DNA of 64,000 nucleotides, from positions 22,074,001 through 22,138,000 of the forward strand of contig OZ076409.1 in the NCBI GenBank assembly GCA_964187785.1. Direction: 5' to 3'. The position numbers and the translations under genes are program-made. The notes beneath the pieces were generated by a model. That model was given only the letters and a program-made list of their open reading frames with translations. It did not search any database and had not been told where the DNA came from. The stretch is from Amphiscolops sp. MND2022 (Eukaryota). Of the stretch, positions 1 to 64,000 are shown in pieces. How positions within the stretch are numbered: position 1 is the first letter of the stretch; every line of letters starts with the position of its first letter.

Positions 1-11
1 TTCAAAGTGCA

Positions 12-3000
12 GTGTCTGAAGCAGAATTGCGAAAAATAACAACGGCTCATCCAGAAGCCATCCTTCAAGAACTCCCCCCTCCGAATTTCAAAATTCAAAT
101 AGCAAACGGGAACTTAGTCCCAGTACGTAAGCAAGTCTTACTTAGATTTTACGTTGCTGGAAAAGTCTTTGAAGAAACGTTCCTAATCCTTCCAACAATG
201 GGCACAATTTTAATTGGAATGTCATTCTTTGAAAAGTACTCAGTCAATTTAGACATAAAAAACCACCTTGTCCACTTCCCTAATCACATGATGTCCATGC
301 AAGTTAGACAGCAAAAGAACAACAGATTCAAAACTGGTTTAATTGATTTGTGTTCCAGTACCAGAACAGTGATCCCTCCTCTCCATCAAGTGATGATACA
401 GGTCCACAGTGACGCGGACATCTCACTTACAACTGGTACAGTTGAGGGCTCACCTGGATTCATGCGAAAGACGTGTTTGCTTGTTTCTCCAGCTTTGGTT
501 GACCTAGACGAGGGCAAGACGACAATCCAGGTCACCAACCCGAACAACCACACGTTCACACTTGATGCCAACACCACTCTGGCACACTTTCGCATACCGA
601 CACCACATCAGGCGGCAAACATCACACCCATGCCAGTCGAACACTTGAACCTGATCACCAAGTACCCAGATGAGGCGGAAGCAGTGATCAACCAACTGTT
701 CGTGAACCCTGAAATGAAGTCAACTAAGTGGTACCCAACTCCCGAGACGTGCAGTGAGCCAGACAAACTCAGCGCAATTGAGCGACGAATCTATGATGAG
801 ATTCTGGCACTACGAGAGCTCGAGAAGCTTGACCCGTCCCAATCCGATGAACAACGGATGAACTTCCTGAAGAACTTCAACTGGGACGACTCGCTTCTTA
901 CTCCGTCTCAACGGTTACAGGTAGAGGAGTTGCTGGTAAAGTACAACTCCATTTTTGCTAGACATCGTTTTGATATTGGCATGAACACTGATTTTAAAGT
1001 TAGGCTAACACCCCAACATGAAGAACCTGTTTATTCACAAAGTCTCCCTACTCCGACAAATTTGAAGGACGATTTGCTCGTGGAGTTAGCTTTAATGCAA
1101 GAGTACGGGATCATAACTACTTTGCCTCATAGCAAATACTCATCTCCGATATTTGCTCAACGTAAACCAAATGGTAAATTGAGGATTTTAGTTGACTTGA
1201 GAAGAATAAACCACTTGATCAAAAACGATTACGGTGAACACAACCATCCCGTAACAACAATTGCTGACGCTGCCCAACACATGGCCGGGAAAAAGTATTT
1301 CTGTAAACTTGATTGTTCCCAGGCCTACCATTGCATTCCAATGGCCGATGAGCAGTCTGTCCAACTGTTATCGTTTAATTTTGGTTCTAGAACTTTTGCC
1401 TTTTTACGTCTAGCCCAAGGTCTTAACCGTTCTTTGTCAGCATTCACACGTGTAGTCCGTGAGTATTTGGACCCCTTGGTCAAAGCGGACCGATATGCTC
1501 AATATGTTGATGACATTGGAATTGCAGCACACACCCCTGACGAACTGATTAATAACCTTGAACTTGTTTTTCAGCAGCTGAACAAAGCCGGTCTTAAACT
1601 TAGCATGAGTAAATGTGAATTTGGACAAAAACAAATAGAGTACTTGGTAAAAACCATTTCTAGCACCGGTATTGCTCCCATTGAGAAACGAGTAACTGAC
1701 TATCTGACCAAATTGAAACCCCCCAACTCAGTGAAAGCATTGCAACGTTATCTTGGTTTTGTAAACTTTTACCGGTCTTATATTCCCCGACTAGCTGATA
1801 AAACTTGTTGTTTACAGGAATTGATCAAGAAGGACGTCCCTTTCAAACTGAATCAACAACATAAAATGCTATTTTTGAAATCAATGAAAGTTTGTTAAAA
1901 GCAACAAAAGTGTCCCTGAAATTGCCATTACCTGATAAACAACTGGTAATCATGTGTGACGCCAGCGAACACGCTGCCGGCTATGTTTTGTTAATTGAGG
2001 ATTATGCTGACCCGTCAGTCAAACAAACATACGCCCCTGTTGCATTTGGCTCTAAGAAATTTCAGGGCGGCCAGATGTCTCTCACAATGTATGCCAAAGA
2101 GTTTTTAGCTATGCACTTTGCCTTCGATGAATTTGGCCACATTTTGTGGGGTGCGAAAAAACCCATCATTGTTATGACTGACAATAAGGCCTTGACTAGA
2201 TTTTTTCAGGCGAAGCATATCCCGCCTTCACTTTGGAATTTTTGCGATCAAACCCTTCAGTTCATATTTTTATTAGCACATGTTCCAGGAGTTGAAAATC
2301 CCGCAGCGGATTACTTATCTCGGCTTGAGATTAGACCTGAAGACCGTGTACATTTAAAATTGACTGATACTATTCCAATTCACAGAATCGAGATCGACAT
2401 CGCCTCCCGTACACCAAAACAGGAGGAAGAGGAGCCTAATTACTTTCCCACGAGCGAACCACTCAGATGCAAACGCCAGAAGGATGTCAAAGAGATGAAA
2501 TTGGCAACTGGCACTGACGTGGCTCATGACGATGGGAAAGGGATGAAGTTCACCAACTGTGAGAGAACAGCGGCCTCAGATGACTTCGCGACTGACAACC
2601 ATCTGACGTACCGCCTCACAGACGTGGACGAGCCGATTCAACTCTCGCAATTCATCCGTAAAGTATCATTATCACACCCGGTAATGAGTCAGGTTAGCCC
2701 CGCTGAGGGGATCGATCTAATTCAGGTCCAGAAAAATAACTGGGTTATTCAAAAAATGATTAGATTTTTAGAAGGTACTGAAATTTTGCAACACCCAGTT
2801 AATATGCAAGACCAGTTTTTTCAAAAGTTGCACAAAAATCGAAAACGTCTACAAGTTGTAAACGGTGTCTTGTACAGACAGTTTTTTGATCACACGGGAC
2901 TGGAGTCTCACAAGCAGTTAGTTGTTCCTGAAGACTGTATTTTGAAAATAATTAAGACTCTACATAACAGCCCGGTACAAGGACACCCTGGTTCAAAGAA

Positions 3001-3787
3001 AATGTTGCACGAACTTTGTAAAAGATATTACTCTCCTAACTTAGCCTGTAAAGTTCAAAAAGTCCTTGACGGATGTGAAAACTGCATGAAATCTAAAAGT
3101 GTAAAAGAAACGCAACTACGTCCACCGTTACAAAAAATCTACGACCCGTGCGACGGACCAGAAGACCTGTTGGAAATAGACATCGTTGGTCCACTCCCGG
3201 CGTCGAACGGTTTTACACACATTCTGACGGCTGTTGACGTTTTTTCGCGCTACCTGTTCGCCGTTCCGCTGAAGAGACCTGATACACATTCCGTAGTCAG
3301 AAGATTACTGTCGATCTTCACGAAACACGCGTATGTGCCCAAACACATTCTGACGGACAAGGGCACGGCGTTTACGGCTGGACTTCTGTCTGAAATCGCG
3401 AAAGCGGCTGATATTCACATCTCCCATGCCACGATAAAGCACGCACAAACAATAGGCATGGTGGAGAGAACGCACGCGAAACTGAAAAAGATCCTTAAAA
3501 TTAGTGTAAACGCTGACCGACCACAATGGGACAGCTATGTCGACATAGCAATCATGGCCCATAACACAACGTATCATGATTCACTGAAATGTTCACCAAC
3601 TGAAATTTTCCACGGAAGAACACCATACAACCCACTAGATCTGCAGTTCCGAAACGCAAACAAACCGGCTGAAACAAAGTGCAAGGACGAAAAACGCATA
3701 AAAACAAAACACGAAGTAAAACGGATGAAAAACGACCAAAAAACCAGAAAAAACAACACACAAAAATTTGAGATGAAAAAAGGATGA
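12..3787 (+). pseudogene. pol: Gypsy pol (protease C-part, RT, RNase H, integrase), frameshifted near 1860-1895, integrase C-terminus lost
   Basis: ILIGMSF protease motif; RT LRILVDLRRIN, KLDCSQAY, QYVDD; RNase H MCDAS...EFLA...TDNK; integrase H-GH-C-C, DIVGP, TDKG, MVER; degenerates into A-rich sequence after ~3680. Confidence 0.95.
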
Positions 3788-5674
3788 AATCACATGAAAA
3801 ATTAGCTCAGACACACGAGAGATGAAAAAGTGATGAACTCAGTCAAAAATTCGACCAATCAACATGCAATATCTACTAGCGATGCATTTGAGATGGAAAA
3901 TACCATCAGAATGCGAACGCACTCACGTTCATGCTGTCATAATACTCTAGCTCGGCTAGAGGATGAAATAGCGATGAATTCGATCCAATTATTCAGAAAT
4001 TACATGAAATCAATTAACGAGATGAATTTGTGATGGACACTACCATCAAATCGTGACCGAATTTATCGTTAACCTGACACAATACTCTAGCTTCGCTGGA
4101 GGATGTCAAAACGATGAATTTAGTCTAAATGGAAGTTCGAAAATATTAAATGACTTACCAAAATCTCCTTGCGATGGGAAACACCATCAACATAACATCA
4201 CAATAAATCAGCTAACTCTCAAACAACATGTAACTCCACGAAACGATAAAAAACAACCGACTTTATTTCGAATCATTCAAACAGAATTATGCGACACAAA
4301 AATGAAATGATCAATACATGTAAAGTTCAAAGACCTGCCAAATCAATGACGTCACGAAAGAAATTGACAATTCCAAACTACATGCAATACAAATGAGTAA
4401 CACACGGAAATATACATGTACCGTTTAAAAACGAACGAGATAATATATGCAATTCACACCAAAGCCATCCAAACCTAGACGAATAAAAATGAAACAAACA
4501 ATCGAAAATACATGAAGCCTAATAACTTACATGCAAAATATAAGAACTGACGAAACACCTACAAAACGAATAAAGGAGTGAGCATCCCCCAGCAAACATC
4601 AGTTCATAACAAGCAAAACACCCCTATCGAAAAGCTAAAAACATTCCTTCGTGCTGGCTGGCATTTCTCTGAAAAGAGTGCTGGTTAGTTGTGGCGGGGA
4701 GCTCACAACCATATTCGGATGAAGCTTGCTGCGTTGGTTATCCAGCGGCTAGTGGATTCTCAGTTAGTTTTGTAGGGGCTTTGTGACGACAAAGCCCTGT
4801 CCAAATTGACGAACAAAATCAAGAAATAACCAACATGCAAATAATGGGGTAACCCATTAAATGATTACATTATGAAAATACCACGAACACCAAAACGACA
4901 TGTAAAATTAAAAAGAGAATGAAAATCATACTGAGACAGTATAAAATGAGTAAAACATGCACCTACCATATGAAAAGTACATTCCCGAAAACGTCAGAGT
5001 CACATAGCCACGAAAACGCACAAATTTACAAAATTTCAAAATTACGATGAAAAGAAGATGAACTATACCAAATAACGTGTAAAAATGTTAAAATACAAAC
5101 TAACGATGAAAAGACGATGGACCATGCAGATAAAATACATATAACAACATGCAATGTTTCCTACGTAACAAACGATATAAAAAAGATGAGAAAACAATTT
5201 TCGCGACGTCGCTCGGTCGACTGAGGAAAACGTGATGAAAACGAGATGATAATTCAGAACCAAAGCGTTGAGGACCTACCAACAAACACAAGAGATGTAA
5301 CAATGATGAACGCCATGCAAAAGTTACCTTTTGCGACATCGAAAAAGCGAAGCGGAAGCGATGACGACCGGTAATATAAAACTCAACGACGTGGCATAAT
5401 AACAAAATGCGAAACAATGAATCGCAAAATTTTCCCTACCTGTGTTCCTACTCACTAGCATCTCAAGAAAAAACCAAGTCGGGCGCCAAATAACTATTCT
5501 GTACATATGCCTGCTGCCGATTTTTCCGCCGCAGCAGTTTTACCCCCCCCCCCACAACTTGCAGTGGCACATTGATTTGGTCACCCACCAAGTTATACTA
5601 TAACATATTACAAAACACTAATACTAATATACGAAATGAAAACAAGTCACAATCAAAAGTTCAATGCAAGTATT

Positions 5675-6658
5675 TCAAATCTCCGGACTCGGAGCTCGTT
5701 CTCCCTCTTCAGTGAACCCCATCATCGCGTAAAGAGACTGACGGTAATCTTCGGTTGCCACAACACCGACATCATCCCATAACATCTCTTCAGTTACGCC
5801 AGGCAGAGTCGTAAATCGCCCAAAAGATTCAGCGATTTCCCCCAATAACGGACCGCTAACACTATCATAAGTTCGGATGCAATGAGCCTTGAGAAAACTC
5901 AAAACACTGGAGCACACGCTGGTCGTGATATCACTCCGCAACTCACCCACACTGTCACATAAACTCCTGAGTGGAAATGGTGGACTCTCGTTCAGACACA
6001 TGAGATACCTGAACAGCCGCTGCGCAGGCACACTTTCACACGCTCGCATTATCTTAACAGCAGAACTCGCACTGTCTGAGGTCACATCAGTTGTAATCCG
6101 CCGAAAATTTGCAAGAAAGACAGGAAAACTCCTGTCCATCCGTTTCTTTTCCACCACAGTGACTCGTCTCAAATCCATCAATAAATCTGTAAAATGTCCA
6201 ACTTCTACTGACAGCACTTCAGGATCACCCAGCAATAACAGGGCAGGACAACAGACACTCATGTGAAAGGTCACTTCCTCTTTCATGCCCCGTGCGCACA
6301 AGACCTCACCCACGACCATCATCATAAAGTCCTTGACTAGCACCACATTCTCTTCAAATACAGCTGGGCTCTCAAAACAGTTCATGTGAGAAATAAACTT
6401 CTCGCGAAGCACAGTCATTTTGGCGTCAGAAACCACAAGTCCATCGAGTTCAAGGCACAAGCTGGCTCGTACATCTACCACAACAGGGAGCTCTGATTCC
6501 TCAACGAGATACGATAAGATAGCATGTACGAAACACGAACTCTCGTATGCCCAATGTGACGTCCTCAATTCACAGCTGCTGAAGCTCCAGCGAAAAGAAT
6601 TAACGACTAAAATCAAACCAAAATTTATACAGAAGGGTTTATAACAGCCGCCCCCCAA
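5675..6658 (-). CDS. Antisense accessory ORF in element A (probable last exon), unknown function
   Basis: 327 aa open frame of globular-protein composition; weak resemblance of ...SVPAQRLF...LRSDITTSVCSSVLSFLK to a hAT C-terminal region. Confidence 0.45.
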   Translation of the reverse strand: MGGGCYKPFCINFGLILVVNSFRWSFSSCELRTSHWAYESSCFVHAILSYLVEESELPVVVDVRASLCLELDGLVVSDAKMTVLREKFISHMNCFESPAVFEENVVLVKDFMMMVVGEVLCARGMKEEVTFHMSVCCPALLLLGDPEVLSVEVGHFTDLLMDLRRVTVVEKKRMDRSFPVFLANFRRITTDVTSDSASSAVKIMRACESVPAQRLFRYLMCLNESPPFPLRSLCDSVGELRSDITTSVCSSVLSFLKAHCIRTYDSVSGPLLGEIAESFGRFTTLPGVTEEMLWDDVGVVATEDYRQSLYAMMGFTEEGERAPSPEI

Positions 6659-7026
6659 GATCTACAACTATATTTTCGATCTACTATTTCACGTCTCCCC
6701 CCACCACCAAATAACATACTATGAAATTGAAATATACATACGAGCACGGAATACCAGCGACAATGCATGAAGTCGAAAGGAGACAGTAGGGTCACCACAC
6801 AATACAAGGTCAAGCGTCTCAGACACCCCAGAACTGCTTGGCACCCTCAGGAGCACAACAATCTCTGACCAATGAGTATAGAGATCCGTCAGTACATCGG
6901 GTACATCCCATAGCGTAACTTCTCCCTCTAGCACAGACTAAAATATAATACACCAAGTGGATAAAAACATCTCATCAAGACCCATCACTCGCACAACCCA
7001 AGCACAAAACCCCCGAAAACAATAAA

Positions 7027-7548
7027 CTAAAATGTTAGAAAAACCAATACAGAACACATACTCACTTGCAATAAGTTCGGACAACTCAGGAGGACAGCAT
7101 CCTGCACGAAGTCTTTCAATCGCGTCTGTAAATGATTAAGCAAAGAATGCACATCGACTCCACCCATAACGCGCACACTCACGTCCACAAGGATCTTGTT
7201 TACATCACTAATCCGCAGAGGAACCAGTGAGACAGCTCCCAATCCAGTGTTCCCCACCAACACGTCCTCCAATCTGGGACGCAGACTACAACTAACTCCG
7301 ACAGGCGAAACCTGCCCCACGACACAACAAAGTAAATTGATCATCCAGATGACCACACGCTGTTCCCAGTCTTGAGAATAATTGAAGGACAGGACCACAT
7401 AACTAGCGAGCCCCTCCACAGTGCACACGTTGACAGTGCCCACCACTCGATCGCCCACAATAACCACACCAAACCGAGTGAACTCAGTCTCTGTCCACAA
7501 GTTCAACACTCGCCGCATTACATAGGGCCAAAACCCCATCAGGACCAA
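7027..7548 (-). CDS. Antisense accessory ORF/exon in element A
   Basis: 173 aa frame; minus-strand GTGAGT donor-like site at 7060-7065; T-rich flanks. Confidence 0.4.
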   Translation of the reverse strand: MVLMGFWPYVMRRVLNLWTETEFTRFGVVIVGDRVVGTVNVCTVEGLASYVVLSFNYSQDWEQRVVIWMINLLCCVVGQVSPVGVSCSLRPRLEDVLVGNTGLGAVSLVPLRISDVNKILVDVSVRVMGGVDVHSLLNHLQTRLKDFVQDAVLLSCPNLLQVSMCSVLVFLTF

Positions 7549-7646
7549 ACTCTAAACACACAAAAATAGACTTACCCAAAATACATTGCCCAAATTTTGC
7601 TTTTAACACGCCCCTAACCCAAAAAACAACCTTCCAGCTTTGATTG

Positions 7647-8549
7647 CTAGTAACCACAAACACATGTAACATGTAAAATGACATTCAATAACCAAAACAT
7701 AATAACCAGGGCGTCCGCTTCTCGACACGCCGCACCAAACAAGACCGAATGAGCAGGATTCGAAGACACCATCAAGTCCCACAGATGCGTCACACTTGAG
7801 AAGTCACAGTCGCGATAAATAGCATCCACGACTAGGCACACAAATAGCCGCACACTTTCAAGCTGCTCACTGTCGTCCACCGCACATAACTCGCCCCACA
7901 CGGACCTGCCAGCTGCCTCAGTCTGTAGAGCCTCGATCACTGTCACGCTGGGACATGACTCAACCACTGGCACCGTTTCACCGGCTAACGTCGTCGCATA
8001 CGCATTTGCCTCAGTTTCGGACATCAGTGTCCCGTCTCGCATTCTCAACGCCAGCCCCCGTCGCAATCGCACCAAGCAGTCCAGACGGTGGTGCCTCATT
8101 CCACGGCAATGTTCGAAAAACGTTGTAATTCCGCGGCTAGCAATCTTTACATCTTGTTTGCAGAGAAGACACCTCACGTAAGAATCGCGCGTCAGATGAT
8201 CTTTTGGATATCCGAGCGCCAATCCACAATAGACATGGTTAAACCATTTTGCCTTAAGTATTTTCTTCCCTGAAATCACAAGTGAAACGAAATTGTAAAA
8301 CTCATCCTCTACACATCCTGAGAAAAGGAAAACTCGAAAATCCAATGAAAATTTCAAAAAGCTCCCCCGGAGTAATGGAAACATGCTGTAAAATAATCTT
8401 TTCATTGGAAATACAAGCGAAAAACGAAGAAAAAACGAAAAAATGAAAAAGAGATGTGTTTGCAGACCACCAGAATGAAAATTTGAAACTTTTAAAGACG
8501 AAAAACTTGAACGATGAAAAAGAGATGTATAGAACGAATTTTGAACCAA
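7647..8549 (-). CDS. Antisense ORF/exon with BED-like C2H2 zinc finger
   Basis: W-F...VRCLLCKQDVKIASRGITTFFEHCRGMRHH (CxxC...HxxxxxH); TTTCAG acceptor-like site at 8270-8275, so the true exon is probably ~7706..8269. Confidence 0.55.
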   Translation of the reverse strand: MVQNSFYTSLFHRSSFSSLKVSNFHSGGLQTHLFFIFSFFLRFSLVFPMKRLFYSMFPLLRGSFLKFSLDFRVFLFSGCVEDEFYNFVSLVISGKKILKAKWFNHVYCGLALGYPKDHLTRDSYVRCLLCKQDVKIASRGITTFFEHCRGMRHHRLDCLVRLRRGLALRMRDGTLMSETEANAYATTLAGETVPVVESCPSVTVIEALQTEAAGRSVWGELCAVDDSEQLESVRLFVCLVVDAIYRDCDFSSVTHLWDLMVSSNPAHSVLFGAACREADALVIMFWLLNVILHVTCVCGY

Positions 8550-8897
8550 AATTGAGATATTTCAGAGCGAAAACAACTTATTGATGAAAAAGAGATGTAA
8601 ACTGAAAAGAAAACGACGAAAATTGCTAAAACAGAAACGGAAAATTTTAAGGATGTAAAAGAGATGAAAAGTTCTAAAAAATGACCAGAAAAGAAAAAAC
8701 GCTATATTCAAGACTTTTGACGATGAGAGAGTGATGAAAATAGAAAACTGCAGAAACCGAATAGTGAATACAGAAAACGATGGGAAAAAGATGGAAAACG
8801 AAGGAAAAACGTGAAAAAACTAATAAAAGTGAAAATGAAAAGAGAAACGAACGAAAAGTTACTGATCAGATACTTCACAGGATTTAAAGCTGTTTAG

Positions 8898-9797
8898 TTA
8901 ACCTGGCAGACGAGACGCAATTGGTTCATCATCAGAGTCCAGCAGACTGGCCCTCATGGGAGAGGTAACGGCAGTTGTAAGGTCTGGACTGGAAGGAGCA
9001 GTCTCTTGATCAGGCTCAGCAGACAGAAGGCTACCGGCAGAAAAGTCCTCAGGAATTTCCAGTAAGGCTTCAGTGCTGCTAGCTGAATCCTCAGGAACGT
9101 CACTAGGTCCTTCTGCGCCGCTGACAGGAGGAGCAGGTTGGTCCACAGCTGGCTCGACAACCTCAGAGGCACTAACAGCAACAAGAGCAGTTTCCAGTAC
9201 AGGGCGCACAGCAGGGACAGAAGACGAAGCAGCAATAGCAGTTTCCTCAACAGGAGGATCATAAGAAGTGGAAGACTCACTGACTTCCACGACGGCCTGA
9301 ACTGCTTGATCAGAGGCAGCGACGACGGCATCGACTGCCACATCAACAGGAGTGACGATGGCATTGACTCCTGCATCAACAGTAAGACGGGCAGAAGGAG
9401 GACTGGCAACAGTTAAGGACCGTCTCAAGACAGGGGACAGAACAGAGACTGGAGCACGAGTGACAGGAGAACTCACACCAGTCAGGGGCAGGTCACACAG
9501 GAATGAAGAGAAATCAAGCTGAGGAGGCCCTCCTTGGGTACTGACGTCGACACTGTCATTGCCGAAGTCACTGGTCCCAATCGCAATGGAGTAAGAGATA
9601 GGACGCGGTCTCGGCGCGTGAATTGGCGTTGGGCCTGAAGGAAGAAAACAGAAATCAGACGACGACGAGTGGAGAAGAAAGAGCGCGTACGCCGCGCAAA
9701 GAAAGAAGTCTGGAGCAGAATTCATCCATAACCCATCTTCAAAAAATGAAATTTGCAGTGAGTCAATCAAAAAAGGCTGTGAATGTTCATGACACAT
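8898..9797 (-). CDS. Antisense ORF, Ser/Pro/Ala/Val-rich and acidic, probably disordered
   Basis: 299 aa open frame, low complexity, same strand as neighbouring accessory ORFs. Confidence 0.4.
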   Translation of the reverse strand: MCHEHSQPFLIDSLQISFFEDGLWMNSAPDFFLCAAYALFLLHSSSSDFCFLPSGPTPIHAPRPRPISYSIAIGTSDFGNDSVDVSTQGGPPQLDFSSFLCDLPLTGVSSPVTRAPVSVLSPVLRRSLTVASPPSARLTVDAGVNAIVTPVDVAVDAVVAASDQAVQAVVEVSESSTSYDPPVEETAIAASSSVPAVRPVLETALVAVSASEVVEPAVDQPAPPVSGAEGPSDVPEDSASSTEALLEIPEDFSAGSLLSAEPDQETAPSSPDLTTAVTSPMRASLLDSDDEPIASRLPG

Positions 9798-11592
9798 CCT
9801 AAATTCATCTTAAAATGAATTACATGAATAATCGACCGTAAAGGGCACTACATGCAGATGAGATGTTTACATCGGAATTACATCGGAGTGTCCGAACGAT
9901 GGCCTAGTATAGTAAGAAAGTGAAAAGGAGTTTACTCACTATACTGCTGGATACTCTCTCGCAGCATGTCCCGCATGTGGCGGTCATACCACCCAAAGGT
10001 AATGCTACCAAGGGAGGCATACCAGGGATAGTGATCTAAACATCAAACGGAAAGAGTCAGCGTCTGAATGGATCAGGGAAGGGAAACGAAGAGATTGTAG
10101 ACTGAACATGATGATCTGGGAGGATGGAACTTACACTGCGGAAGGTACGGGACATTAGGGACCTGTTCAAACTGCTGATCAAGCTGTAATTGAGGAACGG
10201 GAGCTGCTGCATGGATAGGAGCCTCTTGAGGCGGAATTGTCTGTAATGTAGTCAGCTCGGAAATGACGCCGACAGAGTGAACGGAGTCTGCTAAAACCAA
10301 GACGCGCCTTCAGTACCTAATTGTTCCCTAACCTGTTTTGTGAAAGAAAAGAAAAAATAGTGCACTTACTTTCTGTGGCTTCAGTCTCTGGAAGAGAATA
10401 AACGGAGTGGATGTCAGACATCGCTGTAGATTTGCAAACAATCTGAAAAGGAACGGAAGAAAGTGAAGAAGGGAAAGAAATCGAAGAATCTGAGGACAAG
10501 AATTTGATCAGTAATTAAATGGCCTGATCAACCATGATTACGAAATACGAATTCACGGAAAACTTCAAAGAGCGCGGATGCAGCTTGAGTGCCAGGACAA
10601 AACCAAATACTTGAAATTCAAAAGATGAAAAATCGATGAAGACTCTCCGATTTCGATGACTGTCTACATTTTTCTTCCCAATTCAACCAACTTGACAATT
10701 TTCTCTGAAAACGAATCGCCCCCCAGAATTTGACTACAAAAGCTTCAAGTATTTGATTTGACGACAGCTGCCAGTCTCGAATTCAATAGCGACGAAGTTG
10801 AGCGGAAAACGCGCAAAGGAAATCGTGGCGATTTTCAAAAACGGCTTGACGGAGGATGATTCAAGGATGAGAATGTTTGTTAACAACCGGTTGAATTTCC
10901 TTCAGTTCAGAAAGTTCAGTTTCTAGCCAATCAGAATTTAGCAGTAGTTGCTATGGCGACGATTTCATCTCTTTCTCATCGCTGAGAAAATCAGACAGCG
11001 GAAGCGACAGCGACGGTTGCTATGACGACAGTTCATCTCTTTCTTATCGCGGAAAATGACAGAGCGGCGGCGCCAGCCGTCTGCTAAGTCAATATCGATG
11101 TCTCGCTGAGTAAACAATTCATCGTTCATTCATCTCAAGAAACTTCAGCAGACAGGAAATGGCGCCGATTTACTGCCAAATTGTCAACGAAGCTAGCAGA
11201 ATGTTTATTTAGCGTAGGCGACCTGGGGAAGTCTTTTCACCAGGAAATCGAGATTTCCACCGAAACAATCGACATACCGAGCTCCCACCAAAAGCATGAC
11301 AACCAATTAAATGCAGATCAGCGGACATTCGATGGGCCAAGAATTAGAGTTGCCGCGTCGAAATTCTTTAACCGAAATCACCCAGAAAAGGCCAGACATG
11401 ACGATAGCCGGAAGTCCTCTTCTCAGAGAAGGTTCACACAGGACAGAACAAACGAAGGATATGCCAATTCAGAACTAACGAAGGATATTTTCTCCCCAAC
11501 CAAACGAAGGACCAGTCGAAGCCAACGCCGAGACAACCATCCTCTGCACATTTGGCCCCTGCACTCTCAGTCCAAAATCCCGCCCCGGGGAG

Positions 11593-14500
11593 TGTCATGC
11601 CAGCATGATGGAAATATAGTCTACTAAATATCTGTAATGTAAATATTATGTCTTATGTACTTAGATATGGGCAATATGATGTCATATAATAAGAGCCATG
11701 GTTGTGAGCAACTCTACGTTACTTGTACCTTAATCCCTTTCCCCCCCGAGTGTGAGTTATATATATTTACTTAATACTGAGCGCTCTAGTTCCGGTGTCC
11801 GCATAAATGATCTTGCCAGAATCTGGCCTTGAAAGTGCTATATTTCATAAATATTGGTTTGTCACGACAAGGGAGAGAAGTTTTCCGATCAGACTGGACC
11901 GAGGAATATTGGAAGTAATGGAAAATATAACTTCTACTAACTCCCCGCCTCAGAGTATGTAGTTGTGACAAATTCCATTAAATTCATCACAAATTCATCG
12001 TCGAATTTGATGACAATTTTGATCTGATCAGAAATTTCACTTGGATCCATCAGCGGGTTCAACGGTGTTTTTAACCAAAGTTCATCGCAATCCCATCCTT
12101 AAAGTTTGCGAGTGAACAAAACATGGGACTTTAAACTGACTTTCATCAGAAATCCATCAACGGATTTTATGGGACTTATTCTAGTAAAACTCATCTTTAA
12201 TTCATCGTGATTATTTCGTTTAGTAATTCCTAAATGTGCTTCTCATTTCTAAAGAACAGTAGTCCATCCTTTATTCATCGCGTTCACTAGTACAGAAGAG
12301 AAATGAGAAAGTACATCCTTAATTCATCCTAAAAAAGAGTGAAAGTGCTGGTTATCTGATTTGTTTAGTAAACCCATCCTCAATTCATCTTGATTTCGTT
12401 TGTGCTGAAAATTAACCATTTTAGCGGGTGAGTTCATCCTAAACTCATCGCCAATTTGTACTGCTTTGGTATTTGCTGTTTTAACTGACAAGTTCATCCT
12501 AAACTCATCGCCAAAATTCTCCTGTACTAGAATTAGCGTTTATCGACTGAATTCATCCCTAATTCATCGTCATTTGAATCTGTGCTGGAAATTGGCAAAT
12601 TATGCATGGAGTTCATCCTTTTGTCATCGTCAGTTTGAATTGTGTTGATTTCCGAGCGAGAAAGACTATCATTCATCGCATTTTCATCCAGAGCAAAAAC
12701 TAGACTTGGAAATCAGCAAATATTCTTACAAGTTCATCGCATTTCCATCTTCAAGTTTTAAATCATTGATTTTGGCGCTAAAATCAGCGGAAAACATCGT
12801 TTTCCCATCCCAAAGTGTGCTTCATCTTAAATTTGATTGAAATTAGTGCGTTATTGAATGATTTGAGTCCATTTTAGTTGCTATAGAAGCCATGATGTTA
12901 TGTGCAGGCAATTGCGACATTGTAAATTGATGACTAAACACCATTAACACATGTAAATGTACCATGGTGCGTGGCCACTTTGCGAGGAATATTGGAAGTA
13001 ATGGAAAATATAACTTCTACTAACTCCCCGCCTCAGAGTATGTAGTTGTGACAAATTCCATTAAATTCATCACAAATTCATCGTCGAATTTGATGACAAT
13101 TTTGATCTGATCAGAAATTTCACTTGGATCCATCAGCGGGTTCAACGGTGTTTTTAACCAAAGTTCATCGCAATCCCATCCTTAAAGTTTGCGAGTGAAC
13201 AAAACATGGGACTTTAAACTGACTTTCATCAGAAATCCATCAACGGATTTTATGGGACTTATTCTAGTAAAACTCATCTTTAATTCATCGTGATTATTTC
13301 GTTTAGTAATTCCTAAATGTGCTTCTCATTTCTAAAGAACAGTAGTCCATCCTTTATTCATCGCGTTCACTAGTACAGAAGAGAAATGAGAAAGTACATC
13401 CTTAATTCATCCTAAAAAAAGAGTGAAAGTGCTGGTTATCTGATTTGTTTAGTAAACCCATCCTCAATTCATCTTGATTTCGTTTGTGCTGAAAATTAAC
13501 CATTTTAGCGGGTGAGTTCATCCTAAACTCATCGCCAATTTGTACTGCTTTGGTATTTGCTGTTTTAACTGACAAGTTCATCCTAAACTCATCGCCAAAA
13601 TTCTCCTGTACTAGAATTAGCGTTTATCGACTGAATTCATCCCTAATTCATCGTCATTTGAATCTGTGCTGGAAATTGGCAAATTATGCATGGAGTTCAT
13701 CCTTTTGTCATCGTCAGTTTGAATTGTGTTGATTTCCGAGCGAGAAAGACTATCATTCATCGCATTTTCATCCAGAGCAAAAACTAGACTTGGAAATCAG
13801 CAAATATTCTTACAAGTTCATCGCATTTCCATCTTCAAGTTTTAAATCATTGATTTTGGCGCTAAAATCAGCGGAAAACATCGTTTTCCCATCCCAAAGT
13901 GTGCTTCACCTTAAATTTGATTGAAATTAGTGCGTTATTGAATGATTTGAGTCCATTTTAGTTGCTATAGAAGCCATGATGTTATGTGCAGGCAATTGCG
14001 ACATTGTAAATTGATGACTAAACACCATTAACACATGTAAATGTACCATGGTGCGTGGCCACTTTGCGGCAGTTCACAACACTGGTCACGTGACTTACCA
14101 TTTTAACACCAGCTGGTAACAGCCAATGAGAGAAGGTTGGTAAGAGATTTAGCGTCTTACCAACCGAAAAGACACGTGAACTGCTGTAAATTGGACCGCC
14201 ATTAAATATTACTCAGCCCGAATTGCGACAAGCTACCGACCAGTTGGATATTTTAACACGCAAAAGTTAGAAAATACATCTCTACTTCATCGTCAGAAAC
14301 TGAAGAATTTGAACTGAGTAATTTCTTGGTACATCTATTATTGCGATAAAAATTGGATGAACTTCTCCTGAATAACTTGCTAGTTTTCCTTCCTTATCTA
14401 ACTGCTTACTTATTTGTACGACTTCTTTCTAAGACATCTCAGTTCAGATTAGTGAATTTGAGATCGAATATTCCGTTAAATCAGCAAAATACACTGAAAC

Positions 14501-14860
14501 AACATCTCAGATAATTCAGTCTTCACTCATAATTCTTTTCTCTCGAATACATGAATCCAGATCAAGGGACCGAACTTAGAAGCGGTAAAGTCATTCATTC
14601 CTCGTCAGGAACATCCTCTCCAATAGATTCAGACATGGCTCAGTCTTCCGCCAATGACTCTGACAACAATGAAACTTCAGATATCTCGTCCCAGTTGTCT
14701 GAAATAAAAGAGAACTATGAGAGGAAGATAAATGAGTTACAAAACGAATTTAGTCAACTGAAGAACTTATTAATGGCAGTTATTAGTAAAAATGACGAAA
14801 ATAACTTACCTTCGACAACGCAAAGTTCTTCAAAGCCGACCCACAGAGTTGGGTTCGACA
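11593..14860 (+). repeat. Putative 3' LTR of element A (~3.3 kb including the internal duplication)
   Basis: Starts TGTCA after the PPT and ends CGACA; terminal part encodes a gag-N-terminus-like ORF open to the boundary. Confidence 0.6.
11900..14068. repeat. Near-identical tandem duplication, 2 x ~1083 bp
   Basis: CGAGGAATATTGG at 11900 and 12983; identical 60 aa ORFs at 12466 and 13550; I saw only a 1 bp A-run indel and one substitution. Confidence 0.97.
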
Positions 14861-14865
14861 CATGA
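14551..14865 (+). CDS. Probable gag N-terminal segment encoded within the LTR (truncated at LTR end)
   Basis: LRSGK motif typical of Gypsy gag starts, coiled-coil segment, frame ends 5 nt past the putative LTR end. Confidence 0.5.
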   Translation: MNPDQGTELRSGKVIHSSSGTSSPIDSDMAQSSANDSDNNETSDISSQLSEIKENYERKINELQNEFSQLKNLLMAVISKNDENNLPSTTQSSSKPTHRVGFDT

Positions 14866-15390
14866 TAATCGGCCAACTGTAAAAAGGTACCAAACCTACA
14901 GACATAATAAAAAGTAAAACGGTAAAGTTTCTTACTACAATTATTCAATCTATACGGAATACCGGAGAAAAGCAAGTCAGACAAAGGCAGCGCATCCACC
15001 TCGAAAGAGGACACCGACGTTTGTAAATCGAGAAACATTGAAAAAGCATTATCGCCACCAGGTTACACGCAGGCACGGGAGCAGCCGAACAACAGCTAAG
15101 GAATCCAAAATATATATATATTTTGGACGATACCCATTCCTTAACCGAATTTGACAAAAGAGCGGTAAAAGTAATGCTACTGAATTTGACAAAAGAGTAA
15201 AGCTATTTACGATGCAAACAAAATTGTCAATTGAATTACATCACGGTAAAATAGTTAGACGTGAAGTAGCCAATCTAGTCAAACACGGTAAATCGTTTCT
15301 CTCTAATTTGTTCGAGCTATCTGTTTATTCAGAGGCAAGTCCAGGAAACATCAATATCCATATCCACATCGCAAGACAACGAAGAAAAAA

Positions 15391-16173
15391 ACAAGCCGGG
15401 ACCGGCCCAAGTCGGCGCCATCATATCCAAGGCTCAAAAATAGCAAAAAGACTTCCAAGTGTCAAGTACTCTTTTACAGTACTCGAAAATCGAAATTTTT
15501 TGAAAAAAAATTTTTCGAAAAATTACATAGTCAAAAAAATGGACCGAGTGGCGCGCCGGAGCTCGCTAGCGCGAGCCCCTGGCGCGCTAAAGTCTCACAA
15601 TGCCGAAAAACTGAAAGGGGGGACCCTTTGTGGTTTTTCAACATCCATTCTGTCGCAAAACATGAAAAAATTGAAGAAAACAAAAATTTTCATTTTCGGG
15701 AAAAAATCTCACAATGCCGAAAAAAAACTGAAGGGGGGGACCCTTTGGGATTTTTCAACATCCATTCTGTCGCAAAACATGAAAAAATTGAAGAAAACAA
15801 AAATTTTCATTTTCGGGAAAAAATTTCACAATGCCGAAAAAAACGACCCTTTGGGATTTTTCAACATCCATTCTGTCGCAAAACATCAAAAAATGCAGGG
15901 GGGACCCTTTGGGGAAAAGGTTTTTTTCGAAAAAAAGTGTCGCAGTGCCGAAAAAAAATGAAAGGGGGGAGGGAGTCTTTGGTCTCGCCCGGTATGGTAT
16001 GTTACGCGGAAAAACAGGAAAAACTTTTTTGGTTCAGTTCGCTAGACCAAATAGTGCATTTTGATGCAATAATAATTTGTAGAACTTTTGTAGAACTATT
16101 TTGGTCAGTTCGTGTGGATAGAAAAAAAAGAGTCACTATTATAGTCGCGTTTCACTTCATGAAGCCCCGACTA
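15391..16173 (-). mobile_element. Non-autonomous Helentron-like (HINE/DINE-type) element with ~120 bp internal tandem repeats
   Basis: Subterminal inverted repeats AGTCGGCGC (15410-15418) / GCCCCGACT (16164-16172); GC hairpin plus CTTGTTT at the minus-strand 3' end; A/T runs on both flanks. Confidence 0.6.
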
Positions 16174-16722
16174 AAAAAAAAAGAGAGAGAGAGAGAGAGA
16201 GTTGCAAATACTTGGTAATGACAAGGAAAAAGGGTGATGAAAACACCATTACCGAAAAGAATTCCAAAAAGAAGGTGTTGTTATTTGAACATTCTTCCAT
16301 ATTTAAAGGAAAAAGGAAAAAATTGCAAAAGAAAAGTTTCAGAAGGGAGCTTTTCAACAAAGTCTACAAACTGAAATAAGCGGGAATAGAAACACCGTTC
16401 CTATCGAAAAAGATGAAGTGATTCACTGGAAATTTATCTCGGAATCGATTACACTTCAGAGCCACAAAACGAAGGAGAGGTTATCGCAAATTGGTGATGA
16501 AAGAATGCCGAAGAACCCGACACTGCCTATGCGGTGTTGAATAAAAGTACATTCCGAGGATACCTCGGGATATACTGAAAGGTAACCTGAAACCCATTTC
16601 AAATCTTACCCGAGAAACCCAATCTGGGTCGGAAAATGAGGCAGGGGAAACAAACGAGCAAAACAAAAACGATTTTCAAAACGCCAACACAGTCTGAAAG
16701 CGAAATGGGTACAATTCAATAG

Positions 16723-16991
16723 TGTGCTGCTTTTAATGGTTGGTTAGTTCTTTGGATGGTCTTATACACAACTACTAAAAGCGGCTGAGAGACAGGCTAG
16801 CTAGCTTACTTTATTACAACTAGTTCGAGGTGTTAGAAGTAGAACAAAAAGGAAGTCAACTGAATACTGATTATTAGTTTTCTCTCTCTGAGGGAGTAGA
16901 GATTTACAATCATTCAATAACAAATAAATGTACATTCTAGAACATTCTATAAACATCTAAATACTATTGGTTATTAATGTAGGTCAGTACA
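16723..16991 (-). repeat. 3' LTR of element B
   Basis: TGTGCTG...CAGTACA; adjacent TCCATCCCGG is the reverse complement of the PPT; about 4 differences from the other LTR. Confidence 0.97.
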
Positions 16992-18017
16992 TCCATCCCG
17001 GTTTTTAAATAAAATAAAATTTTAAAGTAGCATCATTAATTGAAATGAAGAAAAAATTTTTTGTTTAAATGTTCTTAGCGTTTCAGCTAGTTAATATTTT
17101 TCAATAGATGGATGATTGGCATAAGTCTCGTTAAGAGTGGTGTAAGTTCTACTCATTGGTGTACCTCGAATTGTCAAAATTTTGATTGACACCTCGTAGG
17201 TGCGACTACAGTTCAAAAAGCGTCAAAGTGTTCTTTTTCACTATGCTTTCGTCGGCTTGTTTTTTGAACTGGTAGATGCTCAATTTTATGCTTCTGTTGA
17301 AGTTTATGAAAGAACTTCGCATTGAACAAACGTGAGCAAACATCATACGAGTTAAAGGTCAAAGAGTCATTGAAATAATATCGTTGAGAAAAATTTTTCA
17401 TCGAGCGTGAGATTTGTTTGAAAAGATTTCAGGTTGTGATTAACTTTGACGGGTTTGTTATGTAACAAATGTTGAAAACTTTGAGAATTTGGGTCTGTCA
17501 TTATTCGAATTTGATTTGAACAATGTGCTTGATCTAATTTTGAGCTGGTTTTGTTGAAATTTGAAAAGATTTGTTGATAATATTTGTGAATTTTTTGGAT
17601 AGGATAGCACCGAAAAATAATAAATATTACTAATTATTCTTTAAAAATAAAGCAAATAAACATCGGTACGGGTCTGAATAAAAGATTTTTGTGCAAATAA
17701 ATGTGGGTGGGGATGAAATTTGAAATAATAACTACATAGTGAAAATTTTCGGTAAGAGTTGGAATTCATTGAAATATTAGATGACTTTGAAACTTTTCGA
17801 AATGTTATCATGCACAATGTTTTTTCTTTGAGTTTTCTTTATTATTAATTATCGATCATCTTCGGCTGAGAATGTGGGTGACGATTGAAGATTGGAAGAT
17901 GGATGAAGAAGGGTCAGCAGATGAATGAAGATGGGCAACTGGTGGGCGGCGATGAAGTTGAAGATGTGGGATTCGAAGATGGGAGTAGACAGGTGCTGTT
18001 GATGGCGTCTGTTGATA

Positions 18018-18609
18018 TTAGAAAGAAACGTAAGTATATGTTTTGTGCGAGTAATTATCATCTAAAAGTGCTTCTGGAGGGTCTTTTTGAAGTTCTTCGT
18101 CAGTATCATCGTTATCATCTGAAGGCCAATAAGAATTTAGACGTTGTTTTTCCATTTCAGAACGCATTCTATTGGATAGATTTCGTACTAAACGTTTGGG
18201 CTTGATGGTAGTATGTTCTGTTTGGGTAGTGGCGTCTCGTTGGGTTGAATATGTGTCAGAATGTTTATGAATATGGAGATCTTGGTCGAAATTTATTCTT
18301 GTTATTTGGAATATTTGGAACATATTAAGCAATATCATCCTTGTAAGATGTGGGTCTGCCTTTTTGTCTGTTCTAAGCTGCGCATTTAATGTCGTTAAAT
18401 GCTTTTTCAGGATCAAGGATCGCAATCGAGCTGAAGAGATTGAAAGAAAAGGAGCTATCGGGCAGTCCAAGTCGCCAGAATGAAATGATGTCATATTGAA
18501 GAATGAGAAAATTTTGTTGAAAGCTGTAGAAGATACTTTGGAATTCTTCTTGAATGGGTGGCCTGAGAGAAGGAAGGAATGCTGAAGAAGCAGTTGTGAC
18601 GATATTCAC
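18018..18609 (-). pseudogene. Post-env accessory ORF fragments of element B
   Basis: Overlapping 78 aa and 158 aa frames on the element's sense strand, suggesting one frameshifted ORF; no recognisable domain. Confidence 0.35.
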
Positions 18610-19016
18610 CTAAAATAGATTAGTTTGTTTACAATAAAGTTCCTTTGAAAATAGAATTTCGTAAATGACATTTTTTTATTGAAATTTGTGATGTTATAAC
18701 TTTTTAATTTCAAGAATTAAGTTGTTGTATTTTGGAAGTCTTTTGAAGGGTATTTGAATATCTTTCATATAAGTACTTATTTGTTGAAATCGGTCCATTA
18801 AAAGGAGGAGCAATTGAGGAATTTTGTTGAAAATTTTTATGTCGTGATTGAAATTTTTCATGTTATTTTATTTTAAAAGTGTATTTTAACATCAAGCATG
18901 TATTATAATCGTGCATAGCAGGCATATGCGTGTAGACTCAATTAATTTTGACAGGTTGTTAAGAGATTAAGTGATAAGTGTTAACAATTTTAAAGTAATT
19001 ATCCCATAATTACCAG

Positions 19017-20309
19017 TTAAGATCGATGCATTTTTTCAATAGTGTAGTTGAATTCGTCTAGAGATGTACGAATGCACAAAGCTGATTGGCTAATTCTTGT
19101 CGTATCAAATACGATATTTTGTATTATGCTTCGAGCTTGTTCAAGGGTATTTACGATTTCAGCGATTGTTATAAGAATATCTCGGTTCGGATGATGATAC
19201 GGTTTTATGATATTCAGGATTTCTGTATATTTCTGTAATTCATCTGTTGGGCGAAAACTTTGTGGTTGAGGAATATCATTTTTGGTTTTCTTAGGCAATT
19301 CTTGTTTTGCTTTTTTATATTTTTTGTGATTTCCATTTGTAAGAAGTGAAAGCAGATGAGAAATAATGAAAATTAATTCATTAATTGAATATTCCTTTTT
19401 GGTCATTGCGTGAAAATAGGTTTTTTCACAGTCTCCCAAAGGTTGAGAGGCTATATGTTGAAGTGGAGGAAGAGGATCAGATATATGTTGAGGTATATCT
19501 TCTTGTAGTAACGAATCGTCGTTCAGAATGATGTATTCTTGTGGTACAATGATTGGTCTTTTTGGGTTATCATTTGGAAGGAAGAGAAAACTTTGTTTCA
19601 GCGGGTCATAATTTCTAAGTTTTCCTTTTGTTTTGGTATGATCTATTAAATATTCTGAGTTGAAAGTGAATGGCGATGTATATTTGGAGTTGAAGAATAT
19701 ATAATTATCGGGCTCTTTATATTGAAGAAACTTTTGATAAGTCATGTGGTGGGCCTTTTTGATTTGGTATGGCAAAAAATTTGCATCATTTTTTTCGGTT
19801 CGAAGATCATATGGAGATGGTCTGAGGAAGTTGTATTGGAATGAGAAAATTTTCACTTTATTGTTTAACCACCAATCATATGGGGTAATCAATTTTGAAG
19901 CAATTGATGTATGATAATCATTTTTAAATTCTCTGATGATGAATTTGTTTTTTGTTGGAATCATGTATAACGAAGTTAACTGAGATTGAAAGGTGAAGTT
20001 TTTTGACGAGAGAATAGGAACTAATTCACAATCTCTATCTTCATCATGTTTAATTGGTTTTATGAAAGGAGGGCAAGCGCCAGATTCCATAAAAGGTTTA
20101 TCTGCAGTTATATCTGGGTACTTTCGTTTTTGAGATCTTGTGTTAACAAGATCTACTTGTTCAATAGGAATATTTTCTATAGGGTCTTGAGAGTTGGAGG
20201 AAGAGTTATTATCTTCGTTAACATTTTGTTGAATAGTTATATTCAAAGGGGATGCAAGCAATTCAGAGGGATTAGAGTTAACTACATCAATTTCGGGCAA
20301 GAATTCCAT
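19017..20309 (-). CDS. Post-env accessory ORF (430 aa), unknown function
   Basis: ATG-started uninterrupted frame in AT-rich DNA; TRSQKRK basic (NLS-like) motif. Confidence 0.7.
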   Translation of the reverse strand: MEFLPEIDVVNSNPSELLASPLNITIQQNVNEDNNSSSNSQDPIENIPIEQVDLVNTRSQKRKYPDITADKPFMESGACPPFIKPIKHDEDRDCELVPILSSKNFTFQSQLTSLYMIPTKNKFIIREFKNDYHTSIASKLITPYDWWLNNKVKIFSFQYNFLRPSPYDLRTEKNDANFLPYQIKKAHHMTYQKFLQYKEPDNYIFFNSKYTSPFTFNSEYLIDHTKTKGKLRNYDPLKQSFLFLPNDNPKRPIIVPQEYIILNDDSLLQEDIPQHISDPLPPLQHIASQPLGDCEKTYFHAMTKKEYSINELIFIISHLLSLLTNGNHKKYKKAKQELPKKTKNDIPQPQSFRPTDELQKYTEILNIIKPYHHPNRDILITIAEIVNTLEQARSIIQNIVFDTTRISQSALCIRTSLDEFNYTIEKMHRS

Positions 20310-20750
20310 TATTCAAACTTGCGTGTTTTTGTAGAGCTAAAATAATGACTATAACGTTTGATTACATTATTTCTAATAATAAGGAAAAATTTTGTTATGT
20401 CTTTTCTATCCATTAAATTGTTTGTTAAAATTAAAGTTTAAATTGTACTTACAATATGGGAATACTGAGTCAATGATGGGTTGAAAACATCAACAATCAC
20501 AGTGGCATCTATTCCAGGAATAGAAACTTCTGTGATTTCGGTCTTTTAGATGGACTGAAAATCCAGTTGAAGTCATCTGGTTGAGAGTTGAGTTGTGGTG
20601 GGCAAGTGAATTGTTTGTTGAGTTGAAAAGGAGAGACCGGTCCGAATGAGAATTTGGGTGTGAATGAAAGTTAAAACTGAGGAGAATTTAGTTGATAATT
20701 TTTTGAACTTTTTCTGAGATTAATTTGTTTTTTAAGTTATTGCTTTTCAG

Positions 20751-23316
20751 CTAGGAGGGATTGAGTTTTATAAAGACTTTAGCAGGACTTTCCGGTACAG
20801 CTATTACATTTGACATTAATGGGTCATAGTCCTGAGAATTAATATCGTTTACATTAGTTGGGTGTGTCTTTTGCGGTGATTGAAATGTTGAATTCTTACT
20901 GGAATATTTAGGAGGTAAATAAGGGGAGTCAGTATCAGAGTGTCTTCGTTTATTGTTTAGTTCTTTTTCCGGCAATAGGCTATTATCATTTTCACTTGTT
21001 GTAATTTTGTGTTTAGTATATGTCCGTTTTCGTTTTCCTGTATTGTTTAAATCGGTTACCATTTCCGATGTAATTATATTTAAAAATCCATGGGCTATTG
21101 AACTCAAAATGGAAATGTTGCTTTGGAGATTATATTTTATGCTAATTGTTCTGTAGAATTTGAGTAAAAATGTTAAAACTTCTCTAATGAAAAGAAATGT
21201 TGAAAAATAAATTCCACATTGTGTTAAAACATAACATGGATATCCAAAGAAATTAATGAATGCTTGACTGAACCAGTCAGGGTTAAAAAGTGGTGAAAGG
21301 TTTAGAAAGTGGTCATGTACTCCAATCCTTAAATGATTATAGGGATTATGTCCTGAGTATGAGTGTTTATCATTATGCATTGAGATGAAATCATAGCTTA
21401 ATGATTTTCCAAGTAATTGAAGAGTTGTGTCTGAATGTTTAGCAAATGATACTCTGTTCCAGAATTGATCTAATTCTGCATTTGAGTATATACCGGCATC
21501 TTGGGCGGTAAATGTATTAGGAGTGATTGTTGTTTTAATTTGGGTAGGTTTAAACAATTGTGGTGCTTCTCGTTTGAGTGGTTCTGGTGTTAACACATAA
21601 AAATCTCCGTCGTTGGAATCTGGATCTAATTCTATTATATTTTGTGGATTATTTCCACATTCAATTGGTGTTGCATAGTTAAAAATTTGTCTTGTTATTG
21701 GGTCAACATACATTATCGTTTCTCGGTAGTGTATAGGAATTCTATCAAAGCATTTGTCTGCCTTGTATAGTGATGATACAAAATGAGGGCAATCATACAG
21801 CCATGCTGTAGATCCTTCAACGTAGAGAAGGTTACTACGATTTCCAGTTAAATGAAAACCAGCTAATTGAGGATTTTTAACTGACATAGCTAAGATTGTT
21901 AATAGTTGAGTTCTTTCCAGTTCACATTTTGTATGAAGAGTGTTTAGTTCTTGTACTGTCATGGATTTAAATACATGATTTATTGTGAAATCAATCTTTG
22001 TATTAATGTGGGCATCATAATCTAAATTGGCGAAATTGTTTGATATATTCAATGCAGGGAATATATACCTTTTGTTTGAATCATCATATTTTATATTTCC
22101 ACTAATTGTTTGGTCAATTATTGAGTGTGGACTTGGTAATCCTGTGTTCATATCAAAACCATCTAAGTATGTAACAAAGATGTCATCATATTGTGTTGAA
22201 AACCATGGTTCAGGTTTTCCACAGAAGGTTTGTGCAATTGGGTATATTTCACATCGAGAAAGGCTTGGATTGCTTACTTTTGATTGTGGTGTTTTTACAT
22301 TAGGATATCTTGTTCCTTGTATTTATTCGGTTTGAAGTTTTTGTGTGATGTTTGAAGTTTCAATGAAGGTATCGGTTTCTATCCAGTATCTATCTTTGAT
22401 TCGTGTCATTCTACCAATGAATTCTTGAAGTTGAAATATGAGGCAAAATTTTTCATCAAACCATGTTAATGTATATGGAGTTTTGGTCGTTGGTTTACAA
22501 AATCCGTCTGAATGATAACATGGTAATATGTGTCCGTCATGTATTAATTGATTGTTTTTATCGTCATAATCTATTGCGGTGTTAACAATTCTAAGTTTCC
22601 AACTTTGTCTGGTAATTAAATGTTCTCGGTCTGATCGACATCTGGAGTATGTATTTTGCGTAACATTAACTATCCAATCAGGATAATTTTCGTCAAATAC
22701 GAAGGTTCCAATATGCCATGTATTTAATTTTTTTACTCTAAATGGTGTCTGAATTCGTTCAATTGTGTTTTGATAATTACTATAATCGAACAATGAGAAA
22801 GAGCTTTGTATATTGTAATTGTTTAATTCTTCGCTATCAGTCGCGTTTAAATATCTGATCATATTTTTGCATTCAATAGGGTCCAATATTTTTGGAAGTT
22901 CTAATGTGTTTTGTCCCCATTGTAAACGATCATATCGTGAATGTTTGTGAACACCAGACTTTCTCAGTCTTTATATATGCTTCACATTTAAAGGCTTTTA
23001 TTCTTTTGGCTTTTGCTCTAACGTAAATTGTTGCTTGGGTTTTTGTGTGTTGTATATCTGAGGGTGCTTGTTTACATGGTTCTACGTTTAATAAACTGAA
23101 TTGTCTTAGGTTGTTTTGTTTTGCACAATCATAATGAGATACCATTAAGTTTAAAATGTTAGGATCTTGGTCTGAAATATGATTTTCGGAATTGGTGGTG
23201 TCAACTTTGGGAACAGTTGAAGGGTGAACTAAAGAGTGAACTATATTTATTATATACGTGTATTTAACAACTTGTATTATATATATTAAATGAAAGGTAA
23301 AGGTGATTTGGTTCAT
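20751..23316 (-). pseudogene. env: env: chuvirus-G / herpes gB-like (class III) fusion glycoprotein in three frameshifted pieces
   Basis: Hydrophobic N-terminus; SHYDC...FSLLNVEPC; Cys-rich ectodomain; CELERTQLLTILAMSVKNPQLAG...AWLYDC...CFDRIPI...YVDPITR...PIEC; C-terminal TM segment and basic tail. Confidence 0.8.
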
Positions 23317-23349
23317 GGTTAAAATATTGATCTATAATTGAGTCCTGAG

Positions 23350-24780
23350 TAGGGATTAAAAAAGTTTATATGTCCTGTTCTAATCTCAGGTAAATCGGCG
23401 TCACAAAGGTAGGAAATGGAGGTAACAATGAATGGTGATGGGGTTGTTTTATGTGCTACTCTTGTTGAAAGAGAAAATGAATGAGGTCCTAACGAGTTGA
23501 ATGTGACTTCTACTTAAATTTTAATGTGAGTTGTTGTTCTTGTAATCTTCGTAGTTCTCTTTGTTTTCTTTGAGTTGAGAGTGAACTGTTGTTTATAAAT
23601 CTTGCAGGTAATACCGTGTATCGAGGTTCTTCGTTAAGCGTGCGAACAATTTTTGAGTTAACACGAATAGGATATTCGTGAGGATTTGGCGATGGAGGTC
23701 TTGAGAAATCTTCTGAAAAATATTCAGGTAATTGTATGGAAGAGTTTGATGCTATTGAACTAGGTGAATAAACTCGTGAAAAATTAGCTGCGCTATCTGA
23801 TATAGTTACTGGCCCTTCAGAAAGAAGAGAGGCTGTTTCAAATCCTGATGTGATTTGAAATGGTAGTGATAGAGAAGATGGTATAGTGGGTTGAGATGAG
23901 GAAAGAGAAGAAGTGTCCAATCTGGGTTGGGCGTGCTGTCGAAGTAGTCTTGAGTTTGTACTTGAACTAGTTAAAGATTGTAATTCTTGCGAATTTCTTT
24001 GTTGTTGAGATCGAAGGGTATAATTTTGTCTTGGTACTCTACTACTAGCAGTTGAGTCAGAATCTTTATCTTTATGATATAAATCTGTTAATGAAGAGGT
24101 GGTTGTTGAATGTACACGTTGTAATTCAAGCTTGGGATAAATTTGAGAAAATGTGAATGAACTTAGTTCAGATGGTGAAGGAGTTGGGTGTTGTTGTGTT
24201 TTCTTCGTTGGTGATTTCAATGAAGGTTCTGGTAAAAATGTTATTGGAATATTACTTGATGATGGTAAATCAAGATTTTGTGGTAATGTAGGTAAAGGAG
24301 TTTTTCTTTTTGTTTTCGTTGCGGTTGGTACTTTGTGTGGACAAGAATTTATGTATTGTAGGACTGAGCTAGGATCAGGGATATGAATAGAACGAGTGGT
24401 CGTAATCGGTGGAAGAGGAGGACTATTTAAAATATTTGAAGTATCTTGTGTATTTGGTATTGTAGGTGTTTCATCATTAGAGTCAGAAAGTGGTGAATTT
24501 GTTTCTACAAATGTTAGATTTCGTGAAATAGGTTGTGATTGAGTTGTTAATATTAGTGTTTGAGTTTGGGTTATAGGTGTATTGGTGGGTGTTGTTGGTA
24601 CTCTATCAGGAGTATATGGAGCGGATGGACTGGGATTTGAGGATGAGGAATCCAGTCTGTCTGTATCTGAGTTTAAATATGCTGTATATTCAGGTAATCT
24701 TCGGAGTGAATGTGTTGAACTAGAAGAAGAGTTATTTGTGGTTGATGATGGCGAGTGAATATGTCTATCAGTTTTGAAAT
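23350..24780 (-). pseudogene. Ser/Thr/Pro-rich ORF between pol and env (frameshifted)
   Basis: 236 aa frame 23510..24220 plus similar-composition sequence upstream. Confidence 0.4.
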
Positions 24781-24949
24781 CTTTGTGTTAAGGTAGTTTG
24801 TTTCAATTTATAAAGTATTTATAGTTTCATATCGATTTCTTTCGTTTATTATCACTTGTGAAATTTTTTTCATTCAGTTTCACAGTAAGCTTCAAACTTT
24901 TGCTTTTCTTTCAAATTTTTTTTATGTGCTTTTTTCTGTATTCCGTATT

Positions 24950-27900
24950 TCAGCAGGATTTTTGAGAAAGTGAAATTATATCGTTTTCACCAAGGAAAAG
25001 TCGGTAGTCTTTTCTTGGTTGTGGGCGGAAATTGTATCTATTATAGGAGTGTCTTCGGGGATTAATAAAATTATCATAGTCATGAATATCTGATTGGTTA
25101 TCCAGGTAGGTATTTTGAGGAATTTGTTCTTTTTGTTTATATGGAAATGAAGAATATTGGCTAATTGATTCTGGTTGTAAGTCAATCGTGAATGGTATAT
25201 CCGTTTCTTTATTAGATGTTGTGGAAGGGAATTGTTCTTCGTCTGTAAATTTGTCTTCATCAGAGTTAATTATTTGATCGTTTATATTTGAATGACAGTC
25301 ATTAAATAAATGAGGGTTATATTGTTGTAGGAAAGGAAAAATAACTGGTTCTTTTGGATGATAAGGAATTAAATGATTTCTATGTATGTGCGATGTATAA
25401 CCATCTTGATTAACAATTTCATATGTTATGTCGGAGATTTTGTTAATAACTTTGAAAGGGCCAATTCTGAGAGGTTTTAATTTATCGGAAAAATGAACAT
25501 GGAGAAAATTTCTTTTTAGTACAAATGTACCAATGTCTAAGGGTCTTGGATTGTGATATGTTTTGTTAAAATAAGCATAGGAATTAGTCTTTCTTTTTGT
25601 GTTTTCATATACCGTATGGTATATCTGTATCATAGCAGTTTCAGTAGCTAAGATCCATTGTGGAATTGGTTTAGATAAAATTTTATGAAAGAAAGGGTTT
25701 AGATTTGATTTGTCATAGTGTGTATGAAGTGGTAATTCTTGACAATATTGAGAAGTACAATTTCTATATGTATCTCTTTGGAGATTGAGTTCAAAGTTGA
25801 TTGGAATTCTGGGTATAGTATGAAATACTATTTCATATGGAGATAAGTTTAATTCAGAAAGTGGTTGTGAATTATGTGCATAAGCATACATATGAACTTG
25901 AGTTGACCAATTATCTGGAGTGTTATGTAAGAAAAGTCTGAAATGAGTTCCAAGATTTCTGTTTTGATTTTCAACTAAACCATTTGTCCATGGTGCATAA
26001 GGAGTTCTTGGTGAATGTCTAATTCCCATTGTGGTACAAAGATTTGCAAATTCTGAATTAATGTATTCTGTTCCACGGTCGGTAATTAGATTTACAGGAG
26101 GTCCAAATTTTGTTATCCAGTGATGTAGTAATGAGTTAACAGCGTTTTGAGCATTATTTTGTTTTATAGGTACTGTTACTACAAAGTGACTAAAAGCGTC
26201 TATTATAACATGAATGTATGAATTTTGATTTGATGGTGGGTTTATAGGTCCTTTTGTATCCATTGATATTCGGTAATTAAAATATGAAGCATTTTCTGAG
26301 AAGGTTTGTATAGATGCAGTTTGTAATTTTTGGTTAATATGTTTATTTTGTTGGCATTCAATGCAATCATGGATGAATATTGACATCCATTTATTCAAGT
26401 ACGGTATGAAGTAAAATTGGTTGAAAGCTTTGATGGATATGTTTATTCCTGAATGTCCATGAGCATGAAGTTTGTTAAAAGCTGCGTGGAAAAGTTTAAA
26501 TGGTAGACATATTTTGTCTCTCTGATTCGGGTTGGAATCGTGAAGATTAGGATATTCTATGTGGATAATTTTTGTATCATGGTTAATATATAATTGGTTG
26601 AAGATTTTGTAATATACTAATAAGAAAGAGTTAGCTGCATTTGTTGGGTCTATTTGTAGGGGTCTTTCATTATTAAGTATCCATTGGTAAACCTTTTGTA
26701 AAACAGTATCTTGGTTTTGTTGAGCTTTTATTGTTTCAATGGTTATTTGTGTATCTTCTGGTAGGAAGAAGTAATAAAAATATTTTTTGTATTTGAAAAA
26801 GGATGAATCAAAAAAAGGAACTTGTTGTTTACAATAGTCGGATTTGGTAGGATTTTGTATAGCAAGGGTGTGTTCTTTTACTATGTCTGAGTTTTGTTGT
26901 TGGATAAAATTTGATTGTGTTATTTCATCTTCATCACTAAGAATGTCAGTATCATTAAGAATTGTCGATTGTTGTAAAAGAGATTTTGCTTGGTTTTTTG
27001 TAGGCTTTTTATATTTTGATTCGAATGGAACAATAGATTGAAAAGAGAAGGAATCTAAAGGCTTGATGTGTATTTCTTCTCCTTTGTTATTTATACGGAT
27101 AGAGAATTGGTCGTCTCCGTAGTCAGCAAGGTTAGGATGACAATCATTCTTTTGATTATATTTTATTTCTTCATGTTTTACTAAATAATGTACTGGTTTG
27201 AGTTGATTATCTTTCATGATAGAGAAATCTATTTGAGGTGGTAATTGTTTGTGTCGTAATTGGTGTACTTGTAACTGTTCTTTTGTAAAGGTTCGTGAAA
27301 GCATATCTGCTACAGTTAAATTTTTTCCAGGGGTATGAATGATTTTTAGTTTGGAGAATTTGGTTAGTTGCATTTGTGCTCTATAGAATCTAGGACTAAG
27401 ATTTCTTTCCTTTGCGAAACAATGTAGTAAAGGCTTGTGATCTGTGAAGAGGTATATAGGATGAGGAGATCCAATGATCAAAAATTCATATATTTGCAGT
27501 GCGTAAACTATTGCAAGAAGTTCTCTATCTAAAGTTGAAAGTTTTTGTTCTTGTGTGTTAAGAATTCTGGAGTTATAAGAGATTACTTTCATCTTATTTT
27601 CTTCGTTCATTTGGAATAAGACTGCGCCTAAACCTACTAACGAAGCATCTACTGTTATGAAAAATGGATGCGTGGTGTTGGGTATTGTTAATTCAGTGTT
27701 TGCTGTCATTGTATTTTTAACATTTTGAAATATTTTTTCTAATTCAGGTGTCCATTGAAATTTAACATCATCATGTAGTAATGTATACAATGGTTTAAGG
27801 TTTATATGAAGTTTTTCAATGAGTTTTGAATAAAAATTAACACTGCCAAGAAATTGCATAACATCTTTCTTTTCTTTTGGTGATTGGATTCTTTTAATAG

Positions 27901-29880
27901 CTTCAATTTTGGATGGAATTGGTTTAATTGTGTTGTTACCAATTTCAAGTCCAAGGAATTTTACTTTGAGTAACATGTAGAACGATTTTTCAGGTGCAAG
28001 TTTGAGGTTTTCTCGAGATGCTATTGTATGTAATTCTTTTATGAGTTCAAACTTTTCTTGTTTTTCGTTTGCAAGTAATAAAATATCATCGATATAAACT
28101 AACGCAGAACGTTTGTCTATAAGCGATCTAAAGAAAGTTGACATTTGTTTTGTAAAAAAGTTTGGAAGTCCTTTTAATCCATAAAATCCACGGATAAAGG
28201 CGTATAATTTGTCACCGGATGAAAATCCTGTAAGTTTAATTGTTTCTTCGTCTTATGGTGTATGAGCATATGCATACATTAGATAAATAGTTGATTTGTA
28301 TTTTTATTGGCTCTAGCTAATTGAGGAGCTAAAGGTTCAATAGGCCAAGATTCAAGTTCTTGGTTAGTGTTTGAGTTTAGATGTCTTGCGTCTAAAACAA
28401 CTTTTATTGCGTCTCCTTTTGGGATAATAATTAAAGGGTTTAAAAATGTTGTTCCAATAGTATGTTTTTAATCTGTTGTTGAACCAATTTGTTTTATGAT
28501 GTTGTATTTTTCAAGTTCTAATAAAAGTTTATTTAGTCTATCTCTATAATGAATAGGTACTTTAGAAGGTCTTTGTGTGTGAAGTTTACAATTATCTTTT
28601 ATTCTAATTCGAAAGGGAGAAGAAATCTTTCCTACGTCGTTCTTATTTTTGCCGTAACAATTTTGGTTATTAATCAGAATATTGCAGAGGTTTACATATT
28701 CTGTATCCGTTAAATCTGAGTATTCAAAGTTGAACTTCTTTATGAATTGTTGATTTTCTGTAGAATAGGGTAATGGAGGGAAATCTTTTCGAATTTTATC
28801 TGAAGGTCGAAGATTTCCAGTAACAGAAGGTATAGGAAGTTGAAATGTTTTGTCGTTAATTTCTATCTTATTAATTTCTAATAGGGATTGTGGTGTTACC
28901 CTAGTACATAAGTTCATATCTACATAAGGATTTTGTTTAATCGGAGTTGTGGTATCAGGGTGATACGCATGTATTACAGAGTGAATAAGTGAATTTACAT
29001 CGTTAACTCTGAAGTGAGGAGGAGTTGTTTGAGTAATAGGTATTTCTATATATCCAATAACTCCTCGTGGTAATGTAGCTGGGTAAGATGTAAAGTTTTG
29101 AATTATGGTTGCACATGAGTCTTTGCTGTTTTCATTGACTATCATATCTAAGAAATGAAAGATTATTTTGAATTTTTGTAAGAAATATGTATATGGGTTT
29201 GTTGGATAGAATTTTGTATTATCTTCAAGTTCAAAATGTAGATTTGAATAGTTTTTAATTGGGAAATGTATGGTTTTTCCTGACCTTGGTTTAAAGTGAA
29301 TTGGTTCCCTACATTTAATAGTATAAATGTAAGAAATATATGGGTAATCTTTTTCTGTAAATGTGGAAAATGTTGTTTTTTATGGAAGCTTTGGATGTTG
29401 TTCTGTGTACGTCATAATGTTTTGTTGAAAATCAATATTTTGGATGTGTTTTTTGAAAAAGGGTGTTCCAAGAATGTTGTATTTGATAATTGCTACGGCA
29501 AAATCGATATTGAAGGATCGTGTTTTGTGATTTACTTCAGTGAAACAGGTCATCGAAATATAATGTATTATTGGTACTTCAGTTTGGTTTGCAACTGTAA
29601 GAGTTTGGCTCTTTTGTTTTGGAGGTTAGTTGGAACATTGATGTTTAATTGTTTGGAAATTACATGAAATGTTGGTAAATTCAAAACAGATATGGATGCT
29701 CCAGTATCTAAGAGGAATAAGATTTCTAATTTTGAAGGTAATATGTTATCATTTGTTTCAGAAGCGTGAATATATAGTGGATAAAACCAACTATAAGGAT
29801 TGATTGTTTTAGCTATTTCAGTTATTTGACAGGTGTGGATTTCAAATTTTGTACTATCATTTTCTTTTGCAGATTTAACG
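24950..29880 (-). pseudogene. pol: pol of element B (PR, RT, RNase H, IN) with stops/frameshifts
   Basis: LFLLDTGAS at ~29691-29721; RT VYIDD; RNase H TVDAS, DRELLA, TDHKPL; integrase HAHGH...CIEC, DTKGP, TDRG, NGLVE, GPF. Confidence 0.95.
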
Positions 29881-29890
29881 TCTACTTGAT

Positions 29891-32800
29891 TTATTCTGTT
29901 TTGTTGTCTGTTTCTTGAGGGTGTTCTAGATCTTGATCTAAAATCTCTAGGTTTTGATGGAGATCTATATGAATAATTATATCGTTTGAAGGAGTTTCCT
30001 TGTGATTGAGAACGAGATCTGTATCTTGAGCGAGAATTATATCTGTAATTTGATTTATTTCTGTATGGAGATCTATATGGAGATCTAGATGGAGTTTTTC
30101 TTTGATAATAATTATCAAATCGAGATCTATACGGACTTCGGGATCAATTATAATATCTTTGTCGAGAGTTTGATCTATAGTTGTTTTGCGAATATTCTCT
30201 ACTATTGCTACGATATCTATCATTGTTTCTGTATCTATCATTATAGTAATTTTGATTATATTTACTACGATCATTATCTGAGGAGTAAGGATTAGTATTG
30301 TCTTTTCGATTTTCTTGAGGATTATTAGGTTTACTGCGAAAACATTGTACAAAGGATTGTTGAGGAGTTCGTGATCTTTGGTTATTGTATTTCTGGTATT
30401 CGTCATCACGTTGTTTTTGATAACAATTTGAAATACTATGATTATTTTTGTGACAATAGGAACAATATTTTCTATACGCTGGTTTGCTTTTGTTATTTGG
30501 GTCTCCAGTTTGAGTAACCATTATCTGATCTTCACGTTCAAATTCTATTTTGTTAGTATCATCTTCAAGCGATACTTTGTTTATTTCTAGGGCTCAATCG
30601 TTAGTTCTAATTTTTTCATTAGCAATATCTTCAGAATCGACATGTCTAACAAGTGTATGAAATGGTATTGAAGGTTCAAGTAATGTTGATACATGTTTAA
30701 CTTGTCGTTTATGGGCAAAATCTTTTAACTTTTTTGGTAACCCTTTTGTAAAGATTTCATTATTTTTGAGATTTATGGTAGCTGCATTTTCATTACACCA
30801 TCCCTTTTTAACTAATTGTTGTACTCTAAGGGCGAAGTGGCGGACTGTTTCATTATCCTTTTTCATGAGTGACATAGCTTCTACTTGAGCGTAGTAAGCA
30901 GTTTGTTGATGAGATGAGAATTGTTTTTTGAATAATTGTACAAAAGAATTCCATTGTTGTTTATATGATATATGGAGGTTAGTGTACCAATCGAGCGCTG
31001 TTCCAGTTAATGAACATTGTATGTAAGCCATGCGTCTGTTATGCCAAGATTTGTATTTTATAGGATTATTTTGAAGTTCTTCACCTATGGCGAAGGTTAA
31101 TCTTGCTTCGACTTGTTGTAGATATTCTTCGGGGGTGTAAGAATGGTCCAAACCATCAAAAGGTTTCATAGGTTCTGGTATTGAAGCGGACATGTTTATA
31201 AAGGTATCTTGTGGCATTGGTAAATATTGGGGTGGAGGAGCTAATTGTTGTGTGAGTGGTGGAGGTATATGTTGGATTGTATTTGGTGGTAATGGGTTAG
31301 GATTAGGGTTAGGATTTGGATTTGGATGCGTTTGTTACAGAGGATCAGTTGGTATATGTGTAAGTGGAGGATTATGAAGTCTTCTTTGAGAATCCTGTGT
31401 AATATTAGGATAAGAAGTGGAAGTATACGAGGTTCCTTGATTTTGAGAATATATATTCTGGGAAGTATTGGTATTTGATAATTGTATGAAGGGGTTTTGT
31501 GTTGTTGAAAGTGTATTAATTTGAGAGTGATGTTGGTTGGTATTTGTATTGTTAGTTGTATTTGATGGAGGATAAAAGTAATAATTAAATGGATCATAAT
31601 ATCGGTTGGAAGTTTGGGGATTATCATTAAAATTGTTGTTGGAAGAGGTTGATCTGTTTGAGCGAAAGGCGGAGGGAATTGATGGAGGATCAAATCTAGA
31701 TCGAGTGATGTATCTTGTATAATCAGGATTAGTTCTTGTTGGAGATGCAACATTAACAGAAGTATTCTGAGCACTAGATGTAGTCAGAATATCATCCTGT
31801 AATGTATCATGGGTTTCATCGTGTATGTCATCTGTATGTGGAAGGTTAAAAGTTATATCACGGTTTGGAGATGTAGCTAAGTGAGATTGAGGACTATGTG
31901 TAATTTGTCTTTGGTTTACAACTCTAGTGGGAACTCTAAAGGATTGAGTATGTACTGATGTTGATGTCCCTGTTTGTGATGGATTATGTGTTGAAATTGT
32001 AGATTCTTGGGTAGTAAACTCATTATCGTTATAGTTTTCAGGTTGATTTTGTTGTTGGGTTGTATTTTCCTGATCGGTGTTATCATCTTCAGTAGAATTG
32101 TTAGTGTTAAAATGTAAATTTTATTGATCTTGAGAATTTTGTTCATAGTGGTAAGGTCTATTGTCTGCGAATAGATCATTTTCTGTAATTAATAGAGGAT
32201 CGAAACGTATGTAATCTAAGGTTTGTTTTGTAATTGATTGTGGTTTATGAAAGTAAGGATGTTCATTTTGTTCACTGATGATGAATGGTAAACATTCCTC
32301 TAATGTAAAATGATCTGGAAATGCTGTAAAAGCAGGTTGATCTTGTTGTGACCATAATAGTTGATAATTAAATCTGAAGTATTTTCTGAGAAATAAAGAT
32401 ATTACTTTGATCTGAGGAATTGTTTGGTCATTTAATGTTAAGTCTTTGAAGTAATGGTAGATGAAATTTTGAATTCGTAATATATCAGCTTGTAACCAAT
32501 GATGGGGGTTGTCTTCAGGATTAACTAATCTTTAAATAATTTCTACGTCGAAATTGTCTATGTATCGTTGAAGATCGTCGAGTGCATTTGGACTAATTTT
32601 TGGAATTTCCTGTGCTAAGTTGTGGTCTTTTACATTGTTTAGAAAAGCTTGAAAAACTTGTTTAATAGGAACTTGAAGGTTTATTGGGTTTATTGTTCTT
32701 CTGTATATATGAGATGAATTAAGTTTTTGATGAAGAAAGGATATTTGAAAAGTTGGGTGTTCTTCGGTGATTGTTAAAACTTTGTATCTAATATAGAAAA

Positions 32801-32987
32801 CGTATGTGTCCAAATGTTCTCTAATAACAGGGATTGTTTCAATTGTGTGTGGTTCATTTTCAAATGGGAGTGGTTGTGTATAATGTGAAATAATGTTTTG
32901 TAGGAATGGGTTTAATTCTAATTTTACAACTTTTGCATTTTTAATGATGGGGGTTTGAAAAGGTAAATAGGTTGTTGTTAAGGACAT
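29891..32987 (-). pseudogene. gag: Long gag region of element B, fragmented
   Basis: Capsid-like 30594..31217 (PFDG...LTGTALDWY...LF...F); CCHC knuckle CSYCHKNNHSISNC; Arg/Ser/Tyr-rich tail; Pro/Gln-rich upstream fragments. Confidence 0.85.
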
Positions 32988-34287
32988 TTTTCTAAAGTTT
33001 GTCTCTTATCACCGTAAGTATTTTTGCAAGAAGAACACAAACTATAAATAAGTCACAAAACGTGTATGTTGTAATGAGTACTACTGTGGTAACCTTTTCC
33101 CACATGTTATAATGTGAAGGTGAGAACGTTGCAATTGATTTTATATATATTTTCTAAGTTGGAGCTCTTGGGTAATGTCGTTGTTGATTTATGATAAAGA
33201 AAAAATATTGTTGATATCGTTCAATTAATCTTTCAAAATCGTTTGCTGTAGGGTTTTGAAGGGAGCTAATTGGCGGAATGTAAAAGTTGAAAGGATAAAT
33301 TGCTTGGTTGTATATGTTAGGGTTCATATAATTTGTATTATAATTCGATGTTGTTTGAAAAGTTAATAGTTGTGGATAGAGAAAAGAAGCGGATGCAGTA
33401 GGATCTGTATTCAACCTCAAAGGATTGCTAACAGAAACTAAAAGTTATTTTAAGTCTGGATCACTTTAAGGTGTCTAACATAAGGTTACTGACACGTCCA
33501 GAAAAACTAAGATTGTTTTAATTTTAAGTGGGTTGTGTGTTTTAAGACTAAGGGAGTGGAACTCTGAACAATCAACGTCCACTATCCAAAGTCAGATCAA
33601 TACTGATCAAGATCAAAGTTTGATCTTTGTTTCTTTTACTTTTACTTTTACTTTCTGAGAATTTTGAAGATTCGAACGTAGTTCGGTGTCCTCTCGATTC
33701 TCCTTAAAGACGTTTACACTTAACTAAGGTTTTTAGTCAGTCTTAGAATCAGAGTAAGCTGGTGAGGCTGTCTGATTGGCTAAGTCTTACGGGAGGGGAT
33801 AGGAATTGTGGGTGCCTGAAAGTAGAAAACTAACTTTACTGTGTTTGTGTTATTTACATGCCTTATTTTAAGTTTTAAAGCAAAAGAGTTGTGAGAATTG
33901 TATGTGGTATTTTGTTAAAATAATTGTTTTGTAGGATTATGTTAAAATTATTACCATTGAAAGTACTAGAGATAAGGTTGAGTGTACTTTGTGTTGTTGT
34001 TTTTGTTGGTTATTGAAAAATTTTTTGAAGTTACTTGTATTATTTAAGTTTTGTGAATTTATTTGTATTGTTTGTCGACAAATGGAATAGTGCGGAATAA
34101 ATGGAAAAGAAATGGAATAGTGCGTGGTTGTTTTTTGTAGTTAGTCTTGGTTGCCTTTTTTTGTTTTCAGAGTCTATTTCTGAAATTTTTTTGTAGGAAA
34201 TTTTGTAGAAAGGGGATCCGAAACGTAAAAGTAGAAAATCCAGGTTTTCTGCCAACACGAAGTTGATCTTGAGACGTATGTGCTTAT

Positions 34288-34786
34288 AGGTGAGCGGAGC
34301 TGGACATACACTCAGTCAACTATTACACCAGGAGTCCACCTGACGTTCAAGATAGCAGGATTGAAGAAAGTTGCTGTGTCAAAGGTGTTAGAAAACCTTG
34401 ATAAACCAGACAAATGTTGCTGTGTCAAAGGTGTTAGAAAACCTACACCAGGTGAGCGGAGCTGGACATGCACTCAGTCAACTATTACACCAGGAGTCCA
34501 CCTGACGTTCAAGATAGCAGGATTGAAGAAAGTTGCTGTGTCAAAGGTGTTAGAAAACCTTGATAAACCAGACAAATGTTGCTGTGTCAAAGGTGTTAGA
34601 AAACCTACACCAGGTGAGCGGAGCTGGACATGCGCTCAGTCAACTATTACACCAGGAGTCCACCTGACGTTCAAGATAGCAGGATTGAAGAAAGTTGCTG
34701 TGTCAAAGGTGTTAGAAAACCTTGATAAACCAGACAAATGTTGCTGTGTCAAAGGTGTTAGAAAACCTTGATAAACCAGACAAACA
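34288..34786. repeat. 3 x 162 bp tandem repeat in the 5' leader of element B
   Basis: AGGTGAGCGGAGCTGG at 34288, 34450 and 34612. Confidence 0.97.
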
Positions 34787-35195
34787 TCAAAGAACTGTTT
34801 CAACAAGCTTCCGGATTAGCTGTGATAAATCAGTATAGAGAACAGAACTGTGTCACTTTGGATAAATCAGTCCGAAATGAAACCGTTTCAACGTCAAAAC
34901 GTGATAAACCGGTATGGCTAAAAGAACAGGAGGAAGAACCGTGTCAACGTGTTAGAAAACGTGATAAACCGGTAGTGAAGAAAATTTGTTATATTTAAGT
35001 TGATTGTTGTAGTGGAGAAATTGTGTTTCGAACGATGATGTATTTATTGATGAAATTTAGAAAGTCACAGACCAAACTTTCAAGAAATTCTAGAAAGATT
35101 TCACTGCAATTCCAGAGAATTTCAAATATGGAGAGTGGTATTTGTGTGATTGTTGAGAGAAGAGAAATCATCCAGGAGAAAAGGCAAAAATTTTA

Positions 35196-35207
35196 CAAGT
35201 CGCACCA
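35196..35207 (-). other. Primer-binding site of element B (TGGTGCGACTTG)
   Basis: TGG starts 3 nt inside the 5' LTR boundary; cognate tRNA not identified. Confidence 0.8.
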
Positions 35208-35210
35208 AAT

Positions 35211-35479
35211 TGTGCTGCTTTTAATGGTTGGTTAGTTCTGTGGATGGTCTTATACACAACTACTAAAAGCGGCTGAGAGACAGGCTAGCTAGCTTACTTT
35301 ATTACAACTAGTTCGAGGTGTTAGAAGTAGAACAAAAAGGAAGTCAACTGAATACTGATTATTAGTTTTCTCTCTCTGAGGGAGTAGAGATTTACAATCA
35401 TTCAATAACAAATAAAGGTCCATTCTAGAACATTCTATAAACATCTAAATACTATTGGTTATTAATGTAGGTCAGTAAA
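35211..35479 (-). repeat. 5' LTR of element B
   Basis: Direct repeat of 16723..16991; terminal GTACA altered to GTAAA. Confidence 0.97.
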
Positions 35480-38400
35480 ATAGTCACCAAGCCCGAAGAT
35501 CGATTGAACTTACACAACGGCGAAGAGTTATTCTTACCTACAGGTGAGAATAAACATCAAGACATAACAGCGTAAAACCAAATCATTAGTCTTTTGAACT
35601 GCCAATGTAAACAGCCGAAAGTAGATACGGAGAGTATTGTTCAACATCAATTCCTGGATGTAATGCACTTAATAAAATGGAATTTAGGATGCAACTGTCT
35701 GGTCCTACAAGAGCAGTTCCCGAAAACAAGGTAGCCCACCGGTAGTGGGAACGTTACAAAATGACACACCGTATCCGATTGTTTTGCTTCATATCGTCCA
35801 AAAAACTGACAGATCTATACAAGATCGAACTAAATAGTTCCATTTTTATTTGTATACGTGTTGATGGTCTATGTACTTTCGATTAGATTACCATTGATCA
35901 TTTGATATCCATTTGATGTAGCTGCTTAGTAGGTACAAAATGGATCATTCCAAACCAGCCTATCAGAAACCGAATGAAATTAGAACAAATTGAATTTTGT
36001 CTGAGTGGTGTGACAGACACTAGTGAAAAAGTCTTAGAAAGAATTAAAAACTCTAGAAAAAACTTAGAATAGAATCAGAGATAATTTGAATTAATTTTCC
36101 AAAAGAAAACAAGCCGGGAATTGCCCAAGTCGGCGCCCTGCTCAAGGTTCAAAAGAGTAAAATTTCTTACTTACTCGAGTGACACTTTTGACACTTATCA
36201 AAATTACAGGGTCGAAAAATTCCAGAACGGATACGCATAAGACACGAACACCGCCTTTCCCAAGCTTGAAACATGAAACTAAATATATATTTCTTGAAAC
36301 GATTCTCGTGTCTCGTGATTTTTCCGATCTTTTTTTCGGGCAAATGTCTCTTAGCGCCGAAAAAGAAAATTCACGCTCGACAAACATTTTTTTCAGGCCA
36401 AAACATTTTCAACGTGAAGGGGTTGACAAGTGAGACTTGTATTGAAAAAACGTTGCACAGTGCAAAAAAACCGTCTCCAAAATCATTGTGAAAAAATATC
36501 AGTTCCACAGAATCAAAACAAAGCTCCCAAAAAATCTCACTGTGACAAAAAACCGCAAATAGCGGACTCTTCAGGCTTTTTAATCATCAATAGGGAGCAA
36601 AAAATTAAACCAACCAAAGAGGTGCCTTTTTAGCGACATAAAAAAAAACTTCGGGGAAAAAGTCTCAGCATTCCAAAAAAAACAATAAACCAAACCTTCC
36701 ATGTTGCCTAGTAACTGAAAAGCCTTCAAGAACTATGGTACTCAAAGGTGGCACTCTTTAGAAGTACCACAGATTGCCTGCTAGTAAGGTAGGAAGTCCT
36801 AGAGAAATTCTATGAAAAGGGGATCTTTCAGTGTGAGGTATATGGTCTAGAGAAAAAGGTCCCTTCAAAAAAGCACCGACTAAAAAATGAGCTTTCACGC
36901 TTTGCATATCACAGTAGTTTTCTACCACGTACCGCGCATACGGAAAGAAGAATCTCAAAAAAATGTAAGATAGCACAGTTAGTTAGCTTTCACCAAATTT
37001 TTAACCTAATGAAGCCACGGATTGTGTGCTGCTTTTGGATGTTCATTTTGAAAGATTTTCCAAAAACAAAGGAACTGAAAATTAGATAACGAAAAGAGGT
37101 TTTAGTTACAAGATTTTTACCGGGGTTTTTATTCAGCACTTTTTGTCAAACAAAAATTACCGGGCTCTTATAGTAACTTTTTTTACAGAATTGAAAGGTC
37201 CACTCTTTACAGAATTGAATTTTTCGAGGTCTTCAACTTACTTCAATCTCGTCTTCAATTTCGGTTGCTTCCAAAGGGTAACAGCATGCTTTTTGAAGCT
37301 TTTGTTGTTACTGGACAACTCATTGTTTGGTTTTACTGGTGTTTGCGGCATTTTGAACTTGTTTTGAACTTTTTTGTTGTCGCCAAAAGATCCCCTCTTT
37401 GATTATTTGGATCTTGTGCAACCAAGTGGGTGATAAAAAGCCCAAAAGTCCTCCCTTTTGAGTTTTTCAGCGCTTTGGGACTTTTTTCGGAAAGCTTTCA
37501 TTTACGATTGCACAGATAGGGGAAAGACCAAAAGGTAATATGAATTTCTTCTAATATTTTGGATACAACGGAGTTGCCCTCAGGCAATGTTTTAGCGAAA
37601 ACAAAACGATTTGCGAGAAAAGAAGTCTCCGTAGGTTTTTCGTTACTATGCGACTTATTGAAAACATTTTTTGAAAAAAAAACTCTAAACTGAAAACACT
37701 TTGTCACTCAATTGTCGGTTTTTTCGACGTTTTCTGATAAGGAAAACTGTTTTCCAAGTCTTAAGGGTGACATCTACGGAGATTTTTTGGACCGATGAGA
37801 CTGATAAGAGATTTCTCAATCCTATTTTGGTACTGAAGGACTTTGTTTGAAAAAATATTGAATCACTCATGGTGTCACAGCCCGCTCCCGGTCTGCTATA
37901 TGGCTGTCAACGGCTGAGGATAGGAAGAGGACAAGGGTGTAACCTCAGATTTCCAAGGTCGTATTACACTTCAAAGCCACAAAACGAAGGAGAAGTTATC
38001 GCAAAGAACCCGACACTGCCTATCCGGTGTTGAATAAAAGTACATTCCGAGGATACCTCGGGATATACTGAAAGGTAACCTGAAACCCATTTCAAAACTA
38101 AACCTACCCGAGAAACCCAATCGGGGTCGAAAAATGAGGCAGTGGAAACAAACGAGCAAAACAAAAACAATTTTCAAAACGCCAACACTGTCTGAAAGCG
38201 GAATGGGTACAATCCAATAGTCGCCAAGCCCGAAGATCGATTGAACTTACACAACGGCGAAGAGTTATTCTTACCTACAGTTGAGAATAAACATCAAGAC
38301 ATAACAGCGTAAAACCAAATCATTAGTCTTTTGAACTGGCAATGTAAACAGGCGAAAGTAGATCCGGATAGTATTGTTCAACGTCAGTTCCTGGATGTAA

Positions 38401-40913
38401 TGCACTTATTAAAAAGGAATTTAGGATGCAACTGTCTGGTTCTACAAGAGCAGTTCCCGAAAACAAGGTAGCCCACCGGTAGTGGGAAAGTCACAAAATG
38501 ACACACCGTATCCGATTGTTTTGCTTCATATCGTCCAAAAAACTGACAGATCTATACAAGCTCGAACTAAACAGTTCCATTTTTATTTGTATACGTGTTG
38601 ATGATCTATGTACTTTAGATTAGATTACCATTGATCATTTGATATCCATTTGATGTAGCTGCTTAGTAGGTACAAAATGGATCATTCCAAACCAGCCTAT
38701 CAGAAACCAAATGAAATTAGAACAAATTGAATTTTGTCTGAGTGGTGTGACAGACACTAGTGAAAAAGTCTTAGAAAGAATTAAAATCTCTAGAACCAAC
38801 TTAGAATAGAATCAGAGATAATTTGAATTAATTTTCCAAAAGAAAACAAGCCGGGAATTGCCCAAGTCGGAGCCCTGCTCAAGGTTCAAAAGAGTAAAAT
38901 TTCTTACTTATTCGAGTGACACTTTTGTCACTTATCAAAATTACAGAGTCGAAACATTCCAGACCGGATACGCATAAGACACGAACACCGCCTTTCCCAA
39001 GCTTGGAACATGAAACTAAATATATATTTCTTGAAACGATTCTCGTGTCTCGTGATTTTTTTCGATCTTTTTCTCGGGCAAATGTCTCTCAGCGCCGAAA
39101 AAGAAAATTCACGCTCGACAAACAATTTTTTTCAGGCCAAAAACATTTTCAACGTGAAGGGGTTGACAAGTGAGACTTGTATTGAAAAAACGTTGCACAG
39201 TGCAAAAAAACCGTCTCCAAAATCATTGTGAAAAATTATGAGTTCCACAGAATCAAAACAAAGCTCCCAAATATCTCACTGTGACAAAAAACCGCAAAAA
39301 GCGGACCCTTCAGGCTTTTTAATCATCAAATTGGGAGCAAAAAATCAAACCAACCAAAGAGGTGCCTTTTTAGCGACATAAAAAAAACTTCGGGAAAAAA
39401 GTCTCAGGATTCCAAAAAAACAGTAAACCAAACCTTCCATGTTGCCTAGTAACGGAAAAGCCTTCAAGAACTATGGTACCCAAAGGTGGCACTCTTTAGA
39501 AGTACCAGAGATTGCCTGCTAGTAAGGTAGGAAGTCCTAGAGAAATTCTATGAAAAGGGGGTCTTTCAGTGTGAGGTATATGGTCTGGAGAAAAAGGTCC
39601 CTTCAAAAAAGCACCGACTAAAAATGAGTTTTCAAGCTTTGCATATCACAGTAGTTTTCTACCACGTACCACGCATACGGAAAGGAGAATCTCAAAAAAT
39701 GTAAGATAGCACAGTTAGTTCGCTTTCACCAAATTTTTTACCTAATGAAGCCACGGATTGAGTGCTGCTTTTTGATGTTCATTTTGAAAGATTTTCCAAA
39801 AACAAAGGAATTGAAAATTAGAGAACGAAAAGAGGTTTTAGTTACAAGATTTTTACCGGGATTTTTATTCAGCACTTTTTGTCAAACAAAAATTACCGGG
39901 CTCTTATAGTACTTTTTTTCACAGAATTGAAAGGTCCACTCTTTACAGAATTGAATTTTTCGAGGTCTTCAACTTACTTCAATCTCGTCTTCAATCTCGA
40001 TTGCTTCCAAAGGGTAACAGCATGCTTTTTGAAGCTTTTGTTGTTACTGTACAACTCTTTGTTTGTTTTTACTGTTGTTTGCGGCATTTTGAACTAGTTT
40101 TGAACTTTTTTGTTGTCGCCAAAAGATCCCCTCTTTGAATATTTGGATCTTGTGCAACCAAGTGGGTGATAAAAAGACCAAAAGGTAATATGAATTTTTT
40201 CTATTATTTTGGATACAACGGAGTTGCCCTCCAGCAATTTTTTAGCGAAAACAAAACGATTTGCGAGAAAGAAGTCTCCTTAGATTTTTTGTTACTATGC
40301 GACTTATTGAAAACATTTTTTGAAAAAAACTTCTGAACTGAAAACACTTTGTCACTCAATTGTCGGTTTTTTCGACGTTTTCTGAAGAAAAACTGTTTTC
40401 CAAGTCTTAAGGGTGACATCTACGGAGATTTTGTGGACCGGGGGGATTGATGAGAGATTTCTCAATCCTATTTTGGTACTGAAAGACTTTGTTTGGAAAA
40501 ATATTGAATCACTCATGGTGTCACACCCCGCTCCCGGTCTGGTATGTGGCTGTCAACGGCTGAGGATAGGAAGAGGACAAGGGTGTAACCTCAGATTTCC
40601 AAGGTCGTATTACACTTCAAAGCCACAAAACGAAGGAGAAGTTATCGCAAAGAACCCGACACTGCCTATCCGGTGTTGAATAAAAGTACATTCCGAGGAT
40701 ACCTCGGGATATACTGAAAGGTAACCTGAAACCCATTTCAAAACTAAACCTACCCGAGAAACCCAATCGGGGTCGAAAAATGAGGCAGTGGAAACAAACG
40801 AGCAAAACAAAAACAATTTTCAAAACGCCAACACTGTCTGAAAGCGGAATGGGTACAATCCAATAGTCGCCAAGCCCGAAGATCGATTGAACTTACACAA
40901 CGGCGAAGAGTTA
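35480..40913. repeat. ~2.7 kb tandem repeat (units 35480-38216 and 38217-40862, plus partial copies including ~16450-16722)
   Basis: Long high-identity matches between units; the second unit lacks ~90 bp; identical ORF translations at 37964 and 40610. Confidence 0.95.
36109..36881 (-). mobile_element. Helentron-like non-autonomous element within the tandem unit (second copy ~38846..39619; related relics ~43006-43198 and ~43400-43970)
   Basis: ACAAGCCGGG...CCCAAGTCGGCGCC start shared with the 15391 element; GCACCGACT inverted motif followed by an A-run. The right boundary is uncertain. Confidence 0.5.
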
Positions 40914-43005
40914 ACATTCGCCACCTGAAAACTAAATTAAAACACGTTTTAAAACAAAGAGTGCATAAGCCAATCTAGATGGAAACATATCCAAAATCAT
41001 CTCCAAAAGGAACATCAATCAGATCTAAAATAGAAAATACACCGGAATGGCACGCCGGAGAAACTGAGCCTTTTCTAAGAAAGGCAGCTTAATTACTCTT
41101 TGAACAACAATTAGTGTGGTTTAGGACGTCAATATTGCGCTGAGCAAACAAAGCGGCGGAAGAAATAAGATTACATGTATATTTGTCGTCGGTAAGACGC
41201 AGACAAGTTTGAAGGTATACCAAATGACGTCACTGCCTCGCCTATGCGTACCAGAAAATCATTCCGATTATCCGCCTATACTAATAACGATACCAGAAAA
41301 TCATTCCAATTTACCGCCAGGATGACGTCACTATATCGGTAACTAGCTAAATACCTGTCCCAAGATATGCGTCAGCGATGCGGCAAACTTGACAAAGCTT
41401 TAGATTTGCCAAGAAAATGCGTCACAGTGACGACGACAAGTTTATGAAATTAGACGAAATGACTAAATCTACCAAAATAACTGAGGAAATCTTCGTACTT
41501 AATGCGCAATTTCACAGAGGAAAAATGACTACGATCTCCCTTAACTTGCAAACGAATGTTCCGTTAGTATTTCGTGGTTCAAAGTCCTTACTTAAGATGT
41601 ATTCGGTACAAGCAAAGTAGTAAGATTCAAATTCGCGTTAACTAGTCGTCATGCATTTTTAATAATAAGCGAAAATCGTCGCATACGTTATAAACGTATA
41701 GATGGAAAGTCACAGTTAATATCCATAACTGAAGTGTATTTCATTCGGAAAATGTATTTTTACATATTTACATTCTTGTGTTTGATATTTCCAGACAATG
41801 TTTCATAATCGTGTTTGTGATCAATTTCTTGTGTCGGTTCATCGTTGCTGTTTATTAAGTTTGCTGTATTACTGTTGCTGTCAAATAAGTGCTGATGTAC
41901 ACGTAACAATTTATTAAAATGGTCAGCTTGTCGCAATTGTTGCGTCAATCTAGAGTTATTACGTGTGTACTAATATGTTTTTGTTGGTAATCATAAACGT
42001 TAAATTTGCCTTAATCTAGTATTTCACTCCTTAATCTCTTCAAAATATCTTCCTAGCATCGCTCAAATAATCGTAACTTGGAAATTAGTCATCGCGTTTG
42101 ATCAAGTTGAATTTCAAAATCAGGTATTAGTTGTTCACGTCAGCGTCATCTCAGCGTCAATTTCCCGCGAACCAAAGCAGTAAAACAGGGAATCATTTCC
42201 GGTTTGACAGACTGAAGTAATATCTACTTCCTGCTTGGGATTAAGCAAAAGGACGCCGGGATGAAATAATATGCTCGTGATAGATGACTAATAAGGAAAA
42301 CTATTGCCGTGTCTCAAAACTTGACGAAATGTCGACGCAAAGTTGGGATCTTGATGATTTTTTCACTGAAAAAACAGGAAATGACTAATTGTTTGAATGA
42401 ATTTAGGAATATGTACGTGATCAAATGATGCTAGGAGGGTATATATATATGATGTGTAACTTTGTTCAAGGGACTCAGTCCTTTTCAAGCGCTATGATTC
42501 AGTTGTTTCAACTTGTTTCGCTTAAACTTAATCTCAATCTCAACTCTGTCAAAATTCAGAAAAGACAAAATTGAATTCTTTGAGAAACAAACTTTCTTCA
42601 TCAAAATGTCAACAACAAGGAGTCAAAAGAGAAGAAACAATCAACAGGAGAGCACCGAAAGTGTTAGTGAAGGTTTCGTATCCCCAATAATAGTAAATAA
42701 TTCATGTCCTCTTGAGCAAGACGTAAGTGTTGCGGGTCCTTCGAGACCAAAATCCCCTAGGATTGAGCACAGCCTTTTGGAAAGTTTTAGAGCTTCATTG
42801 AAGGAAGAAATCACATCAGAAATCAAGAATTTGCTCATAGAATCCCAGAAGGAGATGTTAAAATTTTTAAAACCTGAAACTAGGGAGAACGTACGAGAAA
42901 ATACAGAAGAAGAAGCAGAAAACGAAACGAGGAACTTTTATACTCCTACTAAAGTTGTTAGGATAAACTCTACCCAAAATAACGACACGAACGTAAGTCG
43001 TAACA
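40914..43005 (+). mobile_element. Probable Gypsy solo-LTR remnant ending CGTAACA, with gag-like ORF start
   Basis: MSTTRSQKRR...coiled-coil frame from 42607 runs to GTAACA at 43005, where an unrelated repeat begins; TATA run ~42440; TGACGTCA at 41225 and 41323. 5' end not seen. Confidence 0.5.
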
Positions 43006-43989
43006 CATGGTATAGGTTTTTCAGATGTCTTCAGTTCAAAATTTTTGAGTCTCAAGTGTACGTACCCCTTCGGGTATTTTTGGCACTGTATGATTAGTCT
43101 GAAAAGTTTCAATAGTTGACCCCTGAATGTTTCAGATACTTTGCTCTTCATATAACTTGAGCGGGGCGCCGGCTTTTGCAGCTCCTGACTTGTTTCTTGA
43201 GACCAATGGCAAAATTAGGAATTGAAATGTTATATAATTTACGCAAAAATATGAAATATCTTTATAAATCCTGATTTTCAAATTTTAGATACATTTGCTT
43301 CTGAGACATTTGTGTGAAGTTAATATCCAAAAAAATCTTCCGCTTCCGAACTTTAAGTGTTCAATATATTTCAGTTAACATCGGATTGCCCGTACTATAG
43401 TGCCTGTTTTTTTGGGGAGGGGGGTTGGATCTGCAAAAAATCAAACGAACCAAAGAGGCGAGCTTTTAGCGATATAAAAAAAAGTCCGGGGAAAAAGTCT
43501 CAAAGTTCCAAAAACAACAGTAAACCAAACCATCCGTGTTTTCTAGTAATGGAAATGTCTTCAAAAACGATGGTATAAAAAGGTGGTACTTTTTAGGAAG
43601 ACCAGAGATTGCATGCTAGTAAGTTAGGAAATCCTAGAGAAATTCCTTAAAAAAGAGATCTTTCAGTGTCAGGTATGTCGTCTGGAAAAAAGGTCCCTTC
43701 AAAAAAACCACCAACTAAAAAAACTTTCAAGCTTTGCATATCAAAGTAGTTGTTTACCATGTACCACGCATGCGGAATTGAGAATCTCGAGAAGAGGTAA
43801 GATTGCACAATTAGTTCGCCTTTACCATTTTTTTAACACAATTAGGCCAGGTTTTACGTACTGCTTTTGGACGTTCACTTTGAAAGAGTTTCCAAATAAA
43901 TGAAGGAATTAAAAATTAGGGAACAAAAAAGTCTTTGGTTACAAGATCTGTACCGGGATTTTTAGTCGGGAAGTTCTACGTCGATTCCG

Positions 43990-45500
43990 GTATGATTCGA
44001 TAAGATGTTTAATTTTGTACCGGTCTTTTTGCATGTTATAACTTCAGTGTCTGAATTGATAAAGACTGACTAGATCTAGAGTTCCCGATGCAGCGGAAAG
44101 TCGGCATTTTGTTGTAAGTCATTCTTTGTGAAAATATCCAGTAATTGCTGCTCTTTCGAATCTTTTGTCGAGTAGTCATTCCAATCAACTTGTTTCAGTT
44201 TGAAAGATCCATTCAAATTGGTAGAGCGGTAGCACTTGCTATCCTCGATGACCTCTTTGATTGTACATATCAATTTGTCAGTCGATATGTGATGTGGGTT
44301 TGGTTATCCATCAATTCCAGGTGGATTGTAGAAACATACTAAAAGATAATTGTAGAAAGTTGCCGAGCAGCGACAGTAGCTCCGAGTATTTCCCTGGCAA
44401 GATTGATTCTTCTGCTGTCGAATTCAGATCGCATCGCTGTCAAGACTCCTCCATGTTTTGAGACATTTAGTTTAGCCAGACAATCCGACCTGTGGAATTT
44501 ATATTCCGGAAGAAACAATTCACAATCTAAAATTGAAGTATGTAACCATGTTTCTGTGAGCATGAAAAAATTTTCGATAGCTACGAAATTTGCAAAATTA
44601 TTATTTCTTCCACAATTTGTCAGGCTTCTTATGTTGAAGGCAAAATTTGTCGCATACTGTTCATGAGTTGTACTGGATTTTGGTAGTCATTGGGTGATAT
44701 CGATTTCCCTTCCGTCGTAGAATAATTCAAGGCTGCAGATCTTGAATTTTCCTTTACTGTAGCCCTGTTGAATAAGCGAATATCTTTAATTCAGGCAAAG
44801 TTTCTCTTGTTCTGGTTCATCTTTGTTTAAGGAGCGGTTCAAGAATATGTTGCTTCCATTTTGTTCATTGTAGCCTTTCAGTCTGAAAGTCCCAGCCAGT
44901 AGCTTTTTCACAGTCCAATAGTTGTTAAAAGTTATCAAACCTGGTCTAAGTCTCAATGCAGTTTTATTGAAATTTCCCGAGCGTCTAATGTTGGTGATGC
45001 CGTTTTCGTCTTCGCAAAGAAAAGTCAAAACTTTTTTAGATTCGCGAAGTGCATTACATCTGCGAATTTCGTATCGAACTCTAAGCTATACTCTGGAAAT
45101 CCAGAATTTTTAATCTCTAGATTAGTATCGGTAGTTCCATGTTTTTTTTCTACATGTTTGATGTGAGTTTTAGAATCAGCAGGGTTAGGTAAGTCGGACT
45201 GGTACTAGGCTTCGAGTTTTTTCAGTGACGATTTAACCTCCGTCAAGCTTCTGCTGACTTTCTCTCTGAATTCCGTGTCTTTGTAAGGCTTCATCTTCAC
45301 TATCTTTTTGACAGATTTAGTGTATTCGTTGCAGAACCAGAAAACTCCTTCCGTGGTCATGTATGTCAGCGCTTCAGGGGGGTTTTGGTATTTTGGGTAG
45401 GCCCAGTAGCCACACTTGTCACAGTTGATAGATACAACAGCTTCAGCAACTGTCTGAGAACAATGAGGACGCGTAAAATCGCCAGAGCTGCCAACCCATA
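43990..45500 (-). pseudogene. CR1/L2-like LINE relic: ORF1 (PHD-like, RPxLI motif) and APE endonuclease
   Basis: LTETWL...LFLPEYKFHRSD...HGGVL; RPGLITF...IFLNRSL; CPHC...CDKC at ~45410-45465. Confidence 0.75.
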
Positions 45501-46849
45501 ACTCGTCGGACTCACAACCTAAATGAAACTATTTCATACGCGAGTGCCATATAAGTTTCCGAGGTTTTGTATCGTCTGCTTTCTCGTTTTAATGACCGGA
45601 TGCCGTTCCTGCTGTCAACTCTCCTCCTTTATCAGTGCTTGGGACCGGCACTGCTAGTCGTGGTCTGTGTATGAACTACCTAGCAGAGGCGGAGTTTTTC
45701 TACAAACTTACTATAATCCATCATTGTGTCAAGAATTTCGGGATAGGAAATAGGTCATAGGAGTGTTGACCTCGAGCGACTATTTTCTTTTGACAGACTG
45801 AAAGAAAGTTTTCTTCAGTGCAGCATGTCTGCCGAATACCACAATAGAAACGTATTTTTTAAAGAAAAACATGGCTTTTCTGAAATTATGAATGGCGTTA
45901 TGTTGTTTTGATATTACGCAATCTTCTACAATCGTATCTGTTTGAAATTAAATTCAATCTTTCACTGTTGTTTTTGATAATCTCACCCTATTTTCACCAC
46001 CATTTGGAGTTCTGTGGAGTAATCTCTCTGGGTAGGTGCCCGCAACGGTGGCAATTGCGGAGGGGTTAGGCCCCGTTGCAAATCCGTAGGAATAATCAAT
46101 TCCAGTTCCTGTACTCTGAATTGACTCAATTCCAATTCTTAATTCCCACTGAAATGCCGGTTTTCTATTCCATCAAAACGTCAATTAGTTGACAGCCCGT
46201 TGTGAGTTGGTTCATTGTACCACGTTGATTCAATTGTTTTCTATTTTCTATTTAGCGTTTTCTATTTAGAGTTCAAGGTTGATATGAAGGTTGTTGAAAG
46301 ATGTCATTAGCAGGTCTACTTCACTTGTTTCAGTCGTCAATGTGTCCACAAAAAATTACATTTTTCCACAGGGGGACAACGATGGCGTCGTTCCAATGTG
46401 CCGAAGCACCATTATTCCGAACTTTTTGACTAGAATCAAAATTCCGAAAATAAGTAATGAGTTCTAAAACTCCAAAAAACAAACAAAAAAATTAAAACAA
46501 ATGCCGGAGACTTTCTCAGCCGGTACCAAGTATTTTCCAGGTTCTGCGAAAGTTAATAGATAGGCTAATATCAAATATGACCCTTCTAGGCAGGAATACG
46601 TGATGGTAATTACTTTTTTGGGTATTTTCGCTTGCTTTTCTCTCCGGAAATTCGGACCGGAACTCTTGAACATCATTGTTTCTCTTCAAACTACTGTAAT
46701 AACAATAGACTTCCAAATAGTTGATTCCAAAGTAAGAAAAAATTTCATTTTTATTATGGGTTTACAAATCCCGATAAACAAAAAACACCAAATGCAGTGT
46801 ATCTTCGTTGTTTCCAAAATTGTGGAGTTACCATGACTGTAAATGCACA

Positions 46850-48140
46850 AATGACCGAAATTGAAACTCTACCTAAAATTCATGAACATGAGGACGGAAA
46901 AGAAGAAATATAAACAGACGTTTCGGCAAAAACTGAAAGAAAAAATTCAAAAGGAGCCCACTCAATTGTTGAAACTAAGTTACAAAATTGCGATTGAGCA
47001 ATTGTCAACTATATTCCCCTCACATTTTCAAAAAGATGATCGCTGTATAGGGCTCAACAGAAGAACGTTCCACCCATTCCCAGGTCTTTTGAAGTTATAA
47101 ATCTGCGTGGGAGATGACGTAAAACTTTCCGGCGAGCGTTTTCTGCTGAAAAACTACCGCGAAATTGGTATTTTAATTTTTGCAACCGAAAAAGCCGAAA
47201 TCCTCTCTATCTCTACATGCGAAACAATTTTAGGCAGGGGATTCTGGAATGAAACTTCCGTAATTTTGTAACTTTGGTGATTGATTTTTTTCCGTTTTTC
47301 GAAATCCCTGATACTAGGAGATAGTACTTTCAAATCCTGCCCCTACCGTACGAGAAGCTCTATGTGATATTCGGAGCGAAGGATAGAAAAGTACCACTTG
47401 TTTTTGGACTTTTCAGTGGAAAATTGACAGCAATTTACCGGATTTTTGTTCGGAAAAATTTTCTCCGAGATGCATCAGATGAATTTGGACATACAAATCG
47501 AGGCAATCGTCACTAAAGTATGAATGTGGGATGATGAGTGCCATCGAAACGGATTTCCCAAGATTCAATCATCATGGCTGTTATTTTCACTAGTCGAAGG
47601 CACTGTATGCAAAAGTTCAAAATTTGGGTCTTTCTACTCCGTACCGCAGAGATACCCAAGTCAAAAACTTAAGTTCCAAGTTCATGGCGTTATCATTCGT
47701 ACCCGAATATCAAGTCCTGACTTACAAAACCGATTTTTCATAGGAACCTGGTTGCGCAGAGGCGGTCAGATTGTACCGCACATTGGGTTCATTTTTGACA
47801 TTTCCACCGCATGTGGATACTGACGTTTCCGACAAAAATGTGGAATGTGTTCGAACGTAACCCTCGATAGCGGACCACTAACTACTGTGAAGGCTGGAGT
47901 AATGCCTGAAACCAATCTTTGAGAAGAGCATCCCAAACATCTGGCTTTCGATGAGGTTTTTAAAATTCAGAAAGTTTCGACTACAAACCAAATTGCTTAT
48001 ATGGAAAGAGGGCGCGTACCACCCCTTCAAAAAAGAAAACGGAGAACGCATAATGAGAGAATTAAAGTTTTGAAAAAGTCCCTTACATTGAGAAATCGAA
48101 GCTTGCAAAACTATTGGAACATTGTGTCATTTATTCCGCA
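46850..48140 (+). pseudogene. Mutator-like (MULE) transposase relic
   Basis: Own translation gives DSTFKSCP..YEKLYVI (~47320), AIETDFP...HGCYFH*SKALYAKVQNLG (~47540-47630), WNVF...RTTNYCEGW...PNIW (~47840-47945). Confidence 0.8.
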
Positions 48141-48205
48141 GCATTGAATATTTCAGTTTTGTTTTAATTTCTTCAAATTTCGGCAAACTATCAGGTGGTT
48201 GCACC

Positions 48206-48690
48206 GGGAACAGGACGTTTCTTCAAAAACGTTTCGGCAAAAAAACTCGAGACGTTTCGGCAAATTTTTCATGCCGAAACGTTCCGTTTTATCTTGGTTT
48301 TGTTTCGGTTTTTCTACAAACTGGTAGAATTTTGGAACTTTGTATGAAAACGATAAAACCATTCATGTAGGAATGATGCAAAGCATAAAACGTGCCTCGG
48401 ATATGTCTCCATTTCCTCTAGTGTCCCGCTGCCCCTTGGGGCAGCCTATATTTCCATCTTGCTAAGCGAGGTCGAACAGGAGCAAAGACCTAGCTGGAAC
48501 GGAGATCGCGAAGCGATCGTACTGGGAGCTGGTCTTTGCGACGGTGATACACAGGACATGCCCCACATATCATACGAAACGTTTCGGCAAATGAGTTTCG
48601 CCTGAGACGTTTCGGCGTGAGACGTCCGCCGCCATGTTTTTGCCGAAACGCATTTTGCCGAAACGTCATTTGCCGAAATGTCCGGAATAT
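48206..48690. mobile_element. MITE with TTTCGGC/GCCGAAA subterminal repeats and 8 bp TSD
   Basis: GTTGCACC at 48198-48205 and 48691-48698; GGACGTTTC / GAAATGTCC inverted ends. Confidence 0.75.
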
Positions 48691-49399
48691 GTTGCACCCT
48701 CCCCGGTGCAGACTCCGGTTAATTCCGGAAAGAATGCTACCGTAGCTGGGTAATCAGTCCCTGGTAGGGGTGGTCACCCCTTTAAATAGCATTCTGATAA
48801 CCGTCTGCATATGTTTTAGTGAACAATACAGTAAGTAATATGATGTTTTTGACAAGACATTGTCGTTATAATAAAAATTTTCTTATAACATTCCTTTTTT
48901 AACCCGATTTTCGCTTAACGTCTTTTGTATAAAGTTTTGTCGTCAAAAACGTTGCTATATTGCCCCGTTGCATTCCTTGATTACTAGTTGAATTTCGAGA
49001 AGAATGAATTATGCAAACGATTCATTTTATTTTCGGAATCAAAGAACTAACTCTTAAATTCGGAATAATGGAACGGTAATTTTCTTTTCGGATTATTGAA
49101 TTGCAATCACAACGACAGCTAATGGAAAATCTTGATTCACAAGAGAGGAGAAATTGTAAACGAGATTGGTGAAGGTATAGAAAAGGTTAACTAGTTCTGA
49201 AAATCATATAAACTCCAATGTTAAATTAAAAAGTTTTGGGCCAGGATATTGCCAACATTAGTAAAATCATCTGAAACAAACCAAAAAAAAACATGAAATG
49301 AGATATAGACAAATGGACATAGAAATTCTGATTGGCGCAATGGATGTGCAAATGAAAGATCAGTTTAACATCCTAATGTGTAGAGAAAGATACGAATCT

Positions 49400-50850
49400 T
49401 GAACAACTACATCTTTACGGTCAACTCGCGCGATTGTTACTCGTCCCGTTGATTGAGGCCTGGCTTTAATCTCGCGATGTATAGTGCCTCAAGCGTAAGT
49501 AGTTTGTTGGTGTCCAATTAGGAGTCTAAAATTTCGGTATTGCCAGACTTAGGGTCCACATTGCAGTCCGAGAAGGGGGCTCCCAAGGGTGAAGTCCGTC
49601 GCTTGTGTTCCGTCAGTCGTGTAGTCAGATGTCTAGCCGTTTGGCCGACATAGCAGGAGTTACACCCTGGACATTGAATACGATATACTACGCAACTGGT
49701 GAGCGATTTCACGACTTTGGATTTCAGGATAGGCAGGCAACTTCTGAGTTTCCTCGTAGTGAAAATTGTTGATGCAATCTGGCTTCTTAGTTGTCTCGCG
49801 AAGTGGTCACTCTCTCTACCTCTGTACTGAAGCATTAGCGTGGGTCGTGTCGTAAGAGGGTCAGATTTTTTTGTGGCATTCTTGTTAAACTGTGTTTCTT
49901 TTTGTACAATCTTAGACACTGTGTTGCTCACGATCTGACTGTAGAACTGAGGTGGATACCTATTTTTCTCGAATATCTCGGTTTTTTCAATACCTGCGGT
50001 TAATTCATCCCATTCAGATGTTGCTTGATTTATTCTATGCACTGTCCCTTCCACTACATTTCGCTTGTATTTCAATCGGGCAAGACTGGTAATCCATCAT
50101 TAGGCCCGTGTCGGTCGGTTTTGTGTACCACCCGGACCTGAGTGTGTTGTCCCTTCTCCTCTGGACTAGCATGTCTAAAAATAGAATGGAGCTTTTTTTC
50201 TTCTTCTATCGTGAACTCCAGATTACTATGGAGCGCACTGGCCATGTCCAAGAGTCGTTTCCCGTCGATGACTTTGACTGTCCTCAGGATGTCGTCGACG
50301 TAGCTGTAAAAGAATTTTGCTTGCTTTGGCGCTTCCTTTGAGCAACCACAGAGCCAAAAATTTTCCTCACTGCTCATCAGTGTTTTTATATCAGTTTTTA
50401 AACAGAGTTCATGGAACCAATAGCCACACCCTTCACAACATATGGCCGTGTGGCTGGTGTTCACGTTCTGCCGGCAATGTCCACAGGGGAAAACGTTCTC
50501 TTTTGGCCGATTGTCTGGATTCATTGGGGTTTCTCTTTTCAGATCATTTTCAAAAGCGTGCAACCAAATGTTGCTCAGAACCACGGATAAAGCCGAACCC
50601 ATGGCAAGACCATCAACCTGTCGGAACCATTTCCCGTCACATACGAAATGCACGTTCTCCATTGCCAACATAAGAAATTTAACAAATACCTTTTTCTCCA
50701 CAGGTGGAGGCTCCGGTTTTTCGTACACTATCTGTACTGCTAGTTGAATTGCTTCCTCCAAGGGTACATTTGTGTAGAGACTCCTCACGTCAAATGAAAC
50801 GAGTCTCTCATCTGCCATTTTTACTTTCCCGCAGTGCGTTAACTAGTTCT
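49400..50850 (-). mobile_element. Penelope-like element 1 (5'-truncated): RT with PHD insert plus GIY-YIG endonuclease
   Basis: VSFDVRSLYTNVP, DGLAMGS, YVDD; VVYRIQCPGCNSCYVGQTARHLTTRLTEH; frameshifted. Confidence 0.92.
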
Positions 50851-53296
50851 TTACAACGTAAACCAGGCGGTTGGTCAGCGCCCTCTCTGTCTGTACTTTC
50901 GTGTTTATGGCCGGTTTGCGAATACTGTTGAGACATCAGTTGCACGTGGAGAGTTTTCTGTGGATGAAACATTTACTACAACCTCTTCACCTCTTTCCGA
51001 CACGCCCTCCTTTCACCACGTGCTCTTTTCGTATTTTTCCCATCACTTCAGTCAAAACATCCCCCTCCAGCTGCAAATCATGCCCAACGAATCGTCGAAG
51101 ATAGCTTATTTGTGTTTGAGCCCACTGTAGCGAAGGCAATCAGTTCCTTCCCTTTTGGGTCGTCGGGAGGACCAAGCCTACTTGTGCCCCAGTTGTACAA
51201 AGACCTCATCGCAAAGAGCAACGGGCCCATAGGCACCGAGTTCCTCCAGAAGCTAACAAGCGTACTAAATATTGTCGTAGAGGGCAAAATCCCTTTAGGG
51301 TTGAGACCTTTTTTCTTCGGTGCTAAACATATCGGCCTTCGGAAAAAAGACGGCGGAGTTCGACCGATTGCAGTTGGAAACACGCTGAGTCGAATTTGCT
51401 CAAAATGTGTGAGCTCCTTCGCGACTGACCAACGACGAATTGATTTCAATGGTACGCAGTTCGTCTGCGGGACAAGTCGTGGAGCCGAAATCGCAGCACA
51501 TGTTTTTCGAAATCTCATTGAGAACGAGAAGAAACGTGACAATAAAAAAAGGTTTTGTAAACCCAGCGGCAGAATTTCTTGGGTAGGATGCTCAAAATGC
51601 TGTAAATGGTTCCATAATCAATTAGTTCTGCTCCGCTCAAAGATGAGACACCGTTTTCCGAAAGCAACGTCAGATTTACAACTACACGCACTCTGCATAT
51701 AGCGAAACCTCTCGTCTTTTCTTCGGAGACAAAGTAATTCAATCACAAGAGGGCTGTCAGCAAGGGGACCCAGAAGGTCCAGCTCTCTTCTCCGACACTA
51801 TTCAAGACCTCGTTAACCAAATGGTTTCGCAATATAATGTTTGGTACCTCGACGACGGAAATCTTTCTGATCACTATCGGACAGTCCTTGAGGACCTCAA
51901 ACGAATCATTGCTAGCACCGACGAGTATGGAATGTCTCTCGAAAAAACTAAATTTGACCTGATGTTCCTCGGAATATGTACCGAAAGCTCAAAAAAGAGA
52001 ATAAAAACGCTTTTTGAAGAAATTTGCGCGGGTATCAAAGTAAAGGATCATGAGAATTTGAAAATTTTAGGGTCGCCAATGGGCGCAAATGCTCGTCGAG
52101 TCCTGTTGAACAAAAAATTAATTGAATTGCAAAGACTCTCTGAAGTTGTTACGAAGCTAGACGACCACTATGCTTTCGACTTGTTGAAGAACTTGTTTCA
52201 GTCTACCCAAACTACTGTACTTTCTTCGCACCAGCCCTTGCTTTGAAGAGATGAATCTCTTACAGCAATATGATTCCATTATCCGCAAATCGTTGTCCAA
52301 AATCTGTAATGTCAATTTTAATGAAAGCAGCTATACTCAGACTATTCTCCCAGTCTCCAAAGGGGGCATAGGCATTGCGTTGGCTTCCCAGATTGCTCTT
52401 TTTGCTTTTTCAGCTTCAGCAACGGGCGTCAAATGTGCTCTGTCTTGTATCCTTCCGAAAGACTATGTTGATGCATCGTTTGAAAAGGCATTAAACTTGT
52501 GGCTGACGAAGGCGAACCTATCAGAAGCATCTTCGGACTTCATCCGAAAACATTGGGCGTCTCCTTTGAGTGATGCTACTTTTGATCAATTTATAACAGA
52601 CCTTGATGTGGAAAATGTCAAAAAATTGAACGCTTACCAAGACCCCTTTGGTTCCGCTTGGCTAAATGTTGTACCAAGCAAAAATCTCGGTCTGAAGTTA
52701 ACAGATCAGCAACTGCGCATCTCGTTATCCCTTCGCCTCGGTGCGAAAATTTGCGAGAAACACACTTGCCGTTGTGGTAAACTTGTCGAAGAGAACGGAC
52801 ATCATGGTCTTTCCTGTGCCAGAAGCGCGGGACGTTTCTCAAGGCACCACAGCCTTAATACTCTAGTGAAACAGGCGCTAAGTTCCATTAAAGTTTCCTC
52901 AATTCTGGAACCAAATGAACTGACCCGAACAGACGGAAAGCGCCCAGACGGAGTTACCCTTGCACGGGAAGAAGGAAAGCAATTACTTTGGGATGTTACT
53001 TGTGTCGATCTTCTTGCCCCCAGCAGAATAGAGAACGGATCTGTTGCCAACCCAGGCACAGCCGCTGACGATGCAGAGGAATTGAGAACAGCTAAGTACG
53101 TTTGTTTGACTGACAAAGGATACATCTTCCAACCCTTAGCCTTTGAAATTTTTTAAAACAGGTTGGGTAGGAATGAAGACCTGAATTGAGATTGATTAGT
53201 TATGATCGGACTTGGTTTAAGTATTTACATTTGCAATTGATGGTAGAAGTGGTTCAGCATCGGGTATATATAGCACCGCGACAGGTAGCTGTCAGT

Positions 53297-53636
53297 GGGT
53301 GGCTGTAAATAGGTCGAAATTTTCTGGTCGAAAGGACAGAGGTTGAACCTTTTGATCGAATTGCAGGTATCGAATGCAATGCGGTCGAATTTTATCGTAT
53401 TTGTTGTATGGCTCGGTCGCTTCGCTCCCTTCGCCAATTAGCAACATTGAGGCATGTCCATATGGCACGTCGCTTCGCTCCTGCATTCAGGGCACTAGGG
53501 GTATGTGAACATATCTGACTACGTTATAAAAATTTCGATACGAGTTGTTTCGATTCCATTCAAAAATTTGGTATGTCGACTTGAGGACTAACTCTGATTT
53601 TCGATCCTGTTCCTTCGACCTATTTCCTCCCACCCC
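53297..53636. mobile_element. MITE within the Copia 3' LTR (same insertion at 58052..58709 in the 5' LTR)
   Basis: TIR GGGTGG..AAATAGGTCGAA / TTCGACCTATTT..CCACCC; TSD CTGTCAGT on both sides in both LTRs. Confidence 0.85.
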
Positions 53637-53818
53637 CTGTCAGTCAACAAAAAATGTGCGGTATCAAGATTTGTTTGTTGTATCGCACAAACAGGTACAT
53701 CAATGAGCGGCATCAAAAGTTGTGTGTGCGATGACATCTGGCAGGTACTTGAACCTTAGGGGTCGTGGCTCATCATTTGATCGTTCCCACCTTGCGAGGC
53801 GGATGGCAAACCTTGACA

Positions 53819-56800
53819 CCCCCGCATTGCCGACAGCCGAGCAAAGTGTTGTTGCGTCTTCGTCTTACCCAGTTCCTCCGTGAAAATGTCAGCGCAATTG
53901 TCACCACTTGCAATAAACTTCAGATCAATCGACTGATTCTTCACTGTTTCCCGCACATAGGCCATCCGAGTTGCAAAGTGTTTCGTCTTTGCGCTGTTGT
54001 CATCTCTGGTTGCTAATGCTAGGCACGATTGACTGTCCGTGAACAAAGTTGTCGCTATGGATTCTCCAAGAATGTCCAGAATCCCCCGCAAATGCACCGC
54101 TTCCTTTACGGCGTCGCTCAAGACATGAAGTTCTGCCTCAGTGGTTGAAGTCGATACACACAGTTGTCTTCTAGCAGCCCACGATATTGCCCCACTACCC
54201 ACGTTGAAGCAGAAACCAGTGATGCTTCGTCTATCGTCCTTGCAGCTGGCATAGTCTGAATCCATGTATCCATTTAGGCCTGCATCATGGCACTTCATGA
54301 AAGTGATGCCCACGTCAGCTGTGCCTCTGAGGTAGCGTAACACGTGCTTCGCTGCTTGCCAGTGAGCAAGCCCAGGGTTGCTAAGAATTCGAGAAAGTAG
54401 GTGGGCCGGGAAAGCCTGGTCAGTTCGAGTGGACAGTGAGAGGTAAGCAATGCTACCCACTAGGCCTCTGTAGTCATGTCTCAACATTTGCTGTTGCTCA
54501 TCCGATCCGTCTTCTGGCATCTGATCCTTCGTCAGCTCCAGCTTGTCTGCGAGTGGTGTTGAAGCTACCTTGCACTCGTCCATACCGTGTTTGCGAAGTA
54601 GGTTGCTCACATACACCTGATGCTTCATCGTCAGCGAACCGTCACCCCATTTGAAGGAAACTCCCAAGCACCACGTCAGAGGACCGCTTTCGCCATTGTT
54701 GAACCGCTCGCTCATCTTGTCCTTGAACCACGTGGTGAATTGACTGTCAGTTGACCCGTAAAGAATATCATCCACCCAGGTCACTATCCAGCACTTGTGA
54801 CCATTCCTCGACAGAGTCAGCAAGCAAGGGTCGTGAAGTGATGCCTTGAAGATGAGCTCAAACAGATGGGAAGAGAGACACTCAAACCAATTGCGCCCTG
54901 ATTGCTTTAGTCCATAAAGTGACCGCTTAAGCTTGCACACCATCTGTTTGCCCTTTTGGTACGCCTCTGGCTGCTCCATGTAGATGTCTTCTTGAAATAG
55001 TGCATTCTGGTATGCTGTCTTTATGTCCATCTAATTGAAAGGCATACTCAGCTTCACCCCACATGCAGGACAGTTCTGAGTGTAGACAGCTTCGCCGTTG
55101 GTGAGTAGGTGTCGTTAAAATCAATGCCTGTCGTCTGCGTGAACCCCCGTGCCACGAATTGCGCCTTGTACTTTACCACGTTTCCTTCGTCATCTAGTTT
55201 ATGAGCAAAATGCCACTTTCCGTTGATGATGCCTTGTCCTGATGGTGGCTTGACTAGCTCCCAGACACCATTTTCTTCCAGTGATTTGAACTCTCTGTCG
55301 ATCGCTACTTTCCAGTTGGGATCCGCCAGGGCGTCTGCTGTATTGCTTGGAAGGCAGCTTGAAATCAAACCATCACAGCGAAGTGCCAGGCTGTCCAATT
55401 CTCTCCCTGTCACATAGTCGCCGAAGTGTTGAGGCCCCCTTCGAGTCCTTCCCGAACATCTGGTTGTCGTCTGCTGCACTGCTGTTGTACTGTCTGTAAC
55501 ATTGGGTGTCCCTTCATCTGGATTGATGTTATCTTCTGATTCGCCCTGGATTGCATGGGTTTTCGTAGATTTGGCCTCGCATTGATTATCTGACACCAAT
55601 TTCAGATCATCAACATCCGATTGAGATGCATCATCGGCCTCGTTCTCCCGTTGGATGACTGCAGAACCACGTTGGTAAGGAAAAGCATCGTCGTTGAAGT
55701 TGACGTTCCGTGATGCCCAGACCTTTGGTGCCCTTGACTCTGACCCATCTGTTGAGGCTACAACATATGCTTTAGAATTTCCGAGTATCCCAGTAAAAAA
55801 GCTTCCCGTGCCTTGCTTTCCAGTTTCTTCCTGACTTCGTTGAGCACAAACGACTGGCACCCAAACACGTGAAGATGTGAAAGGTCAGGCTTGCTTCTGT
55901 GAAACATCTCAAAAGGGGTCTTGCCATGCGCCGCGTGGATTGATCAATTCGTCAGGTAGATGGCAGTTGAAAGAGCAAAAGGCCAAAACTGCTTTGGGAC
56001 CCCTGCAGTTGCCATCATGCATCGCGTCATGCCAGTCACAGTGCCGCATGCTCGATCATTTTTGCCGTTTTCTTTGGGTGTGTAGGGAGCAGAGAACTTC
56101 TATTTGATGCCATTGGATGTGCACAATTCACTGAACTGCTTTGACTTGAACTCGAGAGCCCCTTCTGAGACCAAGGTGCCAGGCCGACCAACAACGATGA
56201 GGAATCGTTGTAACTTTGCGGTGACCTCATCCTTTAACTTCATTGGGTATACTGCTCCGAAACGGCTGTAACTGTCGATGAAGCCCACTGCATAGCGAAA
56301 ACCCTCGTGGGACTCCTGTTGATTGGGTCCGAACACGTCTGTGTGAGTGATAACCAGTTTCGTTTTTGCTCGAGTGCCCCACGTTTTCGGAATGGATGCC
56401 CGCTTCGCCTTCTCGGTGCAGCAGATGTTGCAGTTCGTCTTTTTCTCGGAGCCAGAGATGTTCATGCCTACGACCTCTTGCTGCAACTTTGCCACTTCGT
56501 GACTGTTGTTGTGCCCCATAACTCAATGCCAGTGCTTGATAGAGTGAGACATCTTTGCCAGTGACCCCGTCTCCACAGGTTGAGCCATCACACTGAAAAG
56601 TTTGTCGTTTGTCATCATTGGCACAACAGTTCCATTGGGCATTTTGATGGTTGGGTCGTCATTGAACTGGATCATCGCCCCCTTGTCCGTCAATCGCTTG
56701 ACCGACACCAGATTCCTCGCGTAGGATGGCACCCAGAAGGCATCCTTCAGTTCCAGTAGACAAGAACGGCCCGAATTGTCCTTCACAAAGCATCGCACTG

Positions 56801-57835
56801 TCCCACGTCCTCTGATCTCTGAACGACTGCTGTTAGCGTTGCATACTTCTGCCAGAAAACCCTCGTCCAGATCAGAGAAGAACTCTTTGTTCTTGATCAT
56901 GAAGCCGTTGCACCCAGAGTCAATGAGAAGCTCAATGCTCGCCTTGTCGTAGCAACCAGCCCTGAAAGACCAGAAGCTGAAGAAGTCCGCTGATGATTGG
57001 TTGCTGGATTGATCCAAGCCACATCCTCTACTTGAGCTCTTTTGCTGTCCCTTCCTGCAAGATGAAGCCAGAGGGCCCTTATGACCACAGTTGAAGCAAG
57101 TCCTCGTCTCCCGACTGTGGCAGCCCTTAGCTCGGTGTCCCGTCTTTCCACACTTGAAGCGCTTTGGAGGCTTCCTCCCGGCTGAGTGAAAGGCTGTCAT
57201 CGATGTCTCGCTGGAAACACAGAGACCCCTGGTTGCTGCGAAGTTGACCAAGCCCTGCTTCATCTCGTAGTACCCCTTTCCTGTGCCGAAGTTGAGGACT
57301 GCCACCACACTGTCGAAGTCACTCGGAAGACCCTTGAGAATCATCGCTGTGAAGAGAGCATCTGAGACCACTTCCCTGCTTCAGCCAGATCCAGTTTGAG
57401 CACTTCTGTTTTGGTGAGGTAGTCAGTCACCTTCTCCTCCGATGTCATCTTGAGACCAGTGAGCTGTGTCATCAGTGACTGAACACGAGGCCGTTCAGTT
57501 GATTTGTGGAGCTTCGTCAAAGCTGTCCAGGCTGCAGTCCCATTCGGCTTGTGCCCTCTGATGAAGTTGATGCTTGCCTTGTCAAGGCACTGAACCAGCT
57601 CGCACCACACCATGTAGTGTAGTTTGGCTCGATCAGCTTCTTCCACCTCTCGCTTGACACGTTCGTCATTCGTCTCCACATCTTTTTGAGGTGTTGTTTT
57701 GATTCTGTCCAGAAGGCAGTCTGAAAGTCCCAGGGCATAGACTCTTGCTTCGAACTGCTCCAGAAAAGTGGGGAAGTCAACCTCTCGTCCACTAAACAGC
57801 AGCTTCTCTTGTCGAGAGTGTCGTGGTGCCGTCAT
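53819..57835 (-). pseudogene. Copia gag-pol (gag, zinc knuckles, PR, IN, RT, RNase H)
   Basis: LIDSGC; integrase HTDVFGP; YKAQFVARGF, MDIKTAY, LYGLKQSGRNW, WVDD, DSDYA, STTEAE; several stops and frameshifts. Confidence 0.95.
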
Positions 57836-58078
57836 CGTGATCTGCGCTGGTGAGGCTGTGATCAGCTAAGTAGATGGCGTTGTCTGGGAAGCTGCTGGGC
57901 CCACCTGTTAAAACAGGTTGGGTAGGAATGAAGAACTGAATTGAGATTGATTAGTTATGATCAGACTTGGTTTAAGTATTTACAATTGCAATTGATGGTA
58001 GAAGTGGTTCAGCATCGGGTATATATAGCTCCGCGACAGGTAGCTGTCAGTGGGTGGCTGTAAATAGGTCGAAATTTT

Positions 58079-58602
58079 GGTAAATGGTCACTTGGCTTAA
58101 TGCCATTTGGCTTAAAGTCATTTGGCTTAATACAATTGGTCACTTGGCTTAATTTTTTTAAGCTAAGTGTCTCGGGTATTGGTCACTTGGCTTAAAGTCA
58201 TTTGACTTAAAACCACTTAGTTGAAAACACGTAGCAGGTTTTGTTGAATTTATCTTTATAACGTAGTCAGCGTATTATTATAACATGTCATATCAAGTAC
58301 CCCTCGGATATGTCCCCATTTCCTCTAGTGCCCTGCGGCCCCTTGGGGCCGCTTATATTCCCATCTTGCTAAGCGAGGTCGAACAGGAGCGGGAACGAAG
58401 ATCGCGAAGCGATCGTAGTGGGAGCTGGTCTTTGCGACGGTGAGGGCGAGCGTGCATACACCGCATATACCCCACATTATGATATTTCCAGGAGTTGGAA
58501 TGGAGTTGGCTTAATTTTGTGGTCAATTGGCTTAAGAATTTTTAAGCCAAATGACTCGACGAAAAAATTAAGCCAAATGGTATTAAGCCAAGTGACTGGT
58601 AA
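58079..58602. mobile_element. Second MITE nested in the 5' LTR MITE
   Basis: Inverted arrays GTCACTTGGCTTAA / TTAAGCCAAGTGAC; absent from the other LTR. Confidence 0.8.
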
Positions 58603-59793
58603 AAATTTCGATCCGAGTTGTTTCGATTCCATTCAAAAATTTGGTATGTCGACCTGAGGACTAACTCTGATTTTCGATCCTGTTCCTTCGACCTATTTCC
58701 TCCCACCCCCTGTCAGTCAACAAAAAATGTGCGGTAACAAGACTTGTCTGTTGTATCGCACAAACAGGTACATCATTGTGCGGCATCAAAAGTTGTGTGT
58801 GCGATGTCATCTGGCAGGTACTTGAACATCAGTGGTCGTGGCTCATCATTTGATCGTTCCCGCCTTGCGAGGCGGATGACAAACCTTGACAAAGTTCAAG
58901 CAGAAGTCGGACCTTCCACGTCCACGTTCTTGAAGAACCTGTGTGAAAAATTGTGCGTGTTCAACCAGGAAAATAGAGCCAGTTCGTTTTTCAGGCAGAG
59001 ACTTTCTCTCGCAATCCAGGCAGGCAATGTGGCCAGTGTAGTTGGAACGGTTCGGGACGAAGACCACTTAAGCGAACTTTACTACTTGTAAATCTGTGTT
59101 CAATGGCCGTTTTGTTTAATCTAGAAATTTATGTGTTCTTTGCTTCATAATCCTTACCTTTTCACGAGCCTCATTGAGTTTCTGAATTGAAATGTCCTCG
59201 ATCCATTGAACTCTCAGGTTGCATGATCTCGTTTCTCAATTCTTTTTGTTTCCTATCTTGGAATTTTTTTGTCTGTCGCCCGGGCTGGTGGCACATAATG
59301 AATAAAGAAGCGTTTTTTTTAAACGCTGATTGAGGACGACGATCCAATTCTGATATCTCATCATGAAAAATAGGTTTCAGGACGCACGGTCCTTTTTTTA
59401 TGATAATATACATCAAAGTAAGCTAAGATCTCTTACAACTATTTCCATGCCCATAATTTTAATCAGATTTCAGATGCGTGGACTGATTTGCATTTAATAA
59501 CAGTCGAGAGTTGTCGCTGTCATGGTCTGTTCGAAGTGTGAGTATCCTTTTGTATAGTATGTTTGATTTTCATATCTTTTCGTATTGAGCATCTGTCATT
59601 TTTCAATTATGGGTCTCCTGTGTATACGCCTGTATATTGAACCTGTGAACCTGTGAAAACTAACAAATACTTTGCTTCAGGCGAAACTAAATTAGCGAAG
59701 ATCATCACACCAGATACATGGAAAGATGGAGCAAGAAGTACAACAGGTGCGTAAAGCGTATTTTCCTCTTCAAGAATTAGGGACGTTTGTAGC

Positions 59794-60474
59794 TATAACA
59801 ACCCAAGCTCGACATGATTGTGAGAAAATAGCCATTACAGGACTCGAGCCTGCATCTCAAGACAGATCTAGCTAGCAGTCAAGCGCCTTAACCCTTAGAC
59901 CAAATGGCTTATTTAATCTCACCAATCATTCGACTTATCACTAACAACGCCGTTGTTATAATATCCCCTTCTAACTGAAGCTGATGCCACACAGCTCCCA
60001 GTTGAACACAACTCAACTGGGGATTCAAGCCACTTATGTAATGCTACCAGTATAACAACCCAAGCTCGACATGATTGTGAGAAAATAGCCATTACAGGAC
60101 TCGAACCTGCATCTCAAGACAGATCTAGCTAGCAGTCAAGCGCCTTAACCCTTAGACCAAATGGCTTATTTAATCTCACCAATCATTCGACTTATCACTA
60201 ACAACGCCGTTGTTATAATATCCCCTTCTAACTGAAGCTGATGCCACACAGCTCCCAGTTGAACACAACTCAACTGGGGATTCAAGCCACTTATGTAATG
60301 CTACCAGTATAACAACCCAAGCTCGACATGATTGTGAGAAAATAGCCATTACAGGACTCGAACCTGCATCTCAAGACAGATCTAGCTAGCAGTCAAGCGC
60401 CTTAACCCTTAGACCAAATGGCTTATTTAATCTCACCAATCATTCGACTTATCACTAACAACGCCGTTGTTATA
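59794..60474 (-). mobile_element. Tandem TRIM: 3 x 167 bp LTR and 2 x 90 bp internal region
   Basis: LTRs 59794-59960, 60051-60217 and 60308-60474 with TATAACAAC...GTTGTTATA ends; TSD TAGC; minus-strand PBS TGGTAGCA and PPT AGAAGGGGA. Confidence 0.88.
59829..59909 (-). ncRNA. tRNA-Ser(GCT)-like sequence in the TRIM LTR (copies at 60086-60166 and 60343-60423)
   Basis: Acceptor stem AGCCATT/AATGGCT, A-box-like TGGTCTAAGGG, variable stem ATCT/AGAT, T arm GCAGG-TTCGAGT-CCTGT (this copy has CTCGAGT), then TTTT; anticodon stem poorly paired. Confidence 0.75.
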
Positions 60475-61562
60475 TAGCTATCTGATATTTGCTCCACAAT
60501 TTCTAGGTGGCGGAGGAAGGAAACTCAATGAGAACAAAGCAATCTCAGGGAAAAAATTGAGGTTAGAATTTAACGAACGACCTCAAAAATTTGTGGCTCT
60601 TTATATATAGTGAATCCATTGTGTCCTTTCAGATATAGCCCCTATACTTCAACATTCCACAAATGCAAAATATGCAAACAGAGTCTCCACCAAGCCAATG
60701 CACACTATTGCCAAGGTTCGTTTCCTTTGTACAAGAGCTCGTTCCCGTTTTTCAAGATATAAATAGATCAATTTGATTTCTATTTTCGAAGCATGTGAAT
60801 AAAACTGCTTCCGTCAAAATGATGTTACTGAATGAGTTGCAAAAATCGTTATTTTGGCTTATGTTGCAAATGATCCATGGTGAAACGCATTCTACTTGAA
60901 CGAACATCCTCCATGTTGTCTTTGATAGAAGTTATATGTCAATGTCTGTTTTAAAGCGGATATACATATTGTACTGTCTATTCGAATTATTCCTAACATT
61001 TTCCCCAGAATTCTTCAATTTGAATTCTTTGATCTTGATAATGCGAAAATGTCGATATTTGACAATTTTCAACACCATTTTTATTCTTTATAATTTTCAC
61101 TTAATATCTTTGGCAACTGTCCGAATCGAAAAATAATCCCAAGATTGATTCAGGTGAAGCCGATTTGCAAGAATTTGTTTCATTTTTTGGAAATACTCAA
61201 TCTAAAGCGAAACTATCACTCATGGATAATTTAAAACGTAGTTTTCCAATTGCTTGACACGATTGTTTTAAGATAAAGCTTGATCGAAAGCCGATGATGT
61301 GTAGATTCAATCAAGTGAACCAGTTGTACGAATACTTGTTCAAGTTATCTCTTGAATTCTTGGGAAATCTTGGAAAAACGCGATCAATGTATAAGAATGT
61401 CTTGAAAACGTTTTTGGCTACAAGCCATCATCAGTCTAAAAATACTCCAAAACATTTATAAAAGCTCAACGCTACAATTTTACAAAACTTAACAAAAGTA
61501 TACAAAAGACGTCAGGTTAAATTTAAAATGTAGGTGGAAGACCACGACAAAACATTTTGTGT

Positions 61563-64000
61563 CTAGAGTTTCACCATTAGCGGCCGCTGCACGTACTCCT
61601 CCCTGCTGTTGATGGTTGGGTTCAGCGATTGAATGTATAAGGCCTCCAAGGTTAAAAGTTTCGACAGACAAGGGCAATTAAGGAGGATTGTTATTTCCGG
61701 TTGATTCCCAGCACAGGATAAAAGGTGTGAACCGACAGGTGCTGAGTCCTTCAGGTGTTCTGTCACTCGTGTTTTGAGATGTCGGCTTGTCTGGCCGACG
61801 TAGCAAGCCGCGCAGCTCGTACATGTGATTTTATATACAACACGACTACAGTAATCCTTCGAGACTTTGGTCTTGAGCGAGGGAAGGGCTGATTTCATCT
61901 TACAGGTTGTGAAGATGATATTTATGTCCTGTGAGATGTTCTTAACTTTCTTCGACATCTTGTCCGACATTTTGCCTCTGCATTGTAAAAAAGGCAACTT
62001 TTGATTCTCTTCTCCGAAACGATTGGTCGGCTACCCGCCTGCTCCACCTGGTCCGGGTTCTCGTGAATAATCTTCGCGATAACCCCTCTCACGAGTGGGT
62101 CATAAAACGCGGGTGGATACTGATTGCGTTCCCAGATCACCTAAGCTTTCTCCAATCCTGTGTGAAAAGCCGCCACGTAGAACTGGCGTGGTGGATACGA
62201 TGGACCATGCCTGCCACGGTGTTGCGCTTAAATCTCGTCGGCGCGGAAGCGTGATACGACAGACACAATCCTGTGTCAGTTGGTTTCGTATACCAATCAG
62301 AGTGTAGGCGCTGGTCAGATCTCGTGAGCAACATATCCAGAAACGGGATCGAACCTCCATCCTCGGTTTTCAATGAACTCCAAATTGGGATGAAGTGCGT
62401 TCACTCTGGCCAAAATGCCGTCTACGTCATGTTTCATGCTCCACAAGATGTCATCCATATAACGGTGAAATATCTTGGCACGGGGTTCCCGGTGTCCAGC
62501 CGTTGCTCTTGTGCATCCGCAGTGCCATGACCCAACGGCTACTCTTCTTATCTGCTGTACGCTCATGTCAAGGCATGCCCTGTGGTACCAGAAGGCACAA
62601 CGATTACACTATATCGAATATCCCCGTCTCGTTACACGACTTCCGCATTTTCCACATGGGTCTCTGTCAGCTGCAGTAACCGGGCTCTGCCATGTGGTGA
62701 CGGTGTCCACGATCTCCTCGCTTCCACCACCTAGAAACGGTTCAAACTTGAGCCAGATGTTCGCCAAGAAAACAGCCAACTTAGATCCCATGGCCAGACC
62801 ATCTCTCTTATCTCTCTGGTATCAATTATGACCAACCTGGAGACATACATCTTTGACGGCTAGTTTCATCAACTCTACAGAGGTCTCCTTGCTAAAATCA
62901 AGAACGCTGGTCTCCACCAATTCTCCGGCTAGTGCAATCGACTCATCAACCGGGACGTTGGTATAGAGACTCTTGACGTCAAGGGAAATCATTACTTCAT
63001 CTCGATCCAACTCAGCCGCCGCAATGCTATTCCGTACCTTTTCAGTAGAGGTCTCTAAACCCGCCCCTACTACCTGGTCGAACAGCTTGGCAAGCTCATT
63101 TGTCAGGTTCTCATAGCAGCTACCTGGCAAGGAGAGGACGGGGCGAAGAGGAACATCCTTTTTATGGACCTTCGCCAATCCGTAAAGTCGCGCCGGCTGG
63201 GCTCCGCAGCTCCGGGAGCGTTCATAGAAAGACTGGCTGATCTTACCAGCCTTGAAGAGCCTCATTAGCTTCCTGTTGAACCTGGTCTCTTCGTCAATTA
63301 CGAAGCAGTCGGGCTTCTGAATGTCCATTTGCTGAACTGAGGAGCGTCCATTTCTGCCTCAAGCTTGCCCCAGTACACCTGCTCAGACATCAGGCAAAAA
63401 AACCCAACCCCTTGTCAAAGGGGACCGCCTTGATACCACTCTTCTTCAGGAAAATGCTCACCTTGCCCAGTGTCCTGTCGACAGTAAAAGAGTTTGTCTG
63501 CTTCCTATACCACACCGCCGCAGCATTGAGCTCATTCAACAGCTCAGGTTCCGACCGCTGCATGTCCTTTAGACATCGATCCATGTCAGCCATGAACGAA
63601 AATCCATCGAATTTGCTCCATACCGGATGTCTTGGCCCCATCGATAGGAAGTCTCTGACGAAGCTTGGTATCTGTAAATCCCCCAACACGCGGACATTAT
63701 TTCCAGTGGTCAAAAGCGGTTTTTCCTGCTCATTAGACAACGCATGCAGCTTCTTGGAATGGCGCTCTCTGATGTCCCTCTTGTGCCGACGCAATTCCAA
63801 GCGCGTGTAAAGTGAGACTGAAGGCAATAGACCAGTGGGACACATGCTGGACAGGGCGTCGCGTGCCTCCGGTAAGTCTTTCTCGTGCTCGCGGACCGTA
63901 CCTCTTGCCGCAGCAATCTCTTTCCGCAGATGTCGTTTTTGGAAATTTCTCACTATCGTTATTTCGAAGCAACCATTGTCGGGCACCCTGAATCTCAGAA
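61563..64000 (-). mobile_element. Penelope-like element 2: RT with PHD insert plus GIY-YIG, degenerate, continues beyond the window
   Basis: PFDKG, PARLYGLAKVHKKDVPLRPV, SLDVKSLYTNVP, MGS, RYMDD, IPFLD, WYTKPT, VVYKITC..CYVGQTSRHL. Confidence 0.93.

Follow-up and report, generated by a model that had tools for sequence, protein, structure and literature searches.

The window analysed here is a stretch of 64,000 nucleotides from Amphiscolops sp. MND2022 (contig OZ076409.1, positions 22,074,001 to 22,138,000 of the forward strand), and coordinates given below are positions within it. Its minus strand carries the remains of a Penelope-like element (PLE), referred to as window element 1, in which part of the reverse transcriptase (RT) survives as an open frame of 256 amino acids (50842..50072, minus strand). 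The frame runs from RT motif 3(A), which reads SFDV...YTNVP, to the start of the thumb, and it is matched by Pfam RVT_1 (E 7.2e-6) and, in a tblastn search, by residues 392-593 of P0001, an intact relative from the same genome. Frame translation and alignment place RT motif 4(B), GLAMGS, at 50594-50611 and RT motif 5(C), YVDD, with the catalytic aspartates, at 50291-50302, both on the minus strand. Between motifs B and C the frame reads DGLAMGSALSVVLSNIWLHAFENDLKRETPMNPDNRPKENVFPCGHCRQNVNTSHTAICCEGCGYWFHELCLKTDIKTLMSSEENFWLCGCSKEAPKQAKFFYSYVDDIL. Compared with PLE RTs that lack a PHD finger, this segment contains an insert of 71 amino acids (50321..50533, minus strand; frame residues 104-174) that consists of a variable linker, a PHD finger and a second variable linker; the PHD-less rows of the alignment are gapped over exactly these residues. 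The PHD core, measured from the first to the last zinc-ligand Cys, spans 50342..50485 on the minus strand (first Cys at 50483-50485, last Cys at 50342-50344) and has a C4HC3 pattern in which the last pair is C-G-C.

The rest of the element is decayed. A thumb, a linker and, at the C-terminus, an endonuclease of the GIY-YIG type are recognisable at 49410..50187 (minus strand; tblastn matches to P0001 at 50187-50083 and 50087-49410), where the coding sequence lies in two other frames and is interrupted by two in-frame stops. The GIY-YIG core, at approximately 49599-49694 on the minus strand, lies in a shifted frame, where its sequence is VVYRIQCPGCNSCYVGQT; two Cys fall between GIY and YIG, and the core is matched by Pfam GIY-YIG at E 0.0037, which is under the cut-off. 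Upstream of motif 3(A), tblastn with P0001 finds nothing left, and the DKG motif is missing owing to this 5' truncation. Because of the frame shifts, the stops and the loss of everything before motif 3(A), window element 1 is a dead, 5'-truncated, frameshifted PLE fragment.

A second PLE, near full-length and decayed, lies at 61566..63998 on the minus strand (tblastn with P0001 residues 56-853) and carries the same kind of PHD insert, which reads CGKCGSRVTRRGYSI*CNRCAFWYHRAC...WHCGC. It contains several stops and frame changes and extends past the end of the window. A PHD-like string at 51547-51642, in the RT of a neighbouring plus-strand element, was considered as a second finger embedded in an RT and was rejected; it is a misplaced 32-aa piece of the N-terminal PHD of that plus-strand family, and most copies of the family have no PHD-like piece at that site.

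Identity of the insert as a PHD finger

The initial annotation had proposed that an in-frame C4HC3 PHD finger lies inside the RT between GLAMGS and YVDD, and this is confirmed by the frame, by Pfam, by phmmer and by the predicted fold. Against the Pfam PHD profile (PF00628), for which the gathering cut-off is 24 bits, the 256-aa frame scores 23.7 bits (E 4.8e-5), narrowly below the cut-off, and the 108-aa B-to-C segment of the window copy scores 25.6 bits (E 1.2e-5), above it. The intact relative P0001 also exceeds the cut-off, at 29 bits, and 16 of 20 aligned members are matched at E<=0.001. When the finger of the window copy is compared with PDB chain sequences by phmmer, the Pygopus PHD ranks first (2vpb_A, E 7.8e-7), followed by other PHD fingers; the best match of the P0001 finger is likewise Pygopus (4up0_A, E 1.2e-7), and the PHDs of MLL1, ALFIN, DIDO, UHRF1, TAF3 and BPTF come after it. 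Sequence matches of the two fingers to Pygopus PHDs fall in the range E 1e-7 to 1e-6.

Structure prediction agrees with the sequence matches, in that a PHD fold is predicted in the models of both the window segment and P0001. The AlphaFold2 model of the 108-aa window segment has a mean pLDDT of 71.5 (20 aligned rows) and values of 77-85 in the PHD blocks. Its ten best Foldseek rows are all Pygo PHD chains, which superpose over 53-55 columns with an rmsd of 1.8-2.5 A, a target-normalised TM of 0.51-0.72 and 32-36% identity; the best of them is 2vp7_A, with an rmsd of 2.1 A and 33% identity. Nearly all of the approximately 40 rows listed are PHD fingers, with the FYVE domain 1joc_A as the recognised exception. 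The best Foldseek E-value is 2.8e-3, from a window segment model that is only moderate in confidence; E-values this weak are usual for so small a domain. A chance pattern of Cys residues is rejected because of the E-values and the conservation of the pattern. The insert is a genuine PHD zinc finger, for which the models predict a cross-brace fold and whose ligands would bind two zinc ions. An ESM Atlas search with the insert alone gave no usable match, and a search with the whole of a related protein (P0013) returned general PLE clusters (HTH_animal, DUF8422, RVT_1 and GIY-YIG; scores 0.88-0.90) with arthropod and nematode labels that are uninformative on the insert.

Intact relatives, element class and constraint

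A search of the genome (1.07 Gb, 1929 contigs) with the 256-aa window frame gave at least 158 matches at E<=0.001. Twenty loci were examined, including that of the window itself; they are 40 to 85% identical, and a Cys/His insert is present in all that cover the site, with the ligands decayed in some. One of these loci, L020 on contig C1820, lies in a tandem array in which matches recur every 2743 bases, and it holds the uninterrupted 853-aa frame P0001. The domain order of P0001 is an N-terminal domain with a DKG motif (PFDKGCGF), the RT with the PHD finger, the thumb, a linker free of Cys and a CCHH-bearing GIY-YIG endonuclease. Five more loci were examined: two have intact frames, of 895 and 905 aa, that carry the insert, and the remaining three have frames, of 817, 818 and 637 aa, that do not and have a B-to-C spacing of 37 aa. 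Since frames of both kinds are found, PHD-bearing and PHD-less PLEs coexist in the Amphiscolops sp. MND2022 genome. Intact PLE frames retain the finger, and the possibility that it is private to the window copy is rejected because intact elements carry it.

The full-length model of P0001 (mean pLDDT 88.9, pTM 0.78, 32 rows; 84-90 in the PHD blocks) places the finger after the motif-B helix (465-476) and ahead of the motif-C hairpin (556-568). The best PDB matches of this model are the telomerase RTs 6usr_A, 3du5_A and 6zdq_A, followed by viral RNA-dependent RNA polymerases, LINE-1 ORF2p, and group II intron and retron RTs. The telomerase matches fit the kinship of PLEs with telomerase RT (TERT) reported in PMC8557442. 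Pfam RVT_1 matches are weak for both the window frame and P0001, and the RT is of the PLE/TERT type, with motifs 1-7. The P0001 endonuclease reads VVYQLICPGCNASYVGQT...H...H, which is a CCHH arrangement with two Cys between GIY and YIG, and it is matched by Pfam GIY-YIG at E 0.0011, under the curated cut-off. The RT-endonuclease linker of P0001 was inspected by eye for the zinc-finger-like motif CX2-5CxxC, and neither the motif nor any Cys occurs there; according to PMC8557442, this motif separates Neptune and Nematis from Penelope/Poseidon. Scans with Rfam hammerhead ribozyme models gave no match in the window at gathering scores and none in six related loci at E<=0.01, although these loci may exclude the pLTR. 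Tandem insertion (C1820) and 5' truncation (window element 1) are both seen, as in Penelope/Poseidon-type PLEs. The element is a PLE with a C-terminal endonuclease and, judged by these motif features, appears to be of the Penelope/Poseidon type.

Outside this genome, the insert was sought with a word-seeded search of 5.8 billion proteins in which P0001 residues 400-640 were the query. Among 899 candidates, 36 proteins matched at E<=0.001, of which 20 have the insert and 16 do not. The initial annotation had held that only a short loop occurs at this position in canonical Penelope proteins, and the loop lengths bear this out for the PHD-less relatives: motifs B and C are 37-43 aa apart in 15 of the 16 insert-less proteins, compared with 99-130 aa in 18 of the 20 that have the insert. 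The other two insert-bearing proteins have an altered motif B (P0015) or end before motif C (P0027); in the sixteenth insert-less protein (P0037) the regular expression found no motif, and the loop is short by eye. Of the 20 homologues with the insert, 14 are marked by the Pfam accession PF27108, which is assigned to none of the 16 without it; curators may already have modelled the region. Full-length frames of 848-898 aa are found in insert-bearing clusters from other assemblies. Clustered at 90% identity with one of these proteins, P0011, is an NCBI record that bears the name of the acoel Symsagittifera roscoffensis; this record is 322 aa long and stops just past motif B, so that the finger itself is not covered. 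The best match of P0011 in the Amphiscolops sp. MND2022 genome is only 48-56% identical, and judged from this sequence divergence insert-bearing PLEs are present in at least two species.

The history of the insert was traced in a tree of 39 rows built from 277 RT columns, with the insert columns removed (IQ-TREE 'quick', LG+C20 PMSF, SH-aLRT support only). A single branch (SH-aLRT 99) separates all 22 PHD-bearing rows from the others, so that the pattern needs no more than one change of state. Sampling started from a query that itself carries the PHD, branches are long for the outgroup rows and for the decayed window copy, and the root was set by five distant PLE-like proteins; a single gain of the PHD in this PLE lineage is consistent with the data, not proven by them.

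Conservation within the insert is concentrated in the finger. In the 22 PHD-bearing rows, six of the Cys are present in all and the His in 21, and three further residues are invariant: two Trp, one preceding the His and one preceding the last ligands, and a Val four residues after the second Cys. The shortened last pair that the initial annotation had pointed out is real and common, being C-G-C in 14 of the 22 and CxxC or C..H in the rest. In the surrounding RT, the G, A, M and G of motif B are invariant in the alignment, as are D561 and D562 of motif C (P0001 numbering) in 32 rows. Mean pairwise identity, computed over 21 rows, is 37.4% in the PHD core and 13.4% and 11.3% in the flanking linkers inside the insert; it is 40.3% in the N-terminal domain, 39.7% in the linker and endonuclease, and 50-55% in the RT core. 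Because core identity is near the level of the N-terminal domain and the endonuclease, and about three times that of the linkers, the finger is, in these alignments, constrained like the other functional domains of the element, whereas its linkers drift freely.

Predicted function and comparison with known systems

The finger sits in a surface loop between RT4(B) and RT5(C) of an animal PLE lineage, and docking on the N-terminal histone H3 tail is tentatively predicted for it. The grip on H3 would be provided by the invariant Trp as pocket-divider, the invariant Val at the pocket base, and small and beta-branched residues in the pairing strand. Docking of this kind could keep the RT-endonuclease on nucleosomes while target-primed reverse transcription proceeds, and insertion might be biased by the methylation state of K4. 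We infer chromatin reading and steering of insertion, which the initial annotation had also suggested, from the likeness of the finger to Pygopus-type H3K4me readers; binding of the H3 tail, a preference for K4 methylation and an effect on the insertion site would each follow from this likeness. Among the explanations weighed here, H3 docking during insertion is favoured because the nearest solved relatives bind the H3 tail and because the groove residues map onto the PLE fingers, and we place its probability a little short of even.

The groove is known from the Pygo1-H3K4me2 structure, in which, as reported in PMC2726290, W366, Y341 and D352 form the walls of the K4 cavity, V350 and A356 form its base, and T3 of H3 packs on A356, I357 and W366. 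In the same account, W366E abolishes binding and mutants of V350 (V350E), A356 (A356E), I357 and E360 nearly do so. When the residues are mapped after PMC2726290, the equivalents of W366 and V350 are Trp and Val in all 22 rows, that of A356 is Ser, Ala or Gly in all 22, and that of I357 is Ile or Val in 20; the window copy keeps the equivalent of E360 and has Phe at the position of Y341. Other parts of the pocket vary. The D352 equivalent is Tyr in five rows, Arg in five, Phe in three, Asn in two, Thr in two, and other residues in the remainder, which means that an acidic lip is not found there. An acidic residue stands at the E360 position in only 10 of 22 rows, and Y341 has no conserved counterpart.

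Charge is the main evidence for a different reading, in which the finger binds nucleic acid or the nucleosome surface and not a histone tail. The PHD core has a net charge of +2 or more in 15 of the 22 rows (median +4, maximum +11), Arg occupies position 130 in 15 of 22, and Arg or Lys is found after the His in 15 of 22 and 12 of 22. The H3 tail is itself basic, and the H3-reader reading is weakened because most of the fingers are net basic and because nothing remains of the acidic loop with which Pygo engages K4. The polymerase itself houses the finger, and a basic finger there could equally hold target DNA or template RNA. Against this, the residues that do not vary (Trp and Val, together with the strand's small and beta-branched positions) belong to the H3 groove and are not basic, the sub-lineage of the window copy is acidic (-2, -7), as is otherwise only P0005 (-2), and the nearest solved relatives all bind histone tails. 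Nucleic-acid binding is a serious rival that we consider rather unlikely and rank below H3 docking, and the two readings are not exclusive.

It is less probable still that the finger recruits a host or element protein, or serves regulation or escape from silencing, and has no part in target choice. The PHD of Pygo, the closest relative, does have a second surface, with which its rear face binds BCL9 according to PMC2726290. A common host partner is also conceivable in that LINE/Helitron-type proteins carry this PHD subtype at their N-termini, arranged in tandem. In the PLE fingers, however, the conserved residues are those of the groove, and we know of no candidate protein partner, which counts against recruitment; on balance we regard this explanation as improbable. 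That the insert is a functionless passenger, a captured exon fragment that happens to fold and is tolerated in a loop that is short in relatives and between linkers that vary freely in length and sequence, is very improbable given zinc ligands and two Trp that are invariant across lineages with RT cores approximately 50% identical, a PHD identity three times that of the linkers, and retention of the insert in many intact frames of at least two species.

A broader form of the H3-docking proposal is that a whole animal PLE lineage carries a Pygopus-like methyl-lysine reader in its RT and chooses its targets by H3 marks. This is doubtful in our estimation; if true, it would be the first chromatin-guided PLE, and in invertebrates one reader cassette would circulate among PLEs, LINEs and Helitron-type elements. 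The RT of PLEs is the closest relative of telomerase, and to our knowledge the choice of targets by PLEs is poorly understood beyond a bias toward microsatellites. The finger offers a concrete, testable handle on target-primed reverse transcription that may be directed by chromatin. It also shows that a complete folded domain can be accommodated in the RT loop from motif B to motif C.

The resemblance to the Pygopus PHD (2vpb, 2vpe and 4up0; Fiedler et al. 2008, PMC2726290) extends to a shared pattern, CGxC...V...[AS]I.C..C..WFH..C...W.C, and to the Trp that divides the pocket, the Val at its base and the residues of the strand. The PLE fingers differ in that they have no acidic EVND loop, are mostly basic, and have C-x-C as the last pair in 14 of 22. 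Their context is also different: there is no BCL9/HD1, and the PLE finger lies inside a polymerase, whereas the Pygopus finger is at the C-terminus of its protein.

Among PLEs, the nearest precedent comes from algae. Craig et al. (2021, PMC8557442) describe PHD insertions in five Chlamys families of Chlamydomonas, sited either between RT2a and RT3(A) or within the endonuclease; these authors, too, propose a role in chromatin for the PHD. As in the elements described here, the PHD finger was gained within a catalytic domain of the polyprotein. The Chlamys elements are algal and have an N-terminal GIY-YIG without CCHH (PMC8557442), whereas those of the present lineage come from an animal-type genome and have a C-terminal endonuclease with CCHH. 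Membership in the Chlamys group is rejected because domain order and insertion site differ, and because the PHD lies at a different position its acquisition in animal PLEs is judged, from sequence comparison, to be independent of that in Chlamys. An animal case, independent by position, is thus added to the algal insertions. With canonical PLEs of the Penelope/Poseidon type (Arkhipova 2006, as cited in Craig et al. 2021, PMC8557442), the present elements have in common the C-terminal CCHH endonuclease, the tandem arrangement and 5' truncation; they differ in an insert of 60-90 aa with a PHD between RT4(B) and RT5(C), and no hammerhead was found in the loci scanned. Full-text literature searches, with Repbase, the supplements of PMC8557442 and subscription journals outside their scope, returned no paper describing a PHD in any PLE of an animal, nor one placed between RT4(B) and RT5(C), and the only published PHDs in PLEs found in these searches were those of Craig et al. 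(2021) and of the Chlamydomonas papers. What is new here is a lineage of PLEs with a C-terminal endonuclease in which a Pygopus-like PHD interrupts the RT core.

Chromoviruses provide a functional analogy. These Ty3/gypsy elements have an integrase chromodomain, a reader of histone marks that is taken to tether integration, and their targeting is experimentally supported. They differ from the PLE fingers in the fold of the reader, in the enzyme that carries it (integrase versus RT) and in the mechanism of integration, and for PLEs we only infer targeting.

PHD fingers also occur in CR1 LINEs (Kapitonov and Jurka 2003) and in Rehavkus transposons, both as cited in PMC8557442. A profile of seven B-to-C segments from the window's genome, run against 1.84 billion cluster representatives, matched 4086 proteins at E<=0.001, of which 116 reach E<=1e-10 and 7 reach E<=1e-30. 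Among the best 150 of the 4086, 60 match both the RT flank and the finger (P0179 and P0205 doubtfully so) and 90 match the finger alone, 76 of the latter with several fingers. Many of the finger-only matches are transposable element proteins with an APE endonuclease, DUF6570 or 2A-like NPGP motifs, and spot checks turned up APE-endonuclease LINE proteins, a Helitron-type protein with DUF6570, and host-like proteins with multiple PHDs. Together with the PLE fingers, the LINE and Helitron matches support the view that PHD fingers are an accessory module captured recurrently by transposable elements. The LINE/Helitron-type proteins P0170, P0179 and P0144 have the same PHD subtype as the PLE fingers; in these other elements the fingers occupy the N-terminus, frequently as tandem copies, and lie outside the catalytic domains, whereas in the PLEs a single finger interrupts the RT core.

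PHD inserts in the Penelope-like elements

The window holds a second Penelope-like element, PLE 2, which lies on the minus strand at 61566-63998 and is near full-length, the window end cutting it off. It is decayed, with several stops and frame changes. Motifs B and C of its RT are separated by the same PHD insert as in PLE 1, the dead, 5'-truncated element of the same strand. Among database homologues of P0001, an intact relative, the precomputed Pfam accession PF27108 (proteins P0002-P0018) is found in 14 of the 20 that bear the insert versus none of the 16 without it.

Canonical histone H3 genes (136 aa) form long tandem arrays in the window's genome, repeating every ~3.63 kb. The arrays are located on contigs C67 and C33, at 21.12-21.17 Mb of C4 and on many small contigs. 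All 150 of the H3 matches listed are canonical genes in such arrays.

PHD fingers in other element classes

Head-to-head with PLE 1 lies a 5'-truncated non-LTR retrotransposon on the plus strand (50968-53156). In its intact copies elsewhere (loci L030 and L031) the reading frame spans 870 aa or more; it opens with a PHD finger of its own, ahead of the RT (Pfam, 25.6 bits), and ends C-terminally in a CCHC motif and a region that by eye resembles a PD-(D/E)xK endonuclease. The window's copy contains a misplaced 32-aa piece of the N-terminal PHD inside its RT (51547-51642), which is absent from that position in most genomic copies of the element.

The PHD subtype of the PLE insert also occurs, as 2-7 tandem fingers, at the N-termini of P0144, P0145, P0152, P0170 and P0179, matches of a profile search with PLE B-to-C segments that look like transposable element proteins. 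Among the carriers are APE-endonuclease LINE proteins, one DUF6570 (Helitron-type) protein, and those 30 of the 90 PHD-only matches among the best 150 in which 2A-like NPGP motifs are present. These results suggest a PHD cassette that is common to several element classes.

Neighbouring repeats and open frames

At ~1.1 kb from where PLE 2 ends on its 3' side, there are three tRNA-like units spaced 257 bases apart (59829-60423, minus strand; Rfam tRNA, 42-46 bits). ARAGORN calls two of the three, with the anticodon undetermined, and the units resemble a repeat derived from tRNA more than functional genes. Adjoining the 3' side of PLE 1, open frames that overlap on the two strands (48357-48753) consist largely of repeated FRQ/RNV-like words, which suggests a short tandem repeat. 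On visual inspection, a 424-aa open frame on the minus strand (53756-55030) resembles the RT/RNase H portion of pol from a Ty1/Copia-type element.
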